A stretch of DNA of 64,000 nucleotides from Dehalococcoidia bacterium (GTDB lineage Bacteria > Chloroflexota > Dehalococcoidia > GIF9 > AB-539-J10), in the NCBI GenBank assembly GCA_021157895.1, contig JAGGVQ010000006.1:8393-72392 (forward strand). Reading direction: 5' to 3'. The notes below the pieces were generated by a model. It did not search any database. It saw nothing but the letters and a program-made list of their open reading frames with translations, and had not been told where the DNA came from. The translations under genes and the position numbers were made by a program. This document shows positions 1 through 64,000 of the stretch, in pieces. Each line of letters starts with the position of its first letter. Positions within the stretch are counted from its first letter, which is position 1.

Positions 1-97
1 GATTTCGATAGGCGTACAGGCAGTGGTGATGGGGATTTTGTTTCTTGTGGGTGCATCATTCATACCTTGGAGCATTTTCTCAGGGCTTGGATCTTGA
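1..97 (+). CDS. 3' fragment of a gene running off the window edge. Frame 2 translates to a hydrophobic C-terminus (...GILFLVGASFIPWSIFSGLGS) ending at TGA 95-97.
   Basis: Open frame from the window edge, with a membrane-like composition. No start is visible. Confidence 0.3.
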   Translation, partial: ISIGVQAVVMGILFLVGASFIPWSIFSGLGS

Positions 98-207
98 CTA
101 ACATATAGTGGTGGTTGTTGTGGACTCTAGCCTTTGGTAATTTAGCCTGCCGATGATAGTTGTTGGATTATAGCCAAGAGGTTGAGCTTTGGGCATGAGT
201 AGCAAGG

Positions 208-236
208 GGCCGACTCAGAAAAGTCGGCCTTTTATA
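208..236 (+). terminator. Rho-independent terminator-like hairpin: ggccgact / cagaaa / agtcggcc followed by TTTTAT.
   Basis: Perfect 8-bp GC-rich stem and 6-nt loop followed by a T-run on the plus strand only. Confidence 0.55.
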
Positions 237-274
237 TCTGGTGGTGAGTTTGTATATTCTGGAGTGAAGGAAAG

Positions 275-348
275 CGACCCCGAGGGGATTTGAACCCCTG
301 ATCTCCACCGTGACAGGGTGGCATGTTAGACCGCTACACCACGGGGCC
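275..348 (-). tRNA. tRNA-Asp (anticodon GTC).
   Basis: The reverse complement folds as a cloverleaf: acceptor GGCCCCG/CGGGGUC, anticodon stem CCACC/GGUGG with loop CUGUCAC, T-loop GGTTCAAATCC. No CCA is encoded. Confidence 0.85.
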
Positions 349-354
349 ACACGT

Positions 355-428
355 GGGCCATTGTGGACTCGAACCACAGACCCCGGTCTTATCAGGACCG
401 TGCTCTAACCAACTGAGCTAATGGCCCT
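355..428 (-). tRNA. tRNA-Ile (anticodon GAT).
   Basis: The reverse complement reads GGGCCATTAGCTCAGTTGGTTAGAGC...CCTGATAAG...GGTTCGAGTCC...GGCCCA. The anticodon loop CUGAUAA gives GAT. It lies 6 nt from tRNA-Asp. Confidence 0.85.
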
Positions 429-530
429 CACGCTAAATATAAAGTCTCACCTCAAGAAAAGTCAAGGCAAGTACATACTTCGGCTGCACTTGAAGAAATC
501 TACCCATCGTTTGTTAGAGAAACGGCAAGG

Positions 531-1724
531 TTATATCAAGCTCAGGAAAATGCCAGCAACCACAGAACAGCCAATCGCGCCTGCCACGTTTGGTCCCATG
601 GCGTGCATCAATAGGAAGTTCCTGGGATTGGCCTTTTGGCCTTCTACCTGAGCTACCCTGGCTGCCATTGGGATAGCAGACACTCCTGCGGCACCAATTA
701 GGGGGTTGATCTTTTCCTTCAAGAAGAGATTTACAAACTGGACAGCAGCGATACCTCCTGCGGTGCATACAGCGAAGGCTATCGCTGCCAGCACAATGAT
801 GAGAAGGGTGCTGGTGTTTAGAAATACCACTGCTGGCATCAATGCTCCTACGGTGACTGTCAGTAAGATTGTAAGTATATCTATAAATGCTGTACTGGCT
901 GTGTGAGACAATCTTTCCGTCACTCCGCAGACATAAAGCAAGTTCCCGCCCATCAACATGCCAACCAGGGGTGCTGCTTTGGGAACGAATAGGGCGGTAA
1001 CCAGAAATATCGATATTGGGAAAAGTATCTTCTCTAGCTTGGAAACCTTACGAAACGCTGGCTTCATGTATATCTGTCGCTGTTTCTTAGTGGTCATAGC
1101 CCTGATAACAGGAGGTTGAAGTATGGGGACTAGAGCCATGTATGAATAGGCCACCAGTGCAATGGGACCAAGCAGATGGGGAGCTCTGGCCACCGCGAAG
1201 TATACTGCCACTGGTCCTGTGGCCCCTCCGATGATGCCGATGGAGGCAGCTTCAGGGAGAGAGAAGTGTCCTGTGAGGAGGGAAAGTATCAAGACAACAA
1301 AAATCCCGACCTGTGTTGCTGCACCGAATACCAGGTAAATGGGGCGAGAGATACAAGGTGTAAAATCAGTCATGGCCCCGATACAAAAGAACATGAGCAT
1401 AGGGATAATTTCTGTTTGGAGGCCGAATTGATAAAGAATGTTGAGCAGCCCGATCTTTCCTGAAGCGACCGCACTCATCAGTTCAGATATGTTCCCGTGT
1501 ATCTCCACGGGCATTGGTACTGCTCCCGCCGAAGAAGCAGGAGCGTGGAACATCAATCCTGCGAAAGGAACATTTACCAGCAGCATGCCGAACCCCATGG
1601 GAACGAGAAGAAGTGGTTCCATCTTCTTAACGATGCCGAGATAAATTAAAACCCCAGCGAGGAAGAACATTAGGATATTTCCCCACGTGAGGCCGGCAAA
1701 AGCCATCTCGTATAGTCCGAACAT
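531..1724 (-). CDS. oadB: Na+-translocating decarboxylase beta subunit (oxaloacetate/methylmalonyl-CoA/glutaconyl-CoA decarboxylase OadB/GcdB family); polytopic membrane protein.
   Basis: The 397-aa hydrophobic protein has the overall architecture and conserved stretches of the OadB family. An AGGAG ribosome-binding site lies 9 nt upstream. Confidence 0.7.
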   Translation of the reverse strand: MFGLYEMAFAGLTWGNILMFFLAGVLIYLGIVKKMEPLLLVPMGFGMLLVNVPFAGLMFHAPASSAGAVPMPVEIHGNISELMSAVASGKIGLLNILYQFGLQTEIIPMLMFFCIGAMTDFTPCISRPIYLVFGAATQVGIFVVLILSLLTGHFSLPEAASIGIIGGATGPVAVYFAVARAPHLLGPIALVAYSYMALVPILQPPVIRAMTTKKQRQIYMKPAFRKVSKLEKILFPISIFLVTALFVPKAAPLVGMLMGGNLLYVCGVTERLSHTASTAFIDILTILLTVTVGALMPAVVFLNTSTLLIIVLAAIAFAVCTAGGIAAVQFVNLFLKEKINPLIGAAGVSAIPMAARVAQVEGQKANPRNFLLMHAMGPNVAGAIGCSVVAGIFLSLI

Positions 1725-1762
1725 GCTACACTACTCCTGACTTAAATAATTTGTTCATGAAA

Positions 1763-1900
1763 TTAGCTTTTATATTTCTCAGGAAGTTTCTGGATCCCCA
1801 GTCCTATTCCCCATATTATCAGTGCTAAAATTATCAGTACTAACATAGTAACCCCAAAGCCCTCCAGACTGAGTGTTACTATCACAAAACTCCAGTCCAT
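1763..1900 (-). CDS. Small single-TM protein of 45 aa, absent from the ORF track. It may be a gamma/delta-like small subunit of the decarboxylase.
   Basis: The ATG ORF MDWSFVIVTLSLEGFGVTMLVLIILALIIWGIGLGIQKLPEKYKS sits immediately upstream of oadB in the same orientation. It has a hydrophobic helix and a basic tail. Confidence 0.4.
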   Translation of the reverse strand: MDWSFVIVTLSLEGFGVTMLVLIILALIIWGIGLGIQKLPEKYKS

Positions 1901-1941
1901 TTTTTACACTATCCTTATTCTAAGCTATCCCTGGCTATTCC

Positions 1942-2454
1942 TTATTCCTGCTGGGTTTCCTTTTCGCGCCACAGCCGTACTATTATACGCCTGATAATTT
2001 CATAAGGGAACCCCCTGTAGACTAAAAAACTGGATAAACGGCGATAAAAGTCAGCATAATTCAGTCCCTCCAGGCTATATAGGCGATTGCGGCCCAGTAC
2101 GTAAGCGTTACCCTCGTCATCTATATCTTGGATGACTTGCTCTACGATATCCCGGGAGACAGATTTATCCAGTAGCTCCTTCTTAATTAATCGTTTGCTT
2201 CTAGGCTTGAAAGTCAGGCGGTTTTCTTTCCAGAACTCGGCGAATTTGTAATCATCAAGCAAGCCTTGTTGGAGCAGGGTGTTGATGGTTCCATCTATAA
2301 TATTATCTTTAAATCCGCGCTGGCTGAGGCGATTCCGCATTTCGCCTTCACTGCGTGGTCGGTAGCTGAGATAGAGATAAGCTGCATTTAAGCAGGGAGT
2401 ACTTTTCTCATTCTCCGTGGTTGGAGTTTCAGGCATGCTGTATAGAGTTCTCAT
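1942..2454 (-). CDS. recX: RecA regulator RecX.
   Basis: A 170-aa protein lies directly downstream of recA with RecX-like helical repeat composition. This is the classic recA-recX arrangement. Confidence 0.75.
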   Translation of the reverse strand: MRTLYSMPETPTTENEKSTPCLNAAYLYLSYRPRSEGEMRNRLSQRGFKDNIIDGTINTLLQQGLLDDYKFAEFWKENRLTFKPRSKRLIKKELLDKSVSRDIVEQVIQDIDDEGNAYVLGRNRLYSLEGLNYADFYRRLSSFLVYRGFPYEIIRRIIVRLWREKETQQE

Positions 2455-2465
2455 CCTTGTTTTAT

Positions 2466-3503
2466 CTAGGTTTCTGGAGTTGGAGCTTTCTTGCTCTCTT
2501 TATCTACAGGATGTACAGGAAGCCCTATGGATGTTCTGATCTCGTGCTCTAGCTGTGTGGCTACATCAGGATGTTGCTTTAAGTAATCCTTGGCATTTTC
2601 CCTACCCTGGCCTAACCTTGTTTCCCCATAGGCGAAGTAAGTTCCTGACTTCTTTATTTTTCCCTCTGATAATCCGATATCAATTAAATTACCCTCTTTG
2701 CTTATGCCTTCATTGAACATGATGTCGAATTCGGTGTTGTGGAAGGGTGGAGCTACCTTGTTTTTAATGACTCTTGCTCTTACTCGAGAACCCACTACCT
2801 CTGAGCCATGTTTGATAGATTCGATCCGTCGCAAGTCTATTCTGACCGAGCTGTAGAACTTCAGAGCCCTACCGCCGGGAGTAACCTCGGGATTACCAAA
2901 AAATATGCCAACCTTCTCTCGAAGCTGGTTAATGAAGATAACAGATGTCTGCGAACGACTTATGATGCCAGTGAGCTTTCTTAATGCCTGAGACATCAAC
3001 CTGGCCTGTAAGCCGACATGGGCATCACCCATCTCGCCTTCGATTTCTGCCTTGGGTACCAGTGCTGCCACACTGTCTACGACAATCACATCTACGGCAT
3101 CGCTTCGTACCAGGGTTTCTGTTATTTCTAGTGCCTGTTCTCCGGTATCCGGCTGGGAAATGAGCAGATCATCTATGTTAACGCCACAGTGAGCTGCGTA
3201 TGTAGGGTCCAGGGCGTGTTCAACATCGATGTAGGCGGCGATGCCTCCTGATTTTTGAGCTTCGGCGATTATATGCTGGGCTAAAGTGGTTTTACCAGAA
3301 GCCTCAGAGCCGAAGATTTCGGTGACTCTGCCTCGAGGTATTCCTCCTATGCCCAAAGCTATGTCTAAGCCCAATGACCCGGTGGGTATAAAATCTATGG
3401 CTAGGCGTGACCATGTGCCTAATCTCATTATGGAACCTTTGCCAAATTGTTTGGCAACTTGCTCAATGGCGAGTTCCACTGCCTTTTCTTTATCTGTAGA
3501 CAT
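2466..3503 (-). CDS. recA: Recombinase RecA.
   Basis: Walker A motif GSEASGKTT, the canonical RecA core and full length (345 aa). Confidence 0.97.
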
Positions 3504-3508
3504 CAGGG

Positions 3509-4258
3509 CTATGTTAGCACAAGCATTTTTCCTGATTCAATAGGTGGTTTGGCCAGGGGTTGATTACTGGCTTTGTTTCTTTTCCCCCTCGAGCGGATTC
3601 TCCAGGCGATGCTTCCTGTGAACAGCGTTTCTGCTAGGATAAGGCCGCATCCGAACCAGGCGGCATCCTGCCAGAATCCTTCGGGAAATAGCATTATCAG
3701 ATAATCTGTGCTTGGGTCGAGCATCCAGTAGGAATTGCTGAAGCTAGTAATATGGAATTGTGTGAATATCCATTCGAAATTAATAACCGATGCAATGGCA
3801 AACATTCCAGTAAAAGCCAGGGTGAAGACGCACCCGGATATAATTCCTCCAGCTAAGTTTCGCCATCGCTCTTTGTTCCACAGCAGAAATAGCAGTGAGT
3901 AGATAATAATGTAGATAAAGCTTATCAGTTGAAGACGATGATTGAACTGGAATAAGTCTTTTACATCCTTGAGGTGAATAAGTTCGTAGTCGTGAAACAG
4001 GTCGAATTCTCCTCCGTGGTTAGGGGTCATCCTCATTTGGGGAGTTTCGACTCTGGAATTGAAGTAATCAATCAATCTGGTTGCTATTCCTTCCAGTTGT
4101 ACCTCATTTATTCCTGTCACTTCGGCTATGGCATATCGAGAGAAAGCGTATTCATAGGTGCACTTGCTATTGACCATTCCATGAATGGTACTGGTGATAA
4201 ATAGCAGAGGGAAGCATGTGATGAATAGGTAATGTGTGATTGTTGTAGCAAATTTCAT
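3509..4258 (-). CDS. Integral membrane protein (TIGR01906/DUF1461-like).
   Basis: Multi-TM ORF ending 5 nt before recA. The track ORF runs to 4309, but the likely start is the internal Met (MKFATTI...) at 4258, which leaves a 66-bp divergent region before dnaE. Confidence 0.5.
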
Positions 4259-4324
4259 GATATTTTTTGCCGCGGCCTTGCTCTCCCAGGAGAGCAGGAC
4301 CTGCCCCATGCTATAATCCTAACT

Positions 4325-7300
4325 ATGCCACGCAAATTTACCCATCTCCATGTGCATACTGAGTATAGTCTACTTGATGGTATGTGTCGCATTCCGCAGT
4401 TGATTACCAGAACTAAGGAATTGGGCATGGATAGCATTGCTATCACTGATCATGGTGTCATGTACGGTGTCATTGATTTTTACATGGCTGCCAAGGACGC
4501 GGGAATTAAGCCTATTATTGGCTGTGAAGTTTATCTTGCTCAATCCAGCCGCCATAGGCGTGATCCTGCCAACCGTCGTCCATACCACCTCACCTTACTG
4601 GCCAAGAATGATAAGGGATACCGGAACCTGATACAACTGGTTACGAAGAGTAGCCTTGAGGGCTTTTACTACAAGCCTCGAGTGGATAAGGAACTGTTGT
4701 CTCTTCACCACGAAGGGCTTATTGCCCTTTCTGGATGTATTCAAGGAGAAGTGCCTCGCCTTATTTTGGATGGTAGACCTGATGAGGCAGCTCGAGCAGC
4801 TTCATGGTATAAAGAGGTTTTTCCCGATTACTACTTTGAAATTCAGAGGCATCCCATTCCTGCAGTCGAGCAAGTCAATGAGGGGCTTCTTTCTTTATCC
4901 TCCAAACTTGATATTCCACCTGTAGCGACCTTTGATGTTCATTATATCAATCGGGAGGATGCTGCTATCCACGAGTTGTTGCTGTGTATCCAGACGAACA
5001 CATCGATACATGATGAGAAGAGAATGAAGATGGCTGGTGACTATTTCTACCTCAGGAGTCCTGAGGAAGTGGAGGAGTTGTTTAGTAACCTACCTCAGGC
5101 GGTAGATAACACGCAGCGTATTGCTGATATGTGTCATTTGGAGTTGGATTTTACCCAGTTGCACTTGCCAAGAGTAGAAGTACCCCAGGGTAAGACAGAT
5201 GCGGATTACCTGAGTGAGCTTTGCTGGCAGGGGATGAAAACTCGTTACCCTGAGCCATCTCAGGAAGTTCAGGAACGGCTTGCTTATGAACTGGAGGTTA
5301 TTCATAAGACCCAATTTGACCAGTATTTCCTGGTTGTGCGGGATATTACCTCCTTCGCCAAAAGGGAGGGCATTTATTTTGGTGTCAGGGGCAGTGCTGC
5401 TGCCAGCGTAGCGTTATATTGTCTGGGTGTCACTGATATCGATCCATTACTTCATACTCTCGTTTTTGAACGTTTTCTTAATGTTGAACGTCTCCAGCCT
5501 CCTGATATCGACCTTGATTTTCAGGATGATCGCAGGGACGAGGTTTTATCTTATGTCACCGAGAAATATGGTAGCGACCGTGTAGCGCAGATCATTACCT
5601 TTGGCACTATGGGTGCCAAGGCGGCAGTAAGGGATACGGGAAGAGTTTTAGGTATGCCTTATGCTCAGGTTGACCGTGTAGCTCGAGCAATTCCCCAGGA
5701 CTTATCAATTTCACTGGATCGAGCTTTGCAGGAGAGCAGGGAGTTTTATGATATTTACCATCAAGATGATGAAGCACGCTCCCTGATTGATTCTGCTAGG
5801 AAGCTGGAGGGGTTGGTGCGACACTCTAGCACGCATGCTGCTGGAGTTGTCATCTCGTCTGAACCGTTGACGGAATATATGCCGCTGCAGATGGAGAAGA
5901 GGGGGGAACAGCATCTGGTTATGACCCAGTACCACATGGACAATGTTGCCCGATTGGGATTGCTGAAGATGGATTTCTTGGGATTATCTAATTTGACCTT
6001 GCTGGCTAAAGTACAGGCGATGGTAAGTCAGAAGCGGGGTATCTCTATAGATTTGAGACGTATTCCCCTTGACGATGTCAAGGCATTTCAATTATTGGCA
6101 TCGGGAGAGACTCACGGCATATTTCAATTGGAGAGTGCTGGGATGCGCCGGTACATAAAGGAACTTCAGCCAACAAAGTTTGCTGATATTTCCGCCATGA
6201 TAGCCCTCTATCGACCAGGACCGATGCAGCAGATTCCTACTTTTATAAAGGCGAAGCATGGTGTTATTCCTGTTAGTTACCCCCATCCTGCCCTGAAGGA
6301 TATTTTGGAGGAGACATATGGGGTTATTGTCTATCAAGAGCAGGTGATATTTATCGCTCGTGCTCTGGCTGGCTATAGCTTAGGGCAGGCTGACATCTTT
6401 CGTAAGGCGATGGGGAAAAAGATTGCTAGCGTGATGAAGAAAGAGGAACGCAATTTTATGATTGGTGCCAAGAAACAAGGGATACCAGGGAATGTGGCCA
6501 AAGAGGTCTTTCTCCTGATAGAGCCTTTCGCTGGCTATGCTTTCAATAAAGCTCATAGTGTTAGTTATGCGCTTATTGCTTACTATACTGCTTATCTTAA
6601 GGCAAACTATCCTGAGGAATATATGACAGCTTTTTTGAATACTTACATTGGAAATATGGATAAGGTTCATTCTGCAATCTCGGAGTGCCGTCGTCTCGGG
6701 ATTCATGTTCTACCTCCTGATGTTAGCCAGAGTCAGGCTCAATTTGCTATCGAAGATGGAGAGAAACCGGCGATACGCTTTGGATTGCTGGCTATCAAGA
6801 ATGTTAGTACCACTGCTATCAAGGCGATTTTATCTGCGCGGCAGGGGAAGGGGTCATTTGTATCTGTGGGGGACTTCAGTCATAGAGTCGATTTGCGCCA
6901 AGTGAATAGAAAAGTAATGGAAAGTTTGATTAAGGCGGGTGCCTTTGATTCTCTAGGTTCCCGTAAGGTACTTCTTGACTCGGTAAGCCAGATTATTTCC
7001 TCGGCTCAGCTTGAGCGGAGGATGATGGATTCCGGGCAAATGGGCTTGTTTGGCTCTAACCCTCCTGCCCCTGTGAAATTGGGCGTTGACACTGAGCAAA
7101 GAGAAGAAGTGTCGGTGAGGCAAAAGCTTATCTGGGAGAGGGAATTGCTGGGAGTTTATTTCTCGGCACATCATCTATATTTGGCAGATTCAGATTCTCT
7201 CCCTTCATCTCTCATTTCCTGTACTGAGATTGATTCCTCGATGGAGGACCACGTTGTGGTGATTGCTGGAGTGGTGGCCACATTGCGTCAGGTTTATAGC

Positions 7301-7765
7301 CGGGATCATCGCGTCTTTGTTATTGCTACTATTGAAGACCGAGATGGTAGCATGGAGGTCACAGTGTGGCCCAAGGTGTATGAAAGCACCAGGGGTTTAT
7401 GGCATGAAGGGAATATTTTGGTGGTCAGGGGGTTGGTTAAGGTGAGGAATAGCACGGTAGGTGTGAGTTGCCAGCAAGCGTGGCGTTACCAGCATGATGA
7501 ACAGGAGAACAATATCTCGAATTCTTCTGGCAAGCACCACCTGGTAATAAAGATCAAGCAAACCGAGGAGGTAGAGAAGGATATCAGGCGCCTTCATGAT
7601 GTTATGGAGATCTTGCGTAACCATTCAGGACAGGATAAAGCCTCTGTTAATGTGCTTAGTGGGAAAGAGAAAGTTAAGCTTAAGATGTCGGTAGGTTATT
7701 GCTCTAAGCTGGTTGATGAGTTGGCTAGTGTGGTGGGCAGGGACAGCTTGATTGTGGATGAATAG
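4325..7765 (+). CDS. dnaE: DNA polymerase III alpha subunit.
   Basis: PHP-domain N-terminus (MPRKFTHLHVHTEYSLLDG), a polymerase core and an OB-fold C-terminus. The start is taken at the Met of MPRKF rather than the upstream track start. A TATAAT at 4306-4311 may be the -10 element. Confidence 0.95.
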   Translation: MPRKFTHLHVHTEYSLLDGMCRIPQLITRTKELGMDSIAITDHGVMYGVIDFYMAAKDAGIKPIIGCEVYLAQSSRHRRDPANRRPYHLTLLAKNDKGYRNLIQLVTKSSLEGFYYKPRVDKELLSLHHEGLIALSGCIQGEVPRLILDGRPDEAARAASWYKEVFPDYYFEIQRHPIPAVEQVNEGLLSLSSKLDIPPVATFDVHYINREDAAIHELLLCIQTNTSIHDEKRMKMAGDYFYLRSPEEVEELFSNLPQAVDNTQRIADMCHLELDFTQLHLPRVEVPQGKTDADYLSELCWQGMKTRYPEPSQEVQERLAYELEVIHKTQFDQYFLVVRDITSFAKREGIYFGVRGSAAASVALYCLGVTDIDPLLHTLVFERFLNVERLQPPDIDLDFQDDRRDEVLSYVTEKYGSDRVAQIITFGTMGAKAAVRDTGRVLGMPYAQVDRVARAIPQDLSISLDRALQESREFYDIYHQDDEARSLIDSARKLEGLVRHSSTHAAGVVISSEPLTEYMPLQMEKRGEQHLVMTQYHMDNVARLGLLKMDFLGLSNLTLLAKVQAMVSQKRGISIDLRRIPLDDVKAFQLLASGETHGIFQLESAGMRRYIKELQPTKFADISAMIALYRPGPMQQIPTFIKAKHGVIPVSYPHPALKDILEETYGVIVYQEQVIFIARALAGYSLGQADIFRKAMGKKIASVMKKEERNFMIGAKKQGIPGNVAKEVFLLIEPFAGYAFNKAHSVSYALIAYYTAYLKANYPEEYMTAFLNTYIGNMDKVHSAISECRRLGIHVLPPDVSQSQAQFAIEDGEKPAIRFGLLAIKNVSTTAIKAILSARQGKGSFVSVGDFSHRVDLRQVNRKVMESLIKAGAFDSLGSRKVLLDSVSQIISSAQLERRMMDSGQMGLFGSNPPAPVKLGVDTEQREEVSVRQKLIWERELLGVYFSAHHLYLADSDSLPSSLISCTEIDSSMEDHVVVIAGVVATLRQVYSRDHRVFVIATIEDRDGSMEVTVWPKVYESTRGLWHEGNILVVRGLVKVRNSTVGVSCQQAWRYQHDEQENNISNSSGKHHLVIKIKQTEEVEKDIRRLHDVMEILRNHSGQDKASVNVLSGKEKVKLKMSVGYCSKLVDELASVVGRDSLIVDE

Positions 7766-7974
7766 TGTGCCAGCAATACAGATGCTGGGAGAGCTCTTAT
7801 TTTTCAATAGGCATGGCTGGGTGAGAGGCTTGTTTCCTATTGTCTGGGAATACTTCTTCGAGTGGCAGGGTAACTGAGATTGTATCGTGATATAATGCTT
7901 GATTAATCAGAGGTGGTCAGACATGTGCTACTGGATACTTTGATTATTTTGTTTATCAGGACAAACAAGGTGAA

Positions 7975-8718
7975 GTGAATAGCAAAAAAGGCATTTTCAT
8001 GATTCATGGAATGTGGGCGACTGCATCTTTCTGGGATAATTACCGCGATTATTTTCAGAGCGAGGGTTATGATACCCAAGCTGTTACCCTGTTATACCAT
8101 GCGAAGCCTCCATATCCTGAAGGGTTACGGCATGTAAGTCTCACGGATTATGTAGATCAGTGTGCCAGGGAAATTCAGAAGATGAATGATAAACCTGTGG
8201 TCATTGGACATAGTATGGGCGGAATTATAGCCCAGAAGATGGCCGAGATGGGTTTGGCAGACAAGCTGGTTTTGCTGGCTCCAGCCATAGCGCAGGGCAA
8301 ATTTGTGTTGCCCCGCTCGGTTTTCCACATGTTTTCCCATAACATGCTGGATATCCTGCTCAAGCGCCCCTTTCGCATTTCATTTAAGAAGGCTACAGAG
8401 AGAGTATTAAATGCTCTCCCTCCTGATGAACAGGAGAGGGAATATTCTGAGTTTGTTTATGAATCAGGCAAAGCCGCTATTGGTGTTATCATGGGGGAGA
8501 TTGGTGTCGATGCCGCCAATGTTGAATGTCCAGTGCTGGTTATTGTTGGTTTGTCTGATCGAGCGAGATCTCCACAGGTAAGTAAAAAGGTGGCGGACAA
8601 ATATTCGGCGCGGTATCTGGAGTACCCCGGATTTTGCCATCACATGGTATCTCAGCAGGGTTGGGAGAGAATAGCTGCAGATATAGTTACCTGGATCAGG
8701 AGTGATGAGCCGATATAG
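7975..8718 (+). CDS. Alpha/beta-fold hydrolase.
   Basis: GHSMGG nucleophile-elbow motif and the typical length. The start could instead be the second Met at 7999. Confidence 0.7.
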   Translation: MNSKKGIFMIHGMWATASFWDNYRDYFQSEGYDTQAVTLLYHAKPPYPEGLRHVSLTDYVDQCAREIQKMNDKPVVIGHSMGGIIAQKMAEMGLADKLVLLAPAIAQGKFVLPRSVFHMFSHNMLDILLKRPFRISFKKATERVLNALPPDEQEREYSEFVYESGKAAIGVIMGEIGVDAANVECPVLVIVGLSDRARSPQVSKKVADKYSARYLEYPGFCHHMVSQQGWERIAADIVTWIRSDEPI

Positions 8719-8835
8719 GTGGTGGGTGGATTTATATGTTTCAGGAACTGTATGCTTAGTTAGTGTTGATTCCATTTGAGGCGTTTCTCTTGCTTCCGCA
8801 GGTCATGATAAAATTAAATTAGGAGATGATGGTAT

Positions 8836-9141
8836 ATGGGCGATATTTTGGATGAGGCTACTACACTTATCAGGTGCAAGGAGTGTCCCTGGTATAAGAA
8901 TTGTATAGTTCCTGTGCATGCTAGTGTTGATGATGTCGAGCAGTTTCGGATGATGCTGCAAAGTGCTAGTCTCCCCGAGCAAACCAGAGAGGAGATAGGA
9001 AGAATCTTGGAGAGCATTGCTTCTGCGAGTCAGGATGTGATCTTGCAAAGCTGCCCTGTTTTTACCAAGAGGCTTAAGGATAACCCCAAACTGGCTCAGA
9101 GAATTAAGGAAATGATGCAACGTTGGGGGCAGGAGGAGTGA
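8836..9141 (+). CDS. Hypothetical 101-aa protein with an N-terminal CxxC...C cluster ([10 protein letters not shown]).
   Basis: Protein-like composition and an AGGAG ribosome-binding site 10 nt upstream. The overlapping minus-strand ORF looks like antisense noise. Confidence 0.5.
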
Positions 9142-9151
9142 AAAGGTAAAA

Positions 9152-9787
9152 ATGGCGGGGCAAATAGGTAAGGTTGACAGGCCTCCGGCGCACAAGTTTG
9201 AGAAAAAAAAGAAGATTTATTTGGTACCTCTTGTGTATCATGGCGATGGCGCACCGGATGATTATAAAAAGAAATGCGATGATTATTGGCAACAGGTTGC
9301 GTCCCATCTGGATAATTTAGAGGCGAAGATTGGCAAGATAACACATGTGTATCATGAGTCAATCACCATGCGAGGAGAAGAGGGACTGAAAGTCATAAAG
9401 AACTTAAATTCTGGGAGTTACCACATCTCTAAAAATAGATGTGATAATGGCGCTGTCCTTGAGGTTCTGGAGCAGGAAGATATTCTCGCTGAGACTATGG
9501 ATTGGGAGAGATGTCTATTCATGGGGTTGATGAGTGAGAAGGTGGCCAATAAGATATATGAATTCTACGCGGAGGTCTCTAAAAAGAGATATGAGATGAT
9601 GGCTGAGAAATTGGGGGAAACTCTTGGGGAGGGGGAGTCTGGTTTGTTATTTATCAGGGAGGGCCATAATCTGCAGTTTCCCGATGATGTCGAGGTATTC
9701 AGCGTTTTTCCACCGGCTCTGGATGATATTCACCGCTGGCTTCGTGACCGTGGTGGTGAGGGAAAGGGGAAAGATAAAAAAAAATAA
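9152..9787 (+). CDS. Hypothetical 211-aa protein with no recognisable family. It contains A8 and A9 homopolymer tracts encoding Lys runs.
   Basis: Long ORF with coding-like composition, co-directional and tightly spaced with the neighbouring genes. Confidence 0.5.
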   Translation: MAGQIGKVDRPPAHKFEKKKKIYLVPLVYHGDGAPDDYKKKCDDYWQQVASHLDNLEAKIGKITHVYHESITMRGEEGLKVIKNLNSGSYHISKNRCDNGAVLEVLEQEDILAETMDWERCLFMGLMSEKVANKIYEFYAEVSKKRYEMMAEKLGETLGEGESGLLFIREGHNLQFPDDVEVFSVFPPALDDIHRWLRDRGGEGKGKDKKK

Positions 9788-9823
9788 AGAAGATGAGGAT
9801 TAGTTTTTTCTAGCGGGAGAATT

Positions 9824-10657
9824 GTGGAGAGGAGAAAGCCTGCTGTTGCAGGCATGTTCTATGCTGGTGAAGCTAAACAACTCGAGGAGCAGATTCGCTG
9901 GTGTTATCAGCATAAGATTGGTCCTGGAGTTTTACCTCAGGTTAATCAAGAAGGTCCCAGAAGGATCGCTGCTCTTGTTGTACCCCATGCTGGCTACATG
10001 TATTCTGGCCCTGTGGCAGCGCATGCCTATGGAGAGTTGGCCCGAGATGGGGTATTCGATACAGCAGTGATAATCGGGCCCAACCATACTGGTTATGGGC
10101 CTCCAGTTTCCCTGGGAACTGATAAGGAATGGCATACCCCGCTGGGAGAGGTGGAAGTAAATTGGGAGATGACTCAGAAGCTTGCAGGTGGAGTGATGCA
10201 GATAGATGAGAGCGCACACATGTATGAGCATAGTGTGGAGGTGCAGTTGCCTTGGCTTCAGCATTTATACCCGAGGGTAAAGATTGTGCCTATAACCATG
10301 TTAGCTCAAGATATGAACACCGCTTATGAGGTAGGGAGGGCTATTGCTAAAGTTGCTGATAATACCATAATTATTGCCAGCAGCGATTTCACTCACTATG
10401 AGCCCTATTCTGTAGCGAAAGAGAAAGATTTCTCTATGATTGCGGCTATAATCGGCCTTGATGAGAAGGATTTGTACCGCAAGCGCAACCTGTTGCAATG
10501 TAGCATGTGTGGGTATGGGCCTGTGGCTGCAGCTATTGTAGCAGCCCGGGAAAAGAAAGCTACTGAGGCGAAACTACTGAAGTATGCCACCAGTGGAGAT
10601 AGCACGGGAGATTTTTCCAGCGTTGTTGGTTATGCCTCTCTCGTGATGAAGTTGTAG
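9824..10657 (+). CDS. Memo-like protein (AmmeMemoRadiSam system protein B family).
   Basis: N-terminal VAGMFYAGEA and PHAGYMYSG motifs typical of the MEMO1/AmrB family. Confidence 0.8.
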   Translation: MERRKPAVAGMFYAGEAKQLEEQIRWCYQHKIGPGVLPQVNQEGPRRIAALVVPHAGYMYSGPVAAHAYGELARDGVFDTAVIIGPNHTGYGPPVSLGTDKEWHTPLGEVEVNWEMTQKLAGGVMQIDESAHMYEHSVEVQLPWLQHLYPRVKIVPITMLAQDMNTAYEVGRAIAKVADNTIIIASSDFTHYEPYSVAKEKDFSMIAAIIGLDEKDLYRKRNLLQCSMCGYGPVAAAIVAAREKKATEAKLLKYATSGDSTGDFSSVVGYASLVMKL

Positions 10658-10892
10658 CTCTTGCTATTTCCCGGCACTTGTATCTATTCCTCAATAGCTT
10701 TTCCTGTATAGCTTTGCTCGAAATCGTGTTGTTGGTTACTGCTGTGCCCATGTTGCATTGGTAGTAGTTAAGATATGGATGGAAGGCTTGGCCCACTGGG
10801 TGGAGTCGGAGATGCTTGCAGTTCGACATGTTAGGGACAGCCCTGCTGTATACTGCTAGCTAGAACCTAATTTTCAGCATAGATTCTTGTGC

Positions 10893-11162
10893 TTAAATGG
10901 TCCTTCTTTTGGTTTGGGTATCGTGAGTACCGGGAGATTCATTGTTACTAGAAATAGCTTGTTTTACCAATTTCATAGTTTGGTCCAGATTAGACAGAGA
11001 AAAAGATAACCCTAGCTGTTTGAGTTCGTGGTAACCTAATCCGTGAAACAGCCTTTGCCCAGCAACCTTAGCCATTTCATCGTATATCGTTGGCCATTCT
11101 GAGCCTCGCTGTTGGGCACAAAAGAGGATGAAATTTCGGAGCTGAGGTGGCATAACTTCCAT
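10893..11162 (-). CDS. Hypothetical 89-aa protein.
   Basis: ORF only; no recognisable motif. Confidence 0.3.
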   Translation of the reverse strand: MEVMPPQLRNFILFCAQQRGSEWPTIYDEMAKVAGQRLFHGLGYHELKQLGLSFSLSNLDQTMKLVKQAISSNNESPGTHDTQTKRRTI

Positions 11163-11340
11163 GATGTAATTAATAGTTTATCTTGTGGTAAAGGCCTTAT
11201 GGCAACATTGTTTATTGTCGGTGAGGTTTTGACTTTTCTCTTGGATGCGCCTTGAGTAATCCTTTAGTCAAGGCCTGGGCTCATCCATCAGCTAGGCCAG
11301 GAGAGATATTCTCCAAATTTTCATTTGCCACGATATAATA

Positions 11341-11700
11341 GGCGGCAGGTAAATCTATAAGCCGAATTCTGTACCTGTAATAGGTGGTGACCATCCATCT
11401 AGCCCTGATGTTACCATCAGGGTCAAGCGACCAACCCAAGAACATCAGCCGAGCACTTCAATCGTTCTTTATTTGGTCTTGCTCCAGGTGGGGTTTGCCC
11501 AACCAATTAGTCACCCAATTGCTGGTGAGCTCTTACCTCGCCATTTCACCCTTGCTCTCAAATAATGGAGCGGTGTAGTTTCTGTGGCACTTTCCGTGAG
11601 ATTACTCTCCCTGGAAGTTATCCAGCACCCTGCTCGGGGGAGTTCGGACTTTCCTCTGCGCACATCCGGTGCGAAGCGGCCACCCAATTTACCTGCCACT
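11341..11700 (-). ncRNA. rnpB: RNase P RNA (bacterial type), about 360 nt.
   Basis: The reverse complement carries GAGGAAAGTCCGAAC (P4 5' strand), AGGGTGAAATGGCGAGGTAAGAGCTCACCAGC, GGGCAAACCCCACCTGGAGCAAGACCAAATA, CTAGATGGATGGTCACC and ACAGAATTCGGCTTATAGATTTACCTGCC. The 5' GGCAGGTAAAT pairs with the 3' ATTTACCTGCC to form P1. The only ORFs in this gap are short, mutually overlapping calls. Confidence 0.9.
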
Positions 11701-11729
11701 TACCAGTGTATGTTGAAAACTTGGGTTAG

Positions 11730-12131
11730 TCAAATTTTGCTTTTTATTCCTGCTTTGGCCAGGGTATCAGAGATTTTGTTTTTCTCGCGGGGGATATATA
11801 CCACGGTGAAATTGTTCAATTCTCTGGCTAATCTGGAGGCTTCTGAGTGCAGGGTTTTTAACAGGGGGTTCTTTACCCTGTATTTGCCATTGATTTGATT
11901 GACCACTAACTGTGAATCCATGTACAGCGTGGTAGCTGTTGCCTTATAGCTTGTTGCTCTTTTCATTACGGCGATAGCCGCCTTGTATTCTGCCTGGTTA
12001 TTCGTACACAATCCGATACTCTGGCAAATGCTGGCTAACTGGTCTCCGTTTTCATTGAGAATGATTCCGCCGATGCCTCCAGGGCCGGGGTTGCCTTGTG
12101 AGGCTCCGTCAGAGTATAAACTTAAGCGCAT
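11730..12131 (-). CDS. rnhA: Ribonuclease HI.
   Basis: SDGASQGNPGPGG motif and the RNase H fold signature. Confidence 0.85.
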   Translation of the reverse strand: MRLSLYSDGASQGNPGPGGIGGIILNENGDQLASICQSIGLCTNNQAEYKAAIAVMKRATSYKATATTLYMDSQLVVNQINGKYRVKNPLLKTLHSEASRLARELNNFTVVYIPREKNKISDTLAKAGIKSKI

Positions 12132-12137
12132 ATGTAA

Positions 12138-12833
12138 TTACTCCAAGTATAATATTCTGCCACAGTTACTGCATTGGACTATCTTGCCAGCCTTTACTTG
12201 CTGCCACTCGCCTAGCGGCAATGTCACGCGGCATCCCTGACATTTGCCCTGCTCTACTTGGACTACAGCTTGCCCCTTGGCTGATTTAATTTCCTGATAA
12301 AGCTTGAGTGTTGATGGGGATGTTTGTTGTCTCATTTGCTTGCTTTGCTGTTCCAGGCCAGAGAGGCGAGACTCAATTACGCTTTTTTGTGTGGATAGAG
12401 TGTGTTGTTTTACTTGCCATTCTTGCTCTAGGGAGGTTGTTTTTTCCTCGCTTGTTGCTATCTCATCTTGCATGCCTTCCGCTTGCTCCATTAGGTTTAA
12501 CAGATGGCTCTCATCTTTGTCCAGTATATGTTTCATGCTTTTGAGTTCGAGCTCCATGTTGAGCAACTCCCGGGGGTTCTTCGCTGTGTTTTCGTAGAGG
12601 CTTTTATCAACGCGTCTAATTTTTTCTTGTATATCTTCTATCTTCCATTCTAGTTCTTGTTGTCTTTTTTCTGCCTCTTCTAGGTGTTGTTTCTGTGTAG
12701 CTAGTTGGATTCTGGCTGATATTAATGCATCAGGTTCTTGCAATTGATTACTTATATCCTGTAGAGCCTGCCTCGCCTTTTGGATCTCGAGATCAACTTG
12801 TTGCAGTTCGTAAAGTTGCTTTACCGCATTCAT
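12138..12833 (-). CDS. COG1579-type zinc-ribbon/coiled-coil protein.
   Basis: Long coiled-coil followed by a C-terminal C4 zinc ribbon (CQGCRV...CSNCGR). Confidence 0.7.
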   Translation of the reverse strand: MNAVKQLYELQQVDLEIQKARQALQDISNQLQEPDALISARIQLATQKQHLEEAEKRQQELEWKIEDIQEKIRRVDKSLYENTAKNPRELLNMELELKSMKHILDKDESHLLNLMEQAEGMQDEIATSEEKTTSLEQEWQVKQHTLSTQKSVIESRLSGLEQQSKQMRQQTSPSTLKLYQEIKSAKGQAVVQVEQGKCQGCRVTLPLGEWQQVKAGKIVQCSNCGRILYLE

Positions 12834-12879
12834 GTTGAGACCTATTGTAGGGGTGATGCTTAATTGCTGTCAAAGGCGT

Positions 12880-13593
12880 TTAGCTGTGAGGATAATCTAG
12901 TACGATAATCTGGGTCGTATCTGATTTGTGGGATTCCTTTATATTGAGTTTGGCTTTTATTGTGGAATCTTTGATTCCCATTTCCTTGAGAAACTTGTCT
13001 ACTGGCTCCAGATCTCCAGAGAGTATGGGAATTTTATAGTGCATGGGGATGGCAATGGGAGGATTTAATTGCTTCAGTATCTCTGCAGCTGTAGTAGTGC
13101 TAATCGTGGATCTCTCTCCAACGGGTAAGAACAATATATCGATGGTTCCTATTTTCTCCACCAACCCTGGAGTTAAGGGGTGCCCCAGGTCTCCCAGGTG
13201 ACATAAGACCATATTATCCATCTCAATAATGTAGAGGGTGTTGTCCCCACGGGTTTTACCTTTTTCCTCATCATGGAAAGTAGCAATGCCAGTGATAAAT
13301 ACGCCTCCTATGTCATATTCCCCGGGGCCTTTTATTTGCTTGGGGTTGCCATTGATGCCTTCGATGTAACTGTGTCCTGGATGAGGGTGGCTTATAGTTA
13401 CGATATCTGCCTGGAGTTCCTGCGGGGTATAACCTAAATCAGGAGAGTAGGGATCAGTAATAACGGTTTTTTCTGCCCCTTTGATATAGAAGCATGAGTG
13501 TCCCAGCCAGCTAATTTCCATTGGGTCTAAAGGATAGCCTTTTCCTCTAGCCTTGTCTATAGTCCTGGGTGTTGTGTTGTTTGACTGGTTCAA
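12880..13593 (-). CDS. MBL-fold metallo-hydrolase.
   Basis: HxHxDH-type motif (ISHPHPGHS). The true start is probably the internal Met at 13521, which removes the overlap with the next gene. Confidence 0.65.
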   Translation of the reverse strand: MNQSNNTTPRTIDKARGKGYPLDPMEISWLGHSCFYIKGAEKTVITDPYSPDLGYTPQELQADIVTISHPHPGHSYIEGINGNPKQIKGPGEYDIGGVFITGIATFHDEEKGKTRGDNTLYIIEMDNMVLCHLGDLGHPLTPGLVEKIGTIDILFLPVGERSTISTTTAAEILKQLNPPIAIPMHYKIPILSGDLEPVDKFLKEMGIKDSTIKAKLNIKESHKSDTTQIIVLDYPHS

Positions 13594-13963
13594 CCAGGAG
13601 GGTTAATCCCTGTTTGCTAAGAATGACGACTTCTTCCCCAGGGTCTATTTTATATGAGGTTGTTGATGATGCCTGCCATAATTCACCGCCAACCCTGATA
13701 TAGCCTTTGGGCATGAGAGGTGTTACTACCTTCCCCCTGTTTCCTGCTTCAGGGGAGGCATGTGCCCTCTTATCCAGGGCTTTCCTGCCCAGCCTGTAGG
13801 TTATATAGGCGCATGAGGCATAGGCCAGCATTATTACGATAAGAATCCAGTCGGGCAGGTGTATATCGTACTGAGGCAGAATCCAGAGCACCACTGCTAC
13901 CAGTGCTGCCTCTTCTAATAATGTGGTTACCAGGGAGTAAACGGCATACTTACGACCTTTCAT
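13547..13963 (-). CDS. NfeD-family membrane protein (short form).
   Basis: Two N-terminal TM helices and a C-terminal OB-fold-like region. Confidence 0.6.
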   Translation of the reverse strand: MKGRKYAVYSLVTTLLEEAALVAVVLWILPQYDIHLPDWILIVIMLAYASCAYITYRLGRKALDKRAHASPEAGNRGKVVTPLMPKGYIRVGGELWQASSTTSYKIDPGEEVVILSKQGLTLLVEPVKQHNTQDYRQG

Positions 13964-14038
13964 GATATTTGCCTGTAGGGCAATAATACCCTACGCGACG
14001 ATAGCCAACAAATGTTTTGACAGGATAGCATTCAGGCC

Positions 14039-14066
14039 GTTAACATATGATATTATCATGGTTAAC
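14039..14066 (+). promoter_or_regulatory. Putative BirA operator (bioO-like). Inverted GTTAAC half-sites sit 16 nt apart within a near-dyad GTTAACATATGATA/TATCATGGTTAAC. The element overlaps the birA start codon.
   Basis: The dyad is visible in the sequence. TGTTAAC/GTTAACA-type half-sites are characteristic of BirA operators (established knowledge). Confidence 0.45.
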
Positions 14067-14993
14067 GCAATGAAGGGCCAGGTGTTGCAGGAACTGCGCA
14101 GAAGTGGCACTTCGGTTTCTGGTCAGGCACTGAGCAGGAAGCTGGGCATCTCCCGGGTTTCTGTGTGGAAGCATGTTAATAGTTTGAAATCTGATGGATA
14201 TGATATAGCTGCTTCATCTCAGGGATATAGGTTGATATCTTCTCCTGACTTATTGCTTCCCTGTGAATTCCCCTGGTTGAAGCAAAAACTGTATCATTTT
14301 TATCAGGTTGATTCTACTATGAATGTGGCAAGGAGGTTAGCAAAGCAGGGGGTGGAAGCGGGGACAATTGTGGTGGCGGAGAGTCAAATGGGAGGTAGAG
14401 GCAGATTAGATAGGACATGGATCTCTCCAAAAGAAGGCATTTATCTTACTATTATTTTGCGGCCAGCGATAAGTGCTGTACATGCACCCAGGATAAATTT
14501 GATGGCTGCGGTTGCTGTGGCCATGGTTATCAGGTCTCTTTTTGGTGTAATGGCGGTCCTTAAATGGCCTAATGATGTTCTGGTCGGGGAAAAGAAGATA
14601 TGTGGAATATTAGCTGAGATGGAAGCGGAAATTGATGCTGTTCATTATGTGAATGTTGGCATTGGTCTTAATGTAAATGCATCTGTTGCTCGGGAAGAGG
14701 AGAATGCAACTTCTCTAAAAGAAGAGCTGGGCAGGCCAGTTTCCCGAAAGGAAGTTTTAGTTTCAGTGTTAGATGAAATAGATAGGCAGCAGGCTTTGTT
14801 GACAGGGGATGGCCTGCTGGAGCAATGGCGGGCTCTGAACACCACGCTGGGCAAGGATGTCAAGATTGTTATGCTGGATGGAGAGATACGAGGCAAGGCA
14901 CTGGATATTGATACTAATGGGGCGCTTGTGGTTAGGGATAGGGAAGGGAGTTTGCATAGAATTCTTGCCGGGGATTGCATTCACCTGCACTAG
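14058..14993 (+). CDS. birA: Bifunctional biotin--[acetyl-CoA-carboxylase] ligase and biotin-operon repressor BirA.
   Basis: N-terminal HTH (GQALSRKLGISRVSVWKHVNSL), a ligase core and a C-terminal SH3-like domain. The start is taken at MVNAMKGQ; the track's upstream extension (13962) is rejected. Confidence 0.85.
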   Translation: MVNAMKGQVLQELRRSGTSVSGQALSRKLGISRVSVWKHVNSLKSDGYDIAASSQGYRLISSPDLLLPCEFPWLKQKLYHFYQVDSTMNVARRLAKQGVEAGTIVVAESQMGGRGRLDRTWISPKEGIYLTIILRPAISAVHAPRINLMAAVAVAMVIRSLFGVMAVLKWPNDVLVGEKKICGILAEMEAEIDAVHYVNVGIGLNVNASVAREEENATSLKEELGRPVSRKEVLVSVLDEIDRQQALLTGDGLLEQWRALNTTLGKDVKIVMLDGEIRGKALDIDTNGALVVRDREGSLHRILAGDCIHLH

Positions 14994-15041
14994 TCCATCT
15001 TGTAGCGATTAGGCTTGATTGCAGATTCGAAGGGAGTTGAC

Positions 15042-16448
15042 ATGTTGCAATTGGCGATTATTGGCGTTTACTTCATTGTTATTATTGCCATAGGCTTATG
15101 GAGCAGGAAAAGGGTAAGCAGCCAGGAGGGCTTTTTTGTTGCCAACCGTGAAGGTACAACATTTCTTATCACCGGGTCTCTTGTGGCCACCGCTGTTGGG
15201 GGATCATCCACTGTGGGAATGGCCGGCCTGGGTTTCTCCTGGGGGTTGGTGGGTGCATGGTGGCTTCTCGTTGGGACTGCAGGACTCCTCGTTTTAGGTT
15301 TTTTATTTGCTAAGAAGGTCAGGCATACAGGGTCTTACACCTTGCCGGAGCTGGTGCGCAAGCAATATGGTGATAAGGTTGCTCTGGCAGCCTCTATCCT
15401 GATAGTTATAGCATGGGTGGGAATAGTAGCAGGGCAGATTGTTGCTGCTGGCAAGGTTCTATCTATTCTGGGAATGGGTTCTCCTACCCTGTGGATGATT
15501 GTTTTCACCATTGTTTTTATTAGCTATTCCATGCTAGGGGGGCAGCTGTCGATCATTCGCACTGATGTTTTCCAGGCAGCCATGCTATTCGGGGGAATTT
15601 TTCTCACTGCTGGGCTACTTCTTACTCGTGTAGGAGGGATGGATGGCTTGGCAACCTCTCTGCCCGCCAGCTATTTTTCCTTTCCTGTGAATCCTGAGTT
15701 CAGTTGGAAGACGCTGGTGTCTATGCTTATTCTCGTTGGTGCTACATATGTGGTGGGCCCTGACATATATACTCGTCTTTTCTGTGCCAAGGGAGAGGGC
15801 ACGGCGAGGCGCTCAGTCCTTCTCTCAGCATTTCTGTTTATTCCCCTAGCTTTTGCGATCACCTTGATAGGAATGGGAGCGAAGGTGCTCTATCCCCATA
15901 TTCCTGCTGAGCAAGCGTTCCCCCAGGTGGTAAGTGGGATTCTCTCTACTGCTATGGGAGGGCTGGTGCTCGCAGCCCTGGTTGCTGCTCTTATGTCTTC
16001 AGCAGATACCTGTGTCATGAGCCAAAGCATTATCCTGACTAATGATATAGTTAAGCAAGCTCGTGGGTCGCTTAGTGACAGGGCGGCTCTGAGACTGACT
16101 CGCCTGGGAGTGCTGGTTCTTGGCGTGATAGCCCTGCTATTAGCGCTGATGCTGAAGGGGGTAATATCATCGCTTTTCTTTGCTTACACCATTTTCACCT
16201 CGGGCCTGGTTGTTCCTGTAATTGCCGGGTTTTACCGGGAAAAGCTGAAGTTGACCTCACAAGGAGCACTGGCGGCTGTGGTTGGTGGAGGAATAGTAGG
16301 GTTGCTGGGGAAAATTCCCGTGGTGGATGTCCCTCTAAAGGATGATTTGGGTCTTATTGCTTTTGCCATAAGTGCTGTTTTGCTGTTTGCAGTCAGTTAC
16401 CTTACCCGGGGCAATAGCGTTATGAGTGTAAGCTCTCTCCGCCACTAG
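15042..16448 (+). CDS. Sodium:solute symporter family transporter (PanF/SMVT-like). Candidate biotin or vitamin transporter.
   Basis: SSF fold with about 13 TM segments, lying 50 nt downstream of birA in the same orientation. Confidence 0.75.
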   Translation: MLQLAIIGVYFIVIIAIGLWSRKRVSSQEGFFVANREGTTFLITGSLVATAVGGSSTVGMAGLGFSWGLVGAWWLLVGTAGLLVLGFLFAKKVRHTGSYTLPELVRKQYGDKVALAASILIVIAWVGIVAGQIVAAGKVLSILGMGSPTLWMIVFTIVFISYSMLGGQLSIIRTDVFQAAMLFGGIFLTAGLLLTRVGGMDGLATSLPASYFSFPVNPEFSWKTLVSMLILVGATYVVGPDIYTRLFCAKGEGTARRSVLLSAFLFIPLAFAITLIGMGAKVLYPHIPAEQAFPQVVSGILSTAMGGLVLAALVAALMSSADTCVMSQSIILTNDIVKQARGSLSDRAALRLTRLGVLVLGVIALLLALMLKGVISSLFFAYTIFTSGLVVPVIAGFYREKLKLTSQGALAAVVGGGIVGLLGKIPVVDVPLKDDLGLIAFAISAVLLFAVSYLTRGNSVMSVSSLRH

Positions 16449-16595
16449 TTCCACTGGCATTTCTGGGAAGCCTCCTGTGCTGGTAGTAGCCAGATTTTTC
16501 TTTCCTGTATTATCCCTATTCTGTTTTTGCTGTATGTTAAGCAGGCAGGATTGTGGAGTAGTAGGGAAGGTAGGATATAATAAAATAATATACAC

Positions 16596-17450
16596 ATGCA
16601 TATTGTTGTTATTGGCTTGGGACTTATTGGGGGTTCCCTCGGGCTCGCATTGCATGAGGTTCACGAACCGGGGTGGGATGTTATCGGTTATGTCCGGCGG
16701 CCTGAGCTTGCTGCGCAGATGCTCTCCCTGGGAGTGGTTGATCGCGTGGAAACTAATCTCAGGCAGGTGGTACAGGAAGCAGATATTGTTGTTGTTGCCA
16801 CTCCAGTTGTGGCAGTGAGGGAGGTGTTGTCCCAGATATCCGGCTCTATTCCCCGTGGCTGTGTAGTTACTGATACTGCCAGTACCAAGTTCCAGGTTAT
16901 GGAGTGGGCAGAGGAGTTATTACCGCCCACGGTGAATTTTATCGGTGGACATCCCATGGCAGGGAAAGAGACTTATGGAGTGCAGGCGGCTGAAGCTAGC
17001 CTATTCCGGGGGCGTATGTGGTGCCTTACACCATCAAGGAGAGCCTCTCCTGCCTCTGTGAAACAGATTACCAGTATCCTGGACAAGGCGGGTGCTATTC
17101 CCCTGGTAATGGATGCTCGAGAACACGATAATCTGGTGGCTGGTATTAGTCATTTACCTATGTTGCTATCGGCAGCCTTAACATCTGTTACTACCAGTAG
17201 CTCCTCCTGGCAAGCTATGTCTCGGTTGGCTGCGTCGGGGTATCGTGACCTTACTCGTTTGGCAGCCGGGAGCCCTGAGGTGAATTCTGATATATGTATC
17301 ACCAATAAGGAGGCTATTGTTAGTTGGATTGATCAGTTTATCGATGAGCTTGAGGAGTATCGAGCCTTGGTGGGGGCAGGTGATGAGAGATTGCAGCATA
17401 AATTGGCTGCGGCTAACAGGGCGAGACAGCAATGGCTGGACAAAACCTAA
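16596..17450 (+). CDS. tyrA: Prephenate/arogenate dehydrogenase.
   Basis: Rossmann GLGLIGGS motif and a TyrA core. Confidence 0.85.
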   Translation: MHIVVIGLGLIGGSLGLALHEVHEPGWDVIGYVRRPELAAQMLSLGVVDRVETNLRQVVQEADIVVVATPVVAVREVLSQISGSIPRGCVVTDTASTKFQVMEWAEELLPPTVNFIGGHPMAGKETYGVQAAEASLFRGRMWCLTPSRRASPASVKQITSILDKAGAIPLVMDAREHDNLVAGISHLPMLLSAALTSVTTSSSSWQAMSRLAASGYRDLTRLAAGSPEVNSDICITNKEAIVSWIDQFIDELEEYRALVGAGDERLQHKLAAANRARQQWLDKT

Positions 17451-18751
17451 TGCAAACAGTTAAACCCTCTCCCCATTTACAAGGGGAGGTCTTATTGCCC
17501 GGGGATAAGTCTATTTCTCATCGTGTTGCCATTCTGGATAGTTTGAGCCAGGGTAAGTCTACAATCAAGAATTTCGCCCCGGGCAGAGATTGTTGGCATA
17601 CTGTCACCTGCTTGAAAGCCCTGGGAGTGCCAATCCAAATACTTAAATCTCAGAGTACACTTTCCTTGTCGGTTTCCGGGCGAGGGAGGATGGGCTTCAG
17701 GGAGCCTCGGGATGTACTCTATGCTGGCAATAGCGGGACCACAATGCGCCTCCTTAGTGGTTTGCTTGCTGCTCAGCCTTTTCTATCTATCATTACCGGT
17801 GATGCCTCTCTGCGTGGGCGTCCCATGAGCAGATTGATTGAGCCCTTGCGGCTGATGGGTGCTGAAATATGGGGGAGAGAACAGGACTTACTGGCTCCTC
17901 TGGTTATTCGGGGGAGGGCCTTGCATGGTGCTGAGATTCCTTTAACTATTCCGAGCGCTCAAATCAAGTCGGCAATTTTGCTCGCTGGCCTTTTTGCTCA
18001 GGGCAATACGGTGTTGTATCAGTCGGTTAAATCGCGGGATCATACCGAGAGATTGCTTACAGCTATGGGGGCAAAGTTAGATACAGATGGCAACCACCTG
18101 TGTCTGAGTCCGTTAACTATGCCGTTATCCTCCATTAGCTTTCGTGTCCCCGGTGATCTCAGCTCAGCCGCCTACTTTCTGGTTGCTGGTGCTATTCACT
18201 CCAATGCCAGGATAACGGTGAGAGCTTGTGGCATTAATCCCACGCGAACAGGGATAATTGATGCTCTTGTTGCCATGGGGGCTAAGATTCAAATGCGGAA
18301 TGAAAGAATGGAGGTAGGTGAACCACTGGCTGATATTACAGTTGAATCGAGTGAGTTGAGGGGGATTGAGATGGGGGGGGGTATTATTCCTCGCATTATT
18401 GATGAGCTTCCCATTTTGGCTGTGGCAGCCTGTGTTGCTCGTGGCAGGACTGTAATCAGGGGTGCCGGCGAGTTGCGAGTGAAGGAATCTGACAGGATTG
18501 CGGCCATGCTCAAGGAACTGGGGAAGATGGGGGCCGATATTGAGGAGTTAGCAGATGGTATGATTATCACTGGAGGCAAGAGATTGCGAGGGGCGAAGGT
18601 TGATAGCCATTCAGATCATAGATTGGCTATGAGCCTGGCAATAGCCGGATTATTGGCTACGGGAGAAACAATTATCAATCGTGCTCAGGTAACACAGATA
18701 TCGTATCCCGCTTTCTGGCAAGAGCTACAACGATTGGTTGAGCGAGCTTGA
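17432..18751 (+). CDS. aroA: 3-phosphoshikimate 1-carboxyvinyltransferase (EPSP synthase).
   Basis: LPGDKSISHR motif and full length. A G9 homopolymer lies at 18373-18381. Confidence 0.95.
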   Translation: MAGQNLMQTVKPSPHLQGEVLLPGDKSISHRVAILDSLSQGKSTIKNFAPGRDCWHTVTCLKALGVPIQILKSQSTLSLSVSGRGRMGFREPRDVLYAGNSGTTMRLLSGLLAAQPFLSIITGDASLRGRPMSRLIEPLRLMGAEIWGREQDLLAPLVIRGRALHGAEIPLTIPSAQIKSAILLAGLFAQGNTVLYQSVKSRDHTERLLTAMGAKLDTDGNHLCLSPLTMPLSSISFRVPGDLSSAAYFLVAGAIHSNARITVRACGINPTRTGIIDALVAMGAKIQMRNERMEVGEPLADITVESSELRGIEMGGGIIPRIIDELPILAVAACVARGRTVIRGAGELRVKESDRIAAMLKELGKMGADIEELADGMIITGGKRLRGAKVDSHSDHRLAMSLAIAGLLATGETIINRAQVTQISYPAFWQELQRLVERA

Positions 18752-18814
18752 TAATCGCATGATGATAAGAGTGTTAACGTATTAATTAATTTAATAATGT
18801 AAAGGGAGGATGAC

Positions 18815-19087
18815 ATGAGTGTCAGGCTAACTCATATAGGGTTTGGCAATATTATTGCTGTTAACCGTGTCCTGTCTCTGCTTTCTGTAAATCAACAACC
18901 GGTTAAGCGTTACATCAAGGAGGCGAGGACTAAGGGTCTCTTGATCGATGCCACCCATGGTCGTAAGGTAAAAACAGCCATTATCTTTGATACAGGGCAT
19001 GTCATCTTGGCTGCTGTGGCGCCGGAGACAATTGCTCACCGGTTAAGTGATAGCCCTGATGTAACTGGGGATAAAGAGGAGTTGTAG
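18815..19087 (+). CDS. remA: RemA/DUF370-family regulator.
   Basis: IGFGN...IDATHGRK...PETIAHRL signature. The conserved remA-gmk adjacency is present. Confidence 0.85.
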   Translation: MSVRLTHIGFGNIIAVNRVLSLLSVNQQPVKRYIKEARTKGLLIDATHGRKVKTAIIFDTGHVILAAVAPETIAHRLSDSPDVTGDKEEL

Positions 19088-19088
19088 C

Positions 19089-19691
19089 ATGTTCCGCCCG
19101 AGATCCTTGTTTATTGTTCTTTCTGGGCCTTCGGGTGTGGGGAAAGATGCTGTTCTGGCTAGGATGAAGCAACGGCAATATAAGTTTCGCTATATGATTA
19201 CTGCTACTACGCGGCCTCGGCGTAACGCTGAGAAGGATGGAGTGGAATACTACTTCTTATCACTCCATGAATTTCAGTCCATGATAGATAACGGACAGCT
19301 TCTGGAATGGGCTAACGTGTACGGCAATTATTATGGAGTGCCTAAGCAGCAAGCAGTGGATGCCTTAGCTGAGGGGGCCGATGTCGTGTTAAAAGTGGAT
19401 GTTCAGGGTGCGGCTACAATAAGAAAGATTATGCCTCAGGCGGTGTTGATATTTCTCTTACCTCCGTCCATGAAGGAGTTAAGGAGTCGGCTTGAGCAAC
19501 GACACAGCGAATCTCGGGAAGACATGTCACTCAGGTTGAGGAAGGTTCGTGAGGAAATGGAGAGACTCAGTATGTTTGATTATGCCATAGTTAATTATCA
19601 GGATAAGCTTGATCATGTTGTAGCTCAAATCCAGGCTATTGTCGTTGCTGAGAAATGCAAAGTGCAATCACAAGATGAGATAAAGTTGTGA
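19089..19691 (+). CDS. gmk: Guanylate kinase.
   Basis: P-loop GPSGVGKD and the gmk fold. Confidence 0.95.
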   Translation: MFRPRSLFIVLSGPSGVGKDAVLARMKQRQYKFRYMITATTRPRRNAEKDGVEYYFLSLHEFQSMIDNGQLLEWANVYGNYYGVPKQQAVDALAEGADVVLKVDVQGAATIRKIMPQAVLIFLLPPSMKELRSRLEQRHSESREDMSLRLRKVREEMERLSMFDYAIVNYQDKLDHVVAQIQAIVVAEKCKVQSQDEIKL

Positions 19692-19770
19692 ATCGCCAGC
19701 ATGTCTATTTTTTAAAGTCTGGAATGCACTCATAATTTGGCCTTCCCTTAATATTGAGCTGTTGGAGATG

Positions 19771-20274
19771 TCATAAAGATGGGTGGTGTTGGGGCTCAAA
19801 CATGGCGGTCAGCAGTTGATTTTCCCTAGCTCGCATCCTGGCCTCTTCTTCAGGTTGCTCGTGGTCATAGCCCAGCATGTGCAGTATACCGTGTATTATC
19901 AGCAGAGCAAGCTCGTTGTTCACGGGGTGCCCCTGTTCTTCAGCCTGTACCACTGCTTGAGGGTAGGAAATAACTACCTCCCCGAGGTGAAGCACACCGT
20001 CAGAGGGAAGAGCGAAAAAGGAATTATTCTCTCCTTGAGGTATCATATGGAAAGACAGTACATCTGTAGGCTCATCCACTCCTCGATAGGTATGATTGAG
20101 TTGTTGCACAGTATCGGCATCGGTGAATACCAGACTCATTTCACACGGTAATTTCACTCTCTCTGCTGAGAGAACGCTCTCCGCTACTTTCCTGGCCCAG
20201 CCTTCGTCAATGCACCCCTGGAGATCAGGCTCGACATAAATTGTAATCTCCTTTCTCATTCTTTCCCGCTCCAT
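19771..20274 (-). CDS. ybeY: Endoribonuclease YbeY.
   Basis: HGILHMLGYDH zinc-binding motif. The start may instead be the internal Met at 20259. Confidence 0.9.
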   Translation of the reverse strand: MERERMRKEITIYVEPDLQGCIDEGWARKVAESVLSAERVKLPCEMSLVFTDADTVQQLNHTYRGVDEPTDVLSFHMIPQGENNSFFALPSDGVLHLGEVVISYPQAVVQAEEQGHPVNNELALLIIHGILHMLGYDHEQPEEEARMRARENQLLTAMFEPQHHPSL

Positions 20275-20372
20275 GTGGTTATCAACGTTGATTTACCACA
20301 ACTATGTTCTGCGGATGTCTTAAGTGATGCATAGACTTCGAGTCACTAGCTATGTTACCATCACTACTTTAA

Positions 20373-20999
20373 ATGAGGCAAATCAGTGTAATCTCCTTTG
20401 ATGCTGATGGGACTTTGCTGGTGCCTGGTTTTGTTGAAGCTATATGGCATGAGGCTATTCCTGCGCTCTACTCTCAGAAAAACGGCGTGGAGCTAGCTCA
20501 AGCCAGGGAAATCATGAGCCGGGAGTATGCCTTGGTGGGTCCCCAGCGGCTAGAGTGGTATGACGTGAACTACTGGCTGAAACGTTTTGCTCTGGGGCCA
20601 GCTGATGGATTGATACAGGGGTGCCAGAACAGGATTGCCTATTATCCTGAAGTTCAGGATGTATTGATATCGTTAAGCACTGAGTATTCCTTGGTAGTGG
20701 CCTCGGCTGGTCCTACAGAGATGTTGGTGCCGGCGGTTGCGCCAATTCGACATTACTTTTCCCATGTATTTTCCTCTATCTCAGATTATGGCCAGTTGAA
20801 AAGTGCCGATTTCTATCGGGGAATATGCCAGACGATGAAGGTGGAGCCTGCTAGTGTGGTACATGTAGGCGATAGCTGGCAATTTGACTTCTTTACTCCT
20901 AAGCAGATTGGCATCAATGCTGTCTATCTTGACCGGGGTGGAAATGGTAATGACGGTAGCATTGCCAGTTTGCGGGAAATATTTTCATTTTTAGCATAG
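20373..20999 (+). CDS. HAD-family hydrolase.
   Basis: DADGTL motif I. Confidence 0.7.
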   Translation: MRQISVISFDADGTLLVPGFVEAIWHEAIPALYSQKNGVELAQAREIMSREYALVGPQRLEWYDVNYWLKRFALGPADGLIQGCQNRIAYYPEVQDVLISLSTEYSLVVASAGPTEMLVPAVAPIRHYFSHVFSSISDYGQLKSADFYRGICQTMKVEPASVVHVGDSWQFDFFTPKQIGINAVYLDRGGNGNDGSIASLREIFSFLA

Positions 21000-21001
21000 C
21001 T

Positions 21002-21889
21002 ATGGATGTTAACTGGGCACAAGTATTATTCAACTCGGCGATAACAGGGAGTCTGTATCTCCTTGGGGCAGTCGGGTTGACCCTGACTTATGGATTGTCT
21101 TCGTTTCCTAACTTCGCCCATGCTGAATTTATCACCCTGGGAGCGTTCCTTGGCTATACTATAGGGACGCAATTAGGATTGGGATTGCCCATAGCCCTTG
21201 TGGTTACTTTCTTTACTGCGGGGTTGGTGGGTTTGCTGTGTTATCGTGGGATATTCCAGCCGTTAGCCAAGAGAGGGGCGACCATCATTCACCTCATGGT
21301 AGCGTCCATCGCCTTGAGCTTTATCCTGAGATACTCGATGGGGGCTATATGGTCGTGGAAACCTTATTATTTCGCTTCCTCTTGGGCTGCCTTTGATGTC
21401 GGTCCGCTGAGAGTCACCGGTCTCTGGCTGTGGCTTATCGCTATTGCTGTAGGCTTAGCCATAGTCATGCACCTGGGACTGGTCAAGACCAGGATGGGGA
21501 AGGCTATCAGGGCAACCTCCAGTAATCCTGATCTTGCTTTAGCCTCAGGTATCAATATCAATAAGGTGATATTGATAACATGGTTTGTTGGCGCTGGCCT
21601 GGCTGCAGTTGCTGGCATCTTCCGTGGTGCCGATACCCAGATTTGGCCGTTAACAGGATGGGACATCATCTTGCCAATATTTGCGGTTACCATCCTTGGT
21701 GGCATCGGTAACTTTTATGGTGCCATTGCATCTGCATTTATTATCGGGCTGGCGGAGAATTTTGGTGTTGTGGGCCTGATGGCCTTAGGGCTTTCTACCT
21801 CATATCGTTTGGGCATATCCTTCGTGATATTGATTATTACATTGATTGTGAAACCGCAAGGACTGGCGATGTTCTTCAGGAGGGCTTAG
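21002..21889 (+). CDS. livH: Branched-chain amino-acid ABC transporter permease (LivH-like).
   Basis: LivH-type permease fold and operon context. Confidence 0.85.
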   Translation: MDVNWAQVLFNSAITGSLYLLGAVGLTLTYGLSSFPNFAHAEFITLGAFLGYTIGTQLGLGLPIALVVTFFTAGLVGLLCYRGIFQPLAKRGATIIHLMVASIALSFILRYSMGAIWSWKPYYFASSWAAFDVGPLRVTGLWLWLIAIAVGLAIVMHLGLVKTRMGKAIRATSSNPDLALASGININKVILITWFVGAGLAAVAGIFRGADTQIWPLTGWDIILPIFAVTILGGIGNFYGAIASAFIIGLAENFGVVGLMALGLSTSYRLGISFVILIITLIVKPQGLAMFFRRA

Positions 21890-21890
21890 C

Positions 21891-22835
21891 TTGGATTTAT
21901 TGCTTTATGGTCTTGACTTGCTGGTGTTCATCGGCATCTTTGGCATATTGGCTATATCTCTGAACTTGGAGTTTGGTTTTTCGGGCCTGGCTAACTTTGG
22001 TAAAGTTGCCTTTTTCCTTATTGGTGCTTATACCTATGCCTTGCTGTCCCAGATTGGTCTTCCCTTTTATCTCTGTCTTATTTCTGGGGCACTGGTTGCC
22101 GCTATCTTTGGCCTACTCATTTCCTTGCCGGCGCTGAGATTGCGCGCTGATTACCTGGCCATAGTAGTGCTTGCCTTTGGAGAGATACTAAGGTTGATTG
22201 TTAAATCTGAGGCTTGGCTCGCCGGGGGGGATTGGGGGCTGAGTGTGTCTCCAGCTATTTCTATAACTGGGGTTTCTCCCCGTGTTGATCTCCTGGTGAA
22301 CATAGCCCTGGTGTTTTCCTGCCTGCTTATTTGTTTTGTTGTCGCCCAATTGCTGTCCAATTCTCCCTATGGGCGTGTGATAAGAGCGATAAGGGAAGAT
22401 GAGGTTGCTGCTGAGGCCCTGGGGAAGAACAGGGCGAGGTATAAAGTCCAGATCTTTATGCTGGGCTCTGCTATGGCGGGGGTGGCTGGGGGGCTGTATG
22501 CTCAATATCTCCAGGCGATAGTGCCCATGCTATTTTTGCCCATAATCACGTTTACTATCTGGATAATGGTTCTTGTAGGGGGGCCAGCGAACAATTGGGG
22601 AGTGCTGGTGGGTGCTGCGCTGGTGGAGGTATTTGAGAGAGGGGCAAATATTGCCAAGGATTATATTGCCCTTCCCATTGATCCTAGTAACTTGCAATAT
22701 ATCCTGTTTGGTGTTTTAATCCTTCTGGTTTTATTTTATCGGCCTCAAGGGTTGTTTAAGGAAATCCCCATTAAGACCAGAGCTCTGGAGGCAGTTCGCC
22801 ATGCGAGAGAGCAGATCAAGGGTGAAGGGGGCTAG
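21891..22835 (+). CDS. livM: Branched-chain amino-acid ABC transporter permease (LivM-like).
   Basis: Permease fold, 2 nt after livH. Confidence 0.85.
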   Translation: MDLLLYGLDLLVFIGIFGILAISLNLEFGFSGLANFGKVAFFLIGAYTYALLSQIGLPFYLCLISGALVAAIFGLLISLPALRLRADYLAIVVLAFGEILRLIVKSEAWLAGGDWGLSVSPAISITGVSPRVDLLVNIALVFSCLLICFVVAQLLSNSPYGRVIRAIREDEVAAEALGKNRARYKVQIFMLGSAMAGVAGGLYAQYLQAIVPMLFLPIITFTIWIMVLVGGPANNWGVLVGAALVEVFERGANIAKDYIALPIDPSNLQYILFGVLILLVLFYRPQGLFKEIPIKTRALEAVRHAREQIKGEGG

Positions 22836-22977
22836 TAGAGTACTTGTTATGTTTTTCTCAGCTTGTTCCTTCCTGAAAATGTAGTTCAGTAAATGCTAAC
22901 TTTCGGGGGTTTGTTATTTAGCTTAAAGGTATAATATATTTCAACAGGTAATATATATCACTAAAAGAGAACTTATT

Positions 22978-23745
22978 ATGCCAGAAGAAGAATTGTTGAA
23001 AATAGAAGAGCTTAGCAAGCACTTTGGTGGTGTTTACGCGGTCAGCGGGGTGAGCCTAGATGTGAGGAAGGGGGGGATCTGGGGTTTGGTGGGCCCGAAT
23101 GGCAGTGGCAAGAGCACCCTATTCAATACTATCCTGGGTCTGTATCGACCGGATGGTGGCTGTATCTATTTCAATGGCAGGAAGATAAATAACCTGAGTT
23201 CCCATCAGATTTACGGATTGGGAATTGTCAATTCTTTTCAGGTGCCACGTTTGTTTTTTCAGATGAGTGTTATGGATAACATGCTGGTGGCGGCGCGAGG
23301 ACACCAGGGGGATGGACTGTTTAATAGCTTGTTCCTCAGGGGGGGATGGCAGAGCCAGGAAAGAGAATTGATTGACAGAGCCCTGGAGTTTATTGAACTG
23401 GTGGAGTTAGGGAAGATGGTTTTTGCCCTGGCAGGAGAGCTATCGGGAGGCCAGAGAAAGCTCCTGGAGCTGGCTCGAGGCCTCATGGCTAAGCCCAGAT
23501 TGTTGCTCCTGGACGAGCCTGCAGCGGGGGTTAATCCTGTGGTGGGAAAGAAAATATTTCAGAAGCTACAGACCTTATCTAAGAATGGCACAACTTTTTT
23601 TGTGGTTGAGCACCGACTGGAGATATTGTTCAATTTTGCCTCCTGGGTGTATGTCATGGATCGAGGGAAAATGGTGACTCAGGGACAGCCTGAGAAAATA
23701 GTTGATGATCCCGCCTTCTATCAGGCGTATCTGGGGGCAGAATAG
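22978..23745 (+). CDS. livG: ABC transporter ATP-binding protein (LivG-like).
   Basis: Walker A GPNGSGKST and the LSGGQ motif. A 142-bp gap with a TATAAT-like element precedes it. Confidence 0.9.
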   Translation: MPEEELLKIEELSKHFGGVYAVSGVSLDVRKGGIWGLVGPNGSGKSTLFNTILGLYRPDGGCIYFNGRKINNLSSHQIYGLGIVNSFQVPRLFFQMSVMDNMLVAARGHQGDGLFNSLFLRGGWQSQERELIDRALEFIELVELGKMVFALAGELSGGQRKLLELARGLMAKPRLLLLDEPAAGVNPVVGKKIFQKLQTLSKNGTTFFVVEHRLEILFNFASWVYVMDRGKMVTQGQPEKIVDDPAFYQAYLGAE

Positions 23746-24480
23746 GTGGACCCTCTCCTATTTGCTGAAGATATCCATGCCGGCTATGGCGATATAGTTA
23801 TTGTACATGATGTTTCGCTCAGGGTAGAGCCTGGGGAAATTGTGGCTGTTATTGGACCTAACGGAAGTGGCAAGTCCACTCTGCTCAAGAGCATACTCGG
23901 ATTTGTTAAGTTGTTTCAGGGCAAAGTTTCTTATTGTGGCGAGGAGATTACTGGCGTATCCTCGGATCGGATTGTTGGGCTTGGCATTGGTTATGTCCCA
24001 CAGGTAAATAATGTTTTCCCCAACCTGACCATTAGTGAAAATTTGGACATGGGAGCGTACCAGGTACGGGGCAGAGCTTCTGTCAAGGCGAGTATGGAGG
24101 AGATGTTTTCCTTATTTCCCGAGCTTGCGCTGAGAAAGCGTTCTTTGGCGGGAAACATGTCGGGGGGCGAAAGGCAAATGCTGGCTGTAGCCCGTGCTCT
24201 GATGGCCCGACCCAGGGTCATATTCCTGGATGAGCCCCTGGCATCCCTGTCTCCCAAGCCTGCCTCCATCATTCTGTCCAAGTTACAGGAGATAAAGCAG
24301 AGTGGTGTGGCCATGGTGATAGTGGAGCAGGATGTCACCAGAGTTTTGAGTGTTTCCCAGCGAGCTTATGTCTTGGTCAATGGTGCCATTGCCATGGAAG
24401 GGAACGCTGAGTCACTGTTCAAGGAAGAGTCAGCCAAGCAGCGATATTTAGGCCTGCATGCAAAAGCTGTTGACAAATAA
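23746..24480 (+). CDS. livF: ABC transporter ATP-binding protein (LivF-like).
   Basis: Walker A GPNGSGKST and the MSGGERQ motif. Confidence 0.9.
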   Translation: MDPLLFAEDIHAGYGDIVIVHDVSLRVEPGEIVAVIGPNGSGKSTLLKSILGFVKLFQGKVSYCGEEITGVSSDRIVGLGIGYVPQVNNVFPNLTISENLDMGAYQVRGRASVKASMEEMFSLFPELALRKRSLAGNMSGGERQMLAVARALMARPRVIFLDEPLASLSPKPASIILSKLQEIKQSGVAMVIVEQDVTRVLSVSQRAYVLVNGAIAMEGNAESLFKEESAKQRYLGLHAKAVDK

Positions 24481-24536
24481 TCATACCTGAGTGCACAATT
24501 CCCCCTAACTTTATTAAGACATTAAGGAGGTATGTT

Positions 24537-25718
24537 ATGTGGAAGAAGGTTGTTATGTTCCTGTCTCTTGTAGCCTTGGTTATCCCTGCAGTAGCCTGTG
24601 GTGAGCCAGCGGAGGCGGAGACCATCAAGATTGGTGTTGTACTGGACACCTCTGGTGATCTTGGTTCTATGGGAGTCAGAATAATGCAGGGCGCCGAGCT
24701 GGCTGCTGATGAGATTAATGCTGCGGGAGGGGTGTTGGGTAAGAACGTGGAATTAGTGGAGGAGGATGGTCAAACAGATCCGCGGAAAGGATTTGATCGT
24801 GTTAAGAAGCTGGTAGAGGTAGATGGGGTGCAGGTGGTTACTGGACCCATGATTACCGGGGCTTCACTGTTAGCCATTCCCTATGCGGAGACTCACCAGG
24901 TTCCGCTGATCAGCCCCTCGGCTACAGGTATTCCCCTTTCCAGTGTTGATGGCACGGAGTGGTTTTTCCGTACCTGCCTGCGCGATGATGTCCAGGGACA
25001 GGTGTTGGCCGACATTATCGTGGATAAGGGATACTCCAGATTTGCTGCCATAGTGCTGGATAACACTTATGGTAAGGGGCTGGAAGAGGCCATCATGGAT
25101 AGACTTGAGGCGGTTAACTGGACAGGAGAACAGGTTGCCTCGATACACTATGCGGGGGCTACTAAGGATTACCGCACGGAACTGCAGCAAATTAAGGATG
25201 CTGCCCCCGATGTGATATTCTGCTGTTCTTACTGTGATGACGGTATTTTAATCTTCAAGCAGGCTTCTCAATTAGGTTTGGATGATATTGCCTGGCTGGG
25301 CTGTGACGGCAACTATGGCTCGGGCCTTTTTGCTGACAACACTTCCGCGGCTTTCATGGAGAAGGCTCTTGTTGCTGGTACACGGACGGTTGGTTCGGGA
25401 TCAGCTTATGATAGCTTTGCTCCGGCATATAATGAAGCCTATGGAGAAGATCCTGAAGTCTATTGTGACACCATGTATGATGCTGTCTGGGCAGCGGCAA
25501 AGGCCATAGAGGCTGCGGGCACCTATGATGGTGAGGCCATCAGGGTTGCCTTGACTGAACTGGAGTTTGATGGAGCTACTGGGCCGATTAGCTTTAGCGA
25601 GATTGGTGACCGTAGTTCTGGCACCTGGGAGATTTGGGATGTTGTGAAGGATGCCAATACCACGTCCGGTTACAAGAACCATACTGTGGAGATAGTCACC
25701 TGGAGTGCGGAGGAATAA
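24537..25718 (+). CDS. ABC transporter substrate-binding lipoprotein (LivK/Leu-Ile-Val-binding family).
   Basis: Signal peptide with a lipobox (AVAC) and a type-I periplasmic binding fold. Confidence 0.8.
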   Translation: MWKKVVMFLSLVALVIPAVACGEPAEAETIKIGVVLDTSGDLGSMGVRIMQGAELAADEINAAGGVLGKNVELVEEDGQTDPRKGFDRVKKLVEVDGVQVVTGPMITGASLLAIPYAETHQVPLISPSATGIPLSSVDGTEWFFRTCLRDDVQGQVLADIIVDKGYSRFAAIVLDNTYGKGLEEAIMDRLEAVNWTGEQVASIHYAGATKDYRTELQQIKDAAPDVIFCCSYCDDGILIFKQASQLGLDDIAWLGCDGNYGSGLFADNTSAAFMEKALVAGTRTVGSGSAYDSFAPAYNEAYGEDPEVYCDTMYDAVWAAAKAIEAAGTYDGEAIRVALTELEFDGATGPISFSEIGDRSSGTWEIWDVVKDANTTSGYKNHTVEIVTWSAEE

Positions 25719-25746
25719 ACCAGGTTATTCTGGTAGATATTTAGCC

Positions 25747-25787
25747 AGCAGGATGCTACCATGTTCATGGTAGCATCCTGCTTTTTG
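25747..25787 (+). terminator. Rho-independent terminator of the liv operon.
   Basis: A 17-bp stem (agcaggatgctaccatg / catggtagcatcctgct) followed by TTTTT. Confidence 0.8.
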
Positions 25788-25816
25788 CATTATGGAGCTA
25801 CTGTCAGGAGGAGAAT

Positions 25817-26695
25817 ATGGAACAAACAGGTAGACTGGACAAGCTGAGAATTACGGTGTTAGCGGAGGATTCTGTTCCCTATGAAACTCCATACCTGGCC
25901 CAGCATGGTGTTTCCTTTCTCATAGAGGGAATCAGGGGTGATGTTATCAGGAGGGTTCTGTTTGATGTCGGGCAAAATTCACAGGCCTTACTCTACAACA
26001 TGAGGCTGTTAAATATTGTCCCGTCGACCATTGATGCCATTGTTCTCAGCCACTGTCATTATGACCACACTCAGGGAGTGGTGGATGTTCTCAAGGAGAT
26101 GGGCAAGAGTGATGTTCCAGTGATTGCCCACCAGGATTTATTTCGCCTGCACTTTCTTGTCAGGCCCTTTCTCAGGCACGTGGGGGTGATGCAGGGTGAT
26201 TCCCGGGAAAAGATAGAAAGCTCTGGGGGCACACTGTTTCTTACCAGTGACCCGTTAATGATCATGCCGGGCTTGTTAACTACCGGTGAGGTGAAGAGGC
26301 AGACTGACTTTGAAGAAGTGGGGATAGATTTGAAGACGATAGAGGATGGCCAGATCAAGGATGACCCTGTGCTTGATGATATCTCTCTGGTCGCTGATGT
26401 TAAGGACAAAGGCATTGTGGTCGTGACCTGTTGTGGACATGCCGGCATCATTAATATTACCCGGCAGGCCATGGAGTTAACGGAAGAGAGTAAAGTTGAA
26501 GCTATTATTGGCGGATTACACTTAATCGATGCCACTGAACCCAATTTGAAACGGACAGTGGAAGAGCTGACACAGTTGAATCCAGGGTGGATATGCGCTG
26601 GTCACTGTACGGGGTTCAAGGCGCAGGTTGAACTCTACCTGGCCTTTAAGGAGAGGTTCTCTCCCCTGCATGCTGGTTTAACCTTTGAGGTTTAA
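25817..26695 (+). CDS. MBL-fold metallo-hydrolase.
   Basis: HCHYDH motif and an AGGAGG ribosome-binding site. Confidence 0.7.
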   Translation: MEQTGRLDKLRITVLAEDSVPYETPYLAQHGVSFLIEGIRGDVIRRVLFDVGQNSQALLYNMRLLNIVPSTIDAIVLSHCHYDHTQGVVDVLKEMGKSDVPVIAHQDLFRLHFLVRPFLRHVGVMQGDSREKIESSGGTLFLTSDPLMIMPGLLTTGEVKRQTDFEEVGIDLKTIEDGQIKDDPVLDDISLVADVKDKGIVVVTCCGHAGIINITRQAMELTEESKVEAIIGGLHLIDATEPNLKRTVEELTQLNPGWICAGHCTGFKAQVELYLAFKERFSPLHAGLTFEV

Positions 26696-26751
26696 TTTAT
26701 CCGATGTTGTCCTGGAAAGGAAATTATACCTGGGTATCGTTTGCCGAGATA

Positions 26752-26780
26752 TTGACATTGTGTGTTCGTGTAGCTAATAT
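26752..26780 (+). promoter_or_regulatory. Sigma-70-like promoter upstream of plsX: TTGACA, a 17-nt spacer, then TAATAT.
   Basis: Both elements are visible in the sequence, about 75 nt upstream of the plsX start. Confidence 0.5.
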
Positions 26781-26853
26781 GTAATTTATATCGCTTGTAA
26801 CGTAATTTCACTCTGAGTGCTTGCTTGGAGTTTTTGATAAATAGACAGATATA

Positions 26854-27849
26854 ATGGATAAATCTGTAAAAGTAGCTCTGGATGCTATGGGAGGAGATTT
26901 TGCTCCCCGTGATATAGTTGAAGGAGCAGTTCGTGCAGCGTCTGGTGATGATGGCATTGAGATTATCTTGGTAGGGGCTGAGAGCCTTATCCGCAGTGAA
27001 CTGGCAAAATATGATGTCTCCGGGCTGCCTCTTTCCATAGTAAATGCCAGCCAGGCTGTTCGTGATGGTGAGCCCCCCGTGGCTGCGCTGCGTCACAAGC
27101 CAGATGCCTCCATTCTGGTGGCCATGCGTTTGGTAAAAGAAGGGCAGGCGGATGCCATGATAAGTATGGGTTCCACCGGGGCAGTTATGGTGAGTGCCAT
27201 TCAAATCTTGGGAAAACTGGAGGGCGTACAGCGTCCCACTGTGGGCACCAGTTTGCAAGACTTGGCTCCCGGTACGGTAATGTTTGACATGGGGGCGAAT
27301 TCTGATTGTAAGCCGCGTGATTTATTCAATTTTGCCATTATTGGCCATGCTTTCGCTCGCAAGATAATAGGCATCGAGCATCCTACAGTGGCTCTTCTCA
27401 GCAATGGGGCCGAGGAAGGTAAGGGCAATAAGGTAACGAAGGAAGCCTACCAGTTGTTCCAGAAAGGGAACTTCAACTTTATTGGCAATGTCGAGGGGGA
27501 TGATATCCCTAAAGGTAAGGCCAATGTCATTATCTGTGATGGCTTTGTTGGCAATATCATAACCAAGTTTTGTGAGGGCCTGGGGGATGTGCTTGGTGAG
27601 CGATTGCAGGTTAGCCTGGAAGGGCAGCTTGCCCCGGAAAAGATCAGTAAAATCACTGGTGAGCTGTTTAATTTAACCCATGTGCCTGATGTTGGTGGAG
27701 GGGGATTGATCTCTGGTGTCGATGGAGTGGTATGGATTGGTCATGGCCGTTCCCAAGCTCCGCAGTTAGCTGAGGCTATTCGCCAGGCGCGGCTTGCGGT
27801 AGAAACCAACTTTGTGCGGGAATTAAAGTCAGAACTAAGAACAGGATGA
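26854..27849 (+). CDS. plsX: Phosphate acyltransferase PlsX.
   Basis: N-terminal ALDAMGGDFAP motif and full length. Confidence 0.95.
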   Translation: MDKSVKVALDAMGGDFAPRDIVEGAVRAASGDDGIEIILVGAESLIRSELAKYDVSGLPLSIVNASQAVRDGEPPVAALRHKPDASILVAMRLVKEGQADAMISMGSTGAVMVSAIQILGKLEGVQRPTVGTSLQDLAPGTVMFDMGANSDCKPRDLFNFAIIGHAFARKIIGIEHPTVALLSNGAEEGKGNKVTKEAYQLFQKGNFNFIGNVEGDDIPKGKANVIICDGFVGNIITKFCEGLGDVLGERLQVSLEGQLAPEKISKITGELFNLTHVPDVGGGGLISGVDGVVWIGHGRSQAPQLAEAIRQARLAVETNFVRELKSELRTG

Positions 27850-28619
27850 AGGTTAGACTTTTAGGGGCCCATGGGATTGACTCGCGTGATACCAGGTTCA
27901 TGTCGGTATTGGTTGATGAGGTTATTGCCCTGGATGCCGGCTCTCTATCCTCCATGTTATCTTTTCCGCAACAGGAGAAAGTCAAAGCGGTTATGTTGAC
28001 TCACTCTCACGCGGATCATATCATGGGGCTTGCTGCCTTGTGCATGAGAGCCTTTGTTTCCCATGTTACGGTGGAAGTGTATGCCATTAAGGAAACCATC
28101 GATGCCCTGAAAGCCCATGTATTCAACGATGTTATCTCCCCCGATTTCACTGTAAGTCCTTCTCCTGAGTCTCCTGCTGTGAGATTTCACCAGGTGGAGG
28201 CCTACCAGCCACGGCGTATCGGTGATTATGAGGTTGCCGCCCTTCCAGTTCATCATTCCGTTCCTGCCGTGGGCTATCAGGTTACCTCAGCCAGCGGCAA
28301 GAGCGTGCTGTATACTGGAGATACTGGTCCCGGGCTAGCGCCTCGCTGGGACGATATCCACCCCGATATTATTATCTGTGATTGTGCTGCTCCCAATAGC
28401 TGGGATGCCGGGGCACTGCATGTGGGGCACATGACCCCGAACCTGCTCAGGCCAGAGTTGGTAGAATTTCGCCGACACAAGGGTTACCTTCCCCGAATAA
28501 TAGGGGTTCACATGGTTCCCTCGTGGCAAAAAGAGATTGAAAGGGATGTGTTTGAATTAGCGCGTGAAATAGAGGCTGATATAACGTTGGGATATGAGGG
28601 AATGGAGGTAGAAATCTAG
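27846..28619 (+). CDS. MBL-fold metallo-hydrolase (phosphodiesterase-like).
   Basis: HSHADH motif. Its ATGA start overlaps the plsX stop. Confidence 0.7.
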   Translation: MKVRLLGAHGIDSRDTRFMSVLVDEVIALDAGSLSSMLSFPQQEKVKAVMLTHSHADHIMGLAALCMRAFVSHVTVEVYAIKETIDALKAHVFNDVISPDFTVSPSPESPAVRFHQVEAYQPRRIGDYEVAALPVHHSVPAVGYQVTSASGKSVLYTGDTGPGLAPRWDDIHPDIIICDCAAPNSWDAGALHVGHMTPNLLRPELVEFRRHKGYLPRIIGVHMVPSWQKEIERDVFELAREIEADITLGYEGMEVEI

Positions 28620-28650
28620 TGGAAGAAAAATATGATATTGGAGAACTAAT

Positions 28651-29490
28651 ATGACCGTTGCGGTACTTGCTGATAGCTCCTGTGCGATAACACCCGATCT
28701 TCAGGAGAAATTTCATATGAAGATAGTGCCCCTGCACTTGATGTGGGACAAGGAAGAATATGCTGACTGGAGAGACATGACTCCGGACGAGTTTTATGCT
28801 CGTTTGAAGAAGGAAACCAAGAACTGGCCCACCAGCAGCGGCTCGGTTCAGGGCGAGTTCTATAATGCTATAGAGGAACTGCGGGGCAAGTTTGATGCTG
28901 CTGTTGTGATAACGCTTAGCCCCAATACTCCCTCAGCTGGCTATAGTTCGGCCTTGCGTGCGAAGGACATGATTGAGGATTTTCCTGTCGAGGTTGTTGA
29001 CAGCAATTTTGTTGCTACAGGAGCGGGACTGGTGGTCACTGCTGCCGGCAGGGTGGCTGCTTCTGGGGGGACCCTGGAAGAAGTGGTCCAGGCGGCCAGG
29101 AGCGTTATTCCCAGGGTAAATCTGTACTATAATGTGGGTTCCATTGAGTATTTTTTGAAAGGTGGCCGTGTTAGCAGTTCTGATGTTGGGAAGCATGAGG
29201 ACAGCTATATAATCGGCTCCAAGGATGGTAAGATTACTCCGCTGGAACATTACTCCACACGGGAGGAAGCGCGTCAGCGTATTAAGGAACTGGTGCGGGA
29301 AAAGGCTCGCCATGATACTCCGCTTCATGCGGCTGTGTTTCATGGCGCTGCGCGACAGGAAGCTGAAGAGCTTAAGGATTGGGTGGCATCTCAGTATAAT
29401 TGTCCTGAACTCTGGATTGGGGAACTTTCCCCGGTTGTGGCAATTCACATGAGTCCTGAGACTCTGGGCATTGGTTTTTACAACGAATAG
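28651..29490 (+). CDS. fakB: DegV-family fatty-acid-binding protein (FakB-like).
   Basis: DegV fold signature (AVLADSSCAITPDL...) and its position directly upstream of the DAK2-domain gene. Confidence 0.85.
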   Translation: MTVAVLADSSCAITPDLQEKFHMKIVPLHLMWDKEEYADWRDMTPDEFYARLKKETKNWPTSSGSVQGEFYNAIEELRGKFDAAVVITLSPNTPSAGYSSALRAKDMIEDFPVEVVDSNFVATGAGLVVTAAGRVAASGGTLEEVVQAARSVIPRVNLYYNVGSIEYFLKGGRVSSSDVGKHEDSYIIGSKDGKITPLEHYSTREEARQRIKELVREKARHDTPLHAAVFHGAARQEAEELKDWVASQYNCPELWIGELSPVVAIHMSPETLGIGFYNE

Positions 29491-29505
29491 AACAGGAGGC
29501 AGTTC

Positions 29506-30470
29506 ATGCAGGCGGTACAACAAGTAGAGATAGATGGTCAGGATTTCAAGAAAGCCCTAGAGGGAGCTAAAGATCGCATAGAGCAGCATATAGATGAACT
29601 TAACGAACTGAATGTGTTTCCTGTTCCCGATGGGGATACCGGCATCAATATGTTTATGACCATGAGGTCGGCGGTGGGGGAAGTAGAAGATTCCCCCGAG
29701 ACCTCCGTGGGGAAGGTCTCCAAGATGGCAGCCCGAGGAGCTCTTTTGGGAGCCCGGGGCAATTCGGGAGTTATTCTTTCGCAGATACTGAGAGGTATCT
29801 CCAAGGGGATAGGCGATAAGGAGAAAATCTCTCCCCATGATTGGGCACAGGCATTGAAGCTTGGCTCAGACGAGGCATATCGGCTTGTGGTGGAGCCTGC
29901 GGAAGGGACTATTCTCACGGTGATTCGAGAAGTTTCCGAAGCAGCCTCCAGGATGACAGAGAGGAAAGTTGGTTTCACCCGCGTTGTTGTATCCCTGGCC
30001 ACCCAGGCGAGGAAGACGGTTAAGAAAACGCCCGAGCTACTCCCTGTGTTAAAGCAAGCAGGGGTGGTGGATGCTGGAGCCAAGGGATTAATGTATTTCT
30101 TTGTTGGCGTTAAGGAATCTGTCTGCAGAAAAACTTCTTCCTCGAGGTCTCGCCCGGGTGTTTCTCCCAGAGTTTCGTGATAGTGAGGAAGGATATGGGT
30201 GATAGCAGGGAGCGAGTTTATGGATTTGATGTTCAGTTTATCCTCGAGGGGGAGAATTTGCCTCTGGAGGAGATAAAGAAGACAGTTCAGGCAGCAGGGC
30301 AGTATCCGCTGGTTGTGGGGGATGAGACGCTGCTCAGAGTTCATGTGCATACTCTTGATCCTGATGCCATAGTGAGTTACGGGCGCAGTAGAGGAAAGTT
30401 AAGCGACCTCGTTATCGAAGACCTGGACCTCCAGGCAGAGCAGAAAAAAAATAGAGGGGCTGGCAAATAA
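29506..30470 (+). pseudogene. fakA: DAK2-domain protein (FakA/YloV-like), frameshifted near 30115-30180 and missing roughly the C-terminal 200 aa seen in full-length homologues.
   Basis: Frame 1 gives a DAK2 domain (VPDGDTGINM...LPVLKQAGVVDAGAKGL) that ends in Ser/Arg-rich out-of-frame residues. Frame 0 continues with VVGDETLLRVHVHTLDPD...EDLDLQ, which matches the YloV middle region. fabF begins 22 nt after the stop. Confidence 0.6.
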
Positions 30471-30492
30471 GACTTGTGAGAAGGAAGATACT

Positions 30493-31740
30493 GTGACTCA
30501 GGTGACGAAGAGAAGAGTAGTGATTACGGGACTGGGGGCAGTGACGCCCCTGGGGACTGGGGTGGAGAAGTCCTGGCAAGCTTTGTGCCAGGGTAAATCT
30601 GGCGTAGCCAGGATCACCAAGTTTGACGCCAGTGATTTTAAGGCACAGATTGCCGCCGAGCTCAAAGATTTTCATCCTGAGGATTTTTTAGATCGGAGAA
30701 AGATTCGTCGCACTGATTCTTTCATTCAGTATAGCCTGGCAGCTACCAGGATGGCCCTTGATGATTCAGGGCTGGCTATTAACGCTGGCAATGCCGGCAG
30801 GGTGGGGAATGTGATAGGTACCTCTGTTGGTGGGATGCAGACATATGAGGACACCCTGTCTACCCTTCGGGACAGGGGGCCAGGTGCTGTTTCCCCTTTT
30901 TTTATCCTGGGATTTATTCCCAATATGCTGGGGGGAGAGATTTCTATCGCCTTTGGAAGCAAGGGGCCGAGCATGTGTGTGTCTAACGCCTGTGCGACGG
31001 GGAACTCTGCTATTGGGGAAGCTATGAGACTCATCCAGTATGGCGATGCGGATGCCATGATTGCTGGTGGTAGTGAAGCTTATATTATCCCGGTGGGAAT
31101 TGCCGGACTGGATAAAATGAGGGCGATATCCCGGAGGAATGATGAGCCTGAGAAAGCCAGCCGTCCCTTTGACAAGGAGAGGGATGGCTTTGTGCTTGGT
31201 GAAGGGGCTGCTACCCTTATTCTGGAGGAGATGGAAGCTGCAGTCAATCGGGGAGCCAGGATATATGCTGAACTGACAGGGTATGGCGCCAATATCGATG
31301 GTTTTCATGCTACAGAGCCTGATTGGGAAAGCCAGGCCAGGTGCATGAACTTGGCTTTAGCTGACGCGGGTATTTCTGCAGGTGATGTTGATTATATCAA
31401 TGCCCACGGCACATCTACTCCTCTCAATGATGTGAGTGAGACCCTGGCCATAAAGGCTGTTTTAGGGAGTCGGAGCAAGGATGTTCCCGTTAGCTCCAAT
31501 AAGTCTATGCTGGGACACTTGCTGGGAGCAGCGGGGGCTGTGGAGGCGGTGTTCACCGTGCTTACCATCAGGGATGGAATCATCCCTCCTACGATAAATC
31601 AAGAGACTCCTGATCCTGAGTGTGACCTGGATTATGTTCCCAACGTGGCGAGAAAGGCTAAGGTAGATGTAGCCATGTCCAACTCTTTTGGATTTGGAGG
31701 ACCTAACGCTATTCTTGTTTTCAGCAGGTTTCGCGAATAG
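30493..31740 (+). CDS. fabF: 3-oxoacyl-ACP synthase II.
   Basis: KAS-II active-site context, full length, and an N-terminal VVITGLGAVTPLG. Confidence 0.95.
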   Translation: MTQVTKRRVVITGLGAVTPLGTGVEKSWQALCQGKSGVARITKFDASDFKAQIAAELKDFHPEDFLDRRKIRRTDSFIQYSLAATRMALDDSGLAINAGNAGRVGNVIGTSVGGMQTYEDTLSTLRDRGPGAVSPFFILGFIPNMLGGEISIAFGSKGPSMCVSNACATGNSAIGEAMRLIQYGDADAMIAGGSEAYIIPVGIAGLDKMRAISRRNDEPEKASRPFDKERDGFVLGEGAATLILEEMEAAVNRGARIYAELTGYGANIDGFHATEPDWESQARCMNLALADAGISAGDVDYINAHGTSTPLNDVSETLAIKAVLGSRSKDVPVSSNKSMLGHLLGAAGAVEAVFTVLTIRDGIIPPTINQETPDPECDLDYVPNVARKAKVDVAMSNSFGFGGPNAILVFSRFRE

Positions 31741-32100
31741 TTTTCTGGGGCTGTGCCCTGAGCTGTTATTTTAAGCATAAGCTGCCCTTATACCTTTTTG
31801 GTGCATTGTCCCTGGCTCCCTGGTTTAATTGTGATTCCTTACTTTTCATGTTGTGCTGTTGACACCGTATACAAGGTATGTTACGTTTAAGTTGGCTCCA
31901 AGTAATTGAGTTGAGGTTGGTGGGGGAGGGTTGAGATACCGAGTAGGTAGAAGAGCCTGAGATAGGTGCTTACTGAAAGGGAAGGGAGAGCGAGGTTACT
32001 TGGAGTATTTCTGTGCCTGATATTTCTACTTTTTAGAAGATCAGGCATTTCTTCCTGCTATCGTATATAATGTAGCTTGTCTGTGACTATTAGCGGACTT

Positions 32101-32176
<76 letters not shown>

Positions 32177-32295
32177 TCAGTATCATATGTGGTAGCCTGT
32201 GAGGTCCATGGTGTGGTTTAGCATGGGGGTGCCCCACAAGTGCATGAGGAATACCAATTTTGCAGGGCAAGCATCCTTGACAGGGCGGATGTACA

Positions 32296-33672
32296 TTATT
32301 TATGTTCTTGTAATAGTTTATTGATGACATCAAGCATTTCTTGAGGGTTAAATGGCTTGGTGAAGTATTGATCAGCGCCTAACTCGGCACTAAGCTTGCG
32401 GTTTAATTCTTGATCTATAGCAGTTAGCATTATTATGGGAATTGACCTAGTTGCCGGGTTGGATTTAATTTCATGACATGCCTGCAGTCCATCTTTTTTA
32501 GGCATGAGAATATCCATGAGAATAACGGAAGGTGCTTCTCTTTGAGTAATTTCTACTGCCTCCTGGCCATTGGTTGCTTCGATGACAGTGTAGTCACTGC
32601 TCAGCATGCTTTTGGCTAGCATCCTGATGCTGGGCTCGTCATCTACGACTAATATTGTCTTCTTTTGTGGTACTAAATCAGCTGGTGCTAATTTAACAAA
32701 AGCCTTTGCAACAGTTGGATCAAATTGCTTACCAGTTCCATTGTCTATTTCGGCAAGTGCGGTCTCTCTGGACAACGCGGCTCGATATGGCCGAGCGGAT
32801 GTCATAGCATCGTACGCATCGGCTACAGACACAATCCTGGCAAGAAATGGAATGTTCTCCCCCCTGAGATTCTGATTAAGTCCGTTGCCATCGTAACGAT
32901 CGTGGTGATGTTCGATTATCCCAAGTATGTCTTTATTGGCAATTACTGTTCCTACTATACTGGCTCCCACTACGGTATGTGTCATGACATGGGTGTACTC
33001 TTCACGTGTCAACTTGCGAGGCTTATTGATAATGCATGGGTCTACGGCAATCTTACCGATGTCATGAAGCATACTGCCCCAACGAAGGTTTTCCATCTCT
33101 TCGTTGCTTAGATGTAGTGCGCTCCCGATGGCTAGGGAAAATTCAGTTACCCTGCGGGAATGCCCGGCAGTATATCTATCGTTGGCTTCCAGTGCGAAAG
33201 ACAGAGACCTCATAGCCCCAAGAGAAGTTTTACGAATCTGCTTTGCCTGTTCCTCAACTTTATTCTCTAAATGTTGTTTGTATTCTTGCAGGTCGCGTTC
33301 AAGCCTTCTTTTTTCCAGGGCTCTCTTTACACTCTGGATGACCACGTCGAGGTTGAATGGCTTGGTTATGTAGTCGTAAGCGCCCTGCCTGATAGTTTCA
33401 ATAGCAGTACCTATATCCTGGCTGGCGGTGGCCATGATAACCATGATGTCGGGATAGCATTCCTTGATTTGTGAGAGTAACTTGGTACCTGGTTGGTCTG
33501 GCATCACGATATCCAGAAGCACAAGGTCCACAGGGCTATTTTTTATCTGTTCTAGGGCTTGATCGGCAGTTGCTGCTTCCTCGCAGTGATATCCCTGCTT
33601 CTCCAGGATATGATGTAAGAGATTCCTGATGTTTTCCTCATCATCGACTATAAGAATGTTTCCCTTCTTCAT
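32296..33672 (-). CDS. Response regulator with REC - HD-GYP-like - REC architecture. The GYP motif is degenerate: it reads HHDRYDGNGLNQ.
   Basis: Two receiver domains (DDEEN...LDIVMPD and DDEPS...MDILMPKKDG) flank an HD domain (MLHDIGK, HHDRYDG). Confidence 0.8.
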   Translation of the reverse strand: MKKGNILIVDDEENIRNLLHHILEKQGYHCEEAATADQALEQIKNSPVDLVLLDIVMPDQPGTKLLSQIKECYPDIMVIMATASQDIGTAIETIRQGAYDYITKPFNLDVVIQSVKRALEKRRLERDLQEYKQHLENKVEEQAKQIRKTSLGAMRSLSFALEANDRYTAGHSRRVTEFSLAIGSALHLSNEEMENLRWGSMLHDIGKIAVDPCIINKPRKLTREEYTHVMTHTVVGASIVGTVIANKDILGIIEHHHDRYDGNGLNQNLRGENIPFLARIVSVADAYDAMTSARPYRAALSRETALAEIDNGTGKQFDPTVAKAFVKLAPADLVPQKKTILVVDDEPSIRMLAKSMLSSDYTVIEATNGQEAVEITQREAPSVILMDILMPKKDGLQACHEIKSNPATRSIPIIMLTAIDQELNRKLSAELGADQYFTKPFNPQEMLDVINKLLQEHK

Positions 33673-33973
33673 AACTAAGTTTAATCTAAGATAGAGGAGT
33701 TGAGCATCGCCTATTGGTACTGAAATGAAGAGGGAATTTAGTACTAGGGATTATGTGAGACACAGAGCACAGGTTTAGGGGGAGCAAGCAGCCAGAAGCG
33801 TACGACCTGGATTTGTTCCTATTAAGAAAAGCTAGGGGGCTTTGCGTGGGAGTAGTGTTAAAAGTGAGGGATAATACTGCTTCACATGTAGGCTAGGTAT
33901 TTTATAGGACGTGTATTTATCTACTCGAGGCTTTGTCCACTGTAGCTGTATATGGCATAATGTAACGGCCTGT

Positions 33974-34062
33974 GGAGGGATCGCATAGAGGTCTAGTGCG
34001 GGCGCCTGCTAAGCGCTTACTCCGAGCAATCGGGGTCGTGGGTTCAAATCCCACTCCCTCCG
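33974..34062 (+). tRNA. tRNA-Ser (anticodon GCT) with a long variable arm. No CCA is encoded.
   Basis: Acceptor GGAGGGA/TCCCTCC, anticodon loop CUGCUAA, a long extra arm and T-loop GGTTCAAATCC. Confidence 0.85.
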
Positions 34063-35138
34063 CCGTTCTTCAGCTTTCCCTTCAGAAAATCGATTGCCTT
34101 CACTGGCGTGGGGTCAGTTCCATATAGCATGGCCAGATAATAGCTTGTCCAGTCACCGAGAAATACCAGGCTCATCATCTGGCTCAGGTCGTCAGTTCCC
34201 TTACTGTTGACTATCTGGTGTTCCACTCCGGCGTTGCTCAGCATCTGGCTGGTTATCGTGTAGCGTGCCTGTATCCTTGGGTGTAGCGAGGGACACCGCA
34301 GCAGAATCACATATATGTCAGGTGACATTTCGTGAGGGAATTCGTACCCGACTACGGAATTATGGTTGAGCTCGGATAAGGTTTCATAGAAGGCCCATGC
34401 CTTGCTGTTTTCGTTGAATTGTCCTTTCCATCTTCGAGCTACCGGTGATAGCGTGCCTGCCCCGTATATCACAATAATTTTTCCTGCCAGTTTCTGTGCC
34501 AGCTGCTTGGCAGGGTTAGCAGATTCAGGAACATTCTCTGCCAGATCTGCTAGGGAAGATTCCAGAATTTGAGCCATTTCCTGCACCTCCTGGGATTTAT
34601 CGGGCAGAAAGCTTAGTTGAGAGAGTAAGGCGATAAGAGGAATGAAGCTGTATCCCAGGGCAGCTCGTGGCGCTGAAATGTAATCTATGGTGAATGTGGG
34701 TATTCCATTATCCCGCGCTAACTGTTTTACCTTACCATTGGTGGTGAAGGCTACTTTCTTGCAATCTGTCTTCAGGGCTTGCTGGAAGGCAGAGAGAGTT
34801 TCCTCGGTGTTTCCTGAGTAGCTGGAGATGACTACCAGTGTTTTATCATCGGCCCACGAAGGTAAGCCGTATTCGCGGTTGACGAAGACTAGGGGTTTAT
34901 TCAGTCTGGATGTCAAACTGCGGAGAAGGTCGCCACCAATAGCGGAACCCCCCATGCCACAAATCACGATTTTATTGATGTCCTGGAATTCGCGGGGCAA
35001 ATGTAGCTCATTGGCTTTATTCCAGGCTTGCCTGATCTGCTGTGGCAAGTTGTGCAGGTGAGTGCGCATGCCGTCGGGGTCATATCGTTGGTATGTCTCT
35101 GCTTGGTCCAGATTTATCCTGTTGCTATATGCGGACAA
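34044..35138 (-). CDS. Bifunctional phosphoglucose/phosphomannose isomerase (SIS-domain type).
   Basis: SIS-domain motifs (GMGGSAIGGDL). The 3' end overlaps tRNA-Ser by 19 nt on the opposite strand. Confidence 0.75.
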   Translation of the reverse strand: MSAYSNRINLDQAETYQRYDPDGMRTHLHNLPQQIRQAWNKANELHLPREFQDINKIVICGMGGSAIGGDLLRSLTSRLNKPLVFVNREYGLPSWADDKTLVVISSYSGNTEETLSAFQQALKTDCKKVAFTTNGKVKQLARDNGIPTFTIDYISAPRAALGYSFIPLIALLSQLSFLPDKSQEVQEMAQILESSLADLAENVPESANPAKQLAQKLAGKIIVIYGAGTLSPVARRWKGQFNENSKAWAFYETLSELNHNSVVGYEFPHEMSPDIYVILLRCPSLHPRIQARYTITSQMLSNAGVEHQIVNSKGTDDLSQMMSLVFLGDWTSYYLAMLYGTDPTPVKAIDFLKGKLKNGGGSGI

Positions 35139-36552
35139 TTTTCCTGCCCTCCCCTAATAGTTTGACCACTTTATCAGGGCTTTCCGCTTCAGCATAGATG
35201 CGAACCAGCGGCTCGGTACCAGAAAATCTAATGAGTAGCCAGGATTTGTTTTCCAGATAGAATCGGAAGCCGTCAGCAGTATTGACTTTGGTTACTTTGA
35301 TGCTACCCACGGAGTCGGGAGGGTTTGTGGTTAACTGATTGGTAATGGATTGGCGCTTATCCCGACCTATGGTGATATCGATACGGTCATAAAAGTGGGG
35401 GCCAACCTTGCTGTAGAGGTAGTCCAGCAATTGTGATGGGGTTTTTCCTGTTTTGGCCATGAAATCGATGAAATATAGCCCGGCAAGAATGCCATCTCTC
35501 TCGGGGATGTGGCCTTTGAAGCCGTAACCACCACTCTCCTCCCCACCAATCAGGGCATTTTCCCTGAGTATTACTGGGGCAACATATTTGAAGCCAACAG
35601 GTGTTTCGTATACCGGGACATCAAATATTTCGCCCAGCTTGGCGATCATATCAGTTGATGTCAGTGTCTTAACCATGGCGCCTCGCTCGCCGCGAATCTC
35701 TAGCAAATACAGGCATAACAGGGCGAAAACTTGGTGCTGATTCAAGAATTTGCCATGTTCATCTATAATCCCCAGGCGATCAGCATCCCCGTCGGTCGCG
35801 AGGCCGACATTGGCTTTTTGTTTTACCACCAGCTTTGATAATCGGCTCAAGTTTTTTGCGATGGGCTCCGGCTGGATTCCGGGGAACAAGGGGTTTCTCT
35901 CGTTGTTGATTTCCCACAGTGTGATGTTTCCATCACTTAGCAACGTTTTGAAGTAGCCAATTCCGGCACCATACATGGGGTCAATTGCTATTGTTATCTG
36001 ATGGCTTAGCAACTCCTTTACATCCACCAGCTTATTTATTTGTTTAAAGTATGCTGGTGATGGGTCAAGATAGTTTATTAACCTCTGGTTAACTCCCTTA
36101 TCGATAGCTAGCCTTTTTATTTTCCTATCGTGGGAGATGCGGGCGATGTTTGCCTCTATTTGATTGGTGACCTCGACAGGAGCGCTGGCCCCATCCTGTG
36201 ACTTGTACTTCAGTCCGTTCCATGCCCCGGGATTATGACTGGCAGTGATGATGATAGCTCCAGCAGCCTTAGTTTTTCCCACTGTATAGCTTACTACGGG
36301 GGTTGGTGCTGGTTTGGAGCACAGGTAGACTGTTATGTCATTGCCGGCAATTATTTCTGCGGCGGCAGCGGCGAAGTTCTCCGAGCCAAAGCGCGTATCA
36401 TAGCCAATTACCAGACCCTGTTCTCCCAGTTCTCCTGCCTTGAGGTAATCGGCTATCCCTTGGGCGCACAAGCGCACATTGTCAAAGGTAAAGTCCTCGG
36501 CGATTATGGCTCTCCAGCCATCGGTGCCAAACTTAATCTCTGCTTTAGCCAT
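35125..36552 (-). CDS. Phosphohexomutase (phosphoglucomutase/phosphomannomutase family).
   Basis: GTDGWR N-terminus, the active-site TASHNP motif and full length. Confidence 0.85.
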   Translation of the reverse strand: MAKAEIKFGTDGWRAIIAEDFTFDNVRLCAQGIADYLKAGELGEQGLVIGYDTRFGSENFAAAAAEIIAGNDITVYLCSKPAPTPVVSYTVGKTKAAGAIIITASHNPGAWNGLKYKSQDGASAPVEVTNQIEANIARISHDRKIKRLAIDKGVNQRLINYLDPSPAYFKQINKLVDVKELLSHQITIAIDPMYGAGIGYFKTLLSDGNITLWEINNERNPLFPGIQPEPIAKNLSRLSKLVVKQKANVGLATDGDADRLGIIDEHGKFLNQHQVFALLCLYLLEIRGERGAMVKTLTSTDMIAKLGEIFDVPVYETPVGFKYVAPVILRENALIGGEESGGYGFKGHIPERDGILAGLYFIDFMAKTGKTPSQLLDYLYSKVGPHFYDRIDITIGRDKRQSITNQLTTNPPDSVGSIKVTKVNTADGFRFYLENKSWLLIRFSGTEPLVRIYAEAESPDKVVKLLGEGRKIVRI

Positions 36553-36631
36553 ATAGCTTCACTCTCTAGCTATAAATTATAACAGATAGTAGCAATAGCA
36601 TAGCTAACAAGCAGTCATCATTGATCTTGGC

Positions 36632-37840
36632 TTATAGTCCTGCATCAGTGTGTAAGGCCTCGACCATGTCTGTCTTTTCCCAGGGCAAGTCCAGGTCTTC
36701 CCGTCCAAAGTGGCCGTAGGCAGATACCTGGCGATACATAGGGCGACGCAAGCCCAGTTTGTCTATGATAGCCTGGGGGCGAAAGTCGAAGTGCTTTTTC
36801 ACGAGGTGTAATATTGCCTCGTCGGGCATTTTACCTGTTCCTGATGTTTCGATGGATATTGATAGGGGGTGTGCCTTGCCGATGGTATAGGCCACCTGAA
36901 TTTCCAATGAGTCAGCCAGTCCTGCTGCCACGATGTTCTTGGCCGCGTACCTGGCCATGTAACTGGCGGAGCGATCTACTTTAGAGGGATCCTTGCCGGA
37001 GAAGCAGCCGCCACCGTTTCGGCAGGCGCTCCCGTAGGTATCCACTATTATCTTTCGCCCCGTGAATCCTGTGTCTGACACTGGTCCTCCAATACTGAAT
37101 TCACCAGCACTGTTGATATAAATTTGAGTATCTTTTCTCATTAGCTCAGGTGTAATGGTCTTATTGATAACTTCCTGGATCAGGTCGCGCTCGATTACCT
37201 TATGTTCCACTCCGGGGTCGTGTTGGGCAGCAACTACAATGGAAACTACCTTTCTGGGCTTGCCCTGGCTATATTCTACGGTTATCTGTGATTTACCATC
37301 GGGACGCAGATAAGGTATCGTTCCATCCTTTCTTACCTGGGCCAGTCGGCGACATATTTTATGTGCTAGGGAGATAGGCAAGGGCATGAGCTCTGGCGTC
37401 TCTCGACAGGCGAAGCCCGCCACCATCCCCTGATCTCCAGCCCCAGTTTTATCTTGTTCATCTTTGGCATCTCCGCTCCTGACTTCCAGGGAGGAGTTAA
37501 CTCCATCGGAGATATTGCTTGACTGTTCCTTGACCGATACCAGGATGCCACAGTTCTGGTAGTTGAATCCATATTCCGGATGGGTATAGCCAGCTTCCTT
37601 GATAACCTGGCGCGCGATATCAGGAATGTCTATGTAGCAGTCACAGGTAATCTCTCCCATAACTATGACCAGTCCCATGGCAACAGCCACCTCGCAGGCA
37701 ACACGGCCCATGGGATCCTTCGCCAGTATAGAGTCGAGGATGGCATCTGATATCTGGTCGCAGAGTTTATCGGGATGTCCTTCAGTGACAGATTCCGAGG
37801 TAAACAAATATGAGTCTGACTTATTAAATGTATTGGTCAT
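36632..37840 (-). CDS. metK: S-adenosylmethionine synthase.
   Basis: [22 protein letters not shown] signature. Confidence 0.97.
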
Positions 37841-37847
37841 TTTTCCT

Positions 37848-40657
<2,810 letters not shown>

Positions 40658-40674
40658 TGTCTATTATCCTTAAA

Positions 40675-41196
40675 TCATAATTGGAGCCTTGGTTGACACT
40701 TGGCACAGAATATAGCTTTCTTGTAATCAGTATCCGCCAGGCTATTAGAGAAGTGCATGATGCACCTGGAATTGGGGCAATGCCCCAGCCCGAAGGTGTG
40801 TCCTAATTCATGGACTATTTCCTTGGTGGCCCTCTCCAGACACAGAGCCTCATCGCGAGGCAGGCCATAGTATTCCTGTCTCAAGCGACAAAGGGATATT
40901 ACGGTGGTATGAGAGAGTATATTCGCTTGGCCAAAGACAAAGCTGAACCTGGGAGCGTACAGGTCGACTTCAGTAATGCCTATGACCCGGTCATCATCTC
41001 CCCCCCCTTTTTTATCCAGCAAGGAAATTAGATCTGTAGCGAGATATTGATTTCGTTCTGCATTATAGGCATGCTCGGGAACTGCTATGGCCGACTCTAT
41101 GTTCACGGGGCACCCGAAAATATGGCTTGTTCTGGTCTTTAGTTGGCCCATGATATCCTGTGCTATATCACCCAGTGGCACCAAATTTATCCTCAT
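40675..41196 (-). CDS. amzA: Archaemetzincin-family zinc metallopeptidase.
   Basis: HELGHTFGLGHC...C...C...C signature (HEXXHXXGX3C plus a CxxC tail). Confidence 0.85.
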   Translation of the reverse strand: MRINLVPLGDIAQDIMGQLKTRTSHIFGCPVNIESAIAVPEHAYNAERNQYLATDLISLLDKKGGGDDDRVIGITEVDLYAPRFSFVFGQANILSHTTVISLCRLRQEYYGLPRDEALCLERATKEIVHELGHTFGLGHCPNSRCIMHFSNSLADTDYKKAIFCAKCQPRLQL

Positions 41197-41696
41197 TGTG
41201 TTTCCAGCCAGATCAGGATTTCTGCCAGCACTTGCCTGTGGTTGTTCTCTGTGACCTGTAGGGTTTTAACTCCAGGGAGATTTTTAATTTTCACAGCGAA
41301 GGGGTGGTAACCTGACATAATAGTTCCCAATATCTTGATATTACTGCTCATCGCTTGGGTTACTGCTTGTTGGAATTCTTCTGAGAGAAGCTCCATCTTG
41401 CCGATTTCATCAATCACGATAAGGCTATTTCCCTGTGTTGCCTGGCGTAATGCTGTCACTCCCACCCTGTTAAAATTGTTGATATAAACACCATATTTAC
41501 CTACTCGATGCGGGCTTGGGCTGTCAACATGTGCCAGAATAGCACTCTGACCATCAAGAGTAACGATGCGGAATCCCTGCCGCGAACTCCCTGTGCGTAT
41601 TTCCTCGGTGTAAAAACCACCGCACTTAATTGAGGTGGAGTCCAGAACTTCCTTGACCAGAATGGTTTTACCTGTGCCTGGCCTGCCGGTTAACAA
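41193..41696 (-). CDS. THEP1-type nucleoside-triphosphatase (archaeal-like).
   Basis: TGRPGTGKT P-loop, GFYTEEIR...GFRIVTLDG and DEIGKMEL motifs matching the THEP1/MJ1559 family. It has a TTG start and overlaps amzA by 4 nt. Confidence 0.8.
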   Translation of the reverse strand: MLTGRPGTGKTILVKEVLDSTSIKCGGFYTEEIRTGSSRQGFRIVTLDGQSAILAHVDSPSPHRVGKYGVYINNFNRVGVTALRQATQGNSLIVIDEIGKMELLSEEFQQAVTQAMSSNIKILGTIMSGYHPFAVKIKNLPGVKTLQVTENNHRQVLAEILIWLETQ

Positions 41697-41710
41697 CAGG
41701 GCGTGGGCGC

Positions 41711-41830
41711 TTATTTATCCGCACCCTCCTGGCTGTCAACTGGTTGTGTTGCTGCCAGCTTTCTCTTGTTTTCCAGCTTCTTCGCACGTCGGAGGTGCTT
41801 CATTTTTGCCATTCGTTTGGCTTTATTCAT
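41711..41830 (-). CDS. Unannotated 39-aa strongly basic ORF: MNKAKRMAKMKHLRRAKKLENKRKLAATQPVDSQEGADK.
   Basis: Its ATG overlaps the TGA stop of the upstream gene (ATGA). It exactly fills the gap between the MetE-like gene and the NTPase, and it is below the ORF-track length cut-off. Confidence 0.4.
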   Translation of the reverse strand: MNKAKRMAKMKHLRRAKKLENKRKLAATQPVDSQEGADK

Positions 41831-42858
41831 TCTACATACTTCTCTCTCATGCTAGCAGATAGCTCTGCCAGTATATGTAATGCTTCGCTTGCCGCCTCTG
41901 TGGACATACCGGCTAATCCCGATGAAGGGGTTAGCAGGCTCTGAGCTACGACTTGCCTGAAGTTGATGCCATCCCTGGTGAAGGGAAGCATCGCTTCGCT
42001 GAGGCGGTCTCTCAAGCTCGCCACGGATTCTTCTGCCAGCTTATCTTCCTCGTGTGGGACTATTCCCCACCCGATTACCCCTCCACGCTTGAGGAAGGAT
42101 ACTACCTCGCTGGGATAAGCCTCCAGGGAACTGGCATTGTTATAAGTGTCGAAGCTCAGGATATCGATGCTTGTGGCGAGGAGAAGTGGCCAGTTGGCAT
42201 CTCCACAGCAATAGATTCCTTTTATGCCCTTGATACCCTGCAGCACTTCCTCCAGCAAGCTGGTAACTATTTCCGGAGGAATGATAGTTGAATCCAGGGA
42301 TGTGAGGCGAGGTTCATCAATAAATATTATGGGATGGAGAGCTGCCTCATTCAGAACGTTATCCTGCCAAGCAGCCTTTAAGCGCAAAAACTTGGCTATG
42401 ACTGGAGCTAAGACCTGGTTGTAAATGATAGCTTTGCCGTTATTATCCTTAATTGTTAGACCCCATGATATTGGGCCAGTAACTTGTCCTTTAACCCACT
42501 CTAGGCCTGAGGCGTTGGACAGGAAGAAATGAAGTCCTTCAGCATAGTCCTCAGACATACTGTATTTGCCAAATACCTCTTGTTTTGCGTCATCCTGTAT
42601 CTGGTTTAGGAGGGCAGTGAAATTTGATGGGGGTTCGATATATGCTTTGTCCTCTATTACTACAGCTCCCGGAAAACCCTCGCTAAATTGGACATACATG
42701 TTTTCTGTGAAGGTGCGGTTGGGTAGCTGGGGCCATGCAGGAATTTCGGGCAGGTACCTCATAATAGTTGAATATGCCTCTATCACGTCAGTATGTGGCA
42801 TACAGCCAAGCGCCGTTGGCAGACAATTAAACTCTTGTTCAGACATTGTTTCCTCCAT
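41827..42858 (-). CDS. Short (343-aa) URO-D/CIMS-superfamily protein resembling the cobalamin-independent methionine synthase catalytic domain (archaeal-type short MetE).
   Basis: IIFIDEP and CCGD motifs aligned to the MetE C-terminal zinc site. It sits inside the methionine/SAM-cycle cluster. Confidence 0.5.
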   Translation of the reverse strand: MEETMSEQEFNCLPTALGCMPHTDVIEAYSTIMRYLPEIPAWPQLPNRTFTENMYVQFSEGFPGAVVIEDKAYIEPPSNFTALLNQIQDDAKQEVFGKYSMSEDYAEGLHFFLSNASGLEWVKGQVTGPISWGLTIKDNNGKAIIYNQVLAPVIAKFLRLKAAWQDNVLNEAALHPIIFIDEPRLTSLDSTIIPPEIVTSLLEEVLQGIKGIKGIYCCGDANWPLLLATSIDILSFDTYNNASSLEAYPSEVVSFLKRGGVIGWGIVPHEEDKLAEESVASLRDRLSEAMLPFTRDGINFRQVVAQSLLTPSSGLAGMSTEAASEALHILAELSASMREKYVE

Positions 42859-43717
42859 CCAGGTATTTCTCCAACAATAGGTGGAGTTGTTCCCTGGTTT
42901 CTAATGGTATATCTTGTGGAGCGGTCACCAGTGCATCCTGGAGAACTGAGGGGCAGGAGCAGTTTTGCTCCTCCGGGATAAGAGGAATGGCGAGCTGTAG
43001 TATGTTCTCAGCGGCCGTAATCCCTTTCTCAAGGTTGGCTAACACTATATCCGCAGTCACCGATTTGTATTGGGGATGCCAGCAATCATAGTCTGTAACA
43101 AGAGCCAGCATGATATAGCACATCTCAGCCTCTCGGGCCAGTTTAGCTTCTGGCAATGTGGTCATCACGATGATGTCTGCGCCCCATTCTCGATACATGT
43201 GTGATTCAGCACGGGTGGAAAACTGGGGTCCTTCCATCACTAAGCAGGTGCCTCCATTGTGAAAGTTGGCGTTGGCCCTTCTAGCTGCTTGCTCAAGCGC
43301 ATGTCGCAACTCGGGGCAGAAAGGCTCAGCTAAGGCAATATGTGCCACCGCTCCATTGGTGAAAAAGGTATTGTTCCTGTTACTGGTGTGGTCAATAAGC
43401 TGGTCCGGGATAACGATATCCAGGGGGTGGATATCTTCTCTGAGACTGCCCACGGCACTTACGGCAATGACTCTTTCCACGCCCAGGGACTTAAGGGCGT
43501 AGATATTAGCCAGGGCTGGTAATTCGCTGGGACTTATACGGTGCCTCCTACCATGTCGGGGAAGAAAAGCAACCCGTCTTCCCTGAATGGTGCCAATAGT
43601 TATAATATCACTGGGCGCACCAAATGGGGTAACTATATCTGCCTCCTCCACATCCTCTAATCCCTCCAAGTGATACAGTCCGCTGCCACCAATGATTGCT
43701 ATATCAGCATCAGGCAT
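42839..43717 (-). CDS. mtnP: S-methyl-5'-thioadenosine phosphorylase.
   Basis: PNP/MTAP fold with an N-terminal IAIIGGSGL. A Cys-containing C-terminal extension is present. Confidence 0.85.
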   Translation of the reverse strand: MPDADIAIIGGSGLYHLEGLEDVEEADIVTPFGAPSDIITIGTIQGRRVAFLPRHGRRHRISPSELPALANIYALKSLGVERVIAVSAVGSLREDIHPLDIVIPDQLIDHTSNRNNTFFTNGAVAHIALAEPFCPELRHALEQAARRANANFHNGGTCLVMEGPQFSTRAESHMYREWGADIIVMTTLPEAKLAREAEMCYIMLALVTDYDCWHPQYKSVTADIVLANLEKGITAAENILQLAIPLIPEEQNCSCPSVLQDALVTAPQDIPLETREQLHLLLEKYLDGGNNV

Positions 43718-43821
43718 AAACTTCCCTAATTATACCTGTATGGTGATATTTAGCAAGGATTTGCTCGAGTGGCATCAAGTTTGCCTGGTATCTCCTTTCG
43801 AGGGCCAGTTCTTTTCTCTCG

Positions 43822-44013
43822 TTATTCTTGTTTCCGGAAGGGTTTTCCTGGCACCTGCAGGTTGAATCCAGTTTTTGAGGCGAAGTTGGATATCAGCTTC
43901 TCTCCCTCGGCATTGCATATAGGGCAATAAGCAGGTTTGTTGAAGTCAGAAAAGGGCCGCTTGAGCTCAAATTCCTTCTTGCATTTGGGGCACCAATACT
44001 CATATGTAGGCAT
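43822..44013 (-). CDS. FmdB-family zinc-ribbon protein.
   Basis: MPTYEYWCPKC...CPIC pattern in a 63-aa protein. Confidence 0.8.
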   Translation of the reverse strand: MPTYEYWCPKCKKEFELKRPFSDFNKPAYCPICNAEGEKLISNFASKTGFNLQVPGKPFRKQE

Positions 44014-44028
44014 ATCACAACCTCCTTA

Positions 44029-45069
44029 TCAGATTTCCTTGACTACCATGTTTGGCAAAGCCTGTTTATACGGTGATTTAATTATACCCCTTTCGGTGAT
44101 GATGGCGCTAACGTAGTTATGTGGTGTTATGTCGAAAGAGGGGTTCAGGGCTACAGTTCCCCGCGGTGCAATGCGGGTGCCAGAGAAGAGAGTTACCTCC
44201 TCGGGATTCCTGTGTTCAATGGATATCTGATCTCCTGTTGTCATTGTGAGGTCAAAGGTGCTTGTTGGGGCTGCAACATAAAAGGGAATGCTATTCTCCT
44301 GGGCTAACACTGCCAGGGAATAGGTGCCGATCTTGTTGGCGGTATCGCCATTGGCAGCGATTCTGTCAGCGCCAACAATAACACAATTGATTTTCTTCTG
44401 GTGCATGAGATATCCTGCCATGGAGTCGGTAATCAATGTGGCAGGAATATTTTCTTGCTGTAGCTCCCATATGGTAAGTCGTGCTCCCTGGAGAAGGGGA
44501 CGGGTTTCCGTGGCGATAACATCTACCTTTTTTCCTTGCTTTACGGCGGTCTTGATTATGCCCAGGGCAGTGCCATAACCACCTGTTGCCAGGGAACCGG
44601 TGTTGCAATGGGTGAGTATGGTAAAGTCATCGCTGATAAGCTCAGCGCCGAACTGGCTCAGTTGTCTGCTGGCGGCAATTTCCTCATGGTGAATGCTTGT
44701 GGCTTCATGCCGCAGTGCGCTGTTTATGTCATATATGGATTCTCGGCTGGCGGCTGCTTTTGTCATCCGGGCGAGAACGTGGAACAGGTTTACGGCTGTT
44801 GGTCTGGTCGCGGCGAAGGTCTGCATAATCAGATTTAGCTGTGTGATGAACTCGGTGGGAGAGCTTGTCCTTATGCCCTGTGCTCCCAGCACGATGCCAT
44901 AGGCGGCAACGATGCCAATGGCTGGGGCTCCTCGCACTTTCATCTCTCTAATGGTTGAAGCTACATCTTGATAACTGGATAGCTCCAAGTATCTTTCCTG
45001 CCAGGGAAGAGCGCTTTGGTCTAATATCCTTAGCTTGTTATCCTGCCACTCTATGGCGCGAATCACCAT
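44029..45069 (-). CDS. mtnA: Methylthioribose-1-phosphate isomerase.
   Basis: eIF-2B/MtnA family signature (GAPAIGIVAAYG...) and full length. Confidence 0.85.
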   Translation of the reverse strand: MVIRAIEWQDNKLRILDQSALPWQERYLELSSYQDVASTIREMKVRGAPAIGIVAAYGIVLGAQGIRTSSPTEFITQLNLIMQTFAATRPTAVNLFHVLARMTKAAASRESIYDINSALRHEATSIHHEEIAASRQLSQFGAELISDDFTILTHCNTGSLATGGYGTALGIIKTAVKQGKKVDVIATETRPLLQGARLTIWELQQENIPATLITDSMAGYLMHQKKINCVIVGADRIAANGDTANKIGTYSLAVLAQENSIPFYVAAPTSTFDLTMTTGDQISIEHRNPEEVTLFSGTRIAPRGTVALNPSFDITPHNYVSAIITERGIIKSPYKQALPNMVVKEI

Positions 45070-45182
45070 TTGTCCTGCGAAGCCATAATAGTATAATAGA
45101 AATCGCAGCCATAGATGAAATTAGCGACATTATCTGACGCCGAGCATTAAGGCTTGAATATTGTAAAAGGAGATGAAATAAC

Positions 45183-46517
45183 ATGAGAGTTTGTATCGTA
45201 GGTGGGGGTGGGGGTGCCAGTAATGCTGTTAATGTAATTCACAATCTGGATGGTGAATCACAAATTGATGTGTTCGATAAGCGGGGGGAAATAGGTTATG
45301 AGCCATGTGAGATTCCTCAGGTATTGAATGGGTTTTTGCCTGCCTGGCAGGATATAACAGTATTCCGACCGAAATATTACCGGGACAGGAATACCACGGT
45401 GCACCTTAATACTGAGGTCACCGATATTATTCCTGGGGAAAAATGTATAGTGGCTGGCGGCCAGAGCTACGGCTACGATAAGCTTATACTGGACCTTGGC
45501 TCTGTCTCGGTTATCCCTCCTATTCCTGGGCTGGATGGCAGGAATGAATTTATGTTGGATACCAGCCTGGAGACTGCCAGGTTGTTCCAAGAGGCTGTGC
45601 CCAATTATTCTACTGCGGCTATTGTGGGTGCCGGGCAAATTGGTGTGGAGGCAGCAGCGGTGCTGAAGAGTCGGGGTTACAAAAACATATATATGCTGGC
45701 GAGGCACGGCAGCACTTTCCGAGCACAGCTAGATAAGGAGATGTCGGCAGTTATAGAGCGTAGAATAGAAGGAGAGGGAATAGAGTTGATACTGTCGTCT
45801 GATATTCAGGGCATAAGTAGTCGTGGCGACAGAAAGATTGTATCTCTCCCTGGCAGGGAGTTAGAAGTTGACCTGGTATTCTTTGCCACTGGAGCGAAGC
45901 CCAATGTGGACCTGGCGCGGAGAGCGGGCATCAGGATCGGGGAAACAGGGGCTATTGCTGTGAATACCTATTTGCAGACCAGTGAGCCTGATATTTATGC
46001 CATCGGTGATTGTATGGAGAACTGGGATAGAGTTACAGGAACAACGAGAATTTATCAAACCGCTACATCGGGAGCTACTGAGGGCAGGATAGCGGCGAAT
46101 AACTTGATGCTGGGCGATGTTTTGCCACACCAGGGCACGGTGATGACATTTATTACTGATGTCTTTGGATATGAGGTGGGGGCAGTGGGTTTCACTGAGA
46201 CCAGTGCTAAGAATCTTGGCTTTGACATTGTCTCACATGTTATGAGGACAGCAACCAGGCGGCGTTCTTATGGTGGTAAGAGAATACATATCAAGCTTGT
46301 TGCTGATCACAAGACCCAAACGTTGATGGGAGCCCAGATTATCTCACCTGAAATGGTGGCCGGTAAGCTTGATAGACTTGCCCTGGCTATTGCAGAGCGG
46401 GTACCTATCCCAGAGTTAGCCCTGATTGATACCTGTTATTCCCCAACAGTGGGATCAGCCTATGAGTCGACCGTTATGGCGCTGGACCAGCTGATGGCCA
46501 AACTCAGGGAGAAGTAG
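45183..46517 (+). CDS. FAD-dependent pyridine nucleotide-disulfide oxidoreductase (CoA-disulfide reductase/NADH oxidase-like, single active-site Cys).
   Basis: GGGGGASNA FAD motif, a PCEIP single-Cys motif and a second Rossmann fold. Confidence 0.75.
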   Translation: MRVCIVGGGGGASNAVNVIHNLDGESQIDVFDKRGEIGYEPCEIPQVLNGFLPAWQDITVFRPKYYRDRNTTVHLNTEVTDIIPGEKCIVAGGQSYGYDKLILDLGSVSVIPPIPGLDGRNEFMLDTSLETARLFQEAVPNYSTAAIVGAGQIGVEAAAVLKSRGYKNIYMLARHGSTFRAQLDKEMSAVIERRIEGEGIELILSSDIQGISSRGDRKIVSLPGRELEVDLVFFATGAKPNVDLARRAGIRIGETGAIAVNTYLQTSEPDIYAIGDCMENWDRVTGTTRIYQTATSGATEGRIAANNLMLGDVLPHQGTVMTFITDVFGYEVGAVGFTETSAKNLGFDIVSHVMRTATRRRSYGGKRIHIKLVADHKTQTLMGAQIISPEMVAGKLDRLALAIAERVPIPELALIDTCYSPTVGSAYESTVMALDQLMAKLREK

Positions 46518-46522
46518 CAGCG

Positions 46523-46816
46523 ATGAATGTAGGTGTGTGTAAATTGGAGCTACGCCTTCCTGAGAATCAATCACTTAAGGGCAAGAGGCGGGTAGTTAAG
46601 TCTATTGTTGCTCGACTGCAGAATGAATATAATGTTTCTGTAGCTGAGATTGACAACCAGGAATTGTGGCAATTAGCTACACTGGGCATTAGCTGTGTTA
46701 GTAATCACAGGATGCACGCTGATGAGATGCTGTCCCAGGCTGTGAAATATGTTGCCCGGAATTATCCTGATGTGGAGATGCTAGGCTCTGAACGTGAGGT
46801 TTTTCCCGCCCTGTGA
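46523..46816 (+). CDS. DUF503-family protein (YlxP-like).
   Basis: MNVGVCKLELRLPENQSLKGKRRVVKSI pattern; 97 aa. Confidence 0.7.
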   Translation: MNVGVCKLELRLPENQSLKGKRRVVKSIVARLQNEYNVSVAEIDNQELWQLATLGISCVSNHRMHADEMLSQAVKYVARNYPDVEMLGSEREVFPAL

Positions 46817-46819
46817 AAG

Positions 46820-49105
46820 TTGATGGACGTTGTTGCCTTCCTGCATAATCTCATCGCTTTACATAACTACAAAGACCAGATTATCCATACTGAGCATGTG
46901 CTTCCCGGAGACGCCAGTTTTGGTAAGCTGAATCGCCCACTTGCAGATGTATTGCAGACACGGTTGGATTCTTTGGGGTTGCCTCATCTTTATAGACACC
47001 AGGCGGAGGCGCTAAATGCTATTGATGCTGGCGATAATGTGATAGTGTCTACGCCCAGTGCCAGCGGCAAGAGCCTGGTGTATCAGTTGGCGACGCTGGA
47101 TGCCATGCTGTCTGATTACAATAGCTGTGCCCTGTATCTTTTTCCTACTAAAGCACTGGCTCAGGATCAGATACGTAGTTTGCAGGAAATGGCTTGTCCT
47201 GACCTGTTGCCTCTTCGTGCTATTGCTACTTTTGATGGTGATACTCCTTCTGCTCTCAGGAGTAGTATTAGAAGGCAGGCCAGAATAGTGGTGACCAACC
47301 CGGATATGCTGCACTTTGGTATTTTGCCCAACCATCAGTCATGGTCTCGATTGTTGCGCCACCTCAAGTATGTAGTGATCGATGAGGCTCATGTGTATCG
47401 TGGTGTTTTTGGTTCGCATGTGGCTAACATCCTGCGGAGGTTACAGCGTATTTGTGCTTTATATGGAGCGCATCCTCAATTTATCTGTTGTTCCGCCACT
47501 ATAGCCAATCCTCAACAGCATGCGCAGGCCCTTGTGGGATTGCCTGTTACTCCTGTTGCCCGTGACGCATCTCCCCATGGGGAAAGATATTTTGTTTTTT
47601 GGAATCCGCCCTTTATCGATGAGGCTGACAACAATAGGGCTAGCTCGAATGAGGAGGCCGCCTTTCTTCTCAGCGAGCTAGTTAAGAACGATATCCGTAG
47701 TCTGGTGTTTACCCGTACCCGCAGACTTACTGAACTTATTTATCTGTATGCTCGTAATCGATTGTCACCTTCTATGGGGCGGCTCATTGCCCCGTATCGT
47801 GCTGGATATCTTCCTGAGGAGAGAAGGGAAATTGAGCATCAGATTTTTACCGGCTCCCTGACTGGGCTGGTGGCAACAACGGCATTGGAGCTGGGAATTG
47901 ATATTGGGGATCTGGATGCTACCGTGCTCACAGGGTATCCTGGTAGCATTGCCAGCGTATGGCAGCAAGCAGGACGCAGCGGGCGCAGTGATTGTCCTGC
48001 CCTGAGCTTGCTCATCGCTGCTGATAATCCTCTGGATCAATATATCATGACTCACCCGCATTTCCTTTTTAGCGGGAATTTCGAGCGTGCCCTGATCGAT
48101 CCTGATAATCACTATATTTTAAGTGAACATTTGATCTGTGCTGCCTGGGAGAGACCGTTAACCGACAAAGACGAACAAGTTTTTGGCTCTCAGTTCCAGT
48201 CAATTGTAAGTAGTTTGGAACAAGAGGGGAGATTAAGGCAGCGACGCAAGTTGTGGTATCTATCACCAGCAACAGACTATCCTGCTCGGAATGTCAACAT
48301 CAGGTCTAGCTCGGGAAGAAATTACGCCATTATTGATATGGACAGCAACACGATAATGGAAACAGTGGAAGCCAGTGTTGCCTTTTCCCAGGTGCATCCT
48401 GGGGCTATTTACCTGCATCGTGGCGAGTCTTATATGATAACTGAGCTTGATATAGCTTCACGTGTTGCAGTGGCAACACCCAGTGCAGGGGATTACTATA
48501 CTCAGGCCAGGGAGACAACTGATCTGAGGATTGTTACTCTAAATAGGAAGAAGGAATGTCATGGGGTACAGGTGTGTTTTGGTGATGTTAATGTCACCAC
48601 CACCGTTGTCTCATTTAGTAAGAGAAAACAGTTTACTGCGGAGGTTATTGAGGAACAACCACTTGATTTGCCATCACAAAGTTTTGTTACCAAGGCCTTG
48701 TGGTTTGATCTACCGGAAGACGCGGTGCGTCTTATCGCTCAGGAAGGCCGGGATTTCTATGGTGGCATACATGCTTGTGAGCATGCTGCTATTGGTGTTT
48801 TGCCGCTGTTTGCTCTCTGCGACAGGAATGATATTGGAGGCGTCTCCACTCCCTTGCACCCTGACACGGGGAAGGCGCAGATATTCATCTACGATGCTTA
48901 TCCCGGGGGCGTTGGTATAGTTGAAAGAGGCTATGAACTGGTAGCACAGTTGTGGCAGGCTACGCTGGATGTAGTGAGTGGATGTCCTTGTTCTGACGGT
49001 TGTCCCAGGTGTATTCAATCACCAAAGTGTGGCAATAATAACCAGCCCCTGGATAAGAAGGCATCCATAATGTTGCTACGACTTCTGGTTGCCTGCCAGT
49101 GCTGA
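46820..49105 (+). CDS. DEAD/DEAH-box helicase with a C-terminal DUF1998 zinc domain (MrfA/YprA-like).
   Basis: Walker A SASGKS, a DEAH box (VIDEAH), helicase-C QQAGRSGR and a C-terminal CPCSDGCPRC...C cluster. Confidence 0.85.
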   Translation: MMDVVAFLHNLIALHNYKDQIIHTEHVLPGDASFGKLNRPLADVLQTRLDSLGLPHLYRHQAEALNAIDAGDNVIVSTPSASGKSLVYQLATLDAMLSDYNSCALYLFPTKALAQDQIRSLQEMACPDLLPLRAIATFDGDTPSALRSSIRRQARIVVTNPDMLHFGILPNHQSWSRLLRHLKYVVIDEAHVYRGVFGSHVANILRRLQRICALYGAHPQFICCSATIANPQQHAQALVGLPVTPVARDASPHGERYFVFWNPPFIDEADNNRASSNEEAAFLLSELVKNDIRSLVFTRTRRLTELIYLYARNRLSPSMGRLIAPYRAGYLPEERREIEHQIFTGSLTGLVATTALELGIDIGDLDATVLTGYPGSIASVWQQAGRSGRSDCPALSLLIAADNPLDQYIMTHPHFLFSGNFERALIDPDNHYILSEHLICAAWERPLTDKDEQVFGSQFQSIVSSLEQEGRLRQRRKLWYLSPATDYPARNVNIRSSSGRNYAIIDMDSNTIMETVEASVAFSQVHPGAIYLHRGESYMITELDIASRVAVATPSAGDYYTQARETTDLRIVTLNRKKECHGVQVCFGDVNVTTTVVSFSKRKQFTAEVIEEQPLDLPSQSFVTKALWFDLPEDAVRLIAQEGRDFYGGIHACEHAAIGVLPLFALCDRNDIGGVSTPLHPDTGKAQIFIYDAYPGGVGIVERGYELVAQLWQATLDVVSGCPCSDGCPRCIQSPKCGNNNQPLDKKASIMLLRLLVACQC

Positions 49106-49134
49106 AACTAAATGCAACAATGTTGCATTTAGTT
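49106..49134 (+). promoter_or_regulatory. Perfect 29-bp palindrome (14-1-14): AACTAAATGCAACA A TGTTGCATTTAGTT. Putative operator of the downstream Fur-family gene.
   Basis: Perfect dyad around a single-nucleotide centre, 24 nt upstream of the Fur-family start. No T-run follows, so it is unlikely to be a terminator. Confidence 0.55.
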
Positions 49135-49157
49135 GTGTCTGGTGGTATCCTCTCTTC

Positions 49158-49613
49158 ATGGTTCAAGAGGCAATGGGGGAATTGAGAGGTCAGGGATATA
49201 AGGTGACCCGGTCCCGTCGGCTGGTGATGGAAGTTCTCGATAAAGTTGATAAGCCTCTCTCTCCATATGATATACAGCGCTTGTTGCAGCAACAGGGAGA
49301 AGCTCTTAATCACGTGACTATCTACCGCACGCTTGACTTGCTGTGTCGTTTAAATTTAGCTCATCGTGTGCTGCTCAGCGGTGGATTTATTCGTTGTGCT
49401 TTAAGTCCCCAGGGAGGGTGTCATCGCTTTATGGTTTGCCGGGGGTGTGGCAGTATTCGAGAATTTATTGATGATGCCTTGTGTCACGAAGAAAGTGGAA
49501 TAACACGGACTCTTGGTTTTCATACGGAGCATCATTATTCTGAATCTTTAGGCCTTTGTTCCGATTGCTACCGTAAGCAGTTAGAGGAAGATAGTACTTA
49601 TAACCGGATGTGA
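49158..49613 (+). CDS. Fur-family metalloregulator (Fur/Zur/PerR type).
   Basis: A winged-HTH N-terminus and a C-terminal CxxC...CxxC pattern (CRGCG...CSDC). The start is taken at MVQEAMGEL; the track extension across the palindrome is rejected. Confidence 0.8.
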   Translation: MVQEAMGELRGQGYKVTRSRRLVMEVLDKVDKPLSPYDIQRLLQQQGEALNHVTIYRTLDLLCRLNLAHRVLLSGGFIRCALSPQGGCHRFMVCRGCGSIREFIDDALCHEESGITRTLGFHTEHHYSESLGLCSDCYRKQLEEDSTYNRM

Positions 49614-49623
49614 GGAATATCAG

Positions 49624-50274
49624 TTGGCGAAGAGAATACTTGAAGAGTTAGCCAGGCATGCTCCTTTTACCGGTATTGGTGCTTTGACTGGCATTATAAT
49701 CATGCTGGCAATAACTCTGGGAGGGTTTCTTCCTCAGGTTACCCCTGTTTCTCAGAATGTGTTTTATGTTTTGCACCCGACACATGTTTTCTTGAGTGCG
49801 GTAGTCACGACGGCCATGTACATGAAATATGGGAAAAGGAAGCTCTGGCTGGCAATTCTGATTGGTTTCACCGGGTCTATTGGGATTGCTACATTGAGTG
49901 ACTCTGCCATTCCTTATCTGGGGGAAACTTTGCTGGGATTACCCAACAGAGGTATTCATGTAGGATTTATTGAAAAGCCGTGGCTGACGAATCCTGCAGC
50001 AGCGATAGGCATTGTTCTGGGATATTACCAGTGGACGGCAAAATCTATCACCAAGTTTCCTCACTTTGGGCATGTGCTAATCAGTACCTGGGCCTCGTTG
50101 TTTCATGTGATCATGGCGCTGGGTTCGAGCTGGAGCTGGTTACAGATGGTGATTGTCCTTGGTTTTCTTTTTTTATCTGTCTGGATACCATGTTGTACCA
50201 GCGACATTATATATCCTCTGCTTTTCTCGCGCCGGAGATGGGATTCAGATATACTTCTAACGCACGACCTATAA
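49624..50274 (+). CDS. Uncharacterised polytopic membrane protein with several His-containing motifs (HPTH, FPHFGH). Possible metal transporter.
   Basis: About 6 TM segments, lying 10 nt downstream of the Fur-family gene. Confidence 0.5.
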   Translation: MAKRILEELARHAPFTGIGALTGIIIMLAITLGGFLPQVTPVSQNVFYVLHPTHVFLSAVVTTAMYMKYGKRKLWLAILIGFTGSIGIATLSDSAIPYLGETLLGLPNRGIHVGFIEKPWLTNPAAAIGIVLGYYQWTAKSITKFPHFGHVLISTWASLFHVIMALGSSWSWLQMVIVLGFLFLSVWIPCCTSDIIYPLLFSRRRWDSDILLTHDL

Positions 50275-50373
50275 AAGGGGCAGGACCCCAGAGCCCAGTA
50301 TGCTGCAACTTGGCAAGTTCAATGGTGGCTAGGCTTGTGCTACCATTTGACCATTAATTAGAGAGGATTTGAT

Positions 50374-51282
50374 GTGTTTGGCTGGTTCAAGAGAAACGAT
50401 TTAGGACTGGAGAGAAGTGGAAGCTCTTGGCTTGGCAAAATCAACCATCTTTTTGGCCGGGCCTCTATCGGTGATGAGACCTGGGATGAGTTGGAGGAAC
50501 TGCTGGTGTTAGCTGATGTTGGTGTGAATACGGCCGCAAAGCTGGTGGAGGGAGTGAAGAGCAGGGTTAGACAAGAGGGATTGACAGAGATGTCAGGAGT
50601 CAAGGCAGTATTGAAACGGGAGATGGTGAATATGTTATGCCTTCCTCCTCTACCACAGGGGGATGATTCGGACCCCCAGGTTATACTTATGGTGGGCGTA
50701 AACGGTTCAGGCAAGACGACGAGTATTGCAAAACTCGCCTATAGTTTTACCAGCCAGGGAAAGAGAGTTGTTCTGGCAGCGGCTGATACATTTAGGGCAG
50801 CTGCCATAGACCAGCTTCAGTATTGGGGGAAGGAAGTTAATGCTGATGTCATTGCTCATCGTCCTGGAGGGGACCCTGGGGCTGTGGTGTATGATGCTAT
50901 CCAGGCAGCCCACAGTCGGCATGTCCCTGTTGTTATTATCGATACCGCGGGCCGTCTACATACCAAGTTTAACCTGATGGAAGAGTTGAAGAAGATAAAG
51001 AGGATTGCCAGCAAGCATGATATGACGGCCCCCCAGCAGGTATTGCTGGTGATGGATGCTACCACGGGGCAGAATGGTTTATTACAGGCCAGGAGTTTTG
51101 CTGATGCTGTGGGGGTGACGGGGATATTTTTGGCTAAGCTGGACAGCACAGCCAGGGGTGGGATGGCTTTTGCCATTTGTGATGAATTGCATCTTCCTAT
51201 TGTCTATATAGGCACTGGTGAAAATCTACAGGATATGGCATTGTTTGAAGCGGAAGCATTTGTCGATGCTATATTGTATTAG
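50374..51282 (+). CDS. ftsY: Signal-recognition-particle receptor FtsY.
   Basis: NG domain with GVNGSGKTT, DTAGR and full SRP-GTPase motifs. Confidence 0.95.
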   Translation: MFGWFKRNDLGLERSGSSWLGKINHLFGRASIGDETWDELEELLVLADVGVNTAAKLVEGVKSRVRQEGLTEMSGVKAVLKREMVNMLCLPPLPQGDDSDPQVILMVGVNGSGKTTSIAKLAYSFTSQGKRVVLAAADTFRAAAIDQLQYWGKEVNADVIAHRPGGDPGAVVYDAIQAAHSRHVPVVIIDTAGRLHTKFNLMEELKKIKRIASKHDMTAPQQVLLVMDATTGQNGLLQARSFADAVGVTGIFLAKLDSTARGGMAFAICDELHLPIVYIGTGENLQDMALFEAEAFVDAILY

Positions 51283-51294
51283 AGAAGGAGAGAG

Positions 51295-52692
51295 ATGTCA
51301 CAGCATATAGAGGAACATGAAATAACACAGGCGCCCTTGGATGATGGGACAGTATATAGCACCAGGAAAGGGGTGACGCCCTTTCATGTTTCTCCTGTGG
51401 AAGATTATATTCCTATAGTGGGTGAGCAGAAAATAGAGAAGCTTGAGGAGCTAGCACGTAAGCTCAAGGGAGTCAAGCTGATGGAAGTCAACTCCACGGC
51501 TGTGGGAGGAGGAGTGGCGGAAATGCTTTATTCCCAGGTGCCGTTTCTAAATGAGCTGGGGATAGAGGATTACTGGAAAATTGTCCATGGATCACCGGCT
51601 TTCTATGAAGTGACGAAAAATCTGCATAACCTGTTACAGGGTAAAAAGGGCATTCTCACACCAGACATGGTAGATATTTATTATCATACTCTTGAGGAAA
51701 CTGCCAATATCTACGCTGAGGATCACTGTAGATATAAGCCTGATGTCGAGATTATGCATGATCCCCAGCCTTTGGGTCTGGCTCGATATCTGAAACAACC
51801 TGGTGAAAAGTGGTTGTGGCGTTTTCATATTGATGTCGAGGAGGAAACTTTAGAGGAGAAACCTGCCCTGTGGGAGTTCATTACCTTTTGGGCTACTTTC
51901 TACGATGCTGTTATATTTTCAGGAGCTCACTACGTTATCGGGCGCTGGCCACTACAGAAGTATATCATTCCACCATTTATTGATCCTCTCTCCAATAAGA
52001 ATAAGGAGATGGATGCTGCCGATATCTCGCGAGTCCTGCAGAAATATAAGATAGATCCCGGTGTCCCTATCTTAGCTCAGTTAGGGAGATTTGATCCCTG
52101 GAAAGGGATTGATACCAGCATCAATGCTTATCGGCTTGCCAGAAAGGAAGAGCCGTGCCAGTTAATCGTGGCCGGCAATATGGCAGCCGACGATCCTCAG
52201 GGAGGGGAAATCTTTAATCGCCTTTGTGAAGATACCCGGGATGACCCGGGGATCCTTATCCTGCGCCTTTCTGATGATGTCGAGGAAAATGCTCTGGAGG
52301 TAAATGCTCTCCAGAGAGCAGCCAGGATAGTATTGCAGCCTTCCACCAGGGAAGGGTTCGGACTGGTGATAACTGAGGCCATGTGGAAAAACAAGCCGGT
52401 GATAACCAGGAAAGTGGGAGCTATACCTCTCCAAGTTCGCAATGGGGAGACGGGGTTCTTCATCAACTCCACAAAGAAGGCTGCAGGGAGGATAGTGACC
52501 CTGTTGAGAAATCCTGAGATGGCAGACGAGGTAGGCAGGAAAGCCCATGATTATGTGAGGGACCATTTTCTCATGCCGGACAGAGTGGCGGACTACCTCA
52601 GGGTGGTCAACTATTTTGTCAATGGCGAGGTAGATGTAGATTCTATAACCAGTTATCACCCCTGGTATAAGTTGGAGAAGAGAAGGACGTAA
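51295..52692 (+). CDS. GT4-family glycosyltransferase, TreT-like (trehalose glycosyltransferring synthase-like).
   Basis: NSTAVGGGVAE N-terminal motif and a C-terminal GT-B E-x7-E region. Confidence 0.55.
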   Translation: MSQHIEEHEITQAPLDDGTVYSTRKGVTPFHVSPVEDYIPIVGEQKIEKLEELARKLKGVKLMEVNSTAVGGGVAEMLYSQVPFLNELGIEDYWKIVHGSPAFYEVTKNLHNLLQGKKGILTPDMVDIYYHTLEETANIYAEDHCRYKPDVEIMHDPQPLGLARYLKQPGEKWLWRFHIDVEEETLEEKPALWEFITFWATFYDAVIFSGAHYVIGRWPLQKYIIPPFIDPLSNKNKEMDAADISRVLQKYKIDPGVPILAQLGRFDPWKGIDTSINAYRLARKEEPCQLIVAGNMAADDPQGGEIFNRLCEDTRDDPGILILRLSDDVEENALEVNALQRAARIVLQPSTREGFGLVITEAMWKNKPVITRKVGAIPLQVRNGETGFFINSTKKAAGRIVTLLRNPEMADEVGRKAHDYVRDHFLMPDRVADYLRVVNYFVNGEVDVDSITSYHPWYKLEKRRT

Positions 52693-53532
52693 TTGTTTAC
52701 CATTGGGGTGAATCCCGTCGCTTTTACTATTGGTTCCCTTTCCGTCAGGTGGTATGGGATCATGGTTGCCCTAGCTGTCGTGGCGCTGCTGGTGGTGACC
52801 ATTCGTGAGGGAAAACGGCTGGGGATTTCCCGAGATGTTGTCTATACCTCATTTATTGCCGGTACTATTGGAGGCGTCGTTGGCGCCAGATTGTTTCATG
52901 TTGTTGATTACTGGGAGTTTTATTCCCATCATGTCAGCGAGATTATCGGCTTTGCTGGTTTGGCCCTCTATGGGGCGGTAATTGGAGCAGTCCTGGCAGT
53001 GGTGCTTTATCTCTGGCGTATAAAATATCCCTGGGGGAAAGCAGTTCTTATAGTCGATGCGGTTGCTGTGGGAGCTCCTCTAGCCCAGGCAATAGGCAGG
53101 GTAGGTTGTACCATCAATGGGTGTTGTTATGGCCTTCCCACCTCCCTGCCCTGGGCGGTTGTTTATACTAATCCGGATAGTTTTTGTGGATCTCTGGGTG
53201 TGCCCATACATCCCACGCAGATTTACTTTCTCTTGTGGAATCTGGTGGTCTTCTCTGTGGTGTGGTTCATGCGCGATCGGTTGAAGCCACATGGTTCTTT
53301 ATTTTTGCTTTACCTATCACTTTATGCTGTTGGTGATTTCAGTTTAAGGTTCTTTCGGGTAAATGATATCTTCCTTTTTGGTCTGCAGGAGGGCCAGGTA
53401 ATCAGTTTGGCAATTCTGGTTGTGGCTGTACCCTGGCTTATTGTCAGGATGCGTAGATTCGGGAGGAGGAATTCAGTTGATGAAGTGGATGGGATGTTAA
53501 CCAAGCTCACGAGACGGGGCAAAATCTCGTAG
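52693..53532 (+). CDS. lgt: Prolipoprotein diacylglyceryl transferase.
   Basis: Lgt signature (GxxxRWYG...) in a 7-TM protein. Confidence 0.9.
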   Translation: MFTIGVNPVAFTIGSLSVRWYGIMVALAVVALLVVTIREGKRLGISRDVVYTSFIAGTIGGVVGARLFHVVDYWEFYSHHVSEIIGFAGLALYGAVIGAVLAVVLYLWRIKYPWGKAVLIVDAVAVGAPLAQAIGRVGCTINGCCYGLPTSLPWAVVYTNPDSFCGSLGVPIHPTQIYFLLWNLVVFSVVWFMRDRLKPHGSLFLLYLSLYAVGDFSLRFFRVNDIFLFGLQEGQVISLAILVVAVPWLIVRMRRFGRRNSVDEVDGMLTKLTRRGKIS

Positions 53533-55257
53533 ATTGAGCTGCAACGTCTCTTCCCCATTCCAGTGACTCTTTTTCAGGGAGTACACCACATCTATGTGGT
53601 CTGGCATCTCTTCTGTTGTGTGGGGTACTCCAAACATGATTGCTTTCCAGGTGGAGTCATTTTGCTTCAGCTTGGCTGTTATATAGCTGTTGTTGTGATT
53701 CAGATTGTTATGCTCCACTACTGTCACATTCCGGGTAAGGAAAATGGGTTGGGGGTTCTTTTGGCCGAAGGGTTCTAGCTTGGGGAGCATGTTAATGGTG
53801 TCGCTGTTGAATGCACTTAGAGGGACTTCGGCATCGATGTTTATCTGTGGATGCAGGTCCAGCCCTGACAGCTGCTGGTGTGCAATCGCGGTGAGCCTTT
53901 CCTTGAGAGTATTGAGGTTTTGGCGGGTTACGGTGAAACCTGCAGCCATGGGATGACCACCAAAGCAGACGAGAAGATCTTTACATTGTTCCAGTGCCTG
54001 CACTATGTTGAACTCGGCTATGCTGCGTGAGCTACCTCGGCATAGCTCCTTCCCTAATGTGAGCATGATGACGGGTTTGTAGAACTTGTTTACTAATTTG
54101 CCAGCGACAAGACCAATGATGCCAACGGGATAATCTTCATCCCCATCGATGAGCAATAATGCTTCACCCTGTTCTAGTATTCTGTCACTGGCCTTGGCAA
54201 GTATTTCTCTGCTTAACTTCTGGCGTTCAATATTTCTCTGCTCTAGTTCCAGTGTCAGCAGATGGGCTTCATCAGGTGAGGTAGATATAAGTAGTTCATA
54301 GCTGGTATTGGCGGTGCCCATCCTTCCTGCGGCATTAAGGCGCGGCCCTAGATCCCAAGAGATGCTCTCGGCATCGAGTTTGCCCATCTGGAGCCCGGAT
54401 GTTTTAATCATATCCTGCAGGCCAACCCTGTTGGTATTATTGAGCACCTCCAGTCCTCTCTGCACCAAATAGCGATTTTCATCAATCAGGGGAACCATGT
54501 CGGCGACTGTGCCCAGCGCGACCATATCCAGTAGCTCGACGAGCTTGCGTTCTCTGCTATCCTTGTGAAATAGAGCTTGTAATAGCTTAAAAGCAACGCC
54601 GACGCCGGCTAAGTCGGGAAAGGGATATCTTGAATCCTGCCTTTTGGCATCGACTACTGCCACTGCTGGAGGTAAATCTGTGGAAGGAATGTGGTGATCG
54701 GTGATAATCATATCCATGCCCATTTTCCGGGCTTGCTTTACCTGTTCATTATCAGTGATTCCACAGTCAACGGTGATGATCAAGTTAAATCCTTGCTGGT
54801 TAAGCTTGCTTATGGCATCTGAATTTAACCCGTGACCTTCATCGAACCGATCAGGTATATATGTACCAACCTGTGCTCCCAGCCAGGATAGTCCTTCGGT
54901 AAGTGTTGCTGTGGCGGTGACTCCATCAACATCGAAGTCTCCATATATAACGATTTTCTCTTTTGACAGGATAGCTTTATATATTCGGGTTACCGCTTTC
55001 TGCATATCGGGAAGCAAAAAGGGATTGCCCTGTGTGACCTGGTCTCCGGAAAGAAATGAGGCAACTTTGTTCAGGGGAATATTACGGTTGTAAAGTAACT
55101 GCGCAATCAAGGGGATAGTACCAGCAGCACCGATATAATCCTCGGGTGCTTTTGGTAAGAGATGCCATTGAGTTTGCTCATCCACAGAATGAGTAACTAT
55201 AACACATGATATATATATGGCAAAGCAGTGTTGTTTGACCTGGTAGGAAGCAGGCAA
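53497..55257 (-). CDS. recJ: Single-stranded-DNA-specific exonuclease RecJ.
   Basis: DHH/DHHA1 motifs (GDFDVDG, DHH). The start is uncertain: the track uses a TTG at 55257, but a GTG at 55185 gives a more typical length and spacing. Confidence 0.9.
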   Translation of the reverse strand: MPASYQVKQHCFAIYISCVIVTHSVDEQTQWHLLPKAPEDYIGAAGTIPLIAQLLYNRNIPLNKVASFLSGDQVTQGNPFLLPDMQKAVTRIYKAILSKEKIVIYGDFDVDGVTATATLTEGLSWLGAQVGTYIPDRFDEGHGLNSDAISKLNQQGFNLIITVDCGITDNEQVKQARKMGMDMIITDHHIPSTDLPPAVAVVDAKRQDSRYPFPDLAGVGVAFKLLQALFHKDSRERKLVELLDMVALGTVADMVPLIDENRYLVQRGLEVLNNTNRVGLQDMIKTSGLQMGKLDAESISWDLGPRLNAAGRMGTANTSYELLISTSPDEAHLLTLELEQRNIERQKLSREILAKASDRILEQGEALLLIDGDEDYPVGIIGLVAGKLVNKFYKPVIMLTLGKELCRGSSRSIAEFNIVQALEQCKDLLVCFGGHPMAAGFTVTRQNLNTLKERLTAIAHQQLSGLDLHPQINIDAEVPLSAFNSDTINMLPKLEPFGQKNPQPIFLTRNVTVVEHNNLNHNNSYITAKLKQNDSTWKAIMFGVPHTTEEMPDHIDVVYSLKKSHWNGEETLQLNLRDFAPSRELG

Positions 55258-55268
55258 ATATAATCTGT

Positions 55269-56555
55269 GTGGTGCGAGTAGCGTTTTATACTCTGGGGTG
55301 TAAGCTTAATCAAGCGGAGACAGAGGATATGTCTACGCGTTTTTGTCAGGCGGGATTTCGCCTGGTTCCTCCCAATGCTATGGCCGATATATATATTGCC
55401 AATACCTGTACTGTCACTCATGTCGCCGATAGAAAGGTGCGTCACTGGTTAAGATTATCGCGACACAGGAATCCCCGAGCAATGATTGTTGCTGTGGGGT
55501 GCTATGTTCAAAGAGCACCTGAGGAGTTGATCTCTATTACAGATCTTGTTATTGATAACAGGCGGAAGGAGAGATTGCTTGAGATTGTTTCTGATTGGTT
55601 GTCTCGCCAACAGTTTTTCCCTCATCATGAACATGACCAGCTAGAGGCTACTGCTGGTCATAACATTGCCAGAGTTCGTAGCCTGATCAAAATCCAGGAG
55701 GGTTGTCAGACTCCCTGCAGCTATTGTGTTGTGCCCAGGGTAAGGGCACGTGAGATCTCTCGCCCTGCGTCCCAGGTCATTGAGGCTATTCAGGAGAAAG
55801 TTGCTGCGGGTTTCCGTGAGGTTGTTCTCACCGGAACCAAGGTTGGTTGTTATCAGGAGGCTGGTGGGGGCCTAAAACAGTTGGTAGAGCGCATACTTTG
55901 TGAGACAGACATTGAGCGGTTGCGTATCTCTTCATTGCAACCTCAGGAAATTTCACCACATCTACTTGATTTATGGCAGGATGACAGGCTGTGTCCTCAT
56001 ATTCACATGGCGTTGCAAAGTGGTAGCGAGACTGTTCTTCACAGGATGGGACGGCGTTACTCCCTGTGTCAATATCAACAAGCGATGGATTCCATCAGGC
56101 AGGCCATATCTGATGTGGCCATTACCACTGATATTATGGTGGCTTTCCCTGGTGAAACCGACGAGGAATTTAAACAAAGTTACCAGTTCTGCCGGCAGGC
56201 AGATTTTGCTAACATCCATGTTTTCCCTTTCTCCTCTCGCCCGGGGACAGTGGCAGCAGGTATGCCTGGCCAGGTTGATGGCAGGATAAAGATATCTCGT
56301 ACCCATCGCATGTTAGAGTTATCTTTGTGCTCCAGGTGCGATTTTGAACACAGGTTTGTGGGTCAATCCATGCCTGTCCTGTGGGAGAAGGAAACGTTTC
56401 CTGGCAGTGGATTGTATTCTGGATTAACTGGTAATTATATTAGGGTGTTCGCCCGCAGTCGTGCTTCTCTAACCAATTGTATTGTTCCAGCCAAGTTAAC
56501 TGGATTTTGGCATCAAGGTGTGTGGGGAGAATTGACTGGTGAGAATTCAGATTAG
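55269..56555 (+). CDS. mtaB: Radical-SAM methylthiotransferase (MtaB-like, tRNA t6A37 methylthiolation).
   Basis: MTTase N-terminal LGCKLNQ motif, a radical-SAM CxxxCxxC cluster and a TRAM-like C-terminus. Confidence 0.8.
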   Translation: MVRVAFYTLGCKLNQAETEDMSTRFCQAGFRLVPPNAMADIYIANTCTVTHVADRKVRHWLRLSRHRNPRAMIVAVGCYVQRAPEELISITDLVIDNRRKERLLEIVSDWLSRQQFFPHHEHDQLEATAGHNIARVRSLIKIQEGCQTPCSYCVVPRVRAREISRPASQVIEAIQEKVAAGFREVVLTGTKVGCYQEAGGGLKQLVERILCETDIERLRISSLQPQEISPHLLDLWQDDRLCPHIHMALQSGSETVLHRMGRRYSLCQYQQAMDSIRQAISDVAITTDIMVAFPGETDEEFKQSYQFCRQADFANIHVFPFSSRPGTVAAGMPGQVDGRIKISRTHRMLELSLCSRCDFEHRFVGQSMPVLWEKETFPGSGLYSGLTGNYIRVFARSRASLTNCIVPAKLTGFWHQGVWGELTGENSD

Positions 56556-56760
56556 GGTTAAAACTAATGCCAAGACTGCCACCGTCGAGCAGGATGGGGA
56601 TAGGCTGGTAGTAAAAGTTAAGGAACCTCCCAAGGAGAACAAGGCTAATGAGGCGATTATTAGGGAGTTGGCGAAGTATTTCCATGTCTCCAAGCAGAAT
56701 GTCAGAATACTGAGAGGGATTAAGAGCAGGAGTAAAGTTGTTGAGATTATCACGGACTAA
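56539..56760 (+). CDS. DUF167/YggU-family protein.
   Basis: A 73-aa protein with the IRVKTNAK...VKVKEPPKENKAN pattern. Confidence 0.7.
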   Translation: MRIQIRVKTNAKTATVEQDGDRLVVKVKEPPKENKANEAIIRELAKYFHVSKQNVRILRGIKSRSKVVEIITD

Positions 56761-56763
56761 CTG

Positions 56764-57444
56764 ATGGACGACATCGAAGGGAGAACAAAGAAAGTAGTGA
56801 TAATAGGGACGGGACATGTGTTTAACTTGAGAGGTAAGGTGAGAACTATAATCCATGATGTGGAACCGCAGGCGGTCTGTGTCGAACTTGATGATGGGAG
56901 ATATGAGGCTTTATTTCATGGTAGGGGCAGGTCGTTTCATCCTCTGGCTCTGTTGCAGGCGCTTATGGCCACTATCTATGGCACAGTTCCGGGAAATGAC
57001 ATGCTTGGTGGGATAGAGGGAGCAAGAGATATTGGGGCCGAACTGTTTTTAATAGATAAGGATATACGAGTTATCAAGAGAGGGCTTCGCCAGGCATTTA
57101 TATCGGAAATTTTGAATCCGGTTGAGATAGCAAGGAAGCTTGTGCGATTTCCACCCATCGCGTTATCTCGCCCACGTGCAATGTTGAATTTTGAGGATTC
57201 AGTAAAGGAGTTTGAGAAGGATCCAGAGAGATACAGGGATTTGTTGGGCAAGTCCTTTCCCCGAATTAGAAAGGTACTTTTGGATGACAGGGAAAGGTAT
57301 ATGGCAATCAGGGTAAAGGGAATACTGGAGAGGTTTGATGATATTGCTATTGTTACTGGGGCTGGACATGTGATTGGTTTACGGGGCCTCTTATCTGACT
57401 ATGATATCAGGGTGTTCTCCCTGACCACGTTACTCGGTGGTTGA
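56764..57444 (+). CDS. TraB/GumN-family protein.
   Basis: VVIIGTGHV...GAGHV signature. Confidence 0.65.
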   Translation: MDDIEGRTKKVVIIGTGHVFNLRGKVRTIIHDVEPQAVCVELDDGRYEALFHGRGRSFHPLALLQALMATIYGTVPGNDMLGGIEGARDIGAELFLIDKDIRVIKRGLRQAFISEILNPVEIARKLVRFPPIALSRPRAMLNFEDSVKEFEKDPERYRDLLGKSFPRIRKVLLDDRERYMAIRVKGILERFDDIAIVTGAGHVIGLRGLLSDYDIRVFSLTTLLGG

Positions 57445-58422
57445 AGAACTATGTTTCCGTGCAGCGAATTTCAATTGCTGACTGTGTTGATATATGCGCT
57501 CTATATTTTCTCGGCCGGGACTGCCCTGAGTTTTCTCGCTGGTAACATTAATGCCTGCTGCTATGGTTGCGAGAGTAAGCGTTCTTTCCATTCTGATACC
57601 GAGGTTGTAATATGCAGCGAAAGCCCCAGCGAATACATCTCCGCAGCCGACGGCGTTAACGACATGTAAGCCGAGATTTGCCAGGGGCAAGGCGGATATC
57701 TCTATTACCATATCGGTAGTGGGATCTAACAGGATAGCCCCCTGGGATCCACGCTTGAGCACGGTTTTGCTGGTGAATCCCAGATGTTTTAATTGTTTCA
57801 AGGCCGCTTTCCACTCTGCGGTACCTAGAAATACACTGGATTCAGCTTCGTTCAAGAATATGACGTCTGCTTTCCCTATCAGTGGTTGCAGAATTGATAT
57901 CCCCTGGTTTAGCAATATTCCAGGATCCCATAGTATGGGAATGCCTTGGCGTTCTCCCCATGCCACCACTTGCGATGCCACATCCAGAGGGGGGTCGGTG
58001 AGTATGATGCCCTGGCATTGTTGTAATAGTTGTCTTGTGGCTGGATTATGGAGATGTTCTATGGTCAACTTAGCATTGGCTCCCAGGTAACTTGCGATGA
58101 TGTTTTGTCCTTTTTGGTCCACCATGATATATGCTTGTCCTGAACTCTCGGCTGGTATCTTTCTGATCCCAGAGGCATTAACTCCTTTAGTCTCCAGGTT
58201 GACTATCTGTCTGTGGGCAATGTCATCCTCTCCAAGAGCTGCGATCAGGGCGACCTGACCTGCTCCCAAGATTTGTGCTGCAGCCACTGCCACGTTGCTG
58301 CCAGTGCCTCCAGCTTCAGAGGAGACGCGTGTTACGCATACCTCTTCTCCAGGGAGTGGAAGATGCTCGGTGAAGCAAGTGGTATCCCAGTTAATTGCTC
58401 CACATACAACTAGATTGACCAT
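57430..58422 (-). CDS. PfkB-family carbohydrate/ribokinase-like kinase.
   Basis: Ribokinase N-terminal VVCGAINWD motif and GG and DTxGAGD-type motifs. The start is taken at MVNLVV rather than the upstream track start. Confidence 0.75.
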   Translation of the reverse strand: MVNLVVCGAINWDTTCFTEHLPLPGEEVCVTRVSSEAGGTGSNVAVAAAQILGAGQVALIAALGEDDIAHRQIVNLETKGVNASGIRKIPAESSGQAYIMVDQKGQNIIASYLGANAKLTIEHLHNPATRQLLQQCQGIILTDPPLDVASQVVAWGERQGIPILWDPGILLNQGISILQPLIGKADVIFLNEAESSVFLGTAEWKAALKQLKHLGFTSKTVLKRGSQGAILLDPTTDMVIEISALPLANLGLHVVNAVGCGDVFAGAFAAYYNLGIRMERTLTLATIAAGINVTSEKTQGSPGRENIERIYQHSQQLKFAARKHSSSTTE

Positions 58423-58423
58423 G

Positions 58424-59440
58424 TTATCTACCGAATACACGTGACAGGAATAATTGTATAAATCGAGCTTCATCTACGTCGATAGCTAGGTGTATGAATG
58501 GCATCCTGTTTCCTAGGCCCAGAGGTAAAATACGAGTCATGCCGCGTTCCTCATCACTCGTGGTGATTACTTCCACAGGTACGGACATAAAACCAAATAG
58601 CGAAGGATCCAGCAGGCTTGCTAGGGTCAGGGGATCATGGAGTTCGCAGCATCCGTGGTGCTGGATTGCATATTCCGTAAGCTGTATAGCCAATGAGATG
58701 GCTGGGGAGTGTCCTGTCTCCAACTGATTCAGGTGTTTGTTGCTCAAGCAGACCTCAGGATTCGCCGAGACGTCAAGGCCGATGGCGGTGACATCTATTC
58801 CAGAGGTAAATACGATAAAGGCAGCTTCAGGATCCTGCCAGATGTTAAATTCAGCAAGGGGGGTTTTATTTCCTCTGCCAAAAGGGGTGATGTGGTAAGC
58901 TCCTCCCATCAGTATCATTCGCGACAGCAACTTGGGTAGTTGGGGGTGGCTCTGGAATGCCTGAGCTATGTTGGTCAGTGGGCCTGTAGCCACTAATACA
59001 ATCTCATGCGGGTGTTGTGAAGCTAGCTGAGAGATAAGCTCGGGGGCTGGTTCTGGATCAAGTGGGAACTTTCTCTCTGGCAGAGCAAGCTTGCCCAATC
59101 CGTCTGGACCATGATAGCTGAGTGCGTGTTCAAGAGGTCGTTCCAGGGGGCTTGCTGCTCCTTTAGCTACCGGGATATTGTGTATGTTACAGGCTTCCAG
59201 CACCTGACAGGCATTAGCGCTGGTAAGTGCCACCGGGGCATTACCCGCCACCGTGCTTATGCCCATAACCTGAACCTCTGGTGACTTTAAGGCCAAGATC
59301 AGCGCCAGGGCATCATCAATGCCAGGGTCCATGTCCATGATTATTCGCTGGACATTACCTTTTTCCATAGGGCTCTGATACTCTATCACAGATTTTGTTG
59401 TAGGGAGAAGCAGAGGGAAAGGCGATAGCGATGGTAACAA
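58424..59440 (-). CDS. iunH: Inosine-uridine-preferring nucleoside hydrolase family protein.
   Basis: DMDPGIDDA aspartate cluster. The true start is probably MEKGN... at 59368. Confidence 0.85.
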   Translation of the reverse strand: MLPSLSPFPLLLPTTKSVIEYQSPMEKGNVQRIIMDMDPGIDDALALILALKSPEVQVMGISTVAGNAPVALTSANACQVLEACNIHNIPVAKGAASPLERPLEHALSYHGPDGLGKLALPERKFPLDPEPAPELISQLASQHPHEIVLVATGPLTNIAQAFQSHPQLPKLLSRMILMGGAYHITPFGRGNKTPLAEFNIWQDPEAAFIVFTSGIDVTAIGLDVSANPEVCLSNKHLNQLETGHSPAISLAIQLTEYAIQHHGCCELHDPLTLASLLDPSLFGFMSVPVEVITTSDEERGMTRILPLGLGNRMPFIHLAIDVDEARFIQLFLSRVFGR

Positions 59441-59514
59441 TTGACGAGGTTATCAGATTACTGGAGCAGGAATATGGGCCACGGCAGTGGAAGGCGTATG
59501 GTGATCCGGTCACT
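59207..59514. repeat. Copy 1 of a direct repeat of about 300 bp (iunH 5' end, intergenic region and nth 5' end).
   Basis: About 98% identical to 60332-60620 apart from a 19-bp indel. Confidence 0.9.
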
Positions 59515-59542
59515 GTAGTTAATAGCAATAATCATCATAAGA

Positions 59543-59580
59543 CAAAGAGCCTCTAGAAATAGAGGCTCTTTGCTCCTTTT
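59543..59580. terminator. Bidirectional terminator-like hairpin with a 12-bp perfect stem (caaagagcctct / agaggctctttg) and a 6-nt loop.
   Basis: A T-rich run follows on the plus strand and a U-rich run follows on the minus strand. It lies 60 nt downstream of the usp stop. Confidence 0.6.
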
Positions 59581-59639
59581 AGAGTTCAACCAGACATTAA
59601 TGACAGGTCTGTACTCTCTTTGGGGTCGACTGTTTAAAC

Positions 59640-60137
59640 TCAGCTTGTTGTTGGTACTAGCAGAACTGGCTTAACATTAGCACGTGCTACCTTTATGGCA
59701 ACACTCCCTATGTACCACTGGCTATGTCCTGAAAACCCATGGGTTGTCATTGCAATCACGTCGGCATTGACTTTATTGGCATACTCGACAATTTGCTGGG
59801 GAGCATCCCCGACTATTACCTCGGAACTTGTAGAGAAACCCATGCCTTTCAATTTATCAACTGCCTTATCAAGATATGCTGTGATTTGAGATTTGGCCTT
59901 TGAAATTTCTCTCTCGTCTCTAAAAACCGAGCCGCCAATGGTTGACTCAACGTCTACAGAAGTTGATTTAGGTGGTTTACCAGGAAAAGTGATAGGGGAA
60001 GGAATGTTGTATACTTCTGGCACTTTGCTAGGTATTACATGAAGCACCTTAATTTCCGCACCAGAAAAATTCGCCTTGAGACATGGGAAAATAGATTCAG
60101 CTAAGACCGATCCATCAAGAGGAACAAGTATTTTCAT
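59640..60137 (-). CDS. Universal stress protein (UspA family).
   Basis: A 165-aa Usp fold (KILVPLDGS...VIAMTTHG...VLLVP). Confidence 0.8.
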   Translation of the reverse strand: MKILVPLDGSVLAESIFPCLKANFSGAEIKVLHVIPSKVPEVYNIPSPITFPGKPPKSTSVDVESTIGGSVFRDEREISKAKSQITAYLDKAVDKLKGMGFSTSSEVIVGDAPQQIVEYANKVNADVIAMTTHGFSGHSQWYIGSVAIKVARANVKPVLLVPTTS

Positions 60138-60331
60138 TTTCTACCTCCTTATTATAAAGACAAGTTGATTATATTGTAACAAATTGTGTTCAAAAGTAAA
60201 GTATATGCATGCTTAACTTTAACACTGTTGTCAGACGGAATTGGAAAAGGGGTGATAAATGATAAGTAGGGATGCTTTGAAAGCGAAGTTGCTTATTGTT
60301 ACCTAGGATGTTGAATGGCTAGTGGAAGTGG

Positions 60332-60620
60332 CAGGCGTTAGCGCTGGTAAGTGCCACCGGGGCATTACCCGCCACCGTGCTTATGCCCATAACCTGAACC
60401 TCTGGTGACTTTAAGGCCAAGATCAATGCCAGGGTCCATGTCCATGATTATTCGCTGGACATTACCTTTTTCCATAGGGCTCTGATACTCTATCACAGAT
60501 TTTGTTGTAGGGAGAAGCAGTGGGCAAGGCGATAGCGATGGTAACAATTGATGAGGTTATCAGATTACTGGAGCAGGAATATGGGCCACGGCAGTGGAAG
60601 GCGTATGGTGATCCGGTCAC
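60332..60620. repeat. Copy 2 of the direct repeat. It lies immediately upstream of, and includes, the start of intact nth.
   Basis: Base-by-base comparison with 59207-59514. Confidence 0.9.
60365..60460 (-). pseudogene. Decayed duplicate of the iunH N-terminus. The 19-bp deletion frameshifts it after ...DPGID.
   Basis: It translates MLPSLSPCPLLLPTTKSVIEYQSPMEKGNVQRIIMDMDPGID and then out of frame. Confidence 0.7.
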
Positions 60621-61194
60621 AGTGTTGATAGGAACGATATTGTCCCAAAATACATCGGATGTCAATTCACATAGAGCATTACATTCACTTATTTCCTCCT
60701 TTGCTTCCTGGGAAGCTGTGCTTGCTGCACCAGTGAAATCTGTCAGTTATGCTATCATGAGTGGTGGGCTGGCACAAATTAAGGCTGCCAGGATTAAGCA
60801 GGTGCTTTCTCAGATTAAGCAGGAACAGGGTCATATTGATTTAGACTCTCTTTATTTTGCGACGATGCCCGAGGCCAAAGAATATTTAATGCACCTGCCT
60901 GGCGTAGGACTGAAAACAGCTAGTTGTGTGTTGTTGTTTTCGCTGGGGAAACCATGTATGCCTGTAGATACCCATGTTTTTCGGGTATCTAAGCGATTGG
61001 GATTGATCGATACGGGGACTTCTGTAGCCAGGGCACATGAATGGTTGCAGCAGCGAGTTCCCCCTGGTAGCGTGTATCAATTTCATCTGCACATGATTGA
61101 GCATGGCAGGAAGGTATGTCATGCTCGGCGACCTCTATGTGGCGAGTGTGTATTGCGAAAAATATGCCGTAGCGCACCTTATTTGCAAGGCTGA
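60520..61194 (+). CDS. nth: Endonuclease III.
   Basis: HhH-GPD motif (LPGVGLKTA) and a C-terminal 4Fe-4S cluster (CxxxxxxCxxCxxxxxC). Confidence 0.9.
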   Translation: MGKAIAMVTIDEVIRLLEQEYGPRQWKAYGDPVTVLIGTILSQNTSDVNSHRALHSLISSFASWEAVLAAPVKSVSYAIMSGGLAQIKAARIKQVLSQIKQEQGHIDLDSLYFATMPEAKEYLMHLPGVGLKTASCVLLFSLGKPCMPVDTHVFRVSKRLGLIDTGTSVARAHEWLQQRVPPGSVYQFHLHMIEHGRKVCHARRPLCGECVLRKICRSAPYLQG

Positions 61195-61248
61195 TGAGAG
61201 AAGTAGGGATGCCATATCTGATGGTATAATTCGTTCATAGCGCAGATA

Positions 61249-62025
61249 TTGAGGAGCAAAAATCTGGCTACCAAGTTTCAGATATTGCTGGAGATAGCCA
61301 GAAAACAGCCTAACATACAACAGAGGGAAGTTGCTCGCCAGATAAACACCACGGCGCAAGCAGTATCTGGGTATGTCCGGGAGATGGTGAACTGTGGCTG
61401 GCTTAGTTCGCAAGGGCGTTCCCAGTATAGGGTGACCAGGGAAGGAGTGGATTGGATATTAAGGATGTCCAGGGAATTACAAGGATACTCTATATTTGTG
61501 AGCAGGGTAGTAAGAGATATATCCACATCTACAGCCATAGCTGCTGGCGATCTATCTGAGGGACAGCAAGTATCTCTGTATATGGAGAATGGATTGTTAT
61601 TTGCTTCTGCCTATAATGGGGGAGGGGGAGCGAAAGGAGTAGCGATATCATCGGCCGAGCAGGGGTGGGATGTCGGAGTTTCTGATGTGGAAGGTCTAAT
61701 TTCTTTGGAGACTGGAGAAATTATTATATGCAAGATTCCCAGCGTGCAAAGAGGATGCTCTAGGAATACTAATCTCGACAGGCTGCGAATCGAAGTTAAT
61801 GAAGTGAAGCATGTTGGAGCTATAGGCATCGAGGCTCTGGCAGCACTGAGACAAATAGGACTGGAATCCGTTTACTTCTATGGGGCAAAGGAGGCTGCTA
61901 TTGAGGCTGCCCATTGTGGTTTGTTTGTTACCCTCGTTTGTGTTGCTGATGCAATTCCCGCTTTAGCACAAAGTTTGGGGGAGGAGGGGATAAATTACAG
62001 GATTATTGACCTGGAGCAAACTTAG
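61249..62025 (+). CDS. Putative winged-HTH transcriptional regulator with an uncharacterised C-terminal domain.
   Basis: The N-terminal 70 aa look like a wHTH (ILLEIARKQP...REVARQINTTAQAVSGYVREMVNCGWL). Confidence 0.45.
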   Translation: MRSKNLATKFQILLEIARKQPNIQQREVARQINTTAQAVSGYVREMVNCGWLSSQGRSQYRVTREGVDWILRMSRELQGYSIFVSRVVRDISTSTAIAAGDLSEGQQVSLYMENGLLFASAYNGGGGAKGVAISSAEQGWDVGVSDVEGLISLETGEIIICKIPSVQRGCSRNTNLDRLRIEVNEVKHVGAIGIEALAALRQIGLESVYFYGAKEAAIEAAHCGLFVTLVCVADAIPALAQSLGEEGINYRIIDLEQT

Positions 62026-63482
62026 CTTGTCTTCTCAATCATGATTTGTATGATTTCATCATCCGCCGCCTTCATGGAGTGGTAAATCCTACCGATATTA
62101 TGTATGGTCTCCTCTACATTTTTCCCGATAATTCCGTTGTCTGACGGTATCTGAACTCCTTTAGTGGACAACAAAGCACTTTGTATTGCTGCTGAGGCGG
62201 CAGTGGTTAGTTTGAGTGAGCAGCCTTCCTTTCCTCCATCACAGATAATGCCGGTAACGTTTCCTGCCATATTCTGAATTGCGTCCTCCACGCATTGAGT
62301 TGATTCTGTCAACAGATAGGTGATACCAGCGGCAGCCCCGATACCTGCTTTTATTGTGCAGCCGCATAAAGCGGATAAGTATCCTGTGTGATAGGTCATA
62401 TAGCAGGTGATGATATTGGACAGAGCAAGGGCCTTGGTAAGCTTATTCAGCTTGGTTTTGTCTGTTGCTGGCAGGTGTCCACCATGTTGCTTCCGGAGTA
62501 AGTCTTTTACGTTGTAGTTATATTTTTGTGCTATGGCTATAAGGGGGAGGCTGGCAGTCAGTCCTTGATTTCCTGAGCCGGCGCAGCTCATTACTGGAAG
62601 ATCAGAACCACTCATTCTTATGTCGGAGGCTGATGCGAGCATAATCTGAGCGGATGTAATTAAATCGTTGCCCAGATAGCCCTCACTCATCAGGGCGTTT
62701 AAATTGGCACCAATTTTCAATCCTCTGGGTCTTCTTAACCCCTCCTCTGATATTGCCATATTCATTTCTATCATTTCCAACATCTTTTCTGTGGCACTAT
62801 CGGGAAGGTAGTTGATTGCAGCAGTGAGTTCGGAGATAGTCATTGCTTTTAGGCTCTCTATAATGTCGTTGTTTCTCTCAGTCACTGTTGTTTTCTTGCC
62901 ATGAGGTATTTTGGCTATGTGCCCCAGTGAATCCTGAACATGGAGCGATGTGACATTACTATGGGTTTCCGCGATTGTTGCTGTGCCGGAGAAAGTTCTC
63001 CTTGGGTCGTGCTTGTGAGTTGCCCGGACCAGAGCTTGTATTTGGATATTGCTATTTTTCTCCTGCGCGCCAAGCAAGTGGATACTCACTTTTGTTGTCA
63101 GAAGCTTCGCTTTATTCATATCCTCTGGCTTAAGTGTGTGGAATAAAGCAAGCTCCTCCCCTTCTTCTTGGGGAAAGGAAAATATTCCCATAGCGGCAGC
63201 GATAGCGATTCCTTTGTCACCCTCGGCCCGGGGAATTCCTACCGCCAGGGAGTTTTTAAATATTCCTTGACTCAGTGATATCTCGATTTTATTGATTTCT
63301 ACATCTTGTGGATGTAGGTCTGTGGCGTACGTGATCGGGATTTTGCCCTTTAGCCAGCTGGGAATTCTGCCCAGAATAGTGTTGTAAGCTAAAGAAGTAG
63401 CATAGCCAATAGCAACAGGCTCGGTACACCCAAACGATGGCTTGATTTCCCTGGCGAAAAGTTGCGAAATATCTACCGACAT
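62022..63482 (-). CDS. Serine-dehydratase-like/L-cysteine desulfidase family protein (UPF0597/YhaM type).
   Basis: FGCTEPV motif and a Gly-rich SDH-alpha-like core. Its stop is convergent with, and overlaps, the upstream regulator. Confidence 0.7.
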   Translation of the reverse strand: MSVDISQLFAREIKPSFGCTEPVAIGYATSLAYNTILGRIPSWLKGKIPITYATDLHPQDVEINKIEISLSQGIFKNSLAVGIPRAEGDKGIAIAAAMGIFSFPQEEGEELALFHTLKPEDMNKAKLLTTKVSIHLLGAQEKNSNIQIQALVRATHKHDPRRTFSGTATIAETHSNVTSLHVQDSLGHIAKIPHGKKTTVTERNNDIIESLKAMTISELTAAINYLPDSATEKMLEMIEMNMAISEEGLRRPRGLKIGANLNALMSEGYLGNDLITSAQIMLASASDIRMSGSDLPVMSCAGSGNQGLTASLPLIAIAQKYNYNVKDLLRKQHGGHLPATDKTKLNKLTKALALSNIITCYMTYHTGYLSALCGCTIKAGIGAAAGITYLLTESTQCVEDAIQNMAGNVTGIICDGGKEGCSLKLTTAASAAIQSALLSTKGVQIPSDNGIIGKNVEETIHNIGRIYHSMKAADDEIIQIMIEKTS

Positions 63483-63596
63483 TATCCTGAGAGATTATAG
63501 CGCATATATTGCCTGTTTCAGAAGCGCAACCTTTTATCTTATGGCTGATTATCGGGAAGATATGGTTGGAGAAATATAGCTAAAATTCATGTTATC

Positions 63597-63643
63597 TTTC
63601 TGTATATAGTGGTACCAAAGGTATTGACAACCATATATAGTAT
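63597..63643 (+). promoter_or_regulatory. Candidate tandem NrdR boxes with cores CTGTATATAG and CCATATATAG, centres 31 bp apart, overlapping a TTGACA at 63624-63629.
   Basis: Each core matches the NrdR-box core CwAtATaTwG at 9 of 10 positions. The 31-bp spacing is three helical turns. The downstream gene encodes an ATP-cone RNR. Confidence 0.4.
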
Positions 63644-63775
63644 TTGCTAGATTGAAATGAAGGGGTTCGTCTTATTAGAGTCAAGTTAGTTTTATTGCTG
63701 TCCAGTGTTTTTGGTGAAAGGTCAGGGCACACAAAATTCTATTCTGAGATGCAATTATAGGAGGTTCATAGAGTG

Positions 63776-64000
63776 ATGACAGGATATGAGGTTAAACATA
63801 TCAGGAAGAGGGAAGGGCATCTTGTTGCTTTTGAGTCCAGCAAGATAACTGAAGCTATATTTAAGGCGTTTAAGTCTGTTGGTTGTGAGGACAGATCTAA
63901 GGCCGAGGATATGTCTCAGAAAGTGGTTTCTGTTCTGAAGATTACCTGCCGAGATGGGCGCGTTCCTACAGTGGAGGAAGTCCAGGATCTCGTTGAGGAA
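63776..64000 (+). CDS. Ribonucleotide reductase, N-terminal ATP-cone domain. The gene is partial and runs off the window.
   Basis: ATP-cone signature (VKHIRKREGHLVAFESSKITEAIFKA). An AGGAGG ribosome-binding site lies at 63759. Confidence 0.7.
   Translation, partial: MTGYEVKHIRKREGHLVAFESSKITEAIFKAFKSVGCEDRSKAEDMSQKVVSVLKITCRDGRVPTVEEVQDLVEE

What the first reader, a model, noticed from the sequence alone, without database searches (positions are those of the whole stretch)
59207..60620. A 300-bp near-identical direct repeat flanks an inserted universal-stress-protein gene between divergent iunH and nth
Segments 59207-59514 and 60332-60620 are about 98% identical, with a handful of substitutions and one 19-bp indel. 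Each contains the 5' end of iunH, the shared promoter region and the first codons of nth. Between them lie a strong bidirectional terminator, a usp gene and an AT-rich promoter region. The left copy retains intact iunH but leaves a truncated nth stub. The right copy retains intact nth but leaves a frameshifted iunH stub. This R-X-R layout is the signature of Campbell-type single-crossover integration of a circular molecule carrying homology plus usp, or of a duplication followed by insertion. No transposase or integrase is present, so this would be a recent recombination-mediated gene gain.
Basis: seen in the sequence. Interest (0 to 1): 0.7.

Follow-up and report, generated by a model that had tools for sequence, protein, structure and literature searches.

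The report
Old repeat-flanked stress-gene insertion, still polymorphic
A small foreign stress-protein gene sits between two divergent housekeeping genes of an uncultured Dehalococcoidia bacterium, flanked by a duplicated 0.3-kb promoter segment; the layout is real but old, and some strains carry the locus without the insert, so it is a tidy example of known recombination processes rather than a new mechanism.

Summary
Window 59205-59516 and 60329-60623 are direct repeats (R). They differ by 4-6 substitutions and one 17-bp (not 19-bp) deletion, and they are the only long repeat in the 64 kb. Each R carries the iunH 5' end, the 62-bp spacer and the nth 5' end. Between them lie a hairpin terminator, a 165-aa usp gene and an AT-rich leader.

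The insertion reading is supported. Twenty-seven related Dehalococcoidia MAGs have nth and iunH directly adjacent, none has usp there, and usp has the lowest GC of 55 window genes.

The "recent" reading is not supported. Contigs 5-9% diverged carry the same two junctions. Their repeats are more diverged (up to 6.6%) and have lineage-specific deletions in the dead gene stubs. X is about as diverged as the flanks.

The two R copies group by genome, not by position (19 informative sites to 1, with L097/L098 counted once). That indicates concerted evolution by gene conversion.

Four assemblies of the window's own lineage (99.4-99.8% identity) carry an empty site with a single R. I read these as loss by R x R recombination.

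How the event first arose cannot be resolved (Campbell-type integration, template switching, or staggered-break fill-in). Interest is modest.

The parts
57430..58473 (-). pfkB-family sugar/nucleoside kinase. It lies downstream of iunH in the same operon and overlaps iunH by 50 nt.
   Evidence: PF00294, E = 8.3e-38. The iunH-pfkB pairing is conserved in relatives.
58424..59368 (-). iunH (inosine-uridine nucleoside hydrolase), intact. Its first about 160 nt lie inside R_left.
   Evidence: PF01156, E = 4.8e-84, with the full-length profile matched.
59205..59516 (.). R_left, the left copy of the 0.31-kb direct repeat. It holds the iunH 5' end, the 62-bp spacer (59369-59430) and the first 86 nt of nth.
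59431..59556 (+). nth' stub ORF of 41 aa: 29 native residues followed by 12 unrelated ones. It is a non-functional remnant.
59517..59538 (.). Probable eroded extension of the original duplication. About 20 nt still resemble the continuation of nth at 60624-60645.
   Evidence: In an anchored comparison, 12 of 2000 shuffles reached the observed score. The L007/L097 R_left copies share two further nth-like bases here.
59543..59572 (.). Perfect 13-bp hairpin, a terminator candidate for usp (minus strand) and for transcripts leaving R_left on the plus strand.
   Evidence: dG -23 kcal/mol, z = -5.4. The stem is invariant in L095 and L097, with one change in the loop.
59640..60137 (-). usp, a 165-aa single-domain universal stress protein family gene. 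It is the cargo of the insert.
   Evidence: PF00582, E = 1.5e-15. It has the lowest GC of 55 window genes, with GC3 0.349 (z = -4.1). The ORF is an intact 165 aa in six contigs, with dN/dS about 0.6.
60138..60328 (-). AT-rich usp leader and promoter region. GGAGG sits at 60144-60148. Sigma-70-like hexamer pairs lie at 60200-60173 and 60180-60151.
   Evidence: consensus matches only. It is 92% conserved in L095 and L097.
60329..60623 (.). R_right, the right copy of the repeat, carrying the 17-bp deletion between 60421 and 60422.
60365..60475 (-). iunH' stub. It has the native start codon and 18 native codons, then a frameshift caused by the 17-bp deletion. It points toward usp, so the duplicated iunH promoter could read into usp.
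   Evidence: The read-through is an inference.
60538..61194 (+). nth (endonuclease III family), intact. Its first 86 nt lie inside R_right. Haplotype b creates an upstream GTG at 60520, which gives the 224-aa gene call.
   Evidence: PF00730 and PF10576
61249..62025 (+). MarR-type wHTH plus DUF7839 regulator-like gene. It is the conserved neighbour of nth and is given here as context.
   Evidence: synteny

Best explanation
This is an old insertion-duplication allele. It is neither a mobile element nor a fresh integration.

Founding event. In an ancestor of this Dehalococcoidia species complex, a self-contained foreign transcription unit of about 0.8 kb (promoter/leader, usp, hairpin terminator) was inserted between the divergently transcribed iunH-pfkB and nth-marR units. 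The same event duplicated about 0.31-0.34 kb of the target: the 62-bp spacer plus about 160 nt of iunH and about 86-107 nt of nth.

Why it is tolerated. The spacer is too short to hold both promoters, so they must overlap the neighbouring 5' coding regions. The duplication leaves each flanking gene with a complete upstream region and an intact 5' end. The hairpin insulates the units from each other. (Inferred.)

What has happened since.
(1) The two repeat copies exchange sequence by gene conversion and evolve in concert. This keeps them about 98% identical in this genome, although the event predates 5-9% lineage divergence. (Shown by site patterns.)
(2) The useless stubs decay by lineage-specific deletions: the 17-bp deletion here, 121 bp in L096 and 97 bp in L095. 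(Shown.)
(3) Crossing-over between the copies occasionally deletes usp plus one repeat and restores a perfect single-R locus. This would explain why strains 99.4-99.8% identical to the window carry the empty site. (The polymorphism is shown; the direction, loss rather than ancestral retention, is inferred.)

The founding mechanism is unresolved. My weights are one-step duplication-insertion by template switching or staggered-break fill-in about 0.4, Campbell-type crossover of an R+X circle about 0.35, and other routes about 0.25.
For: - Repeat and anatomy.
- Ancestral adjacency: the MarR/DUF7839-nth and iunH-pfkB synteny holds in 53 MAG loci. Of these, 27 have a spacer of 95 bp or less and none has usp between the genes.
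- Foreign origin: usp GC is 0.428 and GC3 0.349, against gene means of 0.482 and 0.495 (z = -2.5 and -4.1). It is the lowest of 55 genes and has no paralog in the window. The only close homologs are its own orthologs (90%); the next hits are 44% or less.
- Age: L007, L095, L096, L097 and L098, from five other samples, have the same R_right-X-R_left junctions at 91-94% nucleotide identity. Between lineages, usp dS is 0.09 and X non-coding identity 89-92%, against flank dS of 0.13-0.24.
- Concerted evolution: the quartet test gives sites grouping copies by genome versus by position of 5:0, 7:1, 4:0, 4:0 and 3:0. Within-genome copy divergence is 1.9-6.6%, against 4-10% between orthologous copies.
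- Stub decay.
- Empty sites: L009, L102, L103 and L099 contig B each have a single R joining iunH directly to nth at 99.4-99.8% identity to the window. L102 and L103 come from samples with no usp contig on record.
- No diverged tract flanks X when the filled and empty alleles are compared. The first flank SNPs are 1.2-1.7 kb from R. This argues against recent introgression of X.
Against: - All data are short-read metagenome assemblies. Contigs break at R boundaries, and variants inside R (haplotypes a/b, +/-17 bp) appear in different left/right combinations among assemblies. That could be assembler mis-phasing rather than biology.
- An empty-site path can in principle be produced by collapsing the R-X cycle in a de Bruijn graph. 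L100 (iunH flank, then R with the 17-bp deletion, then nth) looks like such a chimera.
- usp dS (0.09) is somewhat lower than that of its neighbours. A later arrival or later exchange of X is therefore not excluded, but the counts are small (10-11 synonymous differences).
- dN/dS of about 0.6 leaves open that usp is only weakly useful.
- Promoter positions and insulation are inferred from consensus scans only.
- Whether the empty allele is a revertant or a retained ancestral allele is not decided by the data.
Confidence: 0.7

Rival explanations
1. Recent Campbell-type gene gain. A circular molecule carrying one copy of R plus usp recombined with the chromosomal R by a single crossover shortly before sampling. 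The about 98% identity of the copies then reflects their youth.
For: - The R-X-R topology is exactly what a single crossover produces.
- Empty sites occur in the same lineage, and even in the same metagenome.
- No recombinase gene is nearby.
- usp is compositionally foreign.
Against: - The same junctions occur in lineages 5-9% diverged. X is equally diverged there, and the repeats differ by up to 6.6%.
- Different lineages have independent deletions in the stubs.
- X carries no replicon or vector function.
- The right repeat boundary is eroded.
- A Campbell event may still have been the ancient founding event, or may re-install popped-out cassettes. It is not recent for this allele class.
Confidence: 0.1
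2. The empty site is the retained ancestral allele, and the filled allele spreads. The presence/absence polymorphism would then be maintained by ordinary homologous recombination that moves the whole R-X-R segment between strains (gain), not by R x R deletion (loss).
For: - Empty alleles carry the functional half of each repeat, as an ancestral allele would.
- Both a and b haplotypes occur in empty sites.
- usp dS is lower than that of the flanks.
Against: - The filled state is shared by at least three diverged sub-lineages, while empty sites are so far seen only within the window lineage. One loss is therefore more parsimonious.
- Filled and empty alleles are near-identical right up to R. That does not fit a polymorphism maintained since before a 5-9% split.
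- The two processes are not mutually exclusive.
Confidence: 0.2
3. Assembly artefact. The second repeat copy, or the insert position, results from mis-joining of strain variants or from repeat expansion in a metagenome-assembled genome.
For: - The window comes from a MAG.
- L001/L011, from the JGI sample that is 100% identical to the window across the locus, is itself oddly structured, with inverted ends and an 18-kb jump.
- Variants inside R are inconsistently phased among contigs.
Against: - Both X/R junctions are present in at least ten contigs from at least eight samples and three data sources.
- The 20-28 kb contigs L095-L097 each span one flank, one full or partial R, X, and part of the other R.
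- L098 and L007 span R_right, X and part of R_left.
- The two copies carry copy-specific differences.
Confidence: 0.03
4. X is a non-autonomous mobile element or gene cassette (MITE-like, integron-like or island-like), and the repeats are an unusually long target-site duplication or att sites.
For: It is a compact promoter-gene-terminator unit flanked by direct repeats. The nth/iunH spacer holds different inserts in other Dehalococcoidia.
Against: - No terminal inverted repeats of 20 nt or more.
- No transposase, integrase or tRNA nearby.
- There is one copy only, always at this locus.
- The repeats are ordinary local gene sequence and are 20-100 times longer than transposase-generated duplications.
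- The common insert in relatives is a conserved leuC/leuD-like gene pair, not a mobile unit.
Confidence: 0.03

Closest known systems
Campbell-type (single-crossover) integration, or insertion-duplication, as seen with suicide plasmids and integrated episomes (my own knowledge)
   Same: The product topology is the same: a homology segment duplicated in direct orientation on both sides of the inserted DNA. One truncated and one intact copy of each interrupted gene results. Recombination between the duplicates can reverse it.
   Different: - No vector or replicon functions lie in the 0.8-kb insert, and no circular form was observed.
- The structure has been inherited vertically through 5-9% sequence divergence instead of being an unstable recent integrant.
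- The founding mechanism is not demonstrable.
Tandem duplications with inserted sequence at the join point, generated by template switching (MMBIR/FoSTeS-type) or by transformation-stimulated unequal crossing-over (merodiploids; Johnston et al. 2013, PMC3784515)
   Same: A short chromosomal segment is duplicated in direct orientation without any dedicated recombinase. The duplicates remain substrates for homologous recombination and for loss.
   Different: - The pneumococcal merodiploids are 100-900 kb, bounded by pre-existing IS repeats, and unstable (PMC3784515 abstract).
- Here the duplicated unit is 0.3 kb, was created de novo, carries foreign DNA at the junction, and is evolutionarily stable.
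- Junction microhomology cannot be tested because the donor is unknown.
LTR / solo-LTR dynamics and non-allelic gene conversion between flanking repeats (e.g. PMC4921805 for human LTRs)
   Same: Two flanking direct repeats evolve in concert by gene conversion, and crossing-over between them leaves a single solo repeat and removes the internal segment. This is the same logic as R-X-R going to a single R.
   Different: The repeats here are host promoter and 5' gene sequence, not element-encoded. There is one locus rather than a dispersed family, and it is bacterial.
Transposon or IS target-site duplication
   Same: Direct repeats of target sequence flank an inserted segment.
   Different: Transposase-made duplications are 2-14 bp (my own knowledge), whereas here the duplication is about 310 bp. 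There are no terminal inverted repeats, no transposase and no other copies.

Membership tests
Campbell-type single-crossover integrant | The homology segment is duplicated in direct orientation on both sides of the insert | tested here: met
   59205-59516 and 60329-60623, about 98% identical
Campbell-type single-crossover integrant | An unoccupied site with exactly one copy of the homology segment exists | tested here: met
   L009, L102, L103 and L099 contig B have a single R
Campbell-type single-crossover integrant | The insert derives from a circular molecule (replicon functions, or a detectable R+X circle) | tested here: not met
   X encodes only usp plus a terminator and a leader. No circular contig was found among the loci recovered. 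Reads are not available, so a transient circle cannot be excluded.
Campbell-type single-crossover integrant | Recent event: copies as similar as alleles, and absent from diverged relatives | tested here: not met
   The same junctions occur in lineages 5-9% diverged, with repeat copies up to 6.6% apart
Transposable element / MITE | Transposase gene or terminal inverted repeats | tested here: not met
   No inverted repeat of 20 nt or more at the ends of X. Only a Usp domain lies in X.
Transposable element / MITE | Short (2-14 bp) target-site duplication and multiple genomic copies | tested here: not met
   The duplication is about 310 bp. X is single-copy in the window. All usp orthologs found sit at this same locus.
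Site-specific integrative island (integrase + att, often at a tRNA) | An integrase gene adjacent to the insert and short att repeats, typically at a tRNA or tmRNA gene | tested here: not met
   No integrase appears in the conserved neighbourhood (gene tables). The nearest tRNA is more than 25 kb away.
Universal stress protein family (PF00582) | Pfam Usp profile match above the gathering threshold | tested here: met
   58.4 bits against a cutoff of 24, E = 1.5e-15, although only residues 73-162 align
Universal stress protein family (PF00582) | UspFG-type ATP-binding motif G-2x-G-9x-G(S/T) | tested here: inconclusive
   By eye the sequence has G-FS-G-HSQWYI-GS, i.e. G-2x-G-6x-GS, a shorter spacer. 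No structure or binding test was run.
Concerted evolution of direct repeats by gene conversion | Paralogous copies within a genome share lineage-specific substitutions, so they group by genome rather than by position | tested here: met
   Quartet counts are 5:0, 7:1, 4:0, 4:0 and 3:0. Caveat: these are short-read assemblies.
Duplication-insertion by template switching (MMBIR-like) | Microhomology between donor and target at both junctions | not testable with these tools
   The donor of X is unknown, since the nearest non-orthologous homologs are 44% identical or less. The event is old and the boundaries are eroded.

The most novel reading that the evidence does not exclude
The R-usp unit behaves as a recombinase-free, reversible 'plug-in' cassette. 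R x R crossover releases a 1.1-kb R+X circle and leaves a scar-free locus. Cells with the empty site regain the cassette by homologous recombination, either Campbell-type with the circle or by double crossover after DNA uptake. Both alleles are kept in the population over long times by fluctuating selection on the stress protein. The duplicated divergent promoter would be the feature that makes insertion and excision phenotypically silent for both neighbours.
Probability: 0.12. Interest if true: 0.6.

Novelty: new member of a known kind. Interest (0 to 1): 0.3.

Why it matters
This is a clean natural example of how a streamlined, uncultured bacterium can gain a foreign gene inside a very short divergent promoter region without damaging either neighbour. 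The price is a 0.3-kb duplication. It also shows what happens to such a structure over evolutionary time: concerted evolution of the repeats, decay of the dead gene stubs, and loss of the cassette in some strains.

It carries two practical lessons.
- Near-identity of flanking repeats is not a clock when gene conversion operates.
- 0.3-kb repeats of this kind systematically break and mis-phase short-read MAG assemblies. Many contigs here end exactly at R boundaries.

It does not reveal a new mechanism or a new family.

Tried and rejected
- **Extended homology.** I looked for homology between the ends of X and the continuation of nth and iunH. Local alignment was not significant. An anchored test gave a modest signal only at the nth-side boundary (12 of 2000 shuffles) and none at the iunH side (568 of 2000).
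- **Donor of usp.** The word-based homolog search found only orthologs (90%) and distant hits of 44% or less. The JGI metagenome scan with USP returned one unrelated 35% hit. There is no paralog in the window.
- **Comparable duplications in relatives.** I checked whether inserts in relatives (the leuC/leuD-like pair, and others) are also flanked by duplicated promoter segments. Only short interspersed repeats turned up (58 bp in L017, 42 bp in L037), plus a 307-bp inverted repeat in L028. These look like dispersed repeat elements, not target duplications.
- **Rfam.** Nothing was found in X.
- **Mobile element, integron or island readings.** Rejected for lack of any defining feature.
- **Literature.** Three searches found no description of this locus or of a directly comparable natural case. 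I read only the title, abstract and section outline of PMC3784515.
- **Not used.** I ran no structure prediction and no exhaustive HMMER search. They would not bear on the question.
Full report
**1. The observation**

Reading the sequence, the repeat finder and a pairwise alignment confirm a direct repeat R.
- The left copy is about 59205-59516 and the right copy about 60329-60623.
- From 59208 the copies differ at four substitutions: 59213 A/G, 59414 A/T, 59418 A/C and 59445 C/T. A fifth, at 59207, lies at the fuzzy edge.
- There is one 17-bp deletion in the right copy. Left-copy bases 59298-59314 are absent between 60421 and 60422, and the site is bracketed by ATCA microhomology.
- No other repeat of 40 nt or more exists in the 64-kb window.

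ORFs and Pfam give the following order.

| Feature | Coordinates | Strand |
|---|---|---|
| pfkB | 57430-58473 | - |
| iunH | 58424-59368 | - |
| nth stub, 41 aa | 59431-59556 | + |
| perfect 13-bp hairpin | 59543-59572 | . |
| usp, 165 aa | 59640-60137 | - |
| AT-rich leader | 60138-60328 | - |
| frameshifted iunH stub | inside R_right | - |
| nth | 60538-61194 | + |
| MarR/DUF7839 gene | 61249-62025 | + |

The hairpin folds at -23 kcal/mol, with z = -5.4. The leader carries GGAGG at 60144-60148 and sigma-70-like hexamers.

The window is bacterial: it holds an RNase P RNA of class A. NCBI names the three proteins as consecutive genes of a 'MAG: Dehalococcoidia bacterium' on a 162,653-bp contig.

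**2. It is not an assembly artefact**

The exact USP protein is encoded on contigs from JGI 3300017593 and from several ENA SPET22-1 samples. blastn shows that these contigs contain the X/R_left and R_right/X junctions. Many of them end exactly at R boundaries, as expected for a real 0.3-kb repeat in short-read graphs.

Orthologs at 90% protein identity lie on further contigs: L007, L008 and L095-L098, of which L095-L097 are 20-28 kb. They have the same layout.

**3. It is an insertion relative to the ancestral state**

A scan of GTDB species representatives with IunH returned 80 loci. tblastn synteny mapping shows that the MarR/DUF7839-nth and iunH-pfkB arrangement is conserved in 53 Dehalococcoidia MAG loci.

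| Content between nth and iunH | Loci |
|---|---|
| spacer of 11-95 bp only | 27 |
| conserved leuC/leuD-like pair (aconitase-family large and small subunits) | 22 |
| other content | 4 |
| usp | 0 |

usp has the lowest GC of 55 window genes: 0.428 overall and 0.349 at third positions, z = -4.1. It has no paralog in the window. Outside its own orthologs its best homologs are 44% identical or less. X is therefore a horizontally acquired unit inserted into a previously adjacent gene pair.

**4. It is not recent**

- Contigs L007 and L095-L098 are 91-94% identical to the window in nucleotide sequence and carry the same two junctions.
- Between lineages, usp has dS about 0.09, and the non-coding parts of X are 89-92% identical. 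The flanking genes have dS of 0.13-0.24. X has been diverging for roughly as long as its neighbours.
- In those lineages the repeat copies differ by 1.9-2.2% (L095, L096), 4.8-5.7% (L097, L098) and 6.6% (L007).
- The non-functional stubs carry independent deletions. L096 lacks the equivalent of 60294-60421. L095 lacks 59368-59464, which removes the iunH upstream region and changes its ATG.
- The nth-side edge of R continues for about 20 nt at reduced identity (12 of 2000 shuffles), as expected for an old repeat whose ends have escaped homogenisation.

**5. Why the copies are still 98% alike here**

In quartets made of window left and right copies plus another lineage's left and right copies, informative sites group the copies by genome rather than by position. 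The counts are 5:0 (L095), 7:1 (L096), 4:0 (L097), 4:0 (L098) and 3:0 (L007).

With identical junctions ruling out independent events, this pattern is the signature of concerted evolution by gene conversion between R_left and R_right.

Within the window lineage, three interior haplotypes (+17/a, +17/b, d17/b) occur in left, right and single-copy positions in different combinations. This fits ongoing exchange. However, assembler mis-phasing cannot be excluded for individual contigs, notably L002 and L100.

**6. The empty site**

- L009 is an 11-kb contig from the same JGI sample as a filled contig.
- L102 comes from JGI 3300005265.
- L103 comes from ENA ERZ2433807.
- The second contig of scaffold L099 comes from ENA ERZ23499370.

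Each joins iunH through a single R directly to nth, at 99.4-99.8% identity to the window flanks.

Two of these samples have no usp contig on record. L009 sits on a strain background with its own linked SNPs. A graph-collapse artefact is therefore unlikely to explain all four.

The filled state is shared by several diverged sub-lineages, and filled and empty alleles are near-identical right up to R. The simplest reading is therefore secondary loss by R x R crossover, analogous to solo-LTR formation. Retention of an ancestral empty allele, with spread of the filled one by ordinary homologous recombination, remains a viable rival. Both may operate.

**7. How it works (inferred)**

The iunH and nth start codons are only 62 bp apart, so each promoter must overlap the other gene's 5' region. 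Duplicating 0.3 kb that includes both 5' ends gives iunH a complete upstream region through R_left and gives nth one through R_right. The hairpin stops usp transcripts, and also the transcripts that leave R_left toward usp.

The duplicated iunH promoter in R_right points into usp. usp may therefore be driven both by its own AT-rich promoter and by iunH-type regulation.

usp is intact at 165 aa in all six contigs, but its dN/dS is about 0.6, against 0.11-0.31 for its neighbours. That suggests weak constraint.

**8. Origin**

All candidate routes need two illegitimate joints, and the donor is unknown. Campbell-type integration of an R+X circle, replicative template switching, and fill-in of a staggered break all yield the same product. 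I cannot separate them.

No transposase, integrase, terminal inverted repeats, tRNA target or additional copies exist. Mobile-element explanations are rejected.

**9. Verdict**

The structure is a well-documented instance of known processes: insertion-duplication, gene conversion, and repeat-mediated deletion. It is old and polymorphic rather than a fresh gene gain. Interest is modest, at 0.3.

Noticed in passing
L001/L011 (JGI 3300017593 Ga0187538_162729), locus positions 3581-3591 and both ends: This contig is 100% identical to window 57873-61422. It then jumps to window 40089, skipping about 18 kb, truncating pfkB and joining it to part of the 516-aa gene. Both of its ends are short inverted copies of nearby sequence. 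It is probably a chimeric or hairpin-type assembly artefact, or possibly a real deletion variant.
   Followed up: partly
L102 (JGI 3300005265), equivalent to window 57575-57755: This empty-site contig also lacks 181 bp inside pfkB, which shortens the gene call to 243 aa.
   Followed up: no
L095 (JGI 3300040952) 851-1030, equivalent to window 59367-59465: In this diverged lineage a 97-bp deletion removes the whole nth/iunH spacer and the iunH ATG. iunH is then called as a 355-aa ORF that starts just after usp. This may represent a new usp-iunH-pfkB operon or the beginning of iunH decay. L104, from a sister sample, starts at the same point.
   Followed up: partly
L105 (JGI 3300040952) 1-173: The nth-side contig of the same sample loses homology at window-equivalent 60759. 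That leaves a 130-aa nth, and the contig ends with 171 nt that match nothing fetched. It may be another rearrangement or a chimeric contig end.
   Followed up: partly
L016-L071 (22 loci), between nth and iunH: A large clade of Dehalococcoidia MAGs carries a conserved pair of genes upstream of iunH, on the same strand. They are about 420 aa and 177 aa and resemble the large and small subunits of isopropylmalate/homoaconitate dehydratase. Other loci hold a 548-aa acidic surface-type protein (L032), two MFS transporters (L046) or small ORFs (L035, L036). This spacer has changed content repeatedly.
   Followed up: partly
L017 5822-5879 / 7873-7930; L037 about 5798-5839 / 7812-7853; L028 5220-5526 / 7569-7874: Short dispersed repeats bracket the leuCD-like pair in some relatives (for example TCATTGCGAGGAGCGTAGCGACGAAGCAATC). 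A 307-bp inverted repeat at 94% identity brackets it in L028. They look like interspersed repeat elements.
   Followed up: no
window 60520 versus 59413-59418: The a/b promoter haplotype decides whether an upstream GTG exists. Gene callers therefore give nth as 224 aa (haplotype b) or 218 aa (haplotype a). This splits identical genes into different protein records.
   Followed up: yes
L014 (JAUXIH010000029.1, MAG CSMAG_2976) position 1, equivalent to window 59318: The closest GTDB species-representative contig starts exactly at the edge of the 17-bp indel inside R. This suggests that the population behind that MAG also has two R copies differing at this indel.
   Followed up: no
L044 10175-10612: One distant relative (RBG_13_51_36) has an unrelated USP-family gene, 33% identical, just downstream of pfkB.
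   Followed up: no
window 11342-11695; 274-427; 32101-32176; 33974-34064: The window also holds a bacterial class A RNase P RNA (293 bits) and four tRNA genes (Asp, Ile, Ala, Ser). None is near the locus.
   Followed up: no
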